From contig CAYOQJ010000079.1 of the NCBI GenBank assembly GCA_964406095.1, forward strand, positions 5,944 through 69,943: 64,000 nucleotides of DNA, given 5' to 3'. This document shows, one piece after another, positions 1 to 64,000 of this stretch. Positions within the stretch are counted from its first letter, which is position 1, and each line of letters starts with the position of its first letter. Made by a program: the position numbers and the translations under genes. The stretch comes from an uncultured Lentisphaeraceae bacterium. Its GTDB lineage: Bacteria > Verrucomicrobiota > Kiritimatiellia > RFP12 > UBA1067. Below the pieces are notes generated by a model. That model saw nothing but the letters and a program-made list of their open reading frames with translations, was not told the DNA's origin and searched no databases.

Positions 1-30
1 GACCGCCATCCGCAGGCTCTGTTTCATACG

Positions 31-2202
31 TTGCTGCTGGCCGGACGGCAGGGGGGCGCTGGTGAAAAAAGTGTGCAGGCTGTTGTGACGTTTTCCCGGC
101 ATGGATTTGTTCTAATTCTGTCGTTATTTCTGATTTACGGTTTGTTGCGGGCAATCTATCTGGAACGACCCGGACGGAATAACCCGTCAATCTTTGACAG
201 CGGCTTTCTGGTGGCTTCGACTGGTTTTGTTGGGCTGGCATTGAATGTTGTGCTGATGTTTCTTTTTCAGTCGCGCTTCGGGTCTATCTTCCTTTACATA
301 GGGCTTATTTCATCGCTTTTCATGCTTGGTCTTTTTTGCGGTGCCCTGCTGACGCGGAGGAAAAACAAATTGCCTCTGATATTGCCTTTGCATGTGTTGT
401 GTACGGCGGCAATCATTCTGCTGCCGGACGCTCTGCCTATGGTTGCATATTTTGCAGTGTTGTTTCTGTTCGGTCTGTTCAGCGGCGTCTATATTCCCGC
501 AACTGCGCGGTTGTTGCCGTCAACCGCTCTGCGTACAGGTTCGGCTGTGGAACTGTATGATCACTTTGGCGGCGCTGTCGGTGGCTTGCTGATCGGCATA
601 CTGTTTCTTCCCATATTTGGCATCACGCAGACTCTGTTTTTGCTTGCTGTGCTTCTCGCCATAAATATTTATCCGGTTCTTTTCGCTCCCGCAATTCGTA
701 AGGTACTTCCCGCTGTTTGTTACACCGATCGTTTACGTGCCGTCGGCTATATTCTCTTCGGAGTGTCGGCATTTTTTCTTATAAACTATCATGTAATGTC
801 GAGCAAAGATGATGCCAATGGTTCCGGTTACGAAGAGGCGGCTGAGATGCTGAAACAACAGGCGGCAGGGACAAGTATACGTATCTTCGATTCGCGGAAA
901 CAAGCACCTGGTATTTTTGGCTATGGAGGCCCGCTCTGGATGGCTGTGGCAATTGACGATGAAAATCATCTGACGGATTACAAAATTTACCAGCATCAGG
1001 AAACTCCGAGCTATCTGCGCATGACAGAACCATGGATGAAGCAGTTTATCGGAGATGACCTTTCCAGTCGCCAGTTGCAGGGTATCGACGCTGTGAGTGG
1101 CGCAACCCTCACCTGTAACGCATTTAAAAAGACTCTCATAACAGGTGCCGCGAGTTTTCAGGGAAAACAAAGTGCGCAGCCTCGTTCGATGCCGCTAACA
1201 GGTTACGCCTCCCTGTTGATTTTTGCACTGTTGTGTGCATCAGCCTTGTTTTTACGCAAAAAGGCAGGGAGCAGGGAACGTCGTTTGTTTCTGATCCTGG
1301 TTCTTCTGCTGATGGGTGTTCATTTGAACATGCAGTATTCGACCGATCATCTCTTGCGCTTGCTGGCACTGGAACTGCCTCCGTTGCGCTCCCTTGTGCC
1401 GTTTTTGCTGAGTGTGGCAGTGCCTCTGCTTGTTATGTTGTTTGGCAATATCTATTGTGGCTGGCTCTGTCCGTTTGGAGCATTGCAGGAGCTGGCTGGC
1501 TGTTGCATCCGCCGTACACCGGATAAAACAATCTGGCGGTATGCGAGGTTTGTTAAATATATTTTGCTGTCTGCTCTGGTGATCTTCTTCGGTTGCGGGG
1601 GGGGAGGTGAAATATATACAGCGGACCCGCTTGTTTCATTCTTCAGTTGCGCTCGTTCGACTGTGATTCTCTGTTTCGGGGTGGCTACGGTTGTACTGTC
1701 ACTGTTTTTCGGACGCTTCTGGTGTCGTAATATCTGTCCTGCAGGCGCATTTTTGTCACTGTTAAACCGTATCCGTTTGTTACGGCGCTGGATTCCGGAT
1801 GTGCCGTTTGCCCGCTGCGACTACGGCGTGACTCACAGAGATGAGCTTGACTGCATTTGTTGTGACCGCTGCCGCTATCAGGATAGTGCGCAATCTCGAA
1901 AATGCGCAAATACGCGAGTTGGAAAGATGAAATTATTCGCCCACTGTTCGCTTCGCGAGATCATTCTGCTGATTTCAGTGGTTGCAGTAGCTGCGCTGTG
2001 GTTGAGTCAGATGCGATACACTCAGGAAAAACGCGGTATTCTGAAAAATACATCGAAGGTTCTACCGATCACGGGAAAAGTCCGCAATGCAGATATGGAT
2101 ATTATACGTAACAAAATCCGACGCAGTGAACTGTCTGATCACGAGGCACTGTATTACGATAAGCTGGAAAACCTCCAAAACTCCGCCCGCAAGTCGGAGT
2201 AG
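31..2202 (+). CDS. NosR/NapH-like polyferredoxin-type membrane redox protein with periplasmic FMN-binding (flavinylation) domain; probably partial at the 5' end (frame open to window start)
   Basis: Many TM helices. The FMN_bind-type motif DAVSGATLT fits the Dxx[ST]GA[TS] ApbE flavinylation consensus. Two CX3CP motifs in TM helices (CGWLCPFG, CRNICPAG) as in NosR/NapH/MauN. Cys-rich C-terminus. No in-frame stop between position 1 and the TTG at 31. Confidence 0.6.
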   Translation: MLLAGRQGGAGEKSVQAVVTFSRHGFVLILSLFLIYGLLRAIYLERPGRNNPSIFDSGFLVASTGFVGLALNVVLMFLFQSRFGSIFLYIGLISSLFMLGLFCGALLTRRKNKLPLILPLHVLCTAAIILLPDALPMVAYFAVLFLFGLFSGVYIPATARLLPSTALRTGSAVELYDHFGGAVGGLLIGILFLPIFGITQTLFLLAVLLAINIYPVLFAPAIRKVLPAVCYTDRLRAVGYILFGVSAFFLINYHVMSSKDDANGSGYEEAAEMLKQQAAGTSIRIFDSRKQAPGIFGYGGPLWMAVAIDDENHLTDYKIYQHQETPSYLRMTEPWMKQFIGDDLSSRQLQGIDAVSGATLTCNAFKKTLITGAASFQGKQSAQPRSMPLTGYASLLIFALLCASALFLRKKAGSRERRLFLILVLLLMGVHLNMQYSTDHLLRLLALELPPLRSLVPFLLSVAVPLLVMLFGNIYCGWLCPFGALQELAGCCIRRTPDKTIWRYARFVKYILLSALVIFFGCGGGGEIYTADPLVSFFSCARSTVILCFGVATVVLSLFFGRFWCRNICPAGAFLSLLNRIRLLRRWIPDVPFARCDYGVTHRDELDCICCDRCRYQDSAQSRKCANTRVGKMKLFAHCSLREIILLISVVAVAALWLSQMRYTQEKRGILKNTSKVLPITGKVRNADMDIIRNKIRRSELSDHEALYYDKLENLQNSARKSE

Positions 2203-2364
2203 CCTCTCAGCGATTCTGTTGAACTGGCTGTAGAATCAGGTAACTCATGAATTGGGCGGTCATCGATGTATAACTCCCCAGTGTTGCCACCTGTTGCGAA
2301 CAGAGGTCAAGCATCGGGTCTGGCTGGCGTATAAAAATATTGCCTGTCACTAATTATTCTTGGA

Positions 2365-3123
2365 TTGTTCAGTGAAGAAGATATTGCGTGGTATCGGTGC
2401 AGAGTTGCGGAACTGGATGCGGGAAACTCCGCCGGGGTGATGCTCACTATGCCTGGCACGGCCTTCGGAGATATTGCTTTGGTGCCGGGGCCGTGGATGA
2501 AGCATCCGAAAGGTATCCGTGATGTCGAGGAGTGGTACGTATCGACTGCGATCAGGAAAGAGTACGTGCGGGCTATTTTTGAGCGACAATGCGAAATAGG
2601 CCTGAAGAATTTGGAGACTCTGATCGACCTGTTGGGTGATCGTGTGCTGGCGGTTTTTTTGACCGGGACGGATTTCGGCACGCAACGCGGGCTGTTCTTC
2701 GGCAGTGACGCCTATAGGGAACTTTTCAAACCCTATCATAAACGGGTGAATGACCTCATTCATGCACGATCGAGCTGGAAGACGTTCATCCATTCCTGTG
2801 GAGCGGTGTCAGAACTGATACCGGAGTTTATCGAAGTCGGTTTTGATATTCTTAATCCGGTTCAATGTTCGGCAACAGGCATGGATGCAAGGATGCTGAA
2901 GAGTGAGTTCGGGAATCAAATCACCTTCTGGGGTGGCGGATCAAACACGCAGCAGACGCTTCCCTTCGGCGGGCCCGAGGAGGTTTACCGTGAGTGCCGG
3001 GAGCGCATCGAGATTTTCGGCGAGGGTGGCGGCTTTGTCTTTAATGCCATTCACAATGTCCAGGCAACCACGCCTACCGAAAATATGCTGGCAATGTTCA
3101 GAGCCATCAGGGATAGCCATTAG
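2365..3123 (+). CDS. Uroporphyrinogen decarboxylase (URO-D)/MtaA-like family protein, N-terminally truncated (possible gene remnant)
   Basis: C-terminal region (GGGFVFNAIHNVQATTPTENMLA) matches the URO-D/methyltransferase family C-terminus. Only 252 aa against about 340 for the family. An in-frame stop at 2332 limits the N-terminus. TTG start. Confidence 0.45.
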   Translation: MFSEEDIAWYRCRVAELDAGNSAGVMLTMPGTAFGDIALVPGPWMKHPKGIRDVEEWYVSTAIRKEYVRAIFERQCEIGLKNLETLIDLLGDRVLAVFLTGTDFGTQRGLFFGSDAYRELFKPYHKRVNDLIHARSSWKTFIHSCGAVSELIPEFIEVGFDILNPVQCSATGMDARMLKSEFGNQITFWGGGSNTQQTLPFGGPEEVYRECRERIEIFGEGGGFVFNAIHNVQATTPTENMLAMFRAIRDSH

Positions 3124-3193
3124 CGGCAGAGTCAGTTGCGAAACTGGGAAAGTGAATATGAAATACTGAAACAATAAAAGCGAAAGGGATAAA

Positions 3194-5434
3194 ATGCTAA
3201 AGAGGACGAAAATTATTTTGATTGGTATGGTTGTGTTGGCGGCCAGCCTGCACGCTGTAGAATTACATGTTGCTATCGATGGGAATGACTCCAACCCTGG
3301 TACAATTTCGGCACCGCTACGCACAATTCAGCGTGGTGCGTCTCTTGCGCAGCCGGGTGATATTATCACGGTGCATGCGGGCGTTTATCGTGAGCGCATT
3401 AACCCGCCGCGCGGCGGCAATTCCGATACCAGACGCATTGTTTATCGGGCTGCACCAGGCGAGAAAGTCGAAATTAAAGGATCGGAGCCTGTTAAAGGCT
3501 GGGTTAAAATCGAGGGCGATGTCTGGCAAGTGACGATCCCCAACGCTTTCTTTGGCGAATTTAATCCTTACAATGACCTCATTGCCGGTGACTGGTTCAA
3601 ACCAAAAGGCCGAAAACATCATACAGGAGCCGTTTATTTAAACGGCGAATGGCTGGCGGAAGCGGCCAGCATGGAAAACCTTTTCTCCAAAGAAAGAGAT
3701 TCGGTATCAGCTTTAATAAAGGACGGCTGTTTGCTAAACGTGGCGTGGTTTCGTGTTGGCAGGGAAGGAAATGAGGTTCCCGCTATCCGCTATGCGGCAC
3801 AGGCTACCGTAAAGAATGCGCCATGTGTCGAGGGTGGTGAGTGCATCGGGTGGATCGAAGCAGGTGATTGGGTTCGCTATGACGACATCAATTTTGGCGA
3901 CGGGACAACGGATGTGAAAATTCGGGTAGCCTCGGCTACCGCAGGCGGTGTGATTGAACTTCGTTTGGATTCACCCGAAGGGGAGTTGCTCGGTAAATCG
4001 CTGGTGCCGAATACGGGAGGGTGGCAGTCATGGTCGTCGGCCGATGTCAAGATCAAACCGACTGCAGGTATCAAGAGACTTTGTATGTTGTTTAAAAACC
4101 CGCCATCGGTGGATTGCCAGGATAAGTTGTGGTGGGGTCAGGTTGACAAGGACAATACGACCATTATGGCGCAGTTCAAGGGAGTTGATCCTAACAAGGA
4201 ACTGGTAGAGATCAATGTCCGACGTACCATCTTTTATCCGGACAAGCCAGGCCGGAATTACATTACTGTGCGTGACTTCATTATGCGACATGCTGCTACG
4301 CCATGGGCACCGCCCACGGCTGAGCAGATCGGGTTGATCGGCACACATTGGAGTAAGGGGTGGATCATTGAAGGTAATACTGTCAGTCACTCAATCTGCT
4401 CGGGCATTTCTCTGGGCAAATATGGCGATGCGTTTGACAACACCTCGGATAATTCAGCAAAGGGTTATATTAAGACGATCGAACGTTCGTATGCTCATAC
4501 GATCCCGTGGACCAAGGAAAACATCGGCAACCATGTTGTCCGCAACAACCATATCTCGCATTGCGAACAGGCAGGAATTGTCGGAAGCCTCGGGTGTGCA
4601 TTCAGCACAGTCACCGACAACACCATCCATGATATCCATGTGCGTCGGCTCTTCGGGGGTGCCGAAATGGCAGGCATCAAGTTTCATGGCCCGATTGATG
4701 TTGAAATCAGTGGCAATCTTATCTTCAGAACGACCTTAGGACTATGGCTCGACTGGATGTCACAAGGGACACGCGTATCCCGGAATCTTCTTTACTCGAA
4801 TGCACGTGATGTACACGTAGAGGTCAATCATGGACCGTTCCTTTTTGACAACAATCTATTTTTGTCAGATGTTAATTTGATTGATGCTTCGGAAGGTGGC
4901 GCATACGTTTACAACCTGTTTGCCGGAAAAATTTTGAGTAGACCGCAGAGTCGTATTACGCCATATCATCCGGCGCACTGCACGAGCACGGCGGGTATGG
5001 CCAATATCGAAGGTGGCGACAATCGGTTTTACAACAATGTTTTCGTGAGGAAGAGCGGTATGAGTTGTTATGATCGGGCGGTCTTGCCGATATGGGCTGA
5101 CGGGAATATATTTTTCAAGGGTACGACACCATGTAAACAGGAATCTGCTCCAACTCTCTATCCGGAGGTCGACCCATCCGTCAAGGTGATCGAAGATGAT
5201 CAGGGCATACAAATCGATATCAAGCTTAATCGGAGCTGGTCTGGCGATGCTAAACGCAAGTTGATCACGAACGAGCTGTTGGGGACAACGAAGGTTTCAG
5301 GCTGCATGTATGAGAATCCTGATGGTTCGCCAATCATAGTTAACACCGACTTCTTAGGTGTGCGTCGGAGTGAAACTGATCCGATGGCTGGTCCCTTTGA
5401 AAAGGATATTTCGTCGAAAATAAAGGTCAGGTAA
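3194..5434 (+). CDS. Secreted right-handed parallel beta-helix (pectate-lyase fold) protein with an inserted CBM6/CBM35-like carbohydrate-binding module
   Basis: Signal peptide MLKRTKIILIGMVVLAASLHA. PbH1-type repeats (NNHISHCEQAGIVGS..., NLIFRTTLGLWLDW...). CBM6-like segment GDWVRYDDINFGDG...WQSWSSADV. Confidence 0.6.
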   Translation: MLKRTKIILIGMVVLAASLHAVELHVAIDGNDSNPGTISAPLRTIQRGASLAQPGDIITVHAGVYRERINPPRGGNSDTRRIVYRAAPGEKVEIKGSEPVKGWVKIEGDVWQVTIPNAFFGEFNPYNDLIAGDWFKPKGRKHHTGAVYLNGEWLAEAASMENLFSKERDSVSALIKDGCLLNVAWFRVGREGNEVPAIRYAAQATVKNAPCVEGGECIGWIEAGDWVRYDDINFGDGTTDVKIRVASATAGGVIELRLDSPEGELLGKSLVPNTGGWQSWSSADVKIKPTAGIKRLCMLFKNPPSVDCQDKLWWGQVDKDNTTIMAQFKGVDPNKELVEINVRRTIFYPDKPGRNYITVRDFIMRHAATPWAPPTAEQIGLIGTHWSKGWIIEGNTVSHSICSGISLGKYGDAFDNTSDNSAKGYIKTIERSYAHTIPWTKENIGNHVVRNNHISHCEQAGIVGSLGCAFSTVTDNTIHDIHVRRLFGGAEMAGIKFHGPIDVEISGNLIFRTTLGLWLDWMSQGTRVSRNLLYSNARDVHVEVNHGPFLFDNNLFLSDVNLIDASEGGAYVYNLFAGKILSRPQSRITPYHPAHCTSTAGMANIEGGDNRFYNNVFVRKSGMSCYDRAVLPIWADGNIFFKGTTPCKQESAPTLYPEVDPSVKVIEDDQGIQIDIKLNRSWSGDAKRKLITNELLGTTKVSGCMYENPDGSPIIVNTDFLGVRRSETDPMAGPFEKDISSKIKVR

Positions 5435-5435
5435 C

Positions 5436-6773
5436 GTGGGAAATGTTGAAATACTGAAGAAAGATGACTCTCAGGAGAGAAACTCCCGTTTTATTCTGCC
5501 TTGCCTTGTGGCAACGCTAGGCGGGTTGCTCTTCGGCTATGATACCGCAGTGATCTCTGGCGGCATCGGGTTTTTGAAGCAACACTTTGTGCTCACGGCC
5601 ACGCAGGAAGGCTGGGCGGCTTCCTCTGCTTTGTTTGGTTGCGTCCTAGGCGTTTGTGTCACAGGTTGGTTCAGCGACCGGTTCGGGCGTAAGAAGGCTT
5701 TGATCATTGCCGCGGTTCTGTTTTTGATTTCCGCCATTGGCTCCGCCCTTCCGCGGTCGCTCACTGAGTTCGTCGTTTATCGGGTACTGGGTGGCATCGG
5801 TGTGGGAGTTGCGTCGATGGTCTCTCCCATGTATATTGCCGAGATGGCCCCTGCTCGTCTGCGCGGACGGCTGGTATCCGTCAATCAGATCGCGATTGCC
5901 ACCGGCATGCTCATGGCCTATTTCGTTAACACTTTTATTGCGATCGGCCGGGCAGAGGCTTGGAATGTCGCGCATGGCTGGCGTTGGATGTTCGGCGCGG
6001 AGGCCTTGCCCTGCATCTGCTTTCTTGTTCTGCTCTTCTTTGTGCCGGAGAGTACGCGCTGGCTAAAGGGTCTGCATCGGGACAAGCACTCCACCTGGAA
6101 GACCGTACTCTCCGGCAGGATGCGCCGCCTGCTCGTGACCGGTGTCATTCTGGCCGTTATTCAGCAGGTGACGGGCATCAACGTCATTCTCTATTATGCG
6201 CCTAAAATCTTTCAGTCTTTGGGTGTCGAGGGCGATACTTCCATGATCAACACCACTATCATTGGCGGGTGCATGTTGCTCTTCACCCTAGTTGCAGTCG
6301 TGTGGGTCGACAAATGGGGACGTCGTCCTCTGCTTCTCTGGGCCTGCGCTGGCATGGCTTTTGCGCTTTTCGCCTTCAGTTATACCGCCTATATGCAGAT
6401 AGCAGGTGTGATCGGTCTGGTTCTGATCATTCTTTACATCGCGAGTTTTTCGATCGCTATGGGTCCCGTGGTCTGGGTTGTACTCTCTGAAATGTTTCCG
6501 AACAACATTCGGGGACGAGCCTTGTCCGTCGCGACCTTCGCGTTGTGGGTTTCAAATTATCTTGTATCGCAGACCTTTCCGATACTCAACGACAACGATT
6601 TTCTGGTCAAACATTTTCACCATGCTTTTCCCTTCTGGGTCTACGGCGGACTCTGCATCTTTTCATTCATCTTTGTTTGGAAATATATTCCTGAGACGAA
6701 GGGCAAAACGCTTGAAGAGATCGAACAGCGATTGCTTGATAAATCAAGTGTATTTTCAACTTTCGGGATGTAG
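5436..6773 (+). CDS. MFS transporter, sugar porter family
   Basis: 12-TM profile. Sugar-porter motifs GRKKALIIAAVLF, PESTRWL, PETKGKTLEEIE. GTG start directly after the upstream stop. Confidence 0.85.
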   Translation: MGNVEILKKDDSQERNSRFILPCLVATLGGLLFGYDTAVISGGIGFLKQHFVLTATQEGWAASSALFGCVLGVCVTGWFSDRFGRKKALIIAAVLFLISAIGSALPRSLTEFVVYRVLGGIGVGVASMVSPMYIAEMAPARLRGRLVSVNQIAIATGMLMAYFVNTFIAIGRAEAWNVAHGWRWMFGAEALPCICFLVLLFFVPESTRWLKGLHRDKHSTWKTVLSGRMRRLLVTGVILAVIQQVTGINVILYYAPKIFQSLGVEGDTSMINTTIIGGCMLLFTLVAVVWVDKWGRRPLLLWACAGMAFALFAFSYTAYMQIAGVIGLVLIILYIASFSIAMGPVVWVVLSEMFPNNIRGRALSVATFALWVSNYLVSQTFPILNDNDFLVKHFHHAFPFWVYGGLCIFSFIFVWKYIPETKGKTLEEIEQRLLDKSSVFSTFGM

Positions 6774-6938
6774 AGTTGCAAGCCTTTAAACTCTGATGAT
6801 AAAGAGGGGGCTCATGAAGATTTGGAAGAAATAAAATGTACACATGCTGTTAGGTATATGGCCGTATTGGCAGCGCTATTATGCGGAAAAGCTGCGTTTC
6901 TTTTGAGAATCAACAAAGTTGAAAAAAGTGAGGAAAAA

Positions 6939-9900
6939 ATGCAAAATAAAGGAAGAAAGAGATTTGTCTGGGTGACACTTTTGGGAGTTGGGATGACGTT
7001 TGCGTCGTGCCTTTTCGGAGGTGATGTTTTCTGGAGCGGAGCAACCAGTCAAAACTGGCATACGCCGTCGAACTGGAGTAGTGGGAGCGTGCCGACAAAT
7101 GGAGACACAGCGGTGATTGATCCCGCGCAGCAAGCTGTGACGCGTTGGGATTTTCAGTTGACGAATGACGCAGAAGTGGCGGGAATCCGCTTTACTAATC
7201 TGACGCAGACAGTGAGTGGTAGCGCATCAGGAAAATTTGCACTGTCGTTGGGAGATGAGGGCGTAAGTGTATCTGGCGCGGCTGTAACTCTGGCGTTGCC
7301 CTGCGTGGTAGCAGCACCGCAGGTGTGGGCCGTCACGACAGGAGCGGAACTGATCCATTCAGGAGAACTGAGGGGTTCAGCGAAAATTGCTAAAACAGGC
7401 GAAGGTCGAGCTTGGCTAATGGGCAAAAGCGTTTTTTCAGGGAGCTACCAAGTCAATGAGGGTGTATTGAAAGGCGTAAGCGAATACTCGATGCCTGTGG
7501 CAGATGGTCTAAATGTCTGGCTGGATGCTTCCGCCATAGCGACAATTATAACCAATAGTGCTGGAGCGATAACCGTCTGGTCAAACCGTGTCGGCACATC
7601 GGTGATGACGCCTGTTGACGGCGGAGGACCTCTGTGGGTCGCAAATGCTGTGAGAGGCAAGCCAGCGGCCCGTTTCAATTCAGCCGACAGCAACGGATTG
7701 GTTATGCACTCTGGTTATGCAAACAATACCAATGTTGTGACGGTTTTTGTGGTGACGCAACGACGTGGCAAACAAGGGGCGTCTTTTGCCGGAATTCTAT
7801 CTATCTTTAAAGATGGCGAAATGGATTATAACACATCGACCGGTACCGTTTTCTTTCGTTTTGGAAGTAACACCACACCCGCCTACACATTATTTTGTGA
7901 TCGCGATAATGTTACTAAAGCCGGGCAGATTCACGTTTCACGAGAAACGCCGGTATGCCTGATGGCACGATATGACGGGCAGTCGCTTGCATTGGTGCAG
8001 GACGGTGTCTTGCCCGGAAGCGTGAATACTCATGCTAAATTGACCCAGTCGTTTGATGCAGATCGGCTGATACTCGGCAACCGGCCGATGTCAAACTACG
8101 CTTACCCTTTTGATGGGGATGTGTCCGAGGTATTGATCTACAATCGTGTACTGACTGTAGCCGAAGAGCAGCAGGTGTTCGCTTACCTGCGTCAGAAATG
8201 GCAGAGGCCTGTTACACTCGAGACGGTGCTCAGTGAAGCATCGCTCTGGTTTGATGCAGCACAACCCGAGATGATCGTGACAAATACATTTGGAGGCGTT
8301 GTGGCTTGGTCGAATTTGGTTTCCGAAAGCACTCTCACACCTTTAACCAATGCGACTCCATTGTTCGTAAATCAGAGTGTGAACGGCTTGCCAGCTGTGC
8401 GCTTCGGCAAGGATTTGAACAACGGTCTTAAGACCACGGGAGGTTACTGGAACAGGGGGAAAGCGTTGACGGTTTTTGTGAGTCTGGTTCCGCATGCCAG
8501 TCAATCTAGGTATGCAGGTGTTGTTTCCGTGGTTGGCTTGGGAAACGATTATAACGCAGCAGCAAATGCTGTTGCTATTTATACATCAGATTTTATGCAG
8601 CGCAGATGGGGTGCTCACCGGCAGAACAATGTTCTGTCTGAGGCGATTTTAATTCCTGATCAGTCTTCTTTCTTGATGTCACATTTTGACGGAAGTGCAC
8701 ACAAATTCTCGCTGAACGGCACTGTGCTGGGGGCACCGGTTGTGAGTGATCAGACTTTTAATGCACAGGTTCTGTATTTAGGTACAAGATGCTATGAAAC
8801 TGCTGTTCCCCCCACATTCAATGGCGATATCCAGGAGGTGATTGTTTACAATCGAACTCTGTCGTCAGTTGAAGAGAATCTTATAAACGAGTACTTGGAC
8901 AAGAAATGGCGCAAGGTGGATGATCTTGACATACTATTGGCGGATGCCGCTGTTCATTTGGATGCCAGCGAGGCCATGTCGGTTGTCACCAATGCGGCTG
9001 GCCAAGTTGTCACTTGGTCAAATCTCACCTCTGATGCCGTGATGACCGTTCCGACCGAACACGGCTGCGTTGGACCACAGTGGGTTGCGGGTGCGATGAA
9101 TAATCGGCCTGTGATGCGCTTTGACAACTTGCAGACAAATGGCTTATTTATGCAATCAGGTTATACAAATATCGAGGCGGGTCTGACAGCTTTCGTCTTG
9201 TTGAGGCGTATGAACTTGATCACTTGGGCCGGCATTTTGTCGGCTTATAACGCATCCAAAATTAATGATTGGGGCAATACGGCAAGTGTGGTCCTTTTAC
9301 AAGCAGATGATAGCTCATACAAATACACATTGTACAGCCATCGAGTGAACCATCTGGGGTCTGTTGCGGATATTCCTTATAACGAACCTGTATGTCTGAT
9401 GTCGGCATTCGACGGGCTCAAGCACACTATTGCGGTGAATGGAGTCTCTGCATCGACGGCTGTGTCGAGCGGACTGTTTGATGCAAATCGCCTATGCTTG
9501 GGCGTACGCTGGTGTAATGGCACCATGCGGTATCATTTCTCAGGAGATATCGCTGAGGTTCTAGTCTACAACCGATCGCTTTCATCTGAAGAGACTGCTC
9601 GGATTAACGACCATATGCGCGAAAAGTGGCAACAGTCGCCCTCCGACACTTTGGAAGGTTTGTTAAGCAGTGCCCAGCTATGGCTGGACGCATCGGTGTC
9701 CGACACACTGACGACTAACGAGAGTGGGTTGGTCACGTTCTGGTCTAACCTCGTTGTAAACACGCCCGTCGCATTGATTCCACATGTGGGTGGGACTGGG
9801 CCTGCGATAATCGCGAATGGCATGAACGGAAAAACAGTGCTTCGCTTCAATAAGGATGCGGGTGCCACACAGGGGCTGATGGTGAGTCAGGGTTTCGCGC

Positions 9901-10886
9901 TTACAAATGCAGCTGCTACGGCGATCATGGTGATGAGTCGTCGTGAGAGTCAGACTAGTTACGCGCGGGTGTTGACTGTCTGGAAAGATGACTTGCCTGA
10001 TCACAATACAACCGAGGGCGGCATATTTGTGCATATGCCCTTTGCGACGAGTTGTGCTGGGCATCGTGCTAATGCACGGAAATCCGTCTATTCACCTTTG
10101 CCTGAGGAAACACCAGTTTGTCTTATATCACGGTATGACGGTGAGGCGCACCGCATGATCAGGGACGGAGAAGTTTTGTGTGCTCCCGTGCAGAGTGCAG
10201 GAAGGTTTAATGCTAACCGCCTTTCGCTGGGTTGTAACAGCGGAGCCATAGAGCCGTTCAACGGTGATATCGCGGAAGTCCTGCTTTTTGATTATGCTTT
10301 GACACCAGATCAGTATCAGATGATCGCCACTTATCTGAAGGACAAGTGGATCAATTCATTTGCTGGGACACCTGTCGGTGCGTTACAAAACGTATCGTCG
10401 ATAGAGGTTGGGTTTGGCTCAGAACTTGATGTGCGTGATGTTGCTGGTTTTGCTGTTCAGAGTAATGGGGTGCTTTTTGGTGCAGGGACAGTACTTGGAA
10501 ATGTAACTGTTCGCGGTGGAGGCCGAATTCAGGCAGTGAGCGACGGCGACGGCGTTCTGAATGTCGCAGGCGATCTAATTTTTCAGCCTGACTCAACCGT
10601 GGTACTGGATTATACGGGCGGCGCACGTCCGCTGATTTCGGTGACTGGACTGTTGTTGCTGCCGACGCAAATGACTTATGCGGCGACTAATATAACTCAG
10701 ATTACGGGAAGCGCAAAGGTTCCAGTTCTGCAAGGTGATGCGTGGAGCGACGGTTCAGGGGAGCAACCTGTTCCGGGCGCATGGTCTTTGCTGGGAGGTA
10801 GCGGCGCAAATTCGTTCGAACTGGACGATTCCATACATCGTGTAAATCTTCTTTTTGTTCGTGGCACGAAAATAACAATTTTGTAA
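6939..10886 (+). CDS. Large secreted protein with four tandem LamG/concanavalin-like modules of about 238 aa, flanked by autotransporter-associated beta-strand-repeat-like segments
   Basis: Signal peptide MQNKGRKRFVWVTLLGVGMTFASC after the RBS aagtgaGGAaaaa. Four-fold repeated motif [FP][DNS]GD[IV].EV[LI][IVL][YF][ND].{3}[LS]...[EQ].{5,7}Y[LM].{2}KW at about 720-nt period. The 6822 start in the ORF track is probably too far upstream. Confidence 0.6.
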   Translation: MQNKGRKRFVWVTLLGVGMTFASCLFGGDVFWSGATSQNWHTPSNWSSGSVPTNGDTAVIDPAQQAVTRWDFQLTNDAEVAGIRFTNLTQTVSGSASGKFALSLGDEGVSVSGAAVTLALPCVVAAPQVWAVTTGAELIHSGELRGSAKIAKTGEGRAWLMGKSVFSGSYQVNEGVLKGVSEYSMPVADGLNVWLDASAIATIITNSAGAITVWSNRVGTSVMTPVDGGGPLWVANAVRGKPAARFNSADSNGLVMHSGYANNTNVVTVFVVTQRRGKQGASFAGILSIFKDGEMDYNTSTGTVFFRFGSNTTPAYTLFCDRDNVTKAGQIHVSRETPVCLMARYDGQSLALVQDGVLPGSVNTHAKLTQSFDADRLILGNRPMSNYAYPFDGDVSEVLIYNRVLTVAEEQQVFAYLRQKWQRPVTLETVLSEASLWFDAAQPEMIVTNTFGGVVAWSNLVSESTLTPLTNATPLFVNQSVNGLPAVRFGKDLNNGLKTTGGYWNRGKALTVFVSLVPHASQSRYAGVVSVVGLGNDYNAAANAVAIYTSDFMQRRWGAHRQNNVLSEAILIPDQSSFLMSHFDGSAHKFSLNGTVLGAPVVSDQTFNAQVLYLGTRCYETAVPPTFNGDIQEVIVYNRTLSSVEENLINEYLDKKWRKVDDLDILLADAAVHLDASEAMSVVTNAAGQVVTWSNLTSDAVMTVPTEHGCVGPQWVAGAMNNRPVMRFDNLQTNGLFMQSGYTNIEAGLTAFVLLRRMNLITWAGILSAYNASKINDWGNTASVVLLQADDSSYKYTLYSHRVNHLGSVADIPYNEPVCLMSAFDGLKHTIAVNGVSASTAVSSGLFDANRLCLGVRWCNGTMRYHFSGDIAEVLVYNRSLSSEETARINDHMREKWQQSPSDTLEGLLSSAQLWLDASVSDTLTTNESGLVTFWSNLVVNTPVALIPHVGGTGPAIIANGMNGKTVLRFNKDAGATQGLMVSQGFALTNAAATAIMVMSRRESQTSYARVLTVWKDDLPDHNTTEGGIFVHMPFATSCAGHRANARKSVYSPLPEETPVCLISRYDGEAHRMIRDGEVLCAPVQSAGRFNANRLSLGCNSGAIEPFNGDIAEVLLFDYALTPDQYQMIATYLKDKWINSFAGTPVGALQNVSSIEVGFGSELDVRDVAGFAVQSNGVLFGAGTVLGNVTVRGGGRIQAVSDGDGVLNVAGDLIFQPDSTVVLDYTGGARPLISVTGLLLLPTQMTYAATNITQITGSAKVPVLQGDAWSDGSGEQPVPGAWSLLGGSGANSFELDDSIHRVNLLFVRGTKITIL

Positions 10887-10891
10887 TTTTG

Positions 10892-11590
10892 TTACAAAAT
10901 GGCTCGCAACAACCGACAGCCATCAGAAAAATCAGTCGACCAGATTGCTTGGCCGTCGGTATTTTTGCCAGCATAGTATTCATACTGTGATTCATCATTA
11001 ACGGTTTTTGGGGATGGATTGACACGGCACAAATAGATTTGATCGCCTGTAATCCAGCTGAAGTTGGCCTTGCGGTCTTCCTGATCCTTTTCCGTTGAGC
11101 CATGCCCAACAAGATACATTTTTCCGTCCGGACTGTGTTCCATGTTTTTACCGAAATCCACCACATGGGGGGCACCCAGTTTGACCGGATCTTTCAAGCG
11201 TGAAGGTTCGGGAAAAAGGGCTTTATTTACATCGGTGAAGAGAGGACTTGTTATCCAGGTTTTCCCATTATCAAGGGAAACATGAAAGCCGCCAAAAGGT
11301 CCCAGCATGGGCCAGTTTAATCCGCCGTAGCCGTTGCCACCGGTCAATCCATAGGTGCCAAGATACCATACATCATTATGGTGAAAAGATGCGCAAGGAT
11401 AGCGACCTCGGTATTGTCTGCCCGGGCCAGGTATCGTGCCGGGGTTGATGATGGACAAGGTCATCGGATCATCACCTTTGATCACCGCGTGTCCAATCAC
11501 GGCCTTCTTGCCTCCACCGGAGCTACTCATTACGAACCCAAAAAAAAGACGAAATGATACGTAGGAAAATAATGGAAAAATGAGTGTCAT
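10892..11590 (-). CDS. Hypothetical secreted protein (possible beta-propeller glycoside-hydrolase-like)
   Basis: Start chosen at MTLIFPLF... (hydrophobic N-terminus); it overlaps the AraC stop by ATGA. Gly-rich, with WxD/DG-type repeats. No firm family assignment. Confidence 0.4.
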   Translation of the reverse strand: MTLIFPLFSYVSFRLFFGFVMSSSGGGKKAVIGHAVIKGDDPMTLSIINPGTIPGPGRQYRGRYPCASFHHNDVWYLGTYGLTGGNGYGGLNWPMLGPFGGFHVSLDNGKTWITSPLFTDVNKALFPEPSRLKDPVKLGAPHVVDFGKNMEHSPDGKMYLVGHGSTEKDQEDRKANFSWITGDQIYLCRVNPSPKTVNDESQYEYYAGKNTDGQAIWSTDFSDGCRLLRAIL

Positions 11591-12441
11591 TCCCAGGCGC
11601 GGCGACGGATTTCGCGGGGTGAAACACCTTGTATACGACGAACACAACGAGAGAAATGGAAGGGATTCTTGAACCCGCAGCGCTCCGCGATTTCAGCTAT
11701 GGTCAGGCCTGTGTCCGCCAAGAGTTGCACCCCCTTTTCAGTTCGGATACGCCAGAGGTGCCGTGATGGTGTTGTGCCGACTGATTGGGTGAATTTATAG
11801 AGCAGCGTGTTGGTAGAGCAACCTGCCGCGTGCCGTGCATCGCACAGGCACGCTTCTTCACTAAAATGGTCTTCCATATGACGTATGGCTTTGATTACAC
11901 AGGTGTCGCTTTGTACAAATGTAATCGCATTGTTGACCATGTTCAGAAATTCGTAGAACAGGGTGATGGCTAATGAGTTGATTACGCGGCATGCAGGAGT
12001 TGACTGGTTTGAGCGCAAGAGAAAAGCCGAGGAAACAATTCGGTTGAAGCATTCGGACGGGGCGAGTCCGTTTTCGGTTACAGAGTCGAGAGAATGTAAC
12101 AATTCCTGTGGCAGGACGGATGGCTTGGCTGAGCACCAGAAGTGGTGTGTCTGGCACTGTTCAGAGAAGATGAAATGCTCGTGATGAGCTGGGCTGAACA
12201 GATACACATGACCAATTTTCAGGGTGCGCAGACAGTTGTTTATCCGCACATTGCATGAGCCGGAGTAAAGCAAGACCAACTCGTAATCGCGTTGAACACG
12301 CGGACCGCAATAACCGCCGGGAAGATAGCGTATCTGACCGAAAGCCGCGTCGGCTGAACGCATATTGCGCTGCGACCACTCAATTCTGACCCCGTCGTAG
12401 GCTACATCGACCTCTTCCATTATTGGAATTATACTTGACAT
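11587..12441 (-). CDS. AraC/XylS-family transcriptional regulator (N-terminal cupin-like sensor + C-terminal HTH)
   Basis: C-terminal double HTH: LLADTGLTIAEIAERCGFKNPFHFSRCVRRIQGVSPREIRR. Confidence 0.85.
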   Translation of the reverse strand: MSSIIPIMEEVDVAYDGVRIEWSQRNMRSADAAFGQIRYLPGGYCGPRVQRDYELVLLYSGSCNVRINNCLRTLKIGHVYLFSPAHHEHFIFSEQCQTHHFWCSAKPSVLPQELLHSLDSVTENGLAPSECFNRIVSSAFLLRSNQSTPACRVINSLAITLFYEFLNMVNNAITFVQSDTCVIKAIRHMEDHFSEEACLCDARHAAGCSTNTLLYKFTQSVGTTPSRHLWRIRTEKGVQLLADTGLTIAEIAERCGFKNPFHFSRCVRRIQGVSPREIRRRAWE

Positions 12442-12602
12442 TGACCGTGGGATTCAAGTCCAGATTAAATGTGTTGCAAAAAATCTTATTAAGATTGTGC
12501 TGAAGCAAAATCTGAGTTATTATGAATCGATAATTGCCAATGGTGTTTCCAATTCCAGATTTTGGATGCGCCGATTATCAATATGAAAAAGGAGTTATGA
12601 AT

Positions 12603-13070
12603 ATGGCTGACGACAAAAGAGCTGCTAATGATCCTTTGGCCGGGGTAAAACCCGGTCAGCGCCAGAGTGCATTTAAAAGAACGGCTGATCCCTGGGTTGA
12701 GATCGGCAGAGTAATATACGGTGGCGACCGTACAATGGTTTCAACGGTTGAGCGCGTGGTGTTGGATGCGGATGCGTCACAGTATCCTGGTTTTGAAAAT
12801 AAACTCCTGAAGGTGGCGACCGCTAGTGAGTGTACGGAGTGCGGTTATGGCTTCATCTGCCGTCTACTGGCTTTGATCGGTTCTGATGAGAGTGTCGAGA
12901 GACTCAAAGCGAAACTTCAGGACTCCAGCGAGGTTATCGCCCATTCCACCCGCATGGTGCTGGAGGGGGTCGGCAGTGCCAAGGCATTGGCGGCACTGAA
13001 GGCTGCTCAATCCGGTATTAAAGGACGTGAGGCTGAGGGAGTTGCAGGTGCAATCAAGCTGATGAGTTAA
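12603..13070 (+). CDS. Hypothetical protein (alpha-helical, HEAT-like C-terminus)
   Basis: ORF 12534..13070. The best RBS (aaGGAG) is 8 nt before the ATG at 12603. No recognisable catalytic motif. Confidence 0.4.
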   Translation: MADDKRAANDPLAGVKPGQRQSAFKRTADPWVEIGRVIYGGDRTMVSTVERVVLDADASQYPGFENKLLKVATASECTECGYGFICRLLALIGSDESVERLKAKLQDSSEVIAHSTRMVLEGVGSAKALAALKAAQSGIKGREAEGVAGAIKLMS

Positions 13071-13148
13071 TGGACAACACAGAGACACAGAGGCTATAGC
13101 TGTGCAGATGTTCAGCAATGACAGATCTTATTATATAAGGAAAATTCA

Positions 13149-14441
13149 ATGAAAGCAACACGTAGAGATTTTATCAAGAGCGCGGGAATTGCAACTGGTG
13201 CCGTTGCTGCATTTCCGACAATTATTCCCTCCGTCGTACTTGGCGCTGATGCTCCCAGCAAGGTGCTAAATCTGGCTTGTGTCGGAGTCGGCGGTATGGG
13301 CGGTTCACATATCAAACAGCTCAAAGAGCGTGGCAATGTGCGCATCAGGGCGGTGGCGGATGTTGATGCGGTTTTTGCTCAGAATGCCGCGAATACAATC
13401 AATCAGCAGTATGGCAACAAGGACTGCAAGGTGTGCGGTGATTTCCGCGAGGTCACACGCGATAAGGATATCGATCTGATTACAGTCGCGACTCCGGATC
13501 ACTGGCATGCGCTGCCTGCTATCGATGCGATTCGGCATGGCAAGGATGTTTATGTTGAAAAGCCGCTGACGCTTACAATCCGTGAGGGACAGGTGCTGGT
13601 CAGTGAGCTGCGCAAGCATAATCGAATCGGCCAGACCGGCACTCAGCAGCGTTCAACAGAGAAATTCCATTTTGCAGCCGAGCTGATCCGTAATGGAAGA
13701 TTCGGTAAGATTGAGCATATTGATGTTTTGATTCCTGCTAATAATATGTTCGTCGGAGCCGAATGGAAACCTGAGCCGGTGCCTGCCGGACTGGATTACG
13801 ATTTCTGGTTGGGCCCCGCGCCGTACGCGCCTTATACATCACAGCGAACCCACTATCAGTTCCGCTACATTCTGGATGTCGCCGGCGGCCAGACAACCAA
13901 CTGGGGCGCGCACTATCTTGATATTGCGCAGTGGGCGCTGGGCATGGATGAGAGCGGACCGGTCGAAGTTGACGGACACGGCGTGTTCCCGACCAGCGGA
14001 CTTTTCACCGCGCCCACCCGCGTGGATGTACGGTACAAGTATGCCAACGGCGTGACGATGCGCATGCGCACCAGAACCGACGGAGTATATGATGGCAACA
14101 TCATTTTTTATGGCGATAAAGGCACGTTGAATGTTTCGCGCGGCAAACTGGTTGTCGATCCCGCCGCTATCCTGAATGAGAAGATCGGTGATGGAGAGAT
14201 CAGGCTTTATAACAGCCGTGACCATTTCGGTAATTGGATTGAGTGCTGCCAGACACGTCAAAAGCCTGTGTCTGATCTGGCTATCGGGCACAAGACCACC
14301 AACCTTTGCAATATCGGCAATATCGTGATGCAGTTGCAGCGTAAGCTGAAGTGGGATCCAGTGAAAGAGATGTTTGATGGCGACCAGATGGCTAACCGCA
14401 TGTTGCAGCGCTCGATGCGCGGACCATGGTCGTTGGCGTGA
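13149..14441 (+). CDS. Gfo/Idh/MocA-family NAD(P)-dependent oxidoreductase, TAT-exported
   Basis: Twin-arginine signal MKATRRDFIKSAGIATGAVAAF. Rossmann motif GVGGMGGSH. RBS aaGGAaaattca. Confidence 0.85.
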   Translation: MKATRRDFIKSAGIATGAVAAFPTIIPSVVLGADAPSKVLNLACVGVGGMGGSHIKQLKERGNVRIRAVADVDAVFAQNAANTINQQYGNKDCKVCGDFREVTRDKDIDLITVATPDHWHALPAIDAIRHGKDVYVEKPLTLTIREGQVLVSELRKHNRIGQTGTQQRSTEKFHFAAELIRNGRFGKIEHIDVLIPANNMFVGAEWKPEPVPAGLDYDFWLGPAPYAPYTSQRTHYQFRYILDVAGGQTTNWGAHYLDIAQWALGMDESGPVEVDGHGVFPTSGLFTAPTRVDVRYKYANGVTMRMRTRTDGVYDGNIIFYGDKGTLNVSRGKLVVDPAAILNEKIGDGEIRLYNSRDHFGNWIECCQTRQKPVSDLAIGHKTTNLCNIGNIVMQLQRKLKWDPVKEMFDGDQMANRMLQRSMRGPWSLA

Positions 14442-14636
14442 TCAGGTGTTTCGCCGCAATCCAGAGTCAACATATCGGTTATTATCAATCCCGCATACGG
14501 AATTGTTGCGGTCATCTTTAATTTTTGTCCAGGAAACAGGGCCCGGGGAGAAATTTCATTTGTGCGAAACACTCCCTTTCCTATGTTTCATGCCGTTCGT
14601 GCGTAGCACGAATCCAGATACTAGCTTCAATCAAAA

Positions 14637-14682
14637 AAGACCATTTGGTGGACATGACAGAACGTGCCGGTTTTGCTTTAAT
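14637..14682 (+). promoter_or_regulatory. Promoter-like element ACCATTTGGTGGAC-ATGACA-N17-TTTAAT upstream of the second Gfo/Idh/MocA gene
   Basis: A -35-like ATGACA (14654-14659) and a -10-like TTTAAT (14677-14682) at 17-nt spacing. The upstream 20-mer matches 18/20 with the element upstream of nqrA (48397-48416). Confidence 0.45.
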
Positions 14683-14845
14683 GCGAATGACCATAAGGGG
14701 AAGGACTTATTATTTATGAGTCCGGCTGATGATATGAGTTACCTGAAGGTACTCGGTCAGAGGTGTCGCGCCTGCTTTTCAGTTGATTTGGCCCGGCGGG
14801 CTTTGAGTTTGCCGACAGAACAGTGTTAATACAAGGGGAACAGCA

Positions 14846-16201
14846 ATGAATATGAAATTTAACCGTAGAAACTTCGTCAAAAGTTCGGCTGCGGCTGCAT
14901 CACTTCTGCCTACTTTCAATGTGCTTGGCAAGGTGGCGGAGACAATCGGGCCCAGAGAGGATGATGTGAATGTGGCGGTTATTGGATATGGCGCTGAGGG
15001 TGAGATTCTAACCGATGCGGCAATAAAAATTCCGGGTGTGCGCTTCAAGGCGGTCTGCGATATCTGGGAATACCGCCGCAAGATGGCCAAGGGGCGTCTG
15101 CGTTCATTGGGACATGATGTCAATGTTTATGAGGACTACCGCGAACTGCTTGCGACCGAGGACAAGAATATCGAGTGTTGCATTGTGGCGACTCCCGACT
15201 GGATGCATGCTGAGATAACGCGTGCCTGTCTGGAGGCGGGCAAGCATGTCTACTGCGAGAAGGAGATGTCTAACAGATTGGATCGGGCCCGTGATATGGT
15301 GCTGGCACAGCGTGAGACCGGCAAATTGCTGCAGATTGGTCATCAGCGTCGATCAAACCCGAGATATGTGCATGCGATTGAGAATGTTATCAGAAAGCAC
15401 CAGGTGCTCGGGCGTGTGACCCACGCCTATGGACAGTGGAACCGCTCGGTGGCTCCCTTTCTGACTGTACGTGACCGGCTCAAAATTCCTGTGGAAACTC
15501 TTCAGAAATATGGTTACGAGAATATGGAACAGTTTCTGAACTGGCGCTGGTTCGCAAAATACGGCGGCGGTCCAATGGTTGACCTCGGCTCACACCAGAT
15601 CGATCTCTTCTTCTGGGCCTGGGATTGCACACCGATTTCGGTTACCGCAGTTGGCGGCAATGACTATTACAACCGTGAAATGAACGACAACGTAATGGCG
15701 ATTTACGAGTTTAAAACCAAGCAAGGTGTGGTTAATCGGGCCTACTACCAGGTGCTGACGACCTCCAGCCGCGGGGCTTTTTATGAGCAGTTCATGGGTG
15801 AGTACGGCTCGCTGACGATCTCTGAGATCGCCGAGCGCGGCAACACGGTTCAGCGTGAAACCTACACCGGTGAGGAGGGCAAACTCAAGTGGAACAGGTT
15901 TATTGACATGGGGCTTATGCTACCGGTCAGAGAGCCGGTTAAAGCCTACACCCAGGCTTCCAATGTGGCTCTCGATGTGCGTGTAACCGCTGCAGCAGAT
16001 GGAAATGCGTTGCCGGTCGATCTGCTTAAACCGGCTCATATGCCGCACCTCGAAAATTTCTTTGATGCCGTTCGTAAAGGCACCCAGCTGAGCTGTCCGG
16101 CCGATTTAGCCTATGAGTCGGCGGTGGCTGTGCTGGCGGCCAACCGCTCTGTAGCCGAGGGTAAGACTATCCATTTCAAACCTGAAGATTTTCATGTGTG
16201 A
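14846..16201 (+). CDS. Gfo/Idh/MocA-family oxidoreductase, TAT-exported (second paralogue)
   Basis: Twin-arginine signal MNMKFNRRNFVKSSAAAASLL. Motif VIGYGAEGE. Confidence 0.85.
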   Translation: MNMKFNRRNFVKSSAAAASLLPTFNVLGKVAETIGPREDDVNVAVIGYGAEGEILTDAAIKIPGVRFKAVCDIWEYRRKMAKGRLRSLGHDVNVYEDYRELLATEDKNIECCIVATPDWMHAEITRACLEAGKHVYCEKEMSNRLDRARDMVLAQRETGKLLQIGHQRRSNPRYVHAIENVIRKHQVLGRVTHAYGQWNRSVAPFLTVRDRLKIPVETLQKYGYENMEQFLNWRWFAKYGGGPMVDLGSHQIDLFFWAWDCTPISVTAVGGNDYYNREMNDNVMAIYEFKTKQGVVNRAYYQVLTTSSRGAFYEQFMGEYGSLTISEIAERGNTVQRETYTGEEGKLKWNRFIDMGLMLPVREPVKAYTQASNVALDVRVTAAADGNALPVDLLKPAHMPHLENFFDAVRKGTQLSCPADLAYESAVAVLAANRSVAEGKTIHFKPEDFHV

Positions 16202-16251
16202 AACAACGAGATATTCTGAGTAAGCAGAGAGTGTGTTAGAGAAAAAAGGAT

Positions 16252-19200
16252 TTGATAATGAAGAAATTGACAACACTGATTGTTGCCCTGGGTCTCTGTA
16301 CGGTGGCATTTGGCGCGGTGCCTTCCCACTGGGATGGCGGTCGCAATATACCGGTGCACAAGCTAACTTTGCTGGATGAATTTGAGGATACCATTGATCC
16401 GGTCAGCGCAAGTGCTTTACCAGTGAGTACTCGCAACACCTGTGGACAATGCCATGACTACAGCATTATCTCCGGCGGCTGGCATTTTAACAGCTCCGAA
16501 ACAAACGCCTGCCTGGGACGTTTTTCGGAACCCTGGTTCATGATTGACCAACTCAGCGGTTCGCAAATTCCCATGAGTCTGCGTACATGGCCGAAAGTTT
16601 ACAAACCCGAGGATATCGGCATGACCGATTGGGAGTGGGTTTATGCCTTCGGTCGTCACCTGCCGGGCGGTGATATTGCCGAACCGGAGGATATCTATGC
16701 CGAGGGTGGAGAGAATGTACGCTGGGAGGTCAGCGGAAAGATGGAAATCAACTGCTTTGCCTGCCACTCAACCAGCGATCTGTATGATCACAGCGAATTT
16801 GTTCGTCTGGTGAAACGTGAGAATTTCGCCTGGGCTGCATCTGGTGCTTTTGGCCTTGGTAATGTCGAAGGCATGGGATCGCGTGTGCCCGAATATTGGG
16901 ATGCCTCGCGCGGATTTGATCCGGATGACCGCGTGTACAAAGTGCCGCCGCATATCAACTACGATCTCGGACGTTTCGACAGCAAGAGCCGCACAGTGCT
17001 GGAGGTTGGAGAGCCGAGCAGCGAAAACTGTCTTAATTGTCACTCTGTCTCGCAATCGGGAGTCGGCCATCATCAGATTGACGGCGATGTGCATCTGCGT
17101 GCCGGCATGAACTGCAGTGACTGCCACAGCAATGGGCTGGGGCATGATATCGCCCGCGGTTACGAAGGTGAATCCGGAGAGTACAGGGATAAGACCCGTG
17201 CAACTGCCAGTTGCGCAGGCTGCCATGTGATCGGTGACGATACCAAAGCCGGACGTTTTGGCGCACCGGCTCCCGAACATGTTGGGTTTCCGCTGATTCA
17301 TTTTGAAAAGCTGAGCTGCACGGTCTGTCACTCAGGAGTCACAGAGGCTGGCAAGCTGGCTCAGGTGCGCACTTCCAAAGCCAATCGCATGGGGGTTTAC
17401 GGTCGAGCCCGCTGGGTGACACCGGCACCTTTTATACAGGAACCGGTTTTTGTTAAAAACGAACAGGGCGTGATTGAGCCGCATCGTATCAGCTGGCCGG
17501 CCTTCTGGGGCAGACGTTCTGCTGACGGCAGGGAGGTCAAACCGATTAAACCTGAGAAGGTCGGTGAGCTTTGCGCAGATGAGCTGGGAGTTAGAACACG
17601 CCTGGGTGCCTTGCTGGCTACGCTCGCTACCAACCCGAATATTCCGGGGGTGCCGGCACTGGCGATAAACGGCATCTGCTTTGCGGCAAACGCGGACGGG
17701 GTTGCTATGCCGGTTGTGCAGGACGAGAGTATCAAAGGTGTTGCCTTTGTCTATCTGGTTGACGGATGCGATCCGGCAGCGGATTTCACGGGTTTTGATC
17801 CGCTGGCTTCAACCGAGGGTCTTGCGCAATTTCAGGCGGAGAGACACATTGAAAAACTGGAGCAGTTCACCGGATTACTTGGTGATCTTGAAGCTCAGCC
17901 GTTGGCTGAAGGTCGTTACGGGGCAGTGGTTCTCGGCGATCAAATTTATTACAAGACCTATAACGGCTTGACTAACGCTCCGGCGGGAGATGCTCCGCAG
18001 GGTGCCGGTTACTATTTGGACGGCAGCTTTGATTCCATTGTGCACAACTTCGCGCAGCCGGCCCTTCCGATTTATGATCCGACAGCTGGCAGCTCTCAAA
18101 TGACTGACGATCAGTATCGTGTTTTTGATGCGAACCGAAAAAAATTCGAGGAACTCCTTCAGACCTTGGATGCGAGCGAGATGGCTGAAAATCGTTATTG
18201 CGCTATGGTAATAAAAGACCAACTCTTCTATCGTGGCGGAACTGATGCTACCGTGATCAGCACCAACGCTCCTGCCGGGGCTGATGACGGCATGATAGGC
18301 TTTTATATGGATGGTGGGTTTGAGCCGCTGCTCGACGATTATCTGGTTTCCAATGTCGCTGAACTGGCCGACTCCGAGTGCTCACTGACTGAAAGCATGG
18401 TTACGGCTGTGCTCAGAAAACTGACCGCTTCGGGTGAGGTGAATCCGGTTTACGTTGCGCATGGTAAGCTTTGGGGTTTGAATGAAGATGGAGAGTTGAC
18501 CGCCGGTGTGCATGTTGCGGCGGAACCGGTCAGCTGGGCTCTGGGTCATGATGTACGTCCGGCAAGATTGGCGCGTGGAGCAAAACCGGTTAAGTGCGAC
18601 GACTGTCATACCGCCGACTCCGACTTCTTTTTCGCTGATGTCCGTTCGACCGGACCGTTGCTGACCTCCAGTGTGGCGGTTGCCAAGCAAATTGATTTCA
18701 TGCAGCTCAGCGGTGTTTACAACCGTTTATTCGGTTTGACCTTTATGGTGCGTCCGTTGCTAAAAATTTTCCTGTGGCTGGCATTCGGCATATTCATATT
18801 GGTAGCGGTGGGTTTTGCTTCGGTGAGCATTCCCGCTTTGCTGGCGTTGGGTGGTTTGAAGCAGGGGACACCGCGTGAGCAGCTGATGAACAGAATTGAT
18901 CGGATTGCGATGCTTGCGCTAACGGCATCTAGCGGCTATCTGGCACTTTCGGGAGTAACGGGCTGGCTGTTGCACCTGATGACGGGATATTTGCTGGTGC
19001 TGCATATTGTGGCCGGCGGAATCTTTGCACTCTGTTTGCTGACTCTGCTCTGGACCCGTGGTGCTGCGCGGCTTGCTATACCTAGAAAGAGTATGCTTTG
19101 GCTGGCCATGCTGATCCTAGCTGTGGTTGTGATCTTTTCCGCAGTTGCGCCGATGATGACTATTTTCGGCTCGGAGTGGCAGCTTGCGTTGCTCTGGACG

Positions 19201-19266
19201 CACCGTTTGTCCTCCGTGGCGTTTCTGGTTGTCGGGTTGTATACATTGGTGGGTTTCCGAGATTGA
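16252..19266 (+). CDS. Heptaheme c-type cytochrome (periplasmic, about 800 aa) fused to a C-terminal 5-TM membrane domain
   Basis: Signal peptide. Seven CxxCH motifs (CGQCH, CFACH, CLNCH, CSDCH, CAGCH, CTVCH, CDDCH). Five C-terminal TM helices, three of them with His. Confidence 0.75.
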   Translation: MIMKKLTTLIVALGLCTVAFGAVPSHWDGGRNIPVHKLTLLDEFEDTIDPVSASALPVSTRNTCGQCHDYSIISGGWHFNSSETNACLGRFSEPWFMIDQLSGSQIPMSLRTWPKVYKPEDIGMTDWEWVYAFGRHLPGGDIAEPEDIYAEGGENVRWEVSGKMEINCFACHSTSDLYDHSEFVRLVKRENFAWAASGAFGLGNVEGMGSRVPEYWDASRGFDPDDRVYKVPPHINYDLGRFDSKSRTVLEVGEPSSENCLNCHSVSQSGVGHHQIDGDVHLRAGMNCSDCHSNGLGHDIARGYEGESGEYRDKTRATASCAGCHVIGDDTKAGRFGAPAPEHVGFPLIHFEKLSCTVCHSGVTEAGKLAQVRTSKANRMGVYGRARWVTPAPFIQEPVFVKNEQGVIEPHRISWPAFWGRRSADGREVKPIKPEKVGELCADELGVRTRLGALLATLATNPNIPGVPALAINGICFAANADGVAMPVVQDESIKGVAFVYLVDGCDPAADFTGFDPLASTEGLAQFQAERHIEKLEQFTGLLGDLEAQPLAEGRYGAVVLGDQIYYKTYNGLTNAPAGDAPQGAGYYLDGSFDSIVHNFAQPALPIYDPTAGSSQMTDDQYRVFDANRKKFEELLQTLDASEMAENRYCAMVIKDQLFYRGGTDATVISTNAPAGADDGMIGFYMDGGFEPLLDDYLVSNVAELADSECSLTESMVTAVLRKLTASGEVNPVYVAHGKLWGLNEDGELTAGVHVAAEPVSWALGHDVRPARLARGAKPVKCDDCHTADSDFFFADVRSTGPLLTSSVAVAKQIDFMQLSGVYNRLFGLTFMVRPLLKIFLWLAFGIFILVAVGFASVSIPALLALGGLKQGTPREQLMNRIDRIAMLALTASSGYLALSGVTGWLLHLMTGYLLVLHIVAGGIFALCLLTLLWTRGAARLAIPRKSMLWLAMLILAVVVIFSAVAPMMTIFGSEWQLALLWTHRLSSVAFLVVGLYTLVGFRD

Positions 19267-19285
19267 CGGGTGGTTGTCCGGTCTT

Positions 19286-20233
19286 ATGAAGGTTCATAAA
19301 TATGAACACGAAGCGATGTCCACCCGGTTCGAACTGATGATTCGAATCGAAGATGAGCAGATTGCTCAGAGTGCGGCCTGGAATGCATTTCAGAAGATCG
19401 ATAAGCTGGAAAAACTTTTGAGCAGATTTGCGGATGGCAGTGATGTCACGGTGATCAGCCATTTGAGTCCTGGAGAGAGTTACCAGATAGCACCGGAGAC
19501 GTTGGAGTTGCTATTGATTGCCACTGAGGTGTGCGCGGCAACCCGAGGGGCTTTTGATGTGACGGTTGGTGCATTTATGGATTTGCTGCGCGGGGTCAAT
19601 CATCGCTGGCAGGCACTGACTGCGGATGAGTTGCAACAGACATGGAAGGCATGCGGCATGAACCGGCTGATCATCGACAGAGATAACCATCTGGTTGCGG
19701 TGAAACCGGTGCAGGCGGGTGAATTGGTTCCATTGAAACTTGATTTCGGGGCAATTGCCAAGGGTTATGCACTGGATGTGGTGGCGGCAATGTTGAATGA
19801 AGAGTGGGATTTGACAGATTTTCTGGTGCATGCCGGCACCAGCACGGTAATTGCTGCAGGTTCCATGGATGCAATACCAGGATGGCCGGTGACCGTTGGC
19901 GGCGAGTGGCGCACACGTGCCGGGCTTGAGACGGTACGTTTAAAAGTGGGGGCACTCAGCGGCTCAGGATTTGAGGTTAAAGGGGCGCATGTTGTGGATG
20001 TGCGCCGAGGAGTGGCGGCGGTGCAACATCCGGCCGCATGGGCTTATGCCGACAGCGCGGCTGTGGCTGATGCGCTTTCCACCGCGGTATTAGGTATGAA
20101 ATGGCGTGAGATCAAAGAGTCATGCGTTGAAATACCAAACAGCGGCGTACTGACAGTGCGTGAGCAGAGTACTCGTCTTGACCGGTTTAGAGCACCGTTC
20201 AGGGTTTGCGGAAATTTTCCGCCTTTACGGTAG
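19286..20233 (+). CDS. apbE: FAD:protein FMN transferase ApbE
   Basis: ApbE motif DFGAIAKGYALD. Start taken at MKVHKYEHE (19286), because the longer ORF-track start overlaps the cytochrome gene. Confidence 0.75.
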   Translation: MKVHKYEHEAMSTRFELMIRIEDEQIAQSAAWNAFQKIDKLEKLLSRFADGSDVTVISHLSPGESYQIAPETLELLLIATEVCAATRGAFDVTVGAFMDLLRGVNHRWQALTADELQQTWKACGMNRLIIDRDNHLVAVKPVQAGELVPLKLDFGAIAKGYALDVVAAMLNEEWDLTDFLVHAGTSTVIAAGSMDAIPGWPVTVGGEWRTRAGLETVRLKVGALSGSGFEVKGAHVVDVRRGVAAVQHPAAWAYADSAAVADALSTAVLGMKWREIKESCVEIPNSGVLTVREQSTRLDRFRAPFRVCGNFPPLR

Positions 20234-20340
20234 TGAAAATCAGGCATTCGTGGTGAATGCACAGAGATAAAAATCTCGCATGTTACAATAAAGAACACAA
20301 AGTTCTAAGGCTCTGATTGAGAGTCGGAAAGGATACAACT

Positions 20341-21003
20341 ATGAAACTTAAATCAATGTTACTGATCTCGGCGGCGGCGGCCGCCGCTCTTACGATTAAC
20401 GCCGCTGACGGCGGTAAGGTTGTGCTGAAGATTGATCTGCCTAAACCCCAGTTCACCGGTACACCCAAGGATATCCGTTCACCGAACCTTGAACCGCCCC
20501 GCGGTGGCAGACCGCGTCCGCCGATCAATGTACCTGCCGGAACCAAGGTGATCTCGCTTGACTGCAAGGTGACATCCAGCGACATGGAGCCGATTATCGG
20601 CGAGCTTGAATACATCACGGATGGTGATAAAGAACATGATGCCGCGACTTACGTGGAAATCGGTCCGGGTACGCAGTGGGTGCAGGTTGATCTTGGCGAG
20701 GAAAAAGAGGTGCACGCTGCCTGTGTTTGGCATTATCATGGTGAAGCGCGTGTTTATCGCGATGTCATCTGTCAGATATCCAGCGATCCCGACTTTATCG
20801 ATGGTGTCGTAACTGTTTTCAATAACGATCACGATGACTCATCAAAACTCGGCAAGGGAAATGATAAAGAGTACATCGAGGATAATAAGGGTCGCCCCTT
20901 TGCCGTCAACGGTGTTAAAGGGCGTTACGTGCGCTTCTACAGTCGCGGTAATACCTCCAATGAGATGAATCACTACACCGAAATAGAAGTTTACGGTTTG
21001 TGA
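20341..21003 (+). CDS. Secreted discoidin (F5/8 type C) domain protein
   Basis: Signal peptide MKLKSMLLISAAAAAALTINA. Discoidin-domain C-terminus (VQVDLGEEKEV...RYVRFYSRGNTSNEMNHYTEIEVYG). Confidence 0.7.
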   Translation: MKLKSMLLISAAAAAALTINAADGGKVVLKIDLPKPQFTGTPKDIRSPNLEPPRGGRPRPPINVPAGTKVISLDCKVTSSDMEPIIGELEYITDGDKEHDAATYVEIGPGTQWVQVDLGEEKEVHAACVWHYHGEARVYRDVICQISSDPDFIDGVVTVFNNDHDDSSKLGKGNDKEYIEDNKGRPFAVNGVKGRYVRFYSRGNTSNEMNHYTEIEVYGL

Positions 21004-21066
21004 TCAGTTCGGGAGCGTTGCTCATCTGATACTGTTACGCAGGTGAGTGTGTATACTTGAGTGTCA

Positions 21067-21098
21067 AAACCGTCCGCAGCTGCGGACGGTTTTTCATT
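21067..21098 (+). terminator. Rho-independent terminator after the discoidin-protein gene
   Basis: CCGTCCGCAG/CTGCGGACGG perfect 10-bp stem followed by TTTTTCATTT. Confidence 0.7.
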
Positions 21099-21206
21099 TG
21101 CGGGATTTTGTTACAAAAGAGAGACAGATTGTCGCTTTAACCACTATGATTGTCACGTAAAATCTGTTACAATGGTTGTGCAAAAAATGAGTTGTGGAGA
21201 ATAGTT

Positions 21207-22274
21207 TTGAATATACTTGATGTAATCACAAAGTTGTCTCAGGAATTTGGCACGGATCGCTATGTGCGCGGCGGGGGTGGTAACACCTCCTGCAAGAATG
21301 AATCGACGCTCTGGGTGAAGCCTTCTGGTACGACACTTGCGGCCCTGACACCTAAGCTTTTTGTGGCACTGGATCGCGCCAGACTTGCGCGGCTGTATGA
21401 GATGGAGCCGCCCTCCGAGGTCTCGGCGCGCGAGGCATTGGTCAAAGAAATTATGGAGCAGTCGTTGTTGCCTGGGAGTTCCGGACGTGCCTCGGTTGAA
21501 GCACCATTGCATGACTCGCTGGGGTTTCGTTATGTTGTGCATACCCATCCCTATGCTGTCAATGGCATGACCTGTGCCCGTGATGGTCGGGTGGCTTGCG
21601 AGAGGCTTTTCCCTGATGCGCTCTGGCTTGATTACATTGATCCTGGCTATACGCTTTGTCGCGTTGTGCGTGCAGCTGTGATTGAGTACAAGAGTAAAAA
21701 GGGGAGTGAGCCGGAGCTGATATTTTTGAAAAATCACGGGGTGTTTGTGGCAGCCGACACCCCGGAAAGAATTCGTGCGCTCTATGCCGATGTTATTGAT
21801 AAATTACTGTCCGAATATGAGCGAGCTGGTATCGACACTGCGTTTGAGTCTGCGCAGCTGGCCACCGAATCAACGCTTGTCATCGATCGTCAGGCAATCT
21901 GCAAAGCGATGGGCCGGAGTGATCTGTCGATTGTGGCCTCAGGGGCCTTCGATGTTGCTGCTGGTCCCCTTTCACCCGATCATATGGTTTATGCTAAGGC
22001 TTTTCCCTATATCGGGGTGCCCACAGAAGAGGGCATTGCGGCTTTTAAAGAGCGTCATGGTTACGTACCGCAGGTTTTCAGTTTCAATCAGAGTGTCTTC
22101 GGTGTGGCTGAAAGTGAAAAGGGTGCGGCACTTGCTCTCGAACTGGCCAAGGATGGAGCATTGGTTGAAAAGCTGACCAAAGCCTTTGGCGGGGTGCAGT
22201 ATATGAGCGATGCCGCCCGCGATTTTATTGAAAACTGGGAGGTTGAATCCTACCGCAAAAAACAGATGAATTAA
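21207..22274 (+). CDS. Class II aldolase/adducin-family protein (long-form rhamnulose-1-phosphate-aldolase-like)
   Basis: Motif GGGNTSCKNESTLWVKPSGT of the class II aldolase N-domain. ORF-track start 21150 is TTG. An alternative TTG at 21207 has the RBS GGAGA 6 nt upstream. Adjacent to rhaA. Confidence 0.65.
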   Translation: MNILDVITKLSQEFGTDRYVRGGGGNTSCKNESTLWVKPSGTTLAALTPKLFVALDRARLARLYEMEPPSEVSAREALVKEIMEQSLLPGSSGRASVEAPLHDSLGFRYVVHTHPYAVNGMTCARDGRVACERLFPDALWLDYIDPGYTLCRVVRAAVIEYKSKKGSEPELIFLKNHGVFVAADTPERIRALYADVIDKLLSEYERAGIDTAFESAQLATESTLVIDRQAICKAMGRSDLSIVASGAFDVAAGPLSPDHMVYAKAFPYIGVPTEEGIAAFKERHGYVPQVFSFNQSVFGVAESEKGAALALELAKDGALVEKLTKAFGGVQYMSDAARDFIENWEVESYRKKQMN

Positions 22275-22592
22275 CAGGATTTGAGGCTGTGGGCGGCAAG
22301 AATTTTAGCACAGAGACACAGAGTCACGGAGAAGGGGCGTCATGTGCGAATGTGCGAGTTAAAGAGAAGAGTTTTTGACAGGATTACAGGATTTGGGGCT
22401 GTGGGGCCGGTGACCTCACCGGCCATTCATGGCTCCCTATGTCCTCTGTGTTAAACTTATTCCTAAGCTCAGCGCCAATGTTCGCTTCGCCGTGCACGCT
22501 GGCGTGTGTGAAGCAAATGGGACGTTATGAAAAACGGAAAATAAATAAAAATGATCTCTGGTGGCGACGCAGAGAGTGTTGAGGAAAACAGT

Positions 22593-23855
22593 ATGAATAA
22601 TAATATTGAGCAAGCCTATCAGATTGCGCGAGAAAAATATGCGGAGATCGGGGTGGATACCGAAGCCGCTATGAAAGCATTGGAACAGGTGCCTGTGAGC
22701 ATGCACTGCTGGCAGGGTGATGATGTCGGAGGTTTCGAAAGTGTTGGCGGCTCCGAGTTGAGCGGCGGAATTCAGGCCACCGGCAATTATCCCGGTAAAG
22801 CGCGTACGATCGATGAGTTGCGCAGCGATATAGAAAAAGCACTTTCACTTATTCCCGGTACTCACCGGCTGAATTTGCATGCCAGCTATCTGGAGAACGG
22901 CGGCATCTTTGTCGATCGTGATGAAATTGAGCCTAGGCATTTCAAGGGCTGGATTGACTGGGGCAAAGGCAGGTTGCACGGCATGGATTTCAACCCCACC
23001 TTCTTTTCACACGCCAAAGCCGCAGATGGATTCACTTTGAGTCATCCCGATCAGGCGGTACGCGATTTCTGGATTGAACATGGCAGGCGTTGCCGGACTA
23101 TCGCTGCTGAGATGGGACATCAGTACGGTACCACAACGGTCACCAACTTCTGGGTGCCGGACTCATACAAGGATACGCCGGCGGATCGGGCCTCTCCGCG
23201 TCAACGTCTGGCAGAAGCTCTGGACAGTTGTTTTGAGGAGAAGATTGATCCATCCGTGCATCTGGATGCGGTTGAGTCGAAGTTGTTCGGCATCGGCGGT
23301 GAAAGCTACACCGTTGGTTCGCATGAGTTTTATATGGGTTACGCTGTATCCCGTCAGAAGCTGCTCTGTCTGGATGCCGGACATTATCACCCGACGGAGA
23401 TGATATCCGAGAAGATTTCATCTGTTATGATGTTCTGTCCTGAATTACTGTTGCATGTAAGCAGACCGGTACGCTGGGACAGTGACCATGTAGTCTGTTT
23501 TGACGATGAATTGCAGCAGATCGCCAAAGAGCTGGTGCGCAGTGGGCAGATGGACAAGGTGCATATCGGTCTGGACTTCTTTGATGCCAGTATAAATCGT
23601 GTGGCGGCCTGGGTTATCGGAACACGCAATATGGTCAAAGCTCTGTTGTTCGCTATGCTGGAACCGATTGAGACTCTTCGTCAGGCTGAGGCGGAGATGA
23701 ATTTCACAAAACGTCTGGTGATGTTCGAAGAGCTTAAAACTATGCCGTGGAGCGCGGTCTGGGATTACTACTGCCTGCGGCAGGATGTTCCGGCAGGGCT
23801 TGCATGGTTTGACGAAGTTGTTAATTATGAGAAAGATGTGTTAAGCAGACGTTAA
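22593..23855 (+). CDS. rhaA: L-rhamnose isomerase
   Basis: Recalled E. coli RhaA motifs are present, e.g. [13 protein letters not shown] and [14 protein letters not shown]; no alignment was run. Start taken at MNNNIEQ with the RBS GAGGAaaacagt. Confidence 0.95.
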
Positions 23856-23877
23856 AATCGCGTTTGTACGGAGATTG

Positions 23878-23914
23878 ACGGCACCGGTTGCAAAGTGACC
23901 AGTGCCGTTTTGTT
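23878..23914. terminator. Hairpin + T-tract between convergent rhaA and lgt
   Basis: GGCACCGG...CCAGTGCC stem (one mismatch) followed by GTTTTGTT. Confidence 0.5.
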
Positions 23915-23927
23915 ATGTGGCAGATGT

Positions 23928-24746
23928 TCAATTTTCGGGATCAAAAATTTCTTTTCGTCGATTCAATAGAATCGCCACTCCGATTGCGGCCAGTCCGATA
24001 CTGATCGTCTGACTGATCGACAATGCACCCACGTTGGCACGCGGGTCACCTCGCAAAAACTCAACCATGAATCGCATAAAAGCGTAGGCAATCAGATAGA
24101 TGGCGGATGGCAGACCAAGCTTGCGATAGTGATTCAGAAAAATATAGATCATAGCCGCAAAGATCAGCAGATTGGCTCCTGATTCGATCAACTGGGTTGG
24201 GATAACCGGTAGACTCTGGGCGGCAGTTGGCTCGATAAGTGGCGGATTAGCATTGCATTGTTCGATCCAGGCGGGAGAGTGGGCCGGAAAATGTACACCC
24301 AGAGCTTCGCTTGTTATACGTCCGTAACAGCAGCCATGCATGAAACAGCCGATTCGTCCGAAAGCGTGTCCGAGCGGCAGAACACTGAGAAGTATATCTG
24401 AAACCTCGAAGAATTTAATTTTCTTGAGTTTTATGAAAATCAGAACAAATAACGCGGCTGCGATGAACCCGCCGTAAAACATCAGACCACCCTGGTCTAT
24501 CCGCAGAATTGCGGAGGGGTTGTCGGCGAATTCCACCTGCCAGTGTTCAATCACATAGGCAACTCGGGCACCGCCGATAGAGGCGATCATCATCCCGGTG
24601 ATCAGTGAAGTCAGTTGATCCGCATTACGTCCGCTGCGTTTGCAGAGCCACACCGCCACCTGCCAGGCAAAGAGAAATCCGAGTGCCATACACAGTCCGT
24701 AGCTGTGCAGGGTTATGCCGCCGATTCGCAATAATTCTGAGTGCAT
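23928..24746 (-). CDS. lgt: Prolipoprotein diacylglyceryl transferase
   Basis: Multi-TM profile. Lgt signature-like GRIGCFMHGCCYG. Confidence 0.8.
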   Translation of the reverse strand: MHSELLRIGGITLHSYGLCMALGFLFAWQVAVWLCKRSGRNADQLTSLITGMMIASIGGARVAYVIEHWQVEFADNPSAILRIDQGGLMFYGGFIAAALFVLIFIKLKKIKFFEVSDILLSVLPLGHAFGRIGCFMHGCCYGRITSEALGVHFPAHSPAWIEQCNANPPLIEPTAAQSLPVIPTQLIESGANLLIFAAMIYIFLNHYRKLGLPSAIYLIAYAFMRFMVEFLRGDPRANVGALSISQTISIGLAAIGVAILLNRRKEIFDPEN

Positions 24747-24786
24747 TGAATTCCCGGGTAATGGATTATGTAAAAGTAAATTGTAG

Positions 24787-26283
24787 TTACTTGGTTTTTT
24801 TGCGTGCCTTCTTTTTTGCTGCTTTTTTCGGGCGCGGAGGTAGATCGTTATTGCGGATTGTTTCGAGTTTGCGTGCCAGTTGTTTTTGGAAACTTTTTAC
24901 GATGTTGGCGTACTCAGGATTTTTTGCCAGATTGGTGAACTGTTTCGGGTCTTTCTTTACATCGAACAGCTCAACTCCTTTGGAGGCATCTTCGGCATAT
25001 TGAATATATGCAAATTCATGTGTGCGCAGCAGAAATCCCTGGCGTGCCGGAGCAACACTGAATACGGCATCGCGCACTTCCTGTCGGGGGTTGGTCAGCA
25101 GCGCACGGATGTCTCTGCCTTGAATGCCGGGTGGTGGAGTCAGTCCGCAAAGCCGTGATATGGTTGGATAGAGATCCTGCAGTTCAACCAATGAATCACA
25201 GACCGCCGGTTTCATTCCTGGAACTTTGATGATCAGCGGCACTCCGGAGGATTCATCGCGCAAACTGACCTTGGCCCAGAAGTCGTGTTCACCCAGATGA
25301 TAGCCATGATCGCTGGTGAAAATTACAATCGTGGAATCGGCCAGTCCCTCACTCTCAAGAGTATCGAGAACCCTTCCGACCATGGCATCCATGAATGTCA
25401 CGGCGCCGTAGTAGCCGCCCATGGCTTTTTTCTGGCGGCGGATGTCCATCTTCATGTTTTTACTGGTTTTGTAGTTGATACCTGCCTTCGGGATGTCATC
25501 CCAGTCGCCTGGGAGTTTTTCGGGTAGCACCATTTTGTTGTAGGGTTTGAACGGCTCGAAATATTTTTTAGGTGCAACAAAGGGAACATGCGGACGAACA
25601 AAACCGACGCCCAGCCAGAAGCGTTTATCTTTGTGGCTTTTAATCAGCTCCACCGCTTTCGCCGCCGCGATGCCGTCAGCATGCACCATTTCGTCGCCGT
25701 CGGCTTCAACTACGACAAAGGTGTTGCCGCCGACAACAGGACGTTTGCCGTCCGGGTTGCCCTCCAGGGTCTCTCCTTCACCGGGGGCTTTCCATTCCGG
25801 TCCCTGGCAGTTGTATTTTTCGGTCCAGGAGAGGGGGTCATCTGAACCATCGGTGCCCTGCTCAATGCCGCCCGGCACTCCCATGTGGTACAATTTGCCG
25901 ACACGCGCGGTGTAGTAATTGTTGTTTTTAAAGAGCTGTGGCCAGGTAACTTTGTCCGGGCCGATATTCGGACGAGGGCTGGTGTATCCCAACACTCCGG
26001 TCGCGTGTGGGTAATAGCCCGAGAAAAAAGCAGCACGCGAGGGACCGCAGTAGGTTCCCTGGCAGAAGGCACGGGTGAAGCGTACGCCATGGTCTGCGAT
26101 CCGGTCGATATTCGGTGTTTTGCAGACCTCGTTGCCGTAGCATGACAGTGCCGTATATGTCAGATCATCCGAGATAATGAAAAGAACATTGTATTTTCCC
26201 TCGGCCCTAACAGAGAGAGGTAAAAGAGCCATATAACATGTAATGAGCAGAACGTTACTTAAAATTCCGGTTATAACTTTCAT
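24787..26283 (-). CDS. Sulfatase (formylglycine-dependent, secreted)
   Basis: Signal peptide MKVITGIL...VRA. Sulfatase signatures LFIISDDLTYTALSCYGN and the CGPSRAAFFSG (CxPxR) motif. Lys-rich C-terminal tail. Confidence 0.9.
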   Translation of the reverse strand: MKVITGILSNVLLITCYMALLPLSVRAEGKYNVLFIISDDLTYTALSCYGNEVCKTPNIDRIADHGVRFTRAFCQGTYCGPSRAAFFSGYYPHATGVLGYTSPRPNIGPDKVTWPQLFKNNNYYTARVGKLYHMGVPGGIEQGTDGSDDPLSWTEKYNCQGPEWKAPGEGETLEGNPDGKRPVVGGNTFVVVEADGDEMVHADGIAAAKAVELIKSHKDKRFWLGVGFVRPHVPFVAPKKYFEPFKPYNKMVLPEKLPGDWDDIPKAGINYKTSKNMKMDIRRQKKAMGGYYGAVTFMDAMVGRVLDTLESEGLADSTIVIFTSDHGYHLGEHDFWAKVSLRDESSGVPLIIKVPGMKPAVCDSLVELQDLYPTISRLCGLTPPPGIQGRDIRALLTNPRQEVRDAVFSVAPARQGFLLRTHEFAYIQYAEDASKGVELFDVKKDPKQFTNLAKNPEYANIVKSFQKQLARKLETIRNNDLPPRPKKAAKKKARKKTK

Positions 26284-26653
26284 TTTGAAACTCCTAACAA
26301 ATACAACAAATACAGAATGAAACAAGTTAGCATAAAGCTCATGTTTCCGTCTGACCACTTAGTGCATATAATAGCGCATTTGTTTGAAAAATAAACGTAG
26401 ATTTTGGTGTTTTTAAAAAAAACGAATTGTTATCGTTGTGGTGCAAGTCTTATACTGGATCGTACTGCAAAGCGTTCGGAACGGAGGAAGGAATGAAAAC
26501 GAGATTGATGCGAAGGATGAAGTCAGCATTTATTGTATTGATATTGTTGTCTTTATCTTTTTTTGCCGCATCGTCGTTTTTGTACCGATGACTGGCCTTG
26601 TGTTGCGCGTTGACAGTGCTTCAAACCTTTTCTTTGTGATTTTTAGGCTTATT

Positions 26654-27769
26654 TCATGAGTCTTCTTCCGGCTGTAGCGGCAAGGTTTCATCAATAGCGG
26701 TGCCCCACATCTGCCAGGCGGAGAGAAAAAGCGCGCCGACGATCGGCCCGACCAGAATACCCGGAGCACCGAAGAGCATGATACCGCCCAGGGTTGCCAG
26801 CAGAACAATCAGATCGGGCATTTTTGTGTCTTTGCCAATCATGCGGGGTGTGAGAATATTGTCGATGCTGCCGACTACCACCGCACACCAAATCCCGACA
26901 GATAACGCTTTGATGCCGTGACCGGTTAGTGCCAGATAGATCACTGCGGGCACCCAGACCAGGGTGGTTCCGAAGGTTGGTATTACTGAGAGAACACACA
27001 TAACAGTAAACCAGAAAAAGATTCCTTTTATGCCGGCAATCCACAGAGCTGAAGCAGCCAGACCGGCCTGCAGGATGCCGATCACTACTTTACCCTTGAT
27101 TGTGGCACGGGTTACGCTTTGAAAGATTGCCAGCAGCCGTTCACCGTCAGCCTCAGTTAACGGCGTGTAACGCAGAGCCTTGCGGATCGGGAGTCCGCCA
27201 GCGATCAGGAAGTAGTACATCGAGTAGAGCGTCACGAAGAGTGAGAGCACAAAAGAGGCGGTTCCTTTGACGCCAGCTGCCAATCCCTGAGCCACGATGC
27301 TACCGGCCTTAGCTGTGATGTCACCAAATTTTGTTACGATGTCATCCTGATATGGGCGCATTTTTTCAAGCCACTCGTGCTGTTCGATCTGACGGTTGAG
27401 CAGCTCTTTCAGCTCGCCTTGGTCTGAAAACCACTCACGTGCCTGGTTGCTCACGCCGACAGCCTCAGTGATGACCACCCCCAGAAAGAAAAGCATCGGA
27501 ATAATGACGAGTAAGAGGGTTAAGACAACTGTGATCCCTGACGCGGCTGATCTATGTCCTTTGAGCAGAAAGACCAGTTTGCTATATAATGGAAAGAGGA
27601 GTCCGGAGAGCAGCGCTCCAAAAAAGACCGAAATGACAAACCCGCGGACAATCAGAAAAAACAAAACTGAAATAGCAGCCGCGAGGATGAGTAGAAAAGA
27701 CACTCTAGGGTTGATAAAATACTTGCTGTTAATTTTCAAGGAAATCTCCGCTGTTTGTCGGTCTGCCAC
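26654..27769 (-). CDS. AI-2E family transporter (PerM/YhhT-like)
   Basis: 8-TM profile. Motif LIVLLATLGGIMLFGAPGILVGPIV typical of UPF0118/AI-2E. Confidence 0.8.
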   Translation of the reverse strand: MADRQTAEISLKINSKYFINPRVSFLLILAAAISVLFFLIVRGFVISVFFGALLSGLLFPLYSKLVFLLKGHRSAASGITVVLTLLLVIIPMLFFLGVVITEAVGVSNQAREWFSDQGELKELLNRQIEQHEWLEKMRPYQDDIVTKFGDITAKAGSIVAQGLAAGVKGTASFVLSLFVTLYSMYYFLIAGGLPIRKALRYTPLTEADGERLLAIFQSVTRATIKGKVVIGILQAGLAASALWIAGIKGIFFWFTVMCVLSVIPTFGTTLVWVPAVIYLALTGHGIKALSVGIWCAVVVGSIDNILTPRMIGKDTKMPDLIVLLATLGGIMLFGAPGILVGPIVGALFLSAWQMWGTAIDETLPLQPEEDS

Positions 27770-28037
27770 GAAACGTTTACACGAACCCTATCCACAACGA
27801 TTTAATTATCGCACAAAAACGGAAAATTAACAAATTCCTTATTAACAATCATTTAACTCAGTTTCTGAATTTCAAATGCCGTAAATAGGTTAAAGGGTTT
27901 TGAGCCGAATACCAGCAATCCTATGGGATGATAATGAAAACAAATTACACTATCTGTAAATCGGTGTAGATGTGCGCATTTCTCTTTGCGGTTGAGAATT
28001 CTACTTTGCTGCATGGTTTGGGGTAGGTGAGTCAGGG

Positions 28038-28850
28038 CTACAGTTTTTTGGTTGGGGGTTTTTGAAGAGGCGGTTCCGGAAAGCGGCCCTCCAGTGCATC
28101 TTCACAGATTTTACGTGTGTCCTGGGGAAAGTCGTTTTTAATAATCCACTTGATGAAACCGGGATCACTCTGCACCAGATCGCGCAGTTTCTCACCTTTT
28201 TTGCGTCCGAAGTTGATTGTAACCTCGCTGTCAACCCAGCGCAGTCTGCCGGAGCGGTCGGTGTTGAATGGATCCAGCGGATTGAACAGCTTGTCGAGCG
28301 TCTCCATGTCACGCGGCAGGTCAGGATAACGGTTGAACTGTCCGATCAGCACATCGAGGGTGGCCTGCACATCAGCCTCCGCGCCGTGGGCGTTGGTATG
28401 TTCCTCGTCACAGTAGAACCTAAGTGCGGCACTCAGATCACGTGGTTCCCTGGTATGAAAAATTCGCTGAGCGTCGAGCAGACGGCGGCGGTCAGGATCA
28501 AAGGTTATTTCGGCCCGTTTAAACTCCTCGGCCAAGATGGGGATATCAAAACGTCCGGCATTGAAGCCGGAAAGATCGGCTTCTCCGAAAAAGGTCAGTA
28601 TTTCCAGGGCCTTGTCCTTGAAAGCAGGACAATCGCGGACTATTTCATCTGTGATGCCGTGGATCGCGATGCTCTCTTCGGGGATAGGCACTCCGGGGTT
28701 GAGCAGCCAGTAGCCTTTGTGCTGTGAACCATCCGGTTCAATCCGAATGGCGGCCAGTTCAATGATGCGGTCGGCACGCGGGCTGGTTCCGGTTGATTCG
28801 ATGTCGAAAACAATCAGCGGTTTATCGAGTTGGACGGGAAATAGAGTCAT
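28038..28850 (-). CDS. DnaQ-like (DEDDh) 3'-5' exonuclease with C-terminal extension
   Basis: Exo motifs VFDIESTG, IAIHGITDE and HGAEADVQAT. Start taken at MTLFPVQLD (the longer ORF overlaps the neighbouring gene). Confidence 0.75.
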   Translation of the reverse strand: MTLFPVQLDKPLIVFDIESTGTSPRADRIIELAAIRIEPDGSQHKGYWLLNPGVPIPEESIAIHGITDEIVRDCPAFKDKALEILTFFGEADLSGFNAGRFDIPILAEEFKRAEITFDPDRRRLLDAQRIFHTREPRDLSAALRFYCDEEHTNAHGAEADVQATLDVLIGQFNRYPDLPRDMETLDKLFNPLDPFNTDRSGRLRWVDSEVTINFGRKKGEKLRDLVQSDPGFIKWIIKNDFPQDTRKICEDALEGRFPEPPLQKPPTKKL

Positions 28851-28878
28851 AGTATTCTGTTCTGTTAAGGGTGTTGTC

Positions 28879-30648
28879 TTAGTTAAGTGATCTGTTATTA
28901 AAAAAGTCATCGAAATCGATCTTTTCCGGTTTGGTCGGTAGGGGTTGATCCCGGCGCATGGCTTCGTTAAGTTCGTTGACGCTTTCGGAGTCATACCACC
29001 AGTAGGTAACCAATGCGCGTTCATTGCCGTATTTGTCCAGTACGGTGGAGGGGGTGCCGAACTTGTTCCAGTAGAAGATGCGGGTGCGGTTGGTGTTCCA
29101 GAGCAGGATGTAAGGTACCTGATCGGTCAGGATTTTATCGATACGCCGACAGATGGCGTTGCGTTCGTTCAAGTTGAAATTGGTGCGCTGTTCGGCGATG
29201 AGCGCATCAACCGCCGGATTTTTAAAACCGGAATAGTTGTTACTGCCGGGAGTGTCGGCTTCGCTTGAAAGCCAGCTGAACTCCGGGTTGCGAAAGAGGC
29301 TGGCCCCCCAGGCCGCCCAGCTCATCTGAAAGTTGTGGGCATCCATGTCACGCACCCAGGCGGCCAGGTCTTTACGTTCGATCGACATTCTGATGCCGAC
29401 AGATTGCAGAGCGTTGTTGAAAAGTACCAGAAATTTGTCGGTGGCGGAGCTGCGTGTCAGAAAAGTGAATGCCAGTTCGCGTCCTTTACGCTCCAGAATT
29501 CCGGATTGGGGGTTCAATTTGAAGCCAGCTTCGCTGAGCAGCTGCCGCGCCTTGTCGACATTGAAATCGTAGAAGGTGTTTTCACAGGGATGGTCGCTGT
29601 CGTAAAGGTCTTCATAGTACGAGCGGTGCAGAAAGTATTCGTTGTACATCATGGTGCGGTTCATAGTCTCGCGGTCCAGCAGATGCGCAAGCGCTCTGCG
29701 AACACGCAAATCGTCAAAGGGGAATTTACGCATATTGAGCACAAAACCTTGAAAGCCGATCGGACTGTAGTTACGGACCTGCTGTTTGATAATCCAGTTG
29801 CGGGTGAATTTTTCGCCGGTGGTTTCGGTCATCCAGAGGCGTGCGGTGTAAACCGGATGAACATCGGTATAGCCTTTCTTAAGGGCTTCAACCGCGTTTT
29901 CCTGATCGACATAGTATTTAAAGACCAGATAGTCGAAATTGTACAGATTACAATTAGATATTTTGTCGGCTGCCCACCAATCCTTGCGCCGTTTCATGCG
30001 GGTTTCGATCGACTCTTTGATGCGGTCGACTGTGTAGGGTCCTGAAACAACCGCGTCCTGAAAATCCAGTTTAGCGAACTCGCATTTTGCAAAGGCATGC
30101 CGTGGCAGAACCTGAAAACCGCTCAATGACACCAGGTTGACCCAATGTGCCGATTTGGCTGTGAAGCGGATGGTGCGTTCATCCAGAATCTCGGGTGATT
30201 CAAATTTACCGTAAATCACCTTGTTGGGACCGGTGGGATTTTCCGGGGCCATGATGGTATCGAAGGTCCATTTAATATCAGAAGCTGTGATCGGTACGCC
30301 GTCACTCCACCGGGCTGACGGATCAATTTCGAAGGTATAGCAAAGTTTATCGTCGGATATACTCCACCGCCGGGCCAGAGCCGGTGTGAAATCAGCACTG
30401 AGCGGATCGGAGCCCAACAGAGAGCTGTACATCAGTCCGAAGAGCATAGCGGTATAGGAGTTATTATCGATATAATAATTCAGGCTTTTGGGGGCTTGCG
30501 CGGCGGAGAACCGTAGAGTTCCGCCTTTGACTGCGTAGGGGCTTGCGATCGGATCGGCGGTTTCAACCCAATCAGGTGCGGGAAACATCTGGTCAGAGCG
30601 GGTTGAAAGCGCCAGAGCGGCCGCCAGTGCTATGATTTTTACATACAT
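28879..30648 (-). CDS. ABC transporter substrate-binding protein, family 5 (oligopeptide/YejA-like)
   Basis: Signal peptide MYVKIIALAAALALS. Length about 590 aa. SBP_bac_5-type composition. Confidence 0.7.
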   Translation of the reverse strand: MYVKIIALAAALALSTRSDQMFPAPDWVETADPIASPYAVKGGTLRFSAAQAPKSLNYYIDNNSYTAMLFGLMYSSLLGSDPLSADFTPALARRWSISDDKLCYTFEIDPSARWSDGVPITASDIKWTFDTIMAPENPTGPNKVIYGKFESPEILDERTIRFTAKSAHWVNLVSLSGFQVLPRHAFAKCEFAKLDFQDAVVSGPYTVDRIKESIETRMKRRKDWWAADKISNCNLYNFDYLVFKYYVDQENAVEALKKGYTDVHPVYTARLWMTETTGEKFTRNWIIKQQVRNYSPIGFQGFVLNMRKFPFDDLRVRRALAHLLDRETMNRTMMYNEYFLHRSYYEDLYDSDHPCENTFYDFNVDKARQLLSEAGFKLNPQSGILERKGRELAFTFLTRSSATDKFLVLFNNALQSVGIRMSIERKDLAAWVRDMDAHNFQMSWAAWGASLFRNPEFSWLSSEADTPGSNNYSGFKNPAVDALIAEQRTNFNLNERNAICRRIDKILTDQVPYILLWNTNRTRIFYWNKFGTPSTVLDKYGNERALVTYWWYDSESVNELNEAMRRDQPLPTKPEKIDFDDFFNNRSLN

Positions 30649-30650
30649 GT

Positions 30651-31877
30651 TTAGCGTTTAAGCACCTTGCTGATCCGTGTCATGGCCTTTTCGACATTTT
30701 CACGGCTGTTGAACGCGCTGATCCGAATGAATCCTCTACCGCATCTGCCGAAACCGGCACCGGGGGTGGTTACGACAGCGGCGCGGTTCAGCAGGCGATC
30801 AAAGAATTTCCAGGAATCACGGTGAGCATCGATCCAAATATAGGGACTGTTTTTACCGCCGGTGACGGGATATTCCAAGGAGAGCATTGTTTCACGGACA
30901 ATTGCGGCGTTTGCCAGATAGAAATCAATCAGACCACGCACCTGTTCTTTGCCTGCAGGCGAGTAAACCGCTTCGGCTGCGCGTTGTACCGGGTAGGAGA
31001 CGCCGTTGAATTTGGTTGAGTGACGTCTGTTCCACATAGCGTGCAGCGCGACCGGTTCACCTGAGCGCGTGAAACCCTGCAGATTCTTAGGCACCACGGT
31101 ATAGGCGCAGCGGGTTCCCGTAAACCCGGCTACCTTCGAAAAACTGCGGAATTCAATAGCTACATCTCGGGCACCCTCTATTTCATAGATGCTGTGTGGT
31201 ATCTCAGGATCACGAATAAAGGCTTCATAAGCGGCGTCAAAACAGATGAGCGCCTTGTTCTCCCGTGCGTAATCCACCCATTTTTTCAACTCAGTGCGGG
31301 TGGCGGTGGCGCCGGTCGGGTTGTTGGGAAAACAGAGATAGATCAGATCAACCGGCTGCTCAGGCAAAGATGGAATAAAATTGTTCTCTGTGGTACATGG
31401 CAGATATATCAGCTTTTTGTAGCGACCGCGTGCGCACTTGCCTGTACGACCTGCCATGACATTGGTGTCAACGTAAACGGGATAGACTGGATCGGAGACA
31501 GCCACAGTGATGCGTGTGCTGAAAAGCTCCTGGATGTTGCCGGTGTCACATTTGGCGCCATCACTGACAAATATCTCATCAGGCGCGATCTCGGCACCGC
31601 GTGCTTGAAAATCATGACGGGCGATAGCTTCACGCAGGAAGTCGTAGCCCTGCTCCGGACCGTATCCGCGGAAGGTTGCACGCTCTGCTAGCTCATCAAC
31701 CGCCTGATGCATCGCCGCGACACAAGCTGGCGGCAGCGGTTCGGTCACATCGCCTATCCCAAGGCGTATCAGCTCTTTGTCGGGATTGGCCTGTTGGTAG
31801 TTTTTAACTCTCTTAGCGATGTCGGAAAAGAGGTAGGATGCTTCAAGTTTCATATAGTTTTCATTAACGATTATCAT
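30651..31877 (-). CDS. dapL: LL-diaminopimelate aminotransferase
   Basis: N-terminus [19 protein letters not shown]...[11 protein letters not shown] resembles recalled plant/Chlamydia DapL sequence; no alignment was run. Class I/II aminotransferase fold. Start taken at MIIVNENY. Confidence 0.8.
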
Positions 31878-31936
31878 AATGGATTTATCCTTTCGTCGTT
31901 TTTTTTGATTTAAATCATCCGGGTTGATCCGCGTTT

Positions 31937-32872
31937 TCATCTAGCGGGAGGTTGTTTTCTTTTGACAGGGGTCAATACCCAGCGTTTGTTATACCAAAAC
32001 CATTGTTCGGGTTCACTGCGTATAAAAGCATCGATCTGACTGATCACTTTCTGCGTCATATTTCTGATATTCTCATCTTTGGTCAGTGCGGGATCCGGCA
32101 TAATTGTCTCAAAACGTTCGCCCGTGTGATTCGCCAATCCATAACGCTTGAATACGGCTGGTATGATCGGTACATTGGCAGTCAGCGCAAACTGAGCCAT
32201 GCCACGTCCAAGATTGGCATTGCCACCGAGGAAGTGGATTTCCAGATCGGGTTCGTACATGCGTACATCCGGCAGTATCGCCAGAACATGCCCCTGTCGT
32301 AAAAGACGTAACAGCCGTTTCAGCGTGCCACTTGCGCCACGATCAAGCATAATCATGCCGTTTTCACGCTGACGGTTGATCCAACGGTTGACCAGTGGAT
32401 TCTTTTGCTTGCCGCCGATACTAATCATAGGAATGCCGTATTGGTGGCAGGCCCATCCAGCTAAATCCCAGTTGCCGGTATGCGGTACCGCGATGATCGC
32501 GCCGCCGTGTTCTTTGATGATGGTGTGAACCTCGGCGATCTTTGCGCTGAAATCCGGTATATGTGTGTCGATCCAGTGTCTGTCGATGCGGTTGGCACGC
32601 ATCATCTCAATTATATTCAATATCAGGTTACGCAGTGAGATTCTGGCAATAAACAGGGCACGTCTGCGTGAAAGTGCTTCTCCGAAAACCGCTTGCAGCC
32701 GACGGAGTGTCTCCTTTCTTCGAAAACGGATAACATGAAACATGAAACGGGCGATACCGCAGCCGACCAGCAGGGCACAACGGTAAGGCAACCCATTGCA
32801 GAGCAACGCGAAGAATCGCAACACTGCGTATTCAGCTATGTGTTTAAGTCGATAACGCATAAAAAAAAACAT
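31937..32872 (-). CDS. lpxL: Lipid A biosynthesis (Kdo2-lipid IVA) acyltransferase, LpxL/LpxM family
   Basis: HX4D acyltransferase motif [10 protein letters not shown]. About 310 aa. Confidence 0.7.
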
Positions 32873-32992
32873 TCTAGCAGGAGTATAACAAAATTTCGAG
32901 TGTAAAAAGAGATATGCGAAAACCGGTTTAGGTTTGATAAGAGGATGTTTTTTTGTTTAAATCAACCTGTTTATTTTGAAAGGGATACTTAT

Positions 32993-34048
32993 ATGAGTGA
33001 AGTGGACAGGGGAAGACGCTCTTTAGGCTGCGGATACGGATGCCTGCTGCTACTGGCGGTTTTTGCGGGGATTTTCGCCGCATTTTTCGCGCTGTTCTGG
33101 TTCGGTGTGCAGCGCGGAGCTTTTGAGACGAGTGAGTTTCAACGTCAGTTTGCCGGTGCCGTTCAATATGGTGGCTATGATCAGTTTCCAAGGATGACGG
33201 AAAAGTGGAGCTCTGGTTCCGGCACCACCAAGGTTGTGCGAATTCCCGTTTACGGCATGATAATGTTTGCGCAGCAGGGTATGTGGGGTGCCCGCGGTGC
33301 TGAAAGTGTCCTGCGCTCAATCAGGCGGGCCACCCATGATCTCCAGGTAAAGGCGATCATACTGGAGGTCAATAGCGGCGGTGGCGGGATCACGGCCAGC
33401 GATATAATTTACAAAGAACTGCAGGACTTCAAACAGGTCGATCCTGAACGCAGAATCGTGACCGTGATGGGTGATATCGCCGCATCGGGAGCCTATTACA
33501 TTTCACTGCCATCGGATTGTATCATTGCGCATCCTACAACTGTGACCGGTTCAATCGGTGTGATTATGCAATCATACAATATCAAAGAGCTTGCAGCTAA
33601 ACTGGGCATCAGGGACATTACTGTCAAATCCGGTGAAAATAAGGATTTCTTCAATCCCTTTAAGGATATCGACCCTGAACAGGTTGCTATCATGCAACAG
33701 GTTATCGAAAGGATGCACCAACGTTTTATTACTCTGGTTTCAGAGAATCGCGACCTTTCAAGGGATGCGGTTGCTGAATTGGCGGATGGTCGTGTTTTTT
33801 TGGCGGATGAAGCGGTGAGCAACGGTTTGATCGACGAAATTGGTTATTATCAGAGTGCCGAAGCGAAGGTTGCAGAGTTGCTGGATGTTGAAAAGGTGAA
33901 AGTTTACCGTTATGAGGAGCAACTCTCGCTCGGTGATATTTTCAGGGGAGGGCCGGGTATCGGTACCCGCTTGCATGAATTGCTGCGTGGTGAAACGTCC
34001 GCCTCCGGTTTGATGTATCTCTGGCAGCCCTTCGCTGTCGGCGAGTGA
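32993..34048 (+). CDS. sppA: Signal peptide peptidase SppA (S49 family, 36K type)
   Basis: Motif GSIGVIMQSYNIKELAAKLGI. TM N-terminus. Start taken at MSEVDRG. Confidence 0.8.
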   Translation: MSEVDRGRRSLGCGYGCLLLLAVFAGIFAAFFALFWFGVQRGAFETSEFQRQFAGAVQYGGYDQFPRMTEKWSSGSGTTKVVRIPVYGMIMFAQQGMWGARGAESVLRSIRRATHDLQVKAIILEVNSGGGGITASDIIYKELQDFKQVDPERRIVTVMGDIAASGAYYISLPSDCIIAHPTTVTGSIGVIMQSYNIKELAAKLGIRDITVKSGENKDFFNPFKDIDPEQVAIMQQVIERMHQRFITLVSENRDLSRDAVAELADGRVFLADEAVSNGLIDEIGYYQSAEAKVAELLDVEKVKVYRYEEQLSLGDIFRGGPGIGTRLHELLRGETSASGLMYLWQPFAVGE

Positions 34049-34069
34049 GATTATCTTCCATTTGACGGA

Positions 34070-36367
34070 GTGGGGTTCAGGGGTTTGCGCATGCGGTTCG
34101 CCCAGGGTCAATATGTACACATGGTGGGCATTTGCGGAGTCGGCATGGCCGGACTGGCGCGTCTGCTGCATGCGCACGGTTGTGTTGTCAGTGGTTGTGA
34201 TGTCGAGCTGAACACATTGGCGGATGATTTGCGCGAAAGCGGTGTGGCTGTGGCGCAGGGGCACGCTTTGGAGCATATTGACTATCTGCCGGACGATGCG
34301 GTGATTGTGGTTACACCGGCTGTGCCAGCTGATGAAGATGAGCTTCTTGGTGCCCGTCGGCGTGGACTGGAAATTTTTTCGCGAGGCCAGGTGCTGGCTG
34401 CATTGACTTCTGTGCGTGACAGTGTGGCCATCTGCGGAACACATGGAAAAACCACTACCAGCTGTTTCACCGCCCGCCTTTTTCAAGAACTGGGTGCGAA
34501 TCCCGACTGGTGTATCGGCGGCTGCACTGTGACACTCGGAACGGTTGCCGGGGCGGATCATAACGATCTGCTGATTGCAGAGGCGGACGAAAGCGACGGC
34601 ACTCTGCGTTGTTATTCGCCTGTGACAACTGTTCTGCTCAATGTCGATATCGATCATCTGGAACATTTTACGGGAGAGTCAGAGCTGATTGCATGTTACA
34701 GTATGGCAGTTCGGCAGACCAGGGATGTGGTTTGCGTAAATCGTGATGACCAACGTGCCTGGCGTATCGCACAGGATTACGACGGCGGCACCCTGAGCTT
34801 TGGGTTTCACGCGGAGGCGCGGCTGCGGGCAATTGAGATAGATGTTTCCGGCAACCTCTCCGGTTTCAAAGTAATTTACGACGGTTGTGAGAGTGCACCG
34901 ATCAGAATCGGTGTGGGGGGGCGGCACAATATCACCAATGCTCTGGGTGCGGTGGCGGCGGCACTGTCGCGCGGTTTCGATCTGCATGCGATTTGCGCGG
35001 CGTTGCCGCAGGCTTGCAATGAGTTGCCGATCCGCCGCTTTGAGTCAATAGGGGCGCTTGATGGTGTGCGCTATGTAGCTGACTACGCACATCACCCAAC
35101 TGAAATTCGCGTTGCGACAGGCATGGCGCTTGACTGCGCGGCACTCCGGGTTGTGACAGTATTCCAACCGCATCGTTATACCCGCACACGTGCATTAGGA
35201 GCTGATTTTCCTGAGGCATTCGCTGGAGTGGATGAAGTTGTGTTGCTGCCGGTGTATGCGGCATCGGAGCAACCGCTGCGCGGCGGTTGTGCCTGCAACC
35301 TCTATGCCGCTTTCAGAGAGCACCTGCCCCAGCTGCTACTAACCTATACCTCCGGATTGGAAGAGTGTGCCGGTTATCTCCGGCGCAGCTGCCGCAGTGG
35401 TGATCTGGTGATGCTGATCGGTGCTGGCGATGTAATAAAGTTGAAACAGATGATTTTCACCGATGCGGCTTCGATTGACGGAGAGTTTTATCAGACTCTG
35501 GCTCAACTGGCCGGTGAATCGTTCAGTCAGGTTGCGCAATTGACCGGATTCTCGGTTTTCCCAACACGCGGCACTGGAAATGCGGTTTACGTACATTCTA
35601 CGACGACACTTCAACGGGTTGTCGAGTTATGCCGCAAATTCAAGGTCAAGTGCCGCCCTGCCGGGCTAGGATTCAACACGCTCATCAGTGACTGTGGTTA
35701 CGATGGTCTGCTTGTGCGGCTTGCCGGCGATGAGTTTGAAAGTGTTGTCATAAACGGAACTCGGGTGCGAGCTGGCGGCGGTGTCAGTGCTGCGCGGCTG
35801 CTTGACGCTCTGCAGGGCGCCGGTCTGACCGGCTTGGAGTTTATGGAGGGTATTCCCGGAACTTTGGGAGGATGGCTTGCAATGAATGCCGGAGCGCACG
35901 GTAATCAACTGGGTGACCACGTGAAGGAGCTTGAAATGGTCACCTTCGATGGCAGAGCGGTGAGTCGCGGCGCGGATGAGTGCGGTTTTGAATATCGAAA
36001 TTGCCGGGCATTGGAAAATGCTTTTGCGGTCGGCTGTACACTTGAGTTGCAAAAAACAGACCAAAGTGAGGTTGCAAGTGCCCGCCGCGAGATTCGCAAT
36101 CGGCGTATTCCGCTGCAAGGATTGCGAACGGCGGGCTCTGTTTTCAAGAATCCGCCTGGCGATTATGCCGGACGTCTGCTTGAAAATTCCGGCTGCAAAG
36201 CATTGCGTGTAGGTGGTGCCTTTGTTACCGATTTTCACGCCAATATAGTGGCTGTCGACGACACAGGCACAGCTTCGGATGTTATGGCACTGGTGCAAAT
36301 TATGCGTGAACGTGTCAGATTTGATGCCAAGGTAGAGTTGCAATGTGAGATCAAAGGAGTCTGGTGA
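34070..36367 (+). CDS. murC: Fusion protein: UDP-N-acetylmuramate--L-alanine ligase (MurC) / UDP-N-acetylenolpyruvoylglucosamine reductase (MurB)
   Basis: N-terminal MurC motifs GICGVGMAGLA and ICGTHGKTTT. C-terminal MurB motifs GIPGTLGGWLAMNAGAHG, AGSVFKNP and GGAFVTDFHANIVAV. Single 765-aa ORF. Confidence 0.85.
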   Translation: MGFRGLRMRFAQGQYVHMVGICGVGMAGLARLLHAHGCVVSGCDVELNTLADDLRESGVAVAQGHALEHIDYLPDDAVIVVTPAVPADEDELLGARRRGLEIFSRGQVLAALTSVRDSVAICGTHGKTTTSCFTARLFQELGANPDWCIGGCTVTLGTVAGADHNDLLIAEADESDGTLRCYSPVTTVLLNVDIDHLEHFTGESELIACYSMAVRQTRDVVCVNRDDQRAWRIAQDYDGGTLSFGFHAEARLRAIEIDVSGNLSGFKVIYDGCESAPIRIGVGGRHNITNALGAVAAALSRGFDLHAICAALPQACNELPIRRFESIGALDGVRYVADYAHHPTEIRVATGMALDCAALRVVTVFQPHRYTRTRALGADFPEAFAGVDEVVLLPVYAASEQPLRGGCACNLYAAFREHLPQLLLTYTSGLEECAGYLRRSCRSGDLVMLIGAGDVIKLKQMIFTDAASIDGEFYQTLAQLAGESFSQVAQLTGFSVFPTRGTGNAVYVHSTTTLQRVVELCRKFKVKCRPAGLGFNTLISDCGYDGLLVRLAGDEFESVVINGTRVRAGGGVSAARLLDALQGAGLTGLEFMEGIPGTLGGWLAMNAGAHGNQLGDHVKELEMVTFDGRAVSRGADECGFEYRNCRALENAFAVGCTLELQKTDQSEVASARREIRNRRIPLQGLRTAGSVFKNPPGDYAGRLLENSGCKALRVGGAFVTDFHANIVAVDDTGTASDVMALVQIMRERVRFDAKVELQCEIKGVW

Positions 36368-37263
36368 TGCTTAAAGTTGCTGTGTTAATGGGGGGGACTT
36401 CGCAGGAGCGAGAGATATCAATTAAATCAGGCCAGGCTGTGGCAGCGGCACTGGAACGCAAGGGTTATCAGACGCTGTCGGTTGTTCTGAATGAGGATAG
36501 TCTGACCGCATTGCCTGATGGTGTCGATGCTGTTTTTATCGCTCTGCATGGCGGTTATGGTGAAAACGGCGGAGTTCAGGCTGATCTGGATGCACGCGGC
36601 ATAGCCTACACAGGGTCGGGTGTCGCTGCCAGCCGTCTGGCAATGGACAAAATTGCTACCAAAAAACTGCTGGCTGCTGCCGATATTCCCACAGCCGAGT
36701 GGGAGGTTTTAAGATGCGGTCAAGCATTGCGCAAGTTAAATTTTCCGGTTGTTGTGAAACCGCCCCGTGAGGGCTCCAGTGTGGGGGTTGCCAAAGTGAA
36801 CGCGGCTGACGAACTGCCGATTGCTTTGTCTGCAGCCTGTGCAGCCGATGCGCTGGGTGAGGCTTTGGTCGAACGCTACATTGCGGGGCGTGAATGGACT
36901 GTTGGCATCATCGGTGAAGAGGTGTTGCCAGTGGTGGAGATTTTGGCACCGGATGGCTGGTATGGATTTGAAGCAAAATATACCCAGGGCCTTTCACATT
37001 TCGGGTTTCCTGATCCAAAAGCCGAGGCTCCGCTGATCGACGAAGCGCAACGCCGGGCACTCTTAGCATACGATGTTCTGGGGTGCCGAGGGGTGGCCCG
37101 TGTGGATTTTCGCATAACTCCGGACGGCACCTGTTCGGTGCTGGAGTTAAACACCGTTCCGGGAATGACATCAACCAGTCTTCTGCCGCGTGCGGCAGCT
37201 CGAGCCGGTCTGGATTTTGATGATCTCTGTTCAAAGCTGGTTGAGTTATCAGCCCACGATTGA
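36364..37263 (+). CDS. ddl: D-alanine--D-alanine ligase
   Basis: N-terminus KVAVLMGGTSQEREISIKSG. ATP-grasp motifs. 4-bp overlap with murC/B. Confidence 0.9.
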   Translation: MMLKVAVLMGGTSQEREISIKSGQAVAAALERKGYQTLSVVLNEDSLTALPDGVDAVFIALHGGYGENGGVQADLDARGIAYTGSGVAASRLAMDKIATKKLLAAADIPTAEWEVLRCGQALRKLNFPVVVKPPREGSSVGVAKVNAADELPIALSAACAADALGEALVERYIAGREWTVGIIGEEVLPVVEILAPDGWYGFEAKYTQGLSHFGFPDPKAEAPLIDEAQRRALLAYDVLGCRGVARVDFRITPDGTCSVLELNTVPGMTSTSLLPRAAARAGLDFDDLCSKLVELSAHD

Positions 37264-37296
37264 TATTATAAGAAATGGATCAACACGGACATCGCA

Positions 37297-38205
37297 GTGA
37301 AATTTGAGTTACTCAGAAATATTTTCAGATCAGGCGGAAAATCCGCGGCACCGCAAAACGCAAAAAACAGCGCACGGGCAAAATCCCGCTCGCGTCGCGG
37401 TGGTCGTCGCGGTTCGGAAATGCCATCTTGGGTCAGAAAGGTATTGAAATTCAGTGCGGTGCTTCTGACCGTAATCCTGATTTTGGCGGTGTTACAGCAA
37501 GCTTTTTACAGCTTTTACTTTCGTTCGAACTCCCTGTTTGTCCTCAAGGATACAAAGAAGAATGTCAATATAGATACTGGCAAAACGGTAACCTCCGATC
37601 TGATCAAAGAGTTTTTGGGCATTCAGGAGGGTGTCAACCTCTTTTCGATCGATGTTGATGCCAAGCGGACTGAGCTGTTGCGTATAGCACCCAGCATCAA
37701 GGATATTGTGATTGTCAGACGTATGCCCGATATTTTAGATGTTTCCATTATCGAAAGAGATCCGGTGGTGTGTATCGGTCAGGATGGACGGGTTGCTGAT
37801 GAAGCGGGCGTTGTTTTTGTGCGCTATAAAAACACCGATGGACTGCCGATAATAATTCACTCTTCCGGCAACAGGAAGGCCCGGCCGGGTGACCGCCTGA
37901 GCGCGATGGATTTGGCGGCGGTTAAGTTGGTTGCATCCACTTTCCGCCCTGAGTGCAAATTACGTATGCACACCCTCGATTCATCATTCACCCGGTATAT
38001 AAAACTCACATTTCATGATGGACGTACGGCTAAAATAGCCTGGCAGGATATGACGGAGTTTAATAAAAACTCATACCGCAAGATGATCAGGCAGTATGAT
38101 AATCTGGTACAGTGTATGATTTCAGATGTCGGAAAAATACATTATGCCTGGGATGCCCAGCTCGAACGACGTATCTTCGGAAAACGACGCAATTTCACAG
38201 AGTAG
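37297..38205 (+). CDS. ftsQ: Cell division protein FtsQ (POTRA domain)
   Basis: Basic N-terminus, a single TM helix, then a POTRA-like segment (LFSIDVDAKRTELLRIAPSIKDIVIVRRMPDILDVSIIERDPV). Confidence 0.7.
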   Translation: MKFELLRNIFRSGGKSAAPQNAKNSARAKSRSRRGGRRGSEMPSWVRKVLKFSAVLLTVILILAVLQQAFYSFYFRSNSLFVLKDTKKNVNIDTGKTVTSDLIKEFLGIQEGVNLFSIDVDAKRTELLRIAPSIKDIVIVRRMPDILDVSIIERDPVVCIGQDGRVADEAGVVFVRYKNTDGLPIIIHSSGNRKARPGDRLSAMDLAAVKLVASTFRPECKLRMHTLDSSFTRYIKLTFHDGRTAKIAWQDMTEFNKNSYRKMIRQYDNLVQCMISDVGKIHYAWDAQLERRIFGKRRNFTE

Positions 38206-38214
38206 GAGATAACA

Positions 38215-39420
38215 TTGAAAAAAGACCCGATAGCTGTGCTGGAAGTAGGCACATCCCGCACAGTTGTTTGTGTGGGAGAACCCGACGACAACGGTAATAT
38301 CCGATTGACCGGCATGGGCAGTTTCCCAACTAACGGAGTGCGCAAAGGCCAGATAATCGATTTTAAAAAGGTCGCCAACGGAGTTGAGGCGGCCCGTGTG
38401 CAGGCAGAGGATGAATCGGAAATAAATATCTGGCAGGTGCATCTGGCGGTGGCCGGCGCGCATATCACTGCGCAGCCGCACATGGAAAGAGTTGCCATCC
38501 AGGCGGTAGATAAAATTGTTTCATCCGATGACATTGAGGAGCTGGATGATATTCTGAGTGAACCGGTGCTGGATGCAGAGCGCGTTTTGCTGCATACTTT
38601 GAACCAATACTGGGATGTCGATGACCAGAACGGCATTGCCAATCCGGAAGGTATGCGATGTAATATGCTGTCGCGCAACGCTCTGGTTGTCAGCGGGCTG
38701 CAGAATCGCGTGGATAATTTCAAGCAGGTGGTAGCCGATCTAAAGATGGATGTGGTTGATGTTGTTTTTGATGGTGTGGCGGCTTCGCGGGCGGTTCTCA
38801 GCACCGCGCAGAAACGCGATGGTGTCGTGCTGATTGATCTCGGGGCAGGTACCACCTCGGTCATGGTTTTTCAGAATCAGGTGGTTACAGAGCTCTTTTG
38901 TCTTGGGGTTGGAGGTGACCACGTGACATACGATATCGCCTGCGGTTTCAATATAAACTGGGCCAAAGCCGAAGAGATCAAATGTAAATTCGGGCGCGCC
39001 ACTTTGGATGCGCAATCTGCTCAGGAACGTATTAAAATTCCAGGACGTGAAACTTTTGGGCCTGATTCGATCAATGCCAAGTCACTCCAGGTCATTATCA
39101 ATGCCCGCATGGATGAGATATTTAAAATTACTAAAGACCGTCTGCAGGAAGCAGGCTTGATGTTCAATCTTGGTGCAGGTCTGGTACTGACCGGCGGTGG
39201 TGCGGCACTCACTGATATTGAAAGTCTCGCACAACGGGTTTTCAATTTGCCCTGCCATAAGGGTAAAATCCTCAATGTTGACGGTTTTTCCGAATACGGT
39301 GATCCCGAGTCCTACGCAACTGTTGCGGGATTGCTCCGATATGCGTACGATGCGTTGGAAACGAAGAAAAATAGCAGAGGAATCTGGGGCAGGTTCTCCG
39401 AAAAATTCCTGGGAAAATAA
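38215..39420 (+). CDS. ftsA: Cell division protein FtsA
   Basis: Actin-like ATPase motifs (AVLEVGTSRTVVCVG, LIDLGAGTTSV). TTG start 7 nt after AGGAG. Confidence 0.85.
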   Translation: MKKDPIAVLEVGTSRTVVCVGEPDDNGNIRLTGMGSFPTNGVRKGQIIDFKKVANGVEAARVQAEDESEINIWQVHLAVAGAHITAQPHMERVAIQAVDKIVSSDDIEELDDILSEPVLDAERVLLHTLNQYWDVDDQNGIANPEGMRCNMLSRNALVVSGLQNRVDNFKQVVADLKMDVVDVVFDGVAASRAVLSTAQKRDGVVLIDLGAGTTSVMVFQNQVVTELFCLGVGGDHVTYDIACGFNINWAKAEEIKCKFGRATLDAQSAQERIKIPGRETFGPDSINAKSLQVIINARMDEIFKITKDRLQEAGLMFNLGAGLVLTGGGAALTDIESLAQRVFNLPCHKGKILNVDGFSEYGDPESYATVAGLLRYAYDALETKKNSRGIWGRFSEKFLGK

Positions 39421-39423
39421 TTT

Positions 39424-40605
39424 ATGATAGCAAAATCAGATATGTTGCTGCTGGGAGTAGGCGGCGGCGGTTGTGCGATCACATGTGCCGTTGTCAAACA
39501 GGCCGATGTTAATTTCAAGGCGCTTGCCGTCGATACCGATGCCCGCTCAAGTCGCGAGGCTGGTGATAACGCGATTGATTTTTTGCTCATAGGTCGCGAT
39601 CGTCTGATAGGAAAGGGCACCGGTGGTGATGTGGCCAGCGGACGAGTGGCGGCGGATGATGATATGCAGCGTCTGGACCCGTTTCTCAGCGAGGTACGGC
39701 TGGCGGTGGTGGTCTGCTCTCTCGGTTCCGGAACCGGTGGTGGGGCAACTCCGAAAATCCTGGATTATCTCTCCAATCGCGGCATTACAACCCTCTGCTT
39801 TGCCACACTTCCCTTTCAATTTGAGGGTGCTAGCCGGGTTGCATGTGCCGCAGGTATAACTTCGTTGCTTGCCGAAAGTGCCGATACACTGATCACACTG
39901 CCGCTGGATCAACTGCATGAATGCAGCACGGATGACAATCTGAAACAGTGTGTCGATGTCTCCGCCGCAATCATAGGTGCCGGTGTAGCACTTGTGTGGC
40001 GCATGGTCTGTATGCCAGGCTATATCCAGCTTGATTCCGAGAAAATCAGAACTCTGGTGGTTGGTGGCAAGATGGCGAAATTGGGATTTGCCAGCAGTTC
40101 TGATCAGATTGAAGAGCGCGCCGCGGTTGTTTTGGATGAACTGAGTTCGTTCCCGCTGTTACGGGAGGAAAAGGGCGGAATTCGCGCCGCAGAAGCATTG
40201 TTGGTCGGTATAATCGGCGGTGACGATTTACGCCTTTCAGAGATCAGGCGGATTATGAAAGGGATTAAAGCTCTTTACAATAAGGATGTTCGCGTTGAAA
40301 TGGGTACTGTACAGGATGCACTTTATAACGGACGTATCGATGTGGTGCTGTTGGCTTTCCGGAATCGGACCCCGTTCATCGGTGCTGTGGCTGCGGTACA
40401 GCCCGTACTCGGCGATGAACCGCCTGTTGCGGATGTTTTGACCGTTGTGAAACAGACGCGCAAGGCCAAAGTACGTGGCGGTAGCCGCCTGTCCGTCGGT
40501 TCAAGCGGACGCGGCAGATTCCAAAACTGTGATCCCACCCTTCATTGCGGGGTTGATCTGGATGTGCCTACCTACCTGCGCTACGGATTAAATATCGAGA
40601 AGTGA
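39424..40605 (+). CDS. ftsZ: Divergent FtsZ/tubulin-family GTPase
   Basis: Motif GVGGGGCAIT and the tubulin signature GSGTGGGATP. Position directly after ftsA. Confidence 0.75.
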   Translation: MIAKSDMLLLGVGGGGCAITCAVVKQADVNFKALAVDTDARSSREAGDNAIDFLLIGRDRLIGKGTGGDVASGRVAADDDMQRLDPFLSEVRLAVVVCSLGSGTGGGATPKILDYLSNRGITTLCFATLPFQFEGASRVACAAGITSLLAESADTLITLPLDQLHECSTDDNLKQCVDVSAAIIGAGVALVWRMVCMPGYIQLDSEKIRTLVVGGKMAKLGFASSSDQIEERAAVVLDELSSFPLLREEKGGIRAAEALLVGIIGGDDLRLSEIRRIMKGIKALYNKDVRVEMGTVQDALYNGRIDVVLLAFRNRTPFIGAVAAVQPVLGDEPPVADVLTVVKQTRKAKVRGGSRLSVGSSGRGRFQNCDPTLHCGVDLDVPTYLRYGLNIEK

Positions 40606-42965
40606 TGACTCTCTACCGGTACCTGAGGGTTGTTTGCGACAGCTTGCGGCATGTTCCATGAATAGTCGATCCGGAAGCGGTGGATGCCGAGTTTAAGAGC
40701 CTGTCTGATCAATGCGCTTCTGTCTAGCGGTTTGGCTGCGATGGTAATCCATAAATTTTCTTTCCGCCAAACTCGCAAATCTGCCCCCGCCAAATTTTGC
40801 AACTCTATCCAGTGTGCATTCGCTTTGATCTCTGCCAGCGGGGGCGTGGCGGAGATGTAAAGCGGGGTGTGCTGAAATATCAACAATTCATTTTCACACA
40901 ATTTTTCGCTGCTTGGATAGAGTGTCTGAAAATCAGATTCCGGTGAAGTCACGTGTGAAAAAAAATCCATTTCATGAAGTTGCCGGGCTGCTTCACTGTT
41001 ACCGGCATAAAGTGTCCAGTCAGCTGATATGGGTTTGATTCCGCAGTTGCGCAGCATGCGGTAGCCAGCCAAACCCGGTGTTTCCCACTGTGTGTAACCG
41101 TATTGTGCAAGCTGACGTATGTTGTGCTGCAGTGCTGTGCGGCTGTCCGCGCGAATAATAAGCGGCAGGGCTGGCATCACTAACTCTGTCTTGGGCACGG
41201 CCCCGCGCAGCAATTCAATTTTTTCCAGCAGCAGCTCAGGTGCGCGTTCATCAATTTCAACGACCAGTCGATCGCACTTTGCGACAGAGTCGGACAGGGG
41301 TAGTACAGCCGAAATGTGCAGCTTGAGCGTGATTGTGACTTTGGGCGCGATGGGTGCGGTTGCCGAAGTATGTAACGCCTTGAACGATGTTGCATACGCT
41401 GTAAATCTGCAGTCGAGACGCTGGGCGCGTTCTTTTTCCAATGCGACAACCAGATCGCGACGTGCTTTGTTCAGTAATGCGGGGGGAGCAAAGAGCCTCT
41501 TGTCGTCCAGGAGTCGTACGGAGTCGGCATACCAGCGGGTGCCACCCAGCTTGGAACAGGCTTTCCGCACAGCAGTTGCACTCAGGACAGGATTATCTGC
41601 CGGATGGAGCTTCGAGTTGACACTTACCTCAGCTGTGTCACCGGTTGTTGTTGAGCAACCCTGCATCAAAAGCCCATCCTCTTTCAAGGTTACACATATC
41701 TGCAGGGGAATGCCGGTGTTCAGATCAGCGGGACGCGGGCGTTTAAAACGATATTTCTGTTGAACCTCCTGTGATGCGGAGCAGTAGATCGGGATGCTGG
41801 GTGCTATGAATGGAACGGGTTGTCCGGTAATTAAAATTTCGATATAGCTGTCAGCCGGTGCACACAGCGTTTCATATTTTTCTCCGTGTCTGCGCATCGA
41901 ACGAATTGAAAACCCGAAGGGCCTTGACATCCCGCGGATATCGATTTGAATGCCGTCAAATTTCTTTAAAGTTCGTGTTGTTTTGAAATACAACCACTGA
42001 TTGTGCACGTTGTCACTATCGACAGAGAGCACTTTGCCGATGAGAGCTCCTCTGTGCCCGATGGTCTTCGAGTCAATCACAGCATCGGGTTGCTGAGATG
42101 TGGAAACGGAGTAGAGTGTTGTCCAGGGACGACTGAAAACGGTCTGGATTTCCTCGGTTGCCTCTCGTTCATCCCGGGGTGTCAGCTTGCCGTCGAGTTT
42201 GCGACGATAAGCGGATGTGACGCAGGCAACGTAAAGCGGATTTTTCATGCGTCCTTCAATTTTCAGAGAGTGTACTCCGGTTGCAATGACCTGATCGAGA
42301 ATGGGTAACAGGGCCAAATCTTTCATCGAGAAGGGATGACCGATTGAGTTGCTACTGTATGAGAAGGGGTGACGGCAGCAATAGGCACATTGGCCCCGGT
42401 TGCCGCTGCGTCCGGTTGTCATGGCTGAGAACAGACATAATCCGCTGTAGCTGTAACATAGAGCGCCGTGGATGAACATCTCAATTTCGATGCCACAGTG
42501 ACTGACTATTGCTTCAATTTCCTGCAGGCTGAGCTCACGCGCTGTCACTACGCGCCGGAATCCCATGTCACGCAATGCCATAACGTCATCAATGCTGTGA
42601 GCGGCCATCTGTGTGCTGGCATGCATCTCAATCTCAGGAAAATGTCTGCGAATAACACGCGCGGCACCGATGTCTTGCACAATCACACCGTCAGGCTGCA
42701 ACTCCTCAGCCAATTCAAGCATTTTGAAAAAATCAGGCAGTTCGCTGTTGGTCAGCAATGTGTTGAGTGTGATGTAAATCTTTTTGGCCGGAGTGAAAGT
42801 TCTGGCATAGGCTGATAGCAGAGCGAGTTCTTCAAAGGTTGAATTATCTGCTTCGGCTCTGGCAGAAAAACTCTTTAATCCGAGATATACGGCATCCGCA
42901 CCATATTGAAAGGCGGCAATGGCGGCATCATAAGAGCCGGCAGGTGACAACAATTCCGGTTTCAT
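40581..42965 (-). CDS. Peptidase U32-family protein (long form with C-terminal extension)
   Basis: N-terminus MKPELLSPAGSYDAAIAAFQYGADAVYLG typical of the U32 (YhbU/YegQ) family. 794 aa. Confidence 0.8.
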   Translation of the reverse strand: MKPELLSPAGSYDAAIAAFQYGADAVYLGLKSFSARAEADNSTFEELALLSAYARTFTPAKKIYITLNTLLTNSELPDFFKMLELAEELQPDGVIVQDIGAARVIRRHFPEIEMHASTQMAAHSIDDVMALRDMGFRRVVTARELSLQEIEAIVSHCGIEIEMFIHGALCYSYSGLCLFSAMTTGRSGNRGQCAYCCRHPFSYSSNSIGHPFSMKDLALLPILDQVIATGVHSLKIEGRMKNPLYVACVTSAYRRKLDGKLTPRDEREATEEIQTVFSRPWTTLYSVSTSQQPDAVIDSKTIGHRGALIGKVLSVDSDNVHNQWLYFKTTRTLKKFDGIQIDIRGMSRPFGFSIRSMRRHGEKYETLCAPADSYIEILITGQPVPFIAPSIPIYCSASQEVQQKYRFKRPRPADLNTGIPLQICVTLKEDGLLMQGCSTTTGDTAEVSVNSKLHPADNPVLSATAVRKACSKLGGTRWYADSVRLLDDKRLFAPPALLNKARRDLVVALEKERAQRLDCRFTAYATSFKALHTSATAPIAPKVTITLKLHISAVLPLSDSVAKCDRLVVEIDERAPELLLEKIELLRGAVPKTELVMPALPLIIRADSRTALQHNIRQLAQYGYTQWETPGLAGYRMLRNCGIKPISADWTLYAGNSEAARQLHEMDFFSHVTSPESDFQTLYPSSEKLCENELLIFQHTPLYISATPPLAEIKANAHWIELQNLAGADLRVWRKENLWITIAAKPLDRSALIRQALKLGIHRFRIDYSWNMPQAVANNPQVPVESHHFSIFNP

Positions 42966-42992
42966 AACAGTTTGTTTTGCAGGGAAGCGCCT

Positions 42993-43361
42993 TCAGCAGT
43001 TCTCGATTATTCTGACCAGCAAATCTTTGATCAACCCGGACTCTCCCAGATGAGCCCCGATTGTAATCGAAAGTTGTGGGTATAATTTTCCGGCTTTTTC
43101 GAGTGCCGCCGGTATATCGCGAGTGACATGCCGTCCTGAGTTGAGAAAGTAGGGCAGCACCGTTACGCTGGATGCTCCGTCCCGGACACAGGCACCCACA
43201 CCCTCCGTAATTGATGGCTGCGCCATGTCAAGAAAAGCGGCATGTATGATCCCGATACCGTTTTTCCGGGCGGTGTCGCGCAGTTGACCGGCAAGAGCCA
43301 GAACTTCATCATTGGATGCCTGTCGGCGGCTGCCGTGTGCCACTAGCAAAATTGCTTTCAT
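42993..43361 (-). CDS. cbiX: Sirohydrochlorin chelatase CbiX (small form)
   Basis: Motifs [12 protein letters not shown] and [10 protein letters not shown]. About 120 aa. Confidence 0.75.
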
Positions 43362-43769
43362 CGCTGCTTACCTTGTTATTGTTTTTAATCATAATCGGTT
43401 TATGAAAATTCTGAAAGGTAAATGCCACGGAGTGGTGATGACCGTTCTCAGCTTTGGCAATATATTTGGGAATGAAAGCGTGCGGCAGATGACAGTCGAC
43501 ACAGGTTGCGACGATATGATGGCTGGCCTGTTGCCAGAAGTCATACTGCGGGTCCATGATGTGACAGTTTGCGCAGGCGCGAGGATCGGCACGGGCATCA
43601 TCCTTGTTACGGACGTAGAGTTTTGGTGACAGTTTGCGCAGGCGCGAGGATCGGCACTCAGATATGAGAGACCTCCGGCATACCTGAAGGTGTATGCTTT
43701 GGTGCCGATCAGGGCTCCCAGCGCGACGGCGGTGGCACAAATATGTTCGAATCTTGTCACTACTGCCAT
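43309..43769 (-). pseudogene. NapC/NirT/NrfH-family membrane cytochrome c gene, frameshifted by a 65-bp partial duplication and C-terminally short (2 of the 4 hemes expected for the NapC/NrfH family)
   Basis: Frame B holds the TM anchor and [10 protein letters not shown]. Frame A repeats [10 protein letters not shown], then [27 protein letters not shown], which resembles the N-terminal half of NrfH. The two frames are linked by a 32-bp perfect direct repeat at 43561-43592 and 43626-43657. Confidence 0.6.
43561..43657. repeat. 32-bp perfect direct repeat (gtgacagtttgcgcaggcgcgaggatcggcac) x2, separated by 33 bp, inside the NrfH-like gene
   Basis: Read directly from the sequence. Period 65 bp (not a multiple of 3). 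Confidence 0.9.
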
Positions 43770-44075
43770 TATCGCAGGCGATTAAATAAAATACAAGTCG
43801 GGATAGTCGTTTTTTTGGCGTGGTTGAGCTGCCGCTGCAATTCGCCGATAGCCAAAAAAGATAAGAATATGGTGGTTTTTAGCAATGAATTTTGCTAATG
43901 TAAAAGCTTTTGACCCGGAAATTGGGTACTTAGAGGGGGTTCCGCTCTGTTTGAGTGAACAGAGGTTGAAAGGAACTCAGATTATTAATACTAAAAAAAC
44001 GCCTGTGCAAGGTCAGTCATCTCATCGATGTAATGAGATACATCCAGTCACTTTGTCGGGTGGGAAATCCGTAAT

Positions 44076-45821
44076 ATGGCAATTCGCAAACCCCAGGCAG
44101 CTAAACCGAAAACAGGCCCCATGTATGAGGCAATGGAAGCCGCCTTGACCCAGCAGATGCAAAAGTTCACAGCGGGGTCGATTATCAAGGGTAAGGTAAG
44201 CGGTATCAAAGGCAATGAGGTTCTTGTTGATATCGGCTATAAATCTGAAGGCATTGTTAATGCGAACGAGTTCGAAGATGTTTCCACAGTGAACATCGGC
44301 GATGTTATCGATGTGTTGCTGGTTGAGCTTGAGAGCGACAACGGCATGGTGAATCTGAGCAAGGCCCGCGCGGATGAGAAGTTGCGTTGGGATGCCGTGC
44401 TTGAAAAATATACCGAAGGATGTATTGTTACGGGCGTGATTCGTAACAGGGTACGCGGCGGTCTGATTGTTGATGTTGATGGTGTTGATTCCTTCCTGCC
44501 GGGTTCACAAATCGATGTGACACCGGTTGGTGATGTCGATGAATTTATCGATCAAAGCTTTGAGTTCAAAGTTATTAAGATCAGCAATGAACGTAGAAAT
44601 ATAATTGTTTCACGGCGCGAGCTGATCGAAGAGCGCATGGCTGACAAGAAACGTGAGCTGCTGGCTTCAATTGAAAAGGATCAGCAACGTACAGGTCGTA
44701 TCAAGAATATCACCGATTTCGGTGCTTTTGTTGATCTCGATGGCTTGGACGGATTGCTGCACATCACCGATATGAGCTGGGGCCGAATCAAACATCCCAG
44801 CGAGATGCTCAAAGTTGGTCAGGAAATCGAAGTTGTGATTCTGGATGTTGACATGGAACGCGAACGGGTTTCGCTGGGTCTTAAACAGGCTACACCTAAT
44901 CCGTGGGAGGATATCGAAGGCAACTTCCCGATCGGCAGCCGTTTGCGCGGCAAAGTCGTCAACCTTGTGCCGTATGGCGCCTTTGTCGAAATTCAGCCCG
45001 GTATCGAGGGGCTGGTGCATGTTTCCGAGTTTTCATGGACAAAACGGGTCGCACGTGCTTCGGATGTGCTTAATGTCGGTGATGAAGTGGATGTTGTGGT
45101 GCTCAGTATTGATGCTGATAACCAGAAGATCGCACTGGGTATCCGTCAGACCGAGGACAATCCCTGGGATACCGTGCAGGATCGTTATCCGGTTGGCAGC
45201 CGTATCAGTGGCAAGGTACGTAACTTCACGACTTACGGGGCCTTTGTCGAATTGGAAGAGGGTATTGACGGTATGATCCACGTCTCCGATATGTCCTGGA
45301 CCCGCAAGATCAACCATCCGAGTGAGGTTCTTCAGAAGGGGCAGGAGGTTGATGCGGTAGTGCTTGAGGTCAATCCCGCTGATCAACGCATCAGTCTGGG
45401 TCTCAAACAGGCCAGCGATGATCCCTGGAACACAATCACAGCCCGCTTCGCAATCGGTCAGGTCGTAAAGGGTAGTGTCTCCAAGATTGCCTCTTTCGGT
45501 GCTTTTGTCGAACTGGAAGATGGTGTCGATGGACTTGTACATATATCGCAGATATCCGATCAGCATGTTGAAAAGGTCAAGGATGTTCTCAAGGTCGGCG
45601 ATGAGGTCGAAGCCCGTATCGTCAAGATCGATAGCGATGAACGCCGTATAGGACTGAGCATCAAAGCTGTTAATATGGATGAGACCGAGATCGAAGAACT
45701 CACCCGCGATCTCAGTGCCACTGATCTGAAGCCCGGCGAGAATCTGGTCGGCTTGGCTGCTGCCTTCGATGATGCCTTCGCGCAGAGCGAAAGCGAAGAG
45801 TGGCATCCCGGTGATAACTGA
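44076..45821 (+). CDS. rpsA: 30S ribosomal protein S1
   Basis: Six S1 domains (GxV.G.V..I..FGAFV.L motifs repeated). Confidence 0.95.
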
Positions 45822-45837
45822 TTGACACTTTCGAAAA

Positions 45838-45868
45838 GAGGGCGTCTGGCGACAGGCGCCCTTTTTTA
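45838..45868 (+). terminator. Rho-independent terminator after rpsA
   Basis: GGGCGtctggcgacaggCGCCC stem followed by TTTTTT. Confidence 0.7.
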
Positions 45869-45946
45869 ACAGGGTGAACGGTAGAATTGATGGGCAAGCC
45901 GCCTTCACGGCAATTAAGTTAGGGAACAGAAGCTGAAAGAAAAATA

Positions 45947-47218
45947 ATGGCTAATGTATTGGATACACTTAAAGCTCGTTATCTGTTTGAAGATATGACC
46001 TCTCCGAATCTGGCCGAAGCACTGGATCAAAAACTCACCGTATATGCCGGATTTGATCCGACCGCCGAGAGCCTGCAGGCCGGTAATTTTGTCACTATCA
46101 TGGCACTGGCTCATATGCAGCGCCAGGGACATAAGGTAATTGCTCTGGTCGGAGGAGCAACCGGTCTGATAGGCGACCCTTCGGGCAAATCAAAGGAGCG
46201 TAATCTGCTGACAGCCGAGAGCGTGCAGCGTAATCTCGAGGGTATCCGGGAGAATCTTTCACGCTTTCTTGATTTTAACCCGAACGGCGAAAATCCGGCA
46301 GTTATGGTGAATAACTATGATTGGTTTAAGGATATATCCTTCATTGACATGCTGCGTGATGTGGGACGATACTTCCGCATGACCCAGATGCTTTCCCGAG
46401 AGAGTGTCAAAAAGCGACTCGACTCTGAGGAAGGTATGAGTTTCACCGAGTTCTGCTACCAGATTCTGCAAGGGTATGATTTCTGCCACCTTTATAAAGA
46501 GTACGGCTGCCGTTTGCAGATCGGCGGTTCCGATCAGTGGGGCAATATCACCGCCGGAACCGATCTTGTTCGTAAACTCTGCGGTGAAGAGGTCTTCGGC
46601 ATGACATTCCCGTTGGTCTGCGACAGCAATGGGCATAAATTCGGCAAAAGTGAGGGTAATGCCATATATCTCGATGCCCGGAAAACCTCATATTATGAGT
46701 TCTATCAGTTTTTCATGCGTACACTCGATGCCGATGTGATCCGTTTTCTCAAGATATTCACATTTCTTCCGCAGGAACGTATCGACAAACTCGCTGAATG
46801 TGTGGCGTGCGAGCCGGAGAAACGTGAAGCCCAGAAGGTGCTTGCCGAGGAACTGACCCGTTGTGTGCATGGCGAGCATGGTTTGAGTGTTGCCCGGAAA
46901 GCCACGGAGGTGCTTTTCGGCGGATCAATGGAGGGTCTTGGCGCCGGGGAGCTCACTCGGATTTTTGCCGATGTGCCATCCGGTACTCTGCCTTATGCTG
47001 AGGTTGTCGGCAGCGCTGCCTTTGAGGTGATTGCCGCCGCCGGAATGGTGTCCAGCAAAGGCGAGGCGCGTCGTTTGGTTCAGCAGGGCGGTTTGAGTAT
47101 CAACAACCACAAGGCCGCAGGGTTGGAGCGTCTGATAACGGGGGAAGATCTGATAGACGGAACGCTTGTGGTTTTGCGCAGCGGCAAAAAGAAGTATTTC
47201 CTGCTGAAAATTATTTAA
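45947..47218 (+). CDS. tyrS: Tyrosine--tRNA ligase
   Basis: Class I aaRS. KFGKS (KMSKS-type) motif and HIGH-region equivalent. S4-like C-terminus. Confidence 0.9.
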   Translation: MANVLDTLKARYLFEDMTSPNLAEALDQKLTVYAGFDPTAESLQAGNFVTIMALAHMQRQGHKVIALVGGATGLIGDPSGKSKERNLLTAESVQRNLEGIRENLSRFLDFNPNGENPAVMVNNYDWFKDISFIDMLRDVGRYFRMTQMLSRESVKKRLDSEEGMSFTEFCYQILQGYDFCHLYKEYGCRLQIGGSDQWGNITAGTDLVRKLCGEEVFGMTFPLVCDSNGHKFGKSEGNAIYLDARKTSYYEFYQFFMRTLDADVIRFLKIFTFLPQERIDKLAECVACEPEKREAQKVLAEELTRCVHGEHGLSVARKATEVLFGGSMEGLGAGELTRIFADVPSGTLPYAEVVGSAAFEVIAAAGMVSSKGEARRLVQQGGLSINNHKAAGLERLITGEDLIDGTLVVLRSGKKKYFLLKII

Positions 47219-47271
47219 TCAGTTCATTGCCGGCCATGTGATAAAATCGTTGTTGTCCAATAACTGAAACA

Positions 47272-48303
47272 ATGAAAATCAATGGACATACAGTGCAATT
47301 TAATGAGGGCGCAACTATTCTGGAGGTTGCGACCGCTGCCGGTATTTTTATCCCGACACTCTGTTATAAAAAAGAGTTGCAACCTTCCGGAGGATGCGGT
47401 GTGTGTACAGTGGAGGATATCAACACCGGGAACTTGCTGCCAGCCTGCGCTACGCGCGCTCAGGACGACCAGAACATCAGCACAACATCCAACCGGGTTA
47501 TCAGGTTGCGTAAATCCGCGCTGGCACTGCTGCTGAGCGACCATCCCGCCGATTGCGAAGCACCTTGCCAGATGGCATGTCCCTCCGGGCTGCCGGTGCA
47601 ACGAATGCTCGAAGAGGTGGCTGCTGGCAATTGGGAGGAAGCGCGCAAGATTGCTTTGCAATATCCCTTTGTATGCGGTGATAAAGTTGACGATACACCT
47701 TGTGAACGCGTCTGCCGACGTTCAAAGCTCGGCGGTGCCGTGGCAATCTGTGCAATCCATCGCTACTTGTGTTCAGAAGAGCATCCGGTGTCATCCGATA
47801 AAAAAAGTGATCAAAGAAAATTACGCCGCTTTTCAACCTTCCGGTCACATATGCGAGGGTTGTCAGCTGAAGAGATGCTCTCTCTTGCCCCAGAGAAAGG
47901 TGATCGTGCTTTTAAAGGTGACATGCCCATGGATCAAGACGCATTGCGCTATGAAGCACGACGCTGCCTGCAGTGCGGCTGTGAACGGCCAGATAACTGT
48001 GAACTCCGCGATCTTTGTGCCGCATTTGATGTAAAACAGCCGCCCGCTTCCCGTACCAATCGCAGAATATATAGGGAGCGCGGAGCAGGAGGCTTTCGTT
48101 TCGATTCATCCAGATGTATTCTGTGCGAACGCTGTGTACGTGCCGCAGAGCAATTGAATGTCGTTGTGGCTCCGGGCATTCAAGGGCGCGGATTTGACTC
48201 CCGCATCGCACCGCCACTCGCCCGAAGTTGGGATGATATCGATGAAAAAACTCTCAGAGTATGCGTTCAGGCATGTCCAACCGGCGCCATGACCATGCGC
48301 TGA
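47272..48303 (+). CDS. Stand-alone NuoG/[FeFe]-hydrogenase-like N-terminal iron-sulfur module (2Fe-2S + His/Cys 4Fe-4S + 2x[4Fe-4S]), no catalytic domain
   Basis: A 2Fe-2S ferredoxin fold at the N-terminus (CYKK...GGCGVC...C). A NuoG-like segment LLLSDHPADCEAPCQMACP. Additional motifs CERVCRR...C and C-terminal CILCERCVRAAE...CVQACPTGAM. Confidence 0.65.
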   Translation: MKINGHTVQFNEGATILEVATAAGIFIPTLCYKKELQPSGGCGVCTVEDINTGNLLPACATRAQDDQNISTTSNRVIRLRKSALALLLSDHPADCEAPCQMACPSGLPVQRMLEEVAAGNWEEARKIALQYPFVCGDKVDDTPCERVCRRSKLGGAVAICAIHRYLCSEEHPVSSDKKSDQRKLRRFSTFRSHMRGLSAEEMLSLAPEKGDRAFKGDMPMDQDALRYEARRCLQCGCERPDNCELRDLCAAFDVKQPPASRTNRRIYRERGAGGFRFDSSRCILCERCVRAAEQLNVVVAPGIQGRGFDSRIAPPLARSWDDIDEKTLRVCVQACPTGAMTMR

Positions 48304-48393
48304 ACTCCCCGAAAAATAACTCCGCCTGAGTGGATTGACAAGGTTCACGGTGTTGACTGTCAGAGCAAGACAATGTGAAACCCGGTTTGTAAA

Positions 48394-48439
48394 CAAACCA
48401 AATGGTGGACATGACACGCTCAGCAATTTATGGTTTAAT
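48394..48439 (+). promoter_or_regulatory. Promoter-like element ACCAAATGGTGGAC-ATGACA-N17-TTTAAT upstream of nqrA
   Basis: Same architecture as the element at 14637-14682 and 18/20 identity with it. A -10-like TTTAAT at 48434-48439, 84 nt upstream of the nqrA start. Confidence 0.45.
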
Positions 48440-48523
48440 CACTCTGACTATGGCTGAGAAGCTCGCTTCTGTCAGCCGGGCGGGCCTTCACTTGATAGAA
48501 TATTCCATCTGCGGGGCGGTGCG

Positions 48524-49876
48524 ATGATTAAAATAAAAAAAGGTTTGGATTTGCCTGTTCTCGGTAAGCCGGATGAAAAGGTCGCTGAATTCAAGTCAAC
48601 CAGCCATGTGGCAGTAACCGGTTTGGATTATGTCGGACTGAAGCCAGGCATGATTGTAAAAGAGAATCAGGTTGTTCGAAAGGGAGAACCGTTGTTTGCC
48701 GCAAAGGAAAACAGCGGCGTGGTATTCACCGCACCCTGCGCCGGGCGTGTGGCGGCGATTAATCGCGGCCCGCGACGTGTATTGGAGTCGGTTGTGATAG
48801 AGGTTGATCCTGAGGGAGAAAGCCGCAACTTCGACACCATCACCGATGAGCGGCTGAATGGCGCTTCAGCCGGGGAAATAATCCCGGTTTTAATTGAATC
48901 AGGATTATTCACCGCTTTCCGCCAACGTCCCTTCTCACGTATTCCCGCACCTGAGAGCAGACCGCACTCGATTTTCGTCACTTCAATCGATAGCGATCCG
49001 CTCGGTTTCGATCCAGGAATTGTGATTTCCCGCTATGTAAATGATTTCGTCCGCGGTCTGACCGCCCTGACCCGCATTACGCAGAACGAGGTCTATAATG
49101 TGGTGCATGAGAGTTTCAATATCAAACTGCCACCAATTGAGCACTGCCTGACCTTGAAATTCGGTGGCAGACATCCCTGCGGGCTGGTCGGCACACACAT
49201 TCACATGCTCGATCCGGTGCATGAAAATAAAGCGGTCTGGCATATTGGAGCTCAGGATGTAATTGCGATTGGACGTCTGCTGGCAACCGGTGAGCTGTGG
49301 AACGAACGTTATGTGGCTATGGGCGGTCCCCCGGTTCGGGAACCCCGAATTCTGCATACCACCGCCGGAGCCGATATTTTGGAGTTGACTGAGGGTGAGA
49401 TGACCGATGATCGGCCGGTGCGACTGATTGCCGGTTCAATTCTCAATGGTCGCAGAGTAGATGGTGCTGTACGCTATCTGGATCGTTACAGCTATAAGAT
49501 AGGCGCACTCGACGAGGATCATGGCCGTAAACTGCTGGGTTGGATACGACCTGGATTGAAACAGCATTCGGCTGGGAAAACCTTTTTGTCTTCGCTCTTT
49601 CCTGCTAGAAAGCTGAACATCACATCGAAGCGTAACGGCGGGGTGCGTCCGGTTGTGCCGCTGGGAATCTTCGAGCAGCTCATGCCGCTTGATATTCTGC
49701 CCACTCAGCTTGCCAAGGCACTGCTGATGCGGGATGTCGAGGAGTGTCTGCGTCTGGGAGTGCTGGAACTCGATGAGGAGGACCTCGCGTTGATGACCTA
49801 CGCCTGCTCCGGCAAGAATGATTACGGCGCGTTGCTGCGCGAGGTTCTGCAGATCGTTTTTAAGGAGGGGGCATGA
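48524..49876 (+). CDS. nqrA: Na+-translocating NADH:quinone oxidoreductase subunit A
   Basis: N-terminus MIKIKKGLDLPVLGKP and RVLESVVIEV align with recalled Vibrio NqrA sequence; no alignment was run. Confidence 0.95.
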   Translation: MIKIKKGLDLPVLGKPDEKVAEFKSTSHVAVTGLDYVGLKPGMIVKENQVVRKGEPLFAAKENSGVVFTAPCAGRVAAINRGPRRVLESVVIEVDPEGESRNFDTITDERLNGASAGEIIPVLIESGLFTAFRQRPFSRIPAPESRPHSIFVTSIDSDPLGFDPGIVISRYVNDFVRGLTALTRITQNEVYNVVHESFNIKLPPIEHCLTLKFGGRHPCGLVGTHIHMLDPVHENKAVWHIGAQDVIAIGRLLATGELWNERYVAMGGPPVREPRILHTTAGADILELTEGEMTDDRPVRLIAGSILNGRRVDGAVRYLDRYSYKIGALDEDHGRKLLGWIRPGLKQHSAGKTFLSSLFPARKLNITSKRNGGVRPVVPLGIFEQLMPLDILPTQLAKALLMRDVEECLRLGVLELDEEDLALMTYACSGKNDYGALLREVLQIVFKEGA

Positions 49877-51069
49877 AGTTTCTGAGAAATATGCTGGATA
49901 AGATCGAGCCTAATTTTCGTGAAGGGGGCAAACTCGAGTTCTTCTATCCTTTCTATGAGGCGATGGACACCTTTTTTTACAATGTCGGTGATACCAACAC
50001 CGGACGGGTGCATGTGCGTGACAGTGTTGATCTGAAACGCAATATGATTCTGGTGATGATTGCCCTGATACCCTGTATCCTGTACGGATTGTATAACGTA
50101 GGCAATCAGGCCTTGCTGGCCGACGGCACGATGGAAGGTTGGCGCGGAGCATTGATTGAATCTCTCGGAATGAAGCTGGCAGATGGAATTACAGCCAGAT
50201 TTCTCTACGGCCTGACCTGGTTTCTACCCCTCTACCTCGTGATTTTCGCAGTCGGAATTTTCTGGGAAATTATGTTCTCGATGATTCGTAAGCATGAAAT
50301 TTATGAGGGATTCTTCGTTACATCGCTGCTTTTGCCATTGATTGTGCCACCATCCATCCCACTTTGGCAGGTGGCCCTGGCGATAAGCTTCGCGGTTATT
50401 CTAGGCAAAGAGGTCTTCGGCGGCACCGGAATGAATTTCATGAATCCGGCTCTGATAGCCAGGGCCTTTCTGTTCTTCGCCTATCCGGCACAGATTTCCG
50501 GTGATAAAGTTTGGACGGTTGCCAGTGTGGATGGGATATCAAGGGCGACACCATTGAGCAAATTCGCCTCTTCCAGTGCCGTAACGGATATTTCTATGCT
50601 GGATGCTTTTGTAGGACGTATCCCCGGATGTATCGGCGAAACCTCAACCCTGTGCTGTCTTTTAGCGGGGGTGTTTCTGCTGCTGATCGGTGTGGCATCG
50701 TGGCGCATTATGGCAAGTTGCCTGATCAGTATGGTCGCTGCCGCACTTTTCTTCAATGGCCTCTACGCCGCCGGTGTTTGCACTCTGCCGATGTGCGCAC
50801 TCAATCCGGCCTGGCATTTTGTGCTGGGCGGGTTCGCTTTCGGTCTGGTGTTTATGGTTACCGATCCGGTTACCGGTGCGCAAACTACAGTCGGCAAGTG
50901 GTACTATGGTGCATTTGTCGGCGCAATGTGTGTTGTTATTCGTAACCTGAATGTTGCTTATCCGGAAGGTATGATGTTGGCAATTCTGATGGGCAATATC
51001 GTTGCTCCGTTGATCGACTATTTCGTGACCGAGGCAAACGTCAAGAGAAGGAGTGCACGTTATGTCTGA
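49873..51069 (+). CDS. nqrB: Na+-NQR subunit B
   Basis: N-terminus MKFLRNMLDKIEPNF...FYPFYEAMDTFFY. Polytopic. Candidate flavinylation site DGISRATP. Confidence 0.95.
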   Translation: MKFLRNMLDKIEPNFREGGKLEFFYPFYEAMDTFFYNVGDTNTGRVHVRDSVDLKRNMILVMIALIPCILYGLYNVGNQALLADGTMEGWRGALIESLGMKLADGITARFLYGLTWFLPLYLVIFAVGIFWEIMFSMIRKHEIYEGFFVTSLLLPLIVPPSIPLWQVALAISFAVILGKEVFGGTGMNFMNPALIARAFLFFAYPAQISGDKVWTVASVDGISRATPLSKFASSSAVTDISMLDAFVGRIPGCIGETSTLCCLLAGVFLLLIGVASWRIMASCLISMVAAALFFNGLYAAGVCTLPMCALNPAWHFVLGGFAFGLVFMVTDPVTGAQTTVGKWYYGAFVGAMCVVIRNLNVAYPEGMMLAILMGNIVAPLIDYFVTEANVKRRSARYV

Positions 51070-51730
51070 TAATCAATCAAATCGCAAGGTTTTTAGCGTT
51101 TCACTGATTCTTTGCGCGGTCTGTTCGGTGATGGTTTCAGTTGCCGCTGTGCTGCTTAGACCGCTACAGGAAGCTAACCGGAAGCTGGACTTCAAAAGAA
51201 ATCTGCTGGTTGCGGCAGGGCTGGTTGATTCTGATGTCGACAAACGGAGTGTGTTGGATGAGTTTGCAAAGATCGAACAATTGGCCGCGTCAACCTCCAG
51301 AGGTGAAAAAACCGTCTATGTTGCCAGAGAAGAGGGGCGAATAACTCATTACATCTTTCCCGTTACGGGAAAGGGGCTCTGGTCAACCATGCGTGGTTTT
51401 CTGGTACTTTCAGCCGATTTTAAAACTGTCATGGGCATGGGCTTTTATGAACACGGCGAGACTCCCGGGCTGGGTGGAGAAATCACCAATCCCGCTTGGC
51501 TAGCTCAGTTTAAAGGCAAACAGGCCTACGATGAATCGCTCAATGTACGACTTGAAGTAATCAAAGGTTCGGTTGAGCCGGATTCCGACACTGCTGCCTA
51601 CCAGGTGGATGGACTCTCCGGGGCAACTTTGACCACTCGCGGAGTCGACGATATGATCGAATTCTGGCTTTCGGAGGAAGGGTACCTTCCGTTTGTCCGT
51701 GAGCACGTAAAGAAAGGGGCCGGGCTGTGA
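51053..51730 (+). CDS. nqrC: Na+-NQR subunit C
   Basis: N-terminal TM helix. Canonical FMN attachment motif [14 protein letters not shown]. Confidence 0.95.
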
Positions 51731-52347
51731 GCACATTGAAAAACACACTGCTGGATCCGATATTCAAAAACAACCCGATCGGATTGCAGGTATTGGGTAT
51801 CTGTTCGGCACTGGCTGTGACCAATAAGTTGGAAACATCACTCGCAATGGGTGTTGCTGTGACCCTGGTAACAGCATTAGCCTCTCTGGCAGTTAGTCTG
51901 ATTCGCCAGCACATACCGGCCAGCATCCGGATCATTGTGCAGATGACGATCATCGCCTCGCTGGTAATTCTGGCCGATCAGATATTGAAAGCCTTTTTCT
52001 TTGAAATTTCCAAGAGCATGTCGGTTTATGTCGGACTGATCATTACCAACTGCATCATTATGGGGCGTGCCGAAGGTTACGCACTCTCACATACGCCGCT
52101 GAGAAGCTTTATCGATGGAATAGGCAATGGACTGGGCTATAGCGTGGTTCTGATTTGCGTGGGGGTGTTCCGTGAACTGCTCGGTTCCGGCACCCTGCTG
52201 GGATATGCGGTTCTGCCCTTGACTAAAAATGGGGGCTGGTATCAACCCAACGGCCTGATGGTTCTGGCACCGAGTGCGTTTTTTCTGATTGCCATATTCA
52301 TCTGGATCGTTAGAAGCTTGGATAAAAGTCAGCAGGAGGAGGATTAA
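51727..52347 (+). CDS. nqrD: Na+-NQR subunit D
   Basis: 6-TM profile. Position and size as for NqrD. Confidence 0.9.
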
Positions 52348-52350
52348 GAG

Positions 52351-52959
52351 ATGCACAGTTTGTTTGATATTTTCTTCACCTCGATTTTCACTCAAAATAT
52401 GGCGTTGGCCTTTTTTCTGGGCATGTGTACCTTTCTGGCGGTCTCAAAAAGAGTTAAAACCGCAATTGGGCTGGGCGTGGCGGTGATTGTTGTACAACTG
52501 ATTACCGTGCCGGTCAACAACCTGATCTACACTTACATCCTGCGCGACGGCGCTTTACGCTGGATTTCGGATGATCTCAAATCAATTGATCTGGGTTTTA
52601 TCGGTCTTATCACATATATCGGCGTTATTGCCGCCATGGTACAAATTTTGGAGATGACGCTGGATCGCTACTTTCCCGCACTTTACAACGCACTCGGTAT
52701 TTTTCTGCCGCTGATCACCGTTAATTGCGCGATTCTTGGCGGCACTCTCTTTATGGTTGAGCGCAACTATAATTTCACCCAGAGCGTGGCTTATGGAGCA
52801 GGCTCAGGTATCGGCTGGGCATTGGCGATTGTTCTGCTGGCCGGTGTGCGTGAAAAGCTTAAATACTCCCATCCGCCAGTCGGTTTACGCGGTCTAGGGC
52901 TGACTTTTATAGTCGTGGGACTGATGGCAATCGGTTTTCTGGCGTTTTCCGGTATCTGA
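52351..52959 (+). CDS. nqrE: Na+-NQR subunit E
   Basis: 6-TM profile. Position and size as for NqrE. Confidence 0.9.
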
Positions 52960-53026
52960 TTGCGCAGCGGGTTTCTTGGTTTTACAGGTGGCGGCTTTTG
53001 TTCCGCTAAGTGCTAGGGACTGAATA

Positions 53027-54244
53027 ATGAATGAAATTATCTTTGGTGTGATTTTTTTCACCTCGATCGTGCTGCTGCTAGTCTGCATTATACTGCTGGC
53101 GCGTTGGAAGCTCGTGCCGGCTGGCAAAGTTAAGATCAAGATCAACAACGAGAAGGAGTTTGAAGTTCCAATCGGCGGCAAATTGCTGGGCGCCTTGGCT
53201 AGTCAGGAGATTTTTGTTCCCTCGGCCTGTGGTGGCGGCGGAACCTGCGGACAGTGTAAGGTCAGGGTGATCTCCGGCGGCGGATCGCTGCTGCCGACCG
53301 AAGAGGGGTGCATCAATCGACGCGAGATGAAGAACGGCATCCGGCTGAGTTGCCAGGTGGCGGTCAAGCAGGATATGAAGATCGAGGTTCCCGAGGAGGT
53401 CTTTGGTGTCAGAAAATGGGAGTGCGAGGTTGTTTCAAACCGCAATGTGGCAACCTTTATCAAGGAGTTTGTCGTCCGGTTGCCCGAGGGTGAAGAGGTG
53501 CCCTTCTGCGCCGGAGGATATATCCAGATTGAATGTCCTCCGCATAAGTTGAAATATGCCGATTTTAATATCGATGATGAATATCGCGCCGATTGGGATA
53601 AATACAACATGTGGCAGTATGTCTCGCATGTTCATGAAACCGTCACTCGCGCTTACTCGATGGCCAACTACCCGGAGGAGCAAGGGGTTATCAAACTGAA
53701 TGTCAGGATCGCTTCGCCACCGCCCGGCACCAGACACCCGCCCGGCGTAATGTCATCCTATATTTTCAGTTTGCAACCCGGCGATAAAGTTACAATCTCC
53801 GGGCCCTACGGCGAGTTCTTTGCCCGTGAAACCGGGAAAGAGATGGTTTTCATAGGTGGCGGAGCGGGCATGGCTCCAATGCGTTCACATATTTTCGATC
53901 AGCTCAAACGCCTGCAAAGCAAACGTAAAATCAGCTTTTGGTACGGAGCACGTTCTAAAAAAGAGATGTTCTATACCGAGGAGTTTGAACAGCTGGCGGC
54001 GGAGAACGAAAACTTTACCTTCAATGTGGCACTCTCCGAACCATTGCCCGAGGACGATTGGAATGGCTATACCGGTTTTATTCATGATGTACTGCGGGAT
54101 AAATATCTGGCAGAACATGAGGCACCGGAGGATGTTGAATACTACCTTTGCGGTCCGCCGATCATGAATGAATGCGTGATCAATATGTTGCTTGAACTAG
54201 GAGTTGACCGTGACGATATCATGCTTGATGACTTCGGCGGGTGA
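53027..54244 (+). CDS. nqrF: Na+-NQR subunit F (2Fe-2S ferredoxin + FAD/NADH-binding reductase)
   Basis: N-terminal TM helix. 2Fe-2S motif [17 protein letters not shown]-like FAD/NAD domain ([22 protein letters not shown]). Confidence 0.95.
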
Positions 54245-54479
54245 TCAATGCCACAACAACAACCTCCTATGGGTCTTTAGGTTTGTTCGGCGGTTGGGCC
54301 CTTCACCGAAGGGCAAAACAAATATGTTGCTGTGTGCCTGTTCGTTTTTTGCATGGGGCAGAGGGCATAGGGCAAGGGGAAGAAATTTTGCTGTGCTTAA
54401 GTACAGCTCTTCTCTATACTCTATGCAGTTTATGCAAAGTACAAATCTAGCCTCTAACTCATGATGAAAGTGTACCAAT

Positions 54480-54635
54480 ATGCTCGGTGTCGTAATTTTT
54501 ATAGTTTTTTTGGCATTCACCTTTTTCATGGCAATCGTCTTTCGTGCGAAAGAGCTGAAGGCGCGTAAGGGCAAAGAGACACGCACTGCAAGCTACTGCT
54601 GCGGCAAGTGCGGTAGCTGCGATAAGGATTCCTGA
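54480..54635 (+). CDS. Small (51 aa) Cys-rich single-TM membrane protein (FeoB-associated Cys-rich membrane protein family-like; candidate NqrM-type maturation factor)
   Basis: Not in the ORF track (under 60 aa). Sequence MLGVVIFIVFLAFTFFMAIVFRAKELKARKGKETRTASYCCGKCGSCDKDS: a TM helix, a basic linker, then a CCGKCGSC cluster. It lies directly downstream of nqrF with no intervening terminator. Confidence 0.5.
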   Translation: MLGVVIFIVFLAFTFFMAIVFRAKELKARKGKETRTASYCCGKCGSCDKDS

Positions 54636-55495
54636 TCCGTTTGTTCAAAAACTCCGTCCCCGGCCTGGTCCGTTAGCACCTTTAGCATTTGCCAAGCATC
54701 AAGATAACTAAGCAGATATCGGTTTTCAGAGCTCTCCGCCATTTTCTCCAGCAGATTCCGAACCCTTCTCTGTTCCAGAAGATACTCTTCGGACGTGAAT
54801 CGTGCAGCGAAACGGGCCATACGCAGCCAGAGCAAATAGGTGGTTATGGCATCAAAACAGTTGTATTGCACAATCTGCTCTAGTTTGCCGCTATAGTAAA
54901 GAGAGCATACATCAATGCCGCTGGTTTCCAGTTTGCCCGGTATGCCCGAGAGCGTGGCCGCCTCGTTCAGCGAAACCGTGTAACCTTTGCCATAGCCGCT
55001 GATGATGTTCATTAGATCGACATCATTGCTCTCCCAGGGTTTGGCATTTAGACGACGATTGAAAGTGTCCAGTGCCATGCCTTTGAAAATCGCCCGCTGT
55101 GTCAGAATCCGCAGATCGGCGTTGCGCGAGTTGTAACCGACCAGTTGCGGGTTATATCTCGAAACCCCTTCATCCAGAAAACGATTCAGAATGTAGCTTT
55201 CGTTATTCTGTGAGCACTCAGAGGGATTCTCAGGAATCCCCTGCAGAAAAAGCTGCACACTCCCGTCGCTGGATTTGCGTCGGATCATGGTTGCAATAGA
55301 AACAACCCGGCAAAGCGCAGTTTTGAGAAAGGGCATGGGATCATCCGCTGTGGCACCGCCCTCACGCCACATGACCTTCAGCACCTCGCTATCGCTCATT
55401 TTATCAGGCAGTTTGTACAGAACTCTGCCAGCAAGCAGATCAGGCACCCACTCGCAGTCAAATGCCCAGACTTCATCAGGTACAGTGGTAATCAT
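54593..55495 (-). CDS. PolB-exonuclease-domain-like 3'-5' exonuclease (DEDDy)
   Basis: Exo I AFDCEWVPD, Exo II LVGYNSRNADLRIL, Exo III YNCFDAITTYLLW. Confidence 0.65.
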   Translation of the reverse strand: MITTVPDEVWAFDCEWVPDLLAGRVLYKLPDKMSDSEVLKVMWREGGATADDPMPFLKTALCRVVSIATMIRRKSSDGSVQLFLQGIPENPSECSQNNESYILNRFLDEGVSRYNPQLVGYNSRNADLRILTQRAIFKGMALDTFNRRLNAKPWESNDVDLMNIISGYGKGYTVSLNEAATLSGIPGKLETSGIDVCSLYYSGKLEQIVQYNCFDAITTYLLWLRMARFAARFTSEEYLLEQRRVRNLLEKMAESSENRYLLSYLDAWQMLKVLTDQAGDGVFEQTDQESLSQLPHLPQQ

Positions 55496-57012
55496 GGAAT
55501 ATTGCCCTCCTCATCAGGTGTGGCCGGAATTGAATCATTGTATCCTCTGAGAATTGGCTGGCGCAACTCTACTTTTCCGCTGAAATCCGCTACAATACGA
55601 AAACGTACATGAGTTGTGCCGCGGTTAACTCTGATTTTGCGCGATATGGCGGCGATATTCTGACCTTCATTGGTGCGGCCCCGTACCTCGATACTATCAA
55701 GCTTTTTATTGCTTAGCGTGTCCTCTGCATCAATACCGTACGATTGTACCTGGTAGGAGACGATGCCGTGATAATTGTCGAGCTTGCGTATCCTGCCCTG
55801 CATCCGCAGATGCCCCAAACCACACTCACCGATCCTGATTAGCGGTGATTCCAGTACAAAGCGCGCTCTTGAACGATGACTGATTATAATGGAATCAGAG
55901 GTCTTGCCAGATTCCAGCTGCTGCGTACGCCGGTCGTTCAGAGTGTAGCGCCATCCCCGCATCTCGTTATTCCGGTTGATAACAGAGGGCAGAGCATGAA
56001 GATAGTTGTCGGTCGCGAGACCGTCGCCGCGGGGTTGAATCATCGGCATACGCTCCTTCGGAAGAGTCAGCGCATAACCGGTCGAGCTATTGGAGTGCCG
56101 TACTTTGCAGATCAGATAGATTGAGGCGCAAAGCGATAGCACGGCGATTAAAAATATAAGCAGCCGGTATTTCTTGATCTGCGAACGCTGCGTGTGCTGC
56201 AATCTGCGGATTGTCTCGGTGAGGTGGTGCTCTTCATCAATCGGTTTGACAAAAGAAAGCTTTTCGCGTACGGCAGGCAGAGAGGACTCAGCAGTGTGTT
56301 CCCTTAGCCATGGAACTGCATCCATCCCGGCCAGCAACAGGGTGTTGTTGAAGGCGATGCGGTCAAATGGCAGATGATGAAAAACAATGCTGCGTTCTGA
56401 GTGATCAAATACGCAGTAGGTGGATTCCAGCCTGCCTGTCCGGGGATACCCGATGGTGCCGGGATTGATGATATAGCGTTTATGATCTTCCAGAATAAAG
56501 TCACGCGGTTCAAGAAAATGCGCCGTGCCACTCTGACCGATAACATAAATGGCCGCCAAATGGGTGTGCCCCACAAACATCAACTGCTCAAATGTGTTTT
56601 CAAAAGACGGCTGCGCATCTTCGCCGGTAATGATATATCGGAATGCGCCGGGTTTAGTGAAATCACCGTGAACACAGCGGAAAGCAGGAGATTCCAGCGT
56701 TAGCGGCAAAGACTTCAGCCAGATTAAAGCTTTGTTTGAAAGCATTCCGCGGTGTTTCAGCACCACCTTGCGTGCCTCCGGACAGAAAACCAGCGGATTG
56801 AGTTTGCCGCAGACAGCCGCGTCGTGGTTGCCCAGCAGATGATACTCCGTTACCTGATAAACCAACTCGAGGGTTTCAACCGGTTGCGGACCGTAACCAA
56901 CCGTATCGCCCAAACAGATTATTTTATCTATGTGCCGCTTGGCAATGTCGTTCAAAACCATCTGCAACGCGGTAAGATTGGCGTGGATATCAGAGATAAA
57001 TGCGTAACGCAT
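55492..57012 (-). CDS. Membrane-anchored metallophosphoesterase (calcineurin-like catalytic domain + TM helix + about 200-aa extracytoplasmic domain)
   Basis: MPP motifs ISDIHAN, LGDTVGYGP, GNHD and GHTHL. One TM helix LLIFLIAVLSLCASIYLI. 4-bp overlap (ATGA) with the downstream exonuclease gene. Confidence 0.7.
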   Translation of the reverse strand: MRYAFISDIHANLTALQMVLNDIAKRHIDKIICLGDTVGYGPQPVETLELVYQVTEYHLLGNHDAAVCGKLNPLVFCPEARKVVLKHRGMLSNKALIWLKSLPLTLESPAFRCVHGDFTKPGAFRYIITGEDAQPSFENTFEQLMFVGHTHLAAIYVIGQSGTAHFLEPRDFILEDHKRYIINPGTIGYPRTGRLESTYCVFDHSERSIVFHHLPFDRIAFNNTLLLAGMDAVPWLREHTAESSLPAVREKLSFVKPIDEEHHLTETIRRLQHTQRSQIKKYRLLIFLIAVLSLCASIYLICKVRHSNSSTGYALTLPKERMPMIQPRGDGLATDNYLHALPSVINRNNEMRGWRYTLNDRRTQQLESGKTSDSIIISHRSRARFVLESPLIRIGECGLGHLRMQGRIRKLDNYHGIVSYQVQSYGIDAEDTLSNKKLDSIEVRGRTNEGQNIAAISRKIRVNRGTTHVRFRIVADFSGKVELRQPILRGYNDSIPATPDEEGNIP

Positions 57013-57219
57013 GAGCTGCTTGTCTACAGCGGTAATGCCGCTGAAAGGTTAAGTCATTCAAGGAGCGGCGGAAAAAAGTAGTGCAAAATATAGCTTTGCG
57101 GCTTAAACCAGCGGCGCATCTCACCCTGCTATCCAGCATGTGAATATCTGCAACGCAGCGGATATCTACTCATGAACCGCTGGTTTGGAGGATAAAATTC
57201 CAAGTTGCGGCAGCCTGGC

Positions 57220-57390
57220 TCAGCCAGCTTCAATCGCATTGCTCGGACACTCACCGGCACAGGCACCGCAATCTACGCAGAGATCCGGATCGATTGAATA
57301 GTGAGGTGTACCCTCTTGAATTGCATCCACTGGACAGGCATCTTTGCACAATCCGCAAGCCACACAGGCATCTGTGATTTTATAGGCCAT
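57220..57390 (-). CDS. 2[4Fe-4S] ferredoxin (56 aa)
   Basis: Not in the ORF track. Sequence MAYKITDACVACGLCKDACPVDAIQEGTPHYSIDPDLCVDCGACAGECPSNAIEAG has two CxxCxxCxxxCP motifs. Strong RBS AAGGAGAcaata before the ATG. Confidence 0.85.
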   Translation of the reverse strand: MAYKITDACVACGLCKDACPVDAIQEGTPHYSIDPDLCVDCGACAGECPSNAIEAG

Positions 57391-57629
57391 TATTGTCTCC
57401 TTAGTTTTTCGTTGGTTAAATGATGTTACATCGTTGCTCTTATACAGCTTCGCTTAATGACCAACAGTATATAAAAATAGAGTGAAGCAACAAAGTACAA
57501 AATCGATTTCGTGAAAATCCCTGTATTTCAGCTTGAAAAATAATGGCGTAACTGCTAATTTTAACGCATTCGTTTAAACTTAATGTCGTTTGGTAGTACA
57601 ATCATAGAAAATGAACGGAGGAAAAAATA

Positions 57630-58208
57630 ATGGCAGCGTTGAAGGGCTCACAGACGGAAAAGAATATTTTAACGGCTTTTGCAGGTGAGGCTGCGGCACG
57701 TAACAGATATACGTATTGGGCATCCAAAGCTAAAAAAGATGGCTACGTTCAGATTGCTGACATCTTTGCGGAGACCGCTGATCAGGAGAAGGAACATGCC
57801 AAACGCCTGTTCAAATTTCTCGAAGGCGGCGATGTGGAAGTGAATATCGCTCTGCCTGCCGGTGTGATCGGAGAGACTCTTGATAATCTGAAACATGCCG
57901 CCGAAGGCGAAGAGCATGAGTGGCAGCATATGTACCCCGAATTTGCCGAGATCGCCCGCCAGGAGGGTTTTGATGCCGTGGCAACCGCTATGGATAGCAT
58001 TGCCGTGGCAGAGAAGTTTCACGGTGAACGTTATCGCCAACTGGCGGCTAATATTGAAAAAGGTGTCGTATTCAAGCGCGATTCCGAGCAAACCGTCTGG
58101 CGTTGCCGCAATTGCGGCTATCTGCATGTTGGCAGGGAAGCGCCCCAGAGCTGCTCCGCCTGCATTCATCCGCAGGCACACTTTGAGCTCAAACCGTCCA
58201 ATTGGTAA
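57630..58208 (+). CDS. rbr: Rubrerythrin
   Basis: Ferritin-like diiron domain (ExxH motifs) + C-terminal rubredoxin-like CRNCGY...CSAC. RBS GGAGGaaaaaataATG. Confidence 0.9.
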   Translation: MAALKGSQTEKNILTAFAGEAAARNRYTYWASKAKKDGYVQIADIFAETADQEKEHAKRLFKFLEGGDVEVNIALPAGVIGETLDNLKHAAEGEEHEWQHMYPEFAEIARQEGFDAVATAMDSIAVAEKFHGERYRQLAANIEKGVVFKRDSEQTVWRCRNCGYLHVGREAPQSCSACIHPQAHFELKPSNW

Positions 58209-58256
58209 AAGCGCGATTGAGAGTGTAGCACTGCGTCATAGGGTGAAAATGAAAAA

Positions 58257-58290
58257 AGAGCATCGTGTTAGAACGATGCTCTTTTTGTCC
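58257..58290 (+). terminator. Rho-independent terminator after rubrerythrin
   Basis: AGAGCATCG/CGATGCTCT 9-bp stem with an 8-nt loop, followed by TTTT. Confidence 0.7.
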
Positions 58291-58581
58291 GTGCAAAGTA
58301 GCCTGCTCAACGCAGACCCGCCTAGCCACATCAGCGTAAAAACAGTTTAACCCGCGGTCGCAAGCCCTGATTCCCTGGCCCTGGCGTGCGCTATGACCAT
58401 TATGTGTGATGCGGACGGCAATTCATTTAAACATAGCTTCATAGTGCGGCAGTGGCGCGAAGATTCCACCGCTCTTATCATAAAAATCTTTGCCAAGGTT
58501 AAAAATTCCTTTGTGTGTCTGAGCCCATTCGGCATTTGGATAAGGGTGATAACTGCGCATGGCCTGCCAGTTTTTGTAATT

Positions 58582-59805
58582 CTAATGGCCATTGGTTTCG
58601 AGCAACCCTAAGCCTGCTAATCCGGGGAATGCGTCAAGGCGCGCAGCTACGCTCTTATTCCATTCAATCAGAATGGGATTGACGGTTAAGTCAGCACAGA
58701 AACAGGGTACATTGTGCTGTTTGGCGGTATTGGCAATGCGCAAGGTCATGCTGAGAGTTTTTGCAATTGCCTTCAAGGCGATTGCACGGTAACCCATCTG
58801 AATGCGTTCGATTGCATCCTGATCGGTGTGGGCACTCTCGTCAGCCGCCAGTCGCACCGGTATGTCGTGAACATCAATCTTTAACTCTTCATCAAATGGT
58901 TCTTCAATAACTGATATCTGATCAAAAGCCCCGATTTTGCGGGTGTGATCCAGCAGACGCAGCAAGGTCTCTTTCGTTTCGTAACGGCCATTGGCATCGA
59001 AATAGTAAGGGAGCTTGCCACTCTCGGTGTATGGGGTGCGATAACCATCCAGCGCTTTATGAATAGCCGAGAGGCGCTCCATATCTTTTTTAAGCATCTC
59101 CTCCTGTGTGCCACTTTGACCGATCTTGATTTTCATGAAGAAATAACCGTCATTTGCCGCGCCCTTGATTTCTTCAATGGGAACGTTATAAGCCATCAAC
59201 GGAATCGAGGCGACCCTGGGATGGCGGCTTGATAAAGCTGACTTATAACGCTCGGGAATCAGATCATCGAAGTTGGTTATACCGTGTTCTTTGGCATAGA
59301 GCAGCCAGATGGCATTGTCCACACCGACCAGGGCATTGAGTGCGAAGGTTTGACGCAAGTGCGGCATCTTGCAGATGGCTCTGCCGTATTTATAGACCTC
59401 CTGAAACAACTCTTCATTTAAAGCGACCGGATCGTTGAAGGAGTGTCCTTTGAGCAGATTGAGCGCATGGTTGGTCATGGCCAGCATCAGTGCGTTGCCG
59501 CCGACATCAGAGTTTGCCACAAATACCTTGGCGTCGCTCCATAACACACTGTGTGTGCACAGTCCGATGCCGCGTTTGCCGCTGGTGGACTGTACCATTG
59601 CGGCACTTTGCCAGATGCTGTTAAGAGCACCGCCTTTGAAGCCGAAGGGACGGATCAGCGGCTCACGCTCAAAATCACAGCCGGTGCGTTCAATCCGAAT
59701 CGCTTTTTTTGCAGTCAAACCTCTTTTTGACTCCACTGTTCTACAACCCGCCACAACACCCGCCGCAGCCAGTGAGGTACTCTTTAAAAAATCTCTTCTT
59801 TTCAT
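58582..59805 (-). CDS. Enolase-superfamily (mandelate racemase/muconate lactonizing enzyme-like) protein with twin-arginine signal
   Basis: TAT signal MKRRDFLKSTSLAAAGVVAG. Metal-ligand pattern YFDANGRY / IEEPFD / ADESAHT. Confidence 0.6.
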   Translation of the reverse strand: MKRRDFLKSTSLAAAGVVAGCRTVESKRGLTAKKAIRIERTGCDFEREPLIRPFGFKGGALNSIWQSAAMVQSTSGKRGIGLCTHSVLWSDAKVFVANSDVGGNALMLAMTNHALNLLKGHSFNDPVALNEELFQEVYKYGRAICKMPHLRQTFALNALVGVDNAIWLLYAKEHGITNFDDLIPERYKSALSSRHPRVASIPLMAYNVPIEEIKGAANDGYFFMKIKIGQSGTQEEMLKKDMERLSAIHKALDGYRTPYTESGKLPYYFDANGRYETKETLLRLLDHTRKIGAFDQISVIEEPFDEELKIDVHDIPVRLAADESAHTDQDAIERIQMGYRAIALKAIAKTLSMTLRIANTAKQHNVPCFCADLTVNPILIEWNKSVAARLDAFPGLAGLGLLETNGH

Positions 59806-59861
59806 TATATACTCCCGCCTGATTACGAATGCCAGATTCTTGAATTACTCTGCTTTGCAGA

Positions 59862-60803
59862 TCAGAACGTATTTTCAATTTTTCGCCTGAAAAAGGCGCA
59901 CTCGCGGATACACCGCTCTTCGGCGATACGGATTTTTTGATCCGTCGGCAGTCGGTGCTCTTCTTTGCTCAACAGATTCCACTCAAGATGCACCGTTGAA
60001 GGTACCTGAACCTGCAGTTCTTTCAGCAGGCTGAAATACTCTTTCCATGGCACAATTCCCCCTCCGGCTGGTTGGCGGCGCGGGATAGGCAAACCATTTT
60101 TTTCGTCACCGAAGTCAAAGTCTTTCAGGCAAATACTGCTGATCCACGGTGCAATCACTCTGGTTGCATTGCTCCAGGAACTGGGGCTTTCCGCGATCGC
60201 ATGCCTGACATCGTACTGGCAACTGATCTCCCGAGGATCAATCTCCCGAACAACATTGAATAAATCCCAAACCACACTGCCGAAAAGAGTAGGGCTCCAA
60301 GCATAATGATTCTGATAGCTGCCAGTCAATTCGAGTTTGTTATTGATCTGCGCGAGTTTTTCAAAGCGGGCCCGGATGTCATCCAGAGAACGGGCTACAC
60401 CTCTTTTAAAATCATACTTCTGGTACCCCATACGATACAGTTTCACTCCGTTGTCGGCGGCTGTCTCAAGAATTGTCCGGGCATACTCATCCTCCGCCGA
60501 GGTGATCGCAGTGACAATCATATCCACCTTCAAACCGCGTGACTGCGCAGCCCTGATAGCACGCGGTAGATCAGTGCGCACATTTTCCGGCAGAACATGA
60601 CCTTTAGGACGTACAGTCAGATCAATTCCGTCCACGCCGATTGCGGCTGCACAATCAGCCAACTGTTCATAATTCATCCAATGCAGCGGCTTGGAAAAAA
60701 AATTCATCTGCATCTTTGTTTTGTCACCTTGCGCAAAAAGCGGATAAGCCAAGGTTCCGGCGGAGGCCAGTATCCCGGTTTTGAGTAAATCACGGCGTTT
60801 CAT
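59862..60803 (-). CDS. Xylose-isomerase-like TIM-barrel sugar-phosphate isomerase/epimerase family protein, TAT-exported
   Basis: TAT signal MKRRDLLKTGILASAGTLAYPLFA. Start taken at 60803 to avoid the overlap with nrnA. Confidence 0.6.
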   Translation of the reverse strand: MKRRDLLKTGILASAGTLAYPLFAQGDKTKMQMNFFSKPLHWMNYEQLADCAAAIGVDGIDLTVRPKGHVLPENVRTDLPRAIRAAQSRGLKVDMIVTAITSAEDEYARTILETAADNGVKLYRMGYQKYDFKRGVARSLDDIRARFEKLAQINNKLELTGSYQNHYAWSPTLFGSVVWDLFNVVREIDPREISCQYDVRHAIAESPSSWSNATRVIAPWISSICLKDFDFGDEKNGLPIPRRQPAGGGIVPWKEYFSLLKELQVQVPSTVHLEWNLLSKEEHRLPTDQKIRIAEERCIRECAFFRRKIENTF

Positions 60804-60879
60804 ATTTTTCCTTTTCACTCCGTCGGCGCTGCCGTCCCAACGGTTGAATGTTTCAGGTGCCTCTCCGAAAAAACGCGCT

Positions 60880-61890
60880 TTACTTCCCGTCGCGCATTGT
60901 GTTGTTAATCCATAGTTGAATGGCATTATTCAATATGCGTTTTGCAGTGCCCAGCGGCTCCTTGATGGTGCATCCGGCCGCACGGGGATGTCCGCCGCCA
61001 TCAAAACTGCTGATCAACTGTGTGGCATCCAGCGGATCACGCGCACGTATGCTGACACGTGTCTCGCTTTTGTCCTCACTTTCATAATAGAAAATCGCCA
61101 CTTTGTTGCCGAGCAGCGAGCGCGGAATTTCAATAATGTCCTCAGCATCCGCCTTTGTGCCTCCCGTCTCATGAAAATCGCGGCTGGTCAGGGTTACCGA
61201 TGCCACGATATTGTCCTCGGAGATCGTCAGTGAGCGAAAAGCGCGTTTTTTAAGCTCCATGTTGGTGCGTGAAAAGGAGCAGTAGATCTGATCGTTGATA
61301 TAAGATGTTCTTACGCCGCGTTTGAGCAAATCAGCAGCGCAACGCAGGGTCTTAGGCGATGTTGTTTCGTGGGCGAATCTCCCGGTGTCGGTTATCAGGG
61401 CCACCCAAAGAGCCTCTGCTACCACGTGATCAATCGTCCAGTGCGCCTTGCGCGCCATTTCCCAGAGCATCTCAGCGGTTGATGAGGCAGTGTTGTCAAC
61501 TCTGTTGTAAGAACCAAAACGCGTGTTTGTCTGATGATGATCGATGTTTATAACAGTTTTTTTAAGAATGATGTTGTGTAGCTCTTCGGGAACACGATCC
61601 ACTGACCCGCAGTCTACAGTCACAACTGTATCATAACGTTTGCGGATAGCGGTTTTTAGTGGCATCAGATTCTTCACCCCAGTCAGAAACTGTGGGCCAC
61701 CCAAACCTTTCTTGCCACAGGCTGCCACAGCCTTGACACCACTGCTGTTCAGCATGCGCGCTAGAGCGATCATGCAGCCGAGCGAATCGCCGTCAGGGCG
61801 CACATGACCGGTGACGAGCACACTTTTCGAGCACTGCAACAGCGTGATTATTTCATTGAAAGAGGCGTTTTTTTTCTTTTTGGCAGCCAT
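60880..61890 (-). CDS. nrnA: DHH-family phosphoesterase NrnA (oligoribonuclease/pAp phosphatase)
   Basis: Motifs HVRPDGDSLGC, INIDHHQTN and GGGHPRAAG (DHH + DHHA1). Confidence 0.8.
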   Translation of the reverse strand: MAAKKKKNASFNEIITLLQCSKSVLVTGHVRPDGDSLGCMIALARMLNSSGVKAVAACGKKGLGGPQFLTGVKNLMPLKTAIRKRYDTVVTVDCGSVDRVPEELHNIILKKTVINIDHHQTNTRFGSYNRVDNTASSTAEMLWEMARKAHWTIDHVVAEALWVALITDTGRFAHETTSPKTLRCAADLLKRGVRTSYINDQIYCSFSRTNMELKKRAFRSLTISEDNIVASVTLTSRDFHETGGTKADAEDIIEIPRSLLGNKVAIFYYESEDKSETRVSIRARDPLDATQLISSFDGGGHPRAAGCTIKEPLGTAKRILNNAIQLWINNTMRDGK

Positions 61891-61907
61891 AACGGAACTA
61901 TTCCTCT

Positions 61908-63164
61908 CTAGCGTATCTGACCGGTGCCGGTGATAACATATTTATAAGTTGTCAGTTCTTCGAGACCCATCGGGCCGCGGGCATGAAGCTTGTCGGTGCT
62001 AATGCCCATCTCGGCTCCCATGCCGAACATGGCGCCATCCGTGAAACGTGTTGATGCGTTAACATATACCGACGCTGAGTCAACTTCCTTTAAGAATTTG
62101 TTGGCACTGCGTTTGTCATCTGTCGCAATTGCGTCGGAGTGGTGCGAACCGTAGGTGTTGATATGCTCAATGGCACCTTGTAATCCGCTTACCACACGCA
62201 CCGCCAGGGTAAGATTCAAATACTCCTCGCTCCAGTCCGCCTCGGTCGCGGGTTGACAACCATCGATGACAGCGCAGGTTTTTTCACACCCGCGCAGCTG
62301 CACACAACGTTGTTCAGCCATTCGTTTCAGAAGCGGCAGAAAATCAGCGGCGATATCGCTGTGTACCAGCAGATTTTCAATGGCGTTGCAGACTCCCGGA
62401 CGCTGGCATTTGGCGTTCTCCGTAATGGCAAGTGCCTGCTGAAGATCGGCACTGCGATCGATGTAGAGATTGCAGACACCCTTGTAGTGTTTGAGCACCG
62501 GTACCGTGGCACTGCTTACCACCGCTTTAATCAGCGACTCCCCGCCACGCGGGATTATAACATCTATGCGGTCGTCCATCCGGGCTAGAATACGTACGGC
62601 ATCACGATCGATTGTATCGACCAGCTGAATTGCTTCGGCTGGCATGCCAGCCTTGGCGCCGCCGATTTGCAACGCTTTTGCAATAGCACTGTTGGAATGC
62701 AGAGCTTCCTTGCCGCCACGCAGAATTACGGCGTTGGATGTTTTGAAACAGAGTACTGCGGCATCCGCCGTGACATTCGGACGCGACTCGAATACGATAC
62801 ATACCACACCCAGTGGAACACGCCGTTTTTCAATGATCAATCCGTTGGGGCGGGTGCGCTTCCAGATGCGTTTGCCGACTGGATCTGAGAGTGCCGCAAC
62901 ATCACGGACACCCTCAACCATCGCATCCAGCCTTGCGTCGGTCAGAGTCAAACGATCGATCATCGCTTCGGATAGACCATTTGCAACAGCAGCCTGCAGA
63001 TCAAGTTTGTTGGCGGACTGGATGATGTCGCGGCGTACATCAAGTTCCCCGGCCATTGCCATAAGAATGTGGTTTTTCTTTTTTGTCGAGAATCCGATCA
63101 GTTGACGAGATGCTTTTAAAGCCTTGTCACCCAGTTGGCGCATCTGTTTTTCAAGTTCTGTCAT
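61908..63164 (-). CDS. proA: Glutamate-5-semialdehyde dehydrogenase (gamma-glutamyl phosphate reductase)
   Basis: ALDH-fold. Recalled ProA-type motifs are present (e.g. AIEHINTYGSHHSDAI, catalytic Cys region); no alignment was run. Confidence 0.9.
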   Translation of the reverse strand: MTELEKQMRQLGDKALKASRQLIGFSTKKKNHILMAMAGELDVRRDIIQSANKLDLQAAVANGLSEAMIDRLTLTDARLDAMVEGVRDVAALSDPVGKRIWKRTRPNGLIIEKRRVPLGVVCIVFESRPNVTADAAVLCFKTSNAVILRGGKEALHSNSAIAKALQIGGAKAGMPAEAIQLVDTIDRDAVRILARMDDRIDVIIPRGGESLIKAVVSSATVPVLKHYKGVCNLYIDRSADLQQALAITENAKCQRPGVCNAIENLLVHSDIAADFLPLLKRMAEQRCVQLRGCEKTCAVIDGCQPATEADWSEEYLNLTLAVRVVSGLQGAIEHINTYGSHHSDAIATDDKRSANKFLKEVDSASVYVNASTRFTDGAMFGMGAEMGISTDKLHARGPMGLEELTTYKYVITGTGQIR

Positions 63165-63988
63165 TATTTTTTCTCTCCGTTCGATTCAGGATCAACCAAC
63201 AGTGTGCCGATATCTTTGCCGGTGACAATGTCCAGCAGAATACGCTCGGTGCGTCCGTTTGCAATTACCACCGCGCATCCGCTTTTTAAAGCCCGACGGG
63301 CGGCATCGAGTTTGGACTGCATTCCACCTTTGGATAAACCGGTGTCACCCAGATTCGGATCAATGAACTTGTAAGCCGCTTCCACCCTGTCTATAAAGGG
63401 CACACGAGTTCCGGCGCCGTCCAGAACTCCGTCTACTGTCGAAACTACTATCAATAGGTCGGCATTCACCAGATTGACAACCCGGGAAGCCAGATAGTCG
63501 TTGTCGCCCAGCGACATCCCCGCCTGAAGTTCTTCATCCGTGACAACATCGTTTTCATTGATTATCGGAACAACACGATTTTCAATCATGTTCCGCATCG
63601 TGCGTTTGGCACTGGCAAAGCGCTTCTTGTGGTGAAAGTCAGTATGAGTCAGCAACACCTGTCCGATCTTGATTTGATGCGGCTTGAAAAAATGGTCGTA
63701 AAGTGCCATCAGCTGAGCCTGTCCCACAGCAGCACACATCTGCAGATCGGGAACATGCACAGGACGCATTTTCATGCCCAACGCCTCCATGCCAGCACCG
63801 ACCGCTCCGGATGAGACCATCAGCATGTCATGCCCCATGGCATGCAGTGTGGCGACCTGATCCGAGAGCCTTTTAAGCTGATTAAGATCGGGTTCACCGG
63901 TTGCCAGTGTGATGACCCGCGTGCCAATTTTAACAACAATCTTCTGCTTGTTTTTGAGTGTTCCGCGATATCGTTCTGCAAGGTTCAT
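63164..63988 (-). CDS. proB: Glutamate 5-kinase (short form, no PUA domain)
   Basis: N-terminus KIVVKIGTRVIT. Motifs VSSGAVGAGM and IINENDVV. Confidence 0.9.
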   Translation of the reverse strand: MNLAERYRGTLKNKQKIVVKIGTRVITLATGEPDLNQLKRLSDQVATLHAMGHDMLMVSSGAVGAGMEALGMKMRPVHVPDLQMCAAVGQAQLMALYDHFFKPHQIKIGQVLLTHTDFHHKKRFASAKRTMRNMIENRVVPIINENDVVTDEELQAGMSLGDNDYLASRVVNLVNADLLIVVSTVDGVLDGAGTRVPFIDRVEAAYKFIDPNLGDTGLSKGGMQSKLDAARRALKSGCAVVIANGRTERILLDIVTGKDIGTLLVDPESNGEKK

Positions 63989-64000
63989 AAATTCTTTCCT

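Follow-up and report, generated by a model that had tools for sequence, protein, structure and literature searches.

We describe here a remnant of the cytochrome gene nrfH that is interrupted by a short repeat-insert-repeat unit in the genome of an uncultured Lentisphaeraceae bacterium. "The window" denotes the whole stretch of 64,000 nucleotides that was analysed. The remnant lies in a housekeeping neighbourhood (rpsA, tyrS, the nqr operon, cbiX, a U32 peptidase gene and ftsZ/ftsA/ftsQ/ddl/murCB) and was compared with the corresponding locus of the metagenome-assembled genome Kiritimatiellae bacterium M55B167 (GCA_018399555.1; loci L006/L010), the only close relative among species-representative genomes. 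The features of the locus are as follows (window coordinates, strand):

42993..43361, minus: cbiX (small sirohydrochlorin chelatase), intact; Pfam CbiX, E = 3e-24
43362..43374, minus: truncation junction AACAAGGTAAGCAGCG, from the DNA alignment with the intact nrfH-nrfA of a relative (L007)
43373..43769, minus: nrfH remnant with TM helix and heme-1 and heme-2 motifs, up to ...PIMIKNNNK; in two frames through a 65-bp insertion
43561..43592, plus: copy 1 of a duplicated 32-bp target ("pseudo-repeat"), an exact repeat; the plus strand reads GTGACAGTTTGCGCAGGCGCGAGGATCGGCAC
43593..43625, plus: 33-bp spacer-like insert GGGCATCATCCTTGTTACGGACGTAGAGTTTTG; clean 65-bp gap in the alignment to M55B167 (L006)
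43626..43657, plus: copy 2 of the duplicated 32-bp target, from the exact repeat and the M55B167 alignment

The nrfH remnant upstream of cbiX

Two overlapping minus-strand ORFs in different frames, 43389-43769 (126 aa) and 43309-43740 (143 aa), both contain the same 10-residue segment, as a first-pass annotation of this DNA had noted. Excision of 65 bp yields a single ORF of 131 aa with two CXXCH motifs and a tail overlapping cbiX; the annotation's account of a gene frameshifted by 65 extra bases, whose repaired product has two heme motifs and a 3' end running into cbiX, was thus borne out. Its assignment of the gene as NrfH/NapC-like could be narrowed to NrfH: the repaired ORF matched TIGR03153 over model positions 2-98 of 138 (E = 1.3e-34; 119.2 bits, below the cutoff of 134.2) as well as Pfam Cytochrom_NNT (PF03264; E = 4e-11), and the N-terminal NrfH homology, including the TM anchor and hemes 1-2, is significant. 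The protein database held 2082 homologs, of which the best intact ones were NrfH proteins of Kiritimatiellae/Pontiella (73-79% identity).

NrfH (TIGR03153) is the membrane tetraheme quinol dehydrogenase of the NrfHA nitrite reductase. The remnant shares its TM helix, hemes 1-2 and a 10-residue region but stops at about model position 98 of 138, and it has two hemes instead of four, substitutions at conserved sites and a frameshift. CXXCH motifs number two in the repaired window ORF, one in M55B167 and a median of four in 118 intact homologs. In the relative with an intact gene, nrfA directly follows nrfH; next to the window remnant nrfA (Cytochrom_C552) is absent and cbiX directly follows. In the alignment with that relative, nrfH homology ceases about 13 nt short of the cbiX start codon. 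The end of the remnant's ORF (43309-43361) is cbiX read in another frame, and the bases directly preceding the cbiX start come from the junction. Judged by these alignments, the window gene is the N-terminal two thirds of NrfH, with hemes 3-4 and nrfA gone. The adjoining cbiX is highly conserved (96.7% amino acid identity to M55B167, dN/dS 0.13), and the stump may have been retained as promoter, leader or ribosome-binding site of the cbiX-U32 peptidase genes.

Elsewhere in the window, a 1004-aa ORF with a multiheme cytochrome c7-like match (16252-19266) adjoins a gene for an ApbE flavin transferase (19184-20233), and positions 31-2202 are part of the gene for a 1229-aa FMN_bind/Fer4_5 (NosR/NapH-like) membrane protein (full gene, L029 5320-9009). 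The multiheme cytochrome/ApbE and NosR/NapH-like genes are possible alternative respiratory modules where nrfHA has been lost at the remnant locus.

Anatomy and reality of the inserted unit

The exact 32-bp direct repeat with a 65-bp period that the first-pass annotation had reported was recovered: GTGACAGTTTGCGCAGGCGCGAGGATCGGCAC occurs twice in the window, at 43561-43592 and 43626-43657. Because the bases neighbouring the two copies differ on either side, the repeat is exactly 32 bp long and the segment between the copies exactly 33 bp. Read on the gene strand, copy 1 codes for (A)DPRACANCH, the heme-1 motif of NrfH. This is the only exact repeat of such geometry in the window; repeat scans of the 64 kb found no second one with comparable geometry, exact or relaxed. 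The 253 kb of DNA scanned held one other repeat-insert-repeat object with such geometry, a genuine CRISPR array (L017 91-520). It lies at the end of a JGI contig (Ga0272449_1004516) from an unrelated organism that encodes a distant NrfH, and it consists of at least six copies of a 36-37-nt repeat, GTCAGAATCATCGAATGCCCGGAAGGGCATTAAGAC, with spacers of 40-46 nt.

Replication slippage, or a tandem copy of 65 bp, had been put forward as the cause of the frameshift. It would produce a direct repeat at a fixed period and a disrupted frame, and pseudogenes that arise in this way are likewise broken by a period not divisible by 3. Here, however, half of the added DNA is foreign. The repeated share of the 65 bp amounts to 32 bp. 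The other 33 bp are missing from M55B167 and resemble neither of the adjoining sequences from which a duplication would have been templated (8/33 and 5/33 identities). Had the whole unit been duplicated, later mutation could not have scrambled 33 bp while sparing every base of the other 32. What was added is a novel 33-bp insert together with a 32-bp target duplication, and slippage was rejected. Gene conversion from a paralog was also considered and rejected, as the insert resembles NrfH in none of its reading frames.

The structure recurs in independent data. JGI metagenome contigs from four different samples (assemblies 3300077563, 3300001533, 3300077522 and 3300077562) span the unit and match the window at every base of the 1083-bp rpsA-cbiX interval (100% identity). 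Short repeats can mislead assemblers, and a Logan contig (SRR2989655_15148; L005) does break at the repeat: its position 1 corresponds to window position 43590, within copy 1. Such a break is consistent with the branching of a k-mer (de Bruijn) graph at a duplicated 32-mer, and repeat collapse or expansion cannot create a 33-bp unique insert. The suspicion of an assembly artefact was dispelled by the four identical assemblies together with the position of the Logan break.

Phase variation, also raised for this gene, found no more support. An allele with another copy number was not seen (the four spanning assemblies being identical), and the 5.8-billion-cluster protein database contained no uninterrupted allele above 83% identity. 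The metagenome contig collection returned only NrfH homologs at 65% identity or less, and the genome contig collection matched M55B167 only. Moreover, a phase-variable or programmed-frameshift gene would, even when repaired, encode a protein that lacks two hemes and its NrfA partner. That the unit is either an assembly artefact or a device of a phase-variable or programmed-frameshift gene is, in our judgement, hardly credible.

The empty site in the sister lineage and the order of events

The M55B167 locus is fully syntenic with the window (dS about 0.17-0.21 in neighbouring genes). It has the identical truncation junction and the same out-of-frame tail, so that the loss of hemes 3-4 and nrfA is older than the split of the two lineages. 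By contrast with the window, it has the 32-mer only once (28/32 identical) and lacks the 33-bp segment, and the alignment gap is a clean 65 bp. Since this site is empty, the insertion is specific to the window lineage and later than the truncation; since the single copy stands without the insert, the event consisted of one insertion with target duplication. The first-pass annotation had proposed that a single copy of the 32-mer in reads or related genomes would point to an assembly error; M55B167 has a single copy, and the doubled structure of the window is present in four assemblies. It is nearly certain that the 65 bp are 33 bp of foreign DNA plus a perfect 32-bp target-site duplication, and that this structure is real and lineage-specific. 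The M55B167 remnant itself is an uninterrupted ORF of 128 aa (L006 10001-10387; JAGYOL010000012.1).

The event can also no longer be called inactivating, as had been proposed, because hemes 3-4 and nrfA were lost before the insertion, the truncation junction being the same in M55B167. The 65-bp insertion is a further frameshift in a gene that was already non-functional. The suggestion of a decaying respiratory gene, on the other hand, held up. Between the window and M55B167, the remnant has a dN/dS of 0.42, compared with 0.03-0.27 in five neighbour genes. At 62 near-invariant NrfH columns the window remnant departs in 6 cases and that of M55B167 in 4, including the heme-2 cysteine, against a mean of 0.95 in intact homologs. 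The latter change, which turned the heme-2 motif of M55B167 from CVDCH into CVDSH, is an independent decay of the same stump. By these measures, both nrfH remnants are decaying. The dN/dS of the remnant is still below 1 (binomial p = 0.016), which may reflect transition bias, or constraint on its 3' part as the leader of cbiX.

The last 170 nt of the remnant before the cbiX ATG (43362-43530, minus strand) are near invariant between the two lineages (dS 0.11), with zero synonymous changes in the tail; in the 5' part of the remnant, dS is 0.36.

Type I-C likeness and the origin of the unit

Type I-C CRISPR arrays have 32-bp repeats and 33-36-bp spacers in Pseudomonas aeruginosa (PMC7761518), 32-nt repeats and 33-36-nt spacers in Streptococcus equi zooepidemicus (PMC11150851), and a 32-bp repeat in Bacillus halodurans (PMC6519985). 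The 32-33-32 geometry of the unit equals one unit of a type I-C array. The target was compared with the repeats of these arrays; the comparison was set up after the 32-bp length had pointed to type I-C, and its comparators come from other phyla and may not resemble the host's own repeat. The identities at the target and the number of window positions that scored as high were:

P. aeruginosa I-C repeat: 19/32; 8 of 127,938 positions (6e-5), two of them being the copies themselves
B. halodurans I-C repeat: 18/32; 22 of 127,938 positions (2e-4)
S. equi zooepidemicus I-C repeat: 17/32; 93 of 127,938 positions (7e-4)
Positions invariant in all three I-C repeats: 14/22; 26 of 127,938 positions (2e-4)

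Control repeats (two of type I-E, two 36-37-nt repeats of Leptospira and that of the L017 array) reached 38-45% identity, with values of 0.14-0.7 after placement correction. The likeness of the target thus appears specific to type I-C, though modest.

The resemblance to the type I-C arrays of P. aeruginosa ST235, B. halodurans and S. equi zooepidemicus extends to similar repeat and spacer sizes and to the G...C termini of the 32-bp target, which is 53-59% identical to their repeats, the identities being concentrated in GGCGCG.GGAT.G..AC. The orientation is ambiguous, since the target matches the P. aeruginosa repeat at 19/32 on the plus strand and at 17/32 on the minus strand. Unlike those arrays, the window unit comprises two repeats and one spacer only and lies inside a coding remnant. 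It also lacks the 7-bp stem-loop of I-C repeats, and the handle ATTGAAAC is conserved at 5 of 8 positions. The pseudo-repeat folds into a weak, off-register hairpin (z = 0.15), as opposed to the 7-bp stem of real I-C repeats, and it matches none of the Rfam CRISPR-DR families. Without the I-C hairpin and handle, the unit is probably inert and probably not processed to crRNA. A bona fide CRISPR array was rejected on account of the two repeats, the weak fold, the lack of an Rfam family and the lack of nearby cas genes.

A sigma-70-like pair, TTGCCA-18-CATGAT (9/12; window 43531-43560, plus strand), ends at the first base of copy 1. It is a consensus match only, located on the strand that gives the 32/33/32 unit its I-C orientation, and the surrounding region is enriched in sigma-70-like matches (7 found, 1.4 expected).

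Pfam searches revealed no cas genes among 27 window ORFs and the genes up to 10 kb past each window end (about 84 kb), and array-geometry scans of the 64-kb window, the flanking 10 kb on each side and the other loci examined found no CRISPR array except that of the unrelated L017 contig. For the 33-mer, no source was present in the window at up to 3 mismatches. Against all fetched loci (blastn-short), its best match was 13 nt long (E = 0.075), and against phage and plasmid collections only chance-level matches were obtained (E of at least 0.3). IMG/VR contained no source, whether the query was the whole 33-mer, either of two 20-mers or any of three wobble-masked patterns. The 22-mer core had zero matches in the metagenome and genome contig collections, whose returns did not include the window locus itself either, so that these collections do not cover the source samples. 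A protospacer with a PAM (5'-TTC for type I-C) was not found in any collection or with any pattern variant, which, given the environmental lineage, is weak evidence against a spacer origin. A literature search for type I-C systems in Kiritimatiellae also found nothing. Within the window, insert positions 13-25 have a 13-nt perfect match on the opposite strand, within a sulfatase gene (24317-24329; E = 0.075), which was judged to be due to chance.

These negative results, and the fact that the pseudo-repeat is ordinary coding DNA, are what would be expected of a process unrelated to CRISPR. For example, filler DNA could have been captured while a staggered double-strand break was repaired, or an integrated element could have been deleted almost completely, leaving two att-like copies with 33 bp between them. 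To our knowledge, no known bacterial transposase or repair pathway yields an exact 32-bp target duplication, the typical length being 2-15 bp. The duplication lies outside that range, and a non-CRISPR process would also have to hit both the repeat and spacer lengths of type I-C and the I-C-specific likeness of the target by chance (p about 1e-4 to 1e-3 for the latter). We therefore consider a non-CRISPR origin, the main rival reading, possible but rather doubtful.

An off-target integration by the integrase of a CRISPR subtype other than I-C would follow the same geometric logic, and the assignment to I-C rests on the lengths and on 53-59% identity to repeats from other phyla. The tested non-I-C repeats, however, showed no special likeness to the target, and 32/33 is the canonical I-C geometry in the arrays cited above (PMC7761518, PMC11150851, PMC6519985). 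Another subtype is an improbable source.

On balance, and by a small margin of confidence, we favour the explanation that a type I-C-like Cas1-Cas2 integrase inserted a spacer off-target by full-site integration and left the unit as a scar, a one-spacer neo-CRISPR. The sequence of events began with an old deletion, which stripped nrfH of hemes 3-4, eliminated the whole of nrfA and fused the remnant to cbiX. Afterwards, in the window lineage only, 33 bp of foreign DNA entered the heme-1 motif, with the 32-bp target doubled around the insert. A 33-bp insert within a perfect 32-bp duplication implies one strand transfer on each strand, 32 bp apart, and subsequent filling of the gaps, and spacer insertion with repeat duplication by Cas1-Cas2 proceeds by such paired strand transfer and fill-in (10.1101/2022.05.30.494039). 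The agent, whose identity we infer, would be the Cas1-Cas2 of a type I-C or closely related system, probably assisted by Cas4, at work at a wrong site. The integrase would attack a 32-bp stretch similar to its cognate repeat at both ends and join a 33-bp prespacer to them; gap repair would then duplicate the "repeat", and the product, a one-spacer neo-CRISPR unit, would persist as a fixed scar. A single event cannot reveal a PAM, a leader or a polarity.

Off-target integration has precedents. Cas1-Cas2 of Pyrococcus furiosus is reported to integrate off-target in vitro (PMC6698737), and spacer integration in vivo at repeat-like non-CRISPR sites of Escherichia coli gives rise to neo-CRISPR loci, as papers citing Nivala, Shipman & Church (2018, Nat Microbiol) report of that study; its natural cases, from two other species, are circumstantial. 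By these accounts, the E. coli type I-E loci share with the window unit a spacer-length insert and an exact repeat-length duplication outside of arrays, forming a single-spacer unit. They differ from it in geometry (28/33, compared with the I-C-like 32/33 of the window). The window unit also arose in nature, has become fixed in a wild population of an uncultured bacterium and can be dated from the empty site in a relative, and the integrase, prespacer and any activity assigned to it are putative. The marks of a neo-CRISPR found here are the exact repeat-length duplication, the unrelated spacer-length insert and the empty single-copy orthologous site.

The history of the host gene is ordinary: an nrfHA operon was deleted and its stump kept upstream of cbiX. 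Even if the integrase reading were wrong, the 32-bp target duplication would still be without a known mechanism. If that reading is correct, which we think somewhat probable, the locus would record the natural, population-fixed birth of a one-spacer neo-CRISPR unit via off-target I-C integration, with the empty site kept in the sister lineage. Off-target spacer integration has so far been shown mainly in engineered E. coli and in vitro, and the natural cases described in the papers cited here are circumstantial. For genome mining, the locus would provide a simple search signature, in which an insert of spacer length lies within an exact duplication of repeat length and relatives have the empty site. 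If the proposed origin is true, CRISPR adaptation leaves heritable insertion scars in ordinary chromosomal genes of wild bacteria and can frameshift them, and the locus would be direct evidence that small insertions and disrupted genes in nature can stem from CRISPR adaptation. It would also illustrate concretely how a CRISPR array could arise from non-CRISPR DNA, and a natural off-target integration with a clean before/after pair in uncultured Kiritimatiellae would be a rare example.
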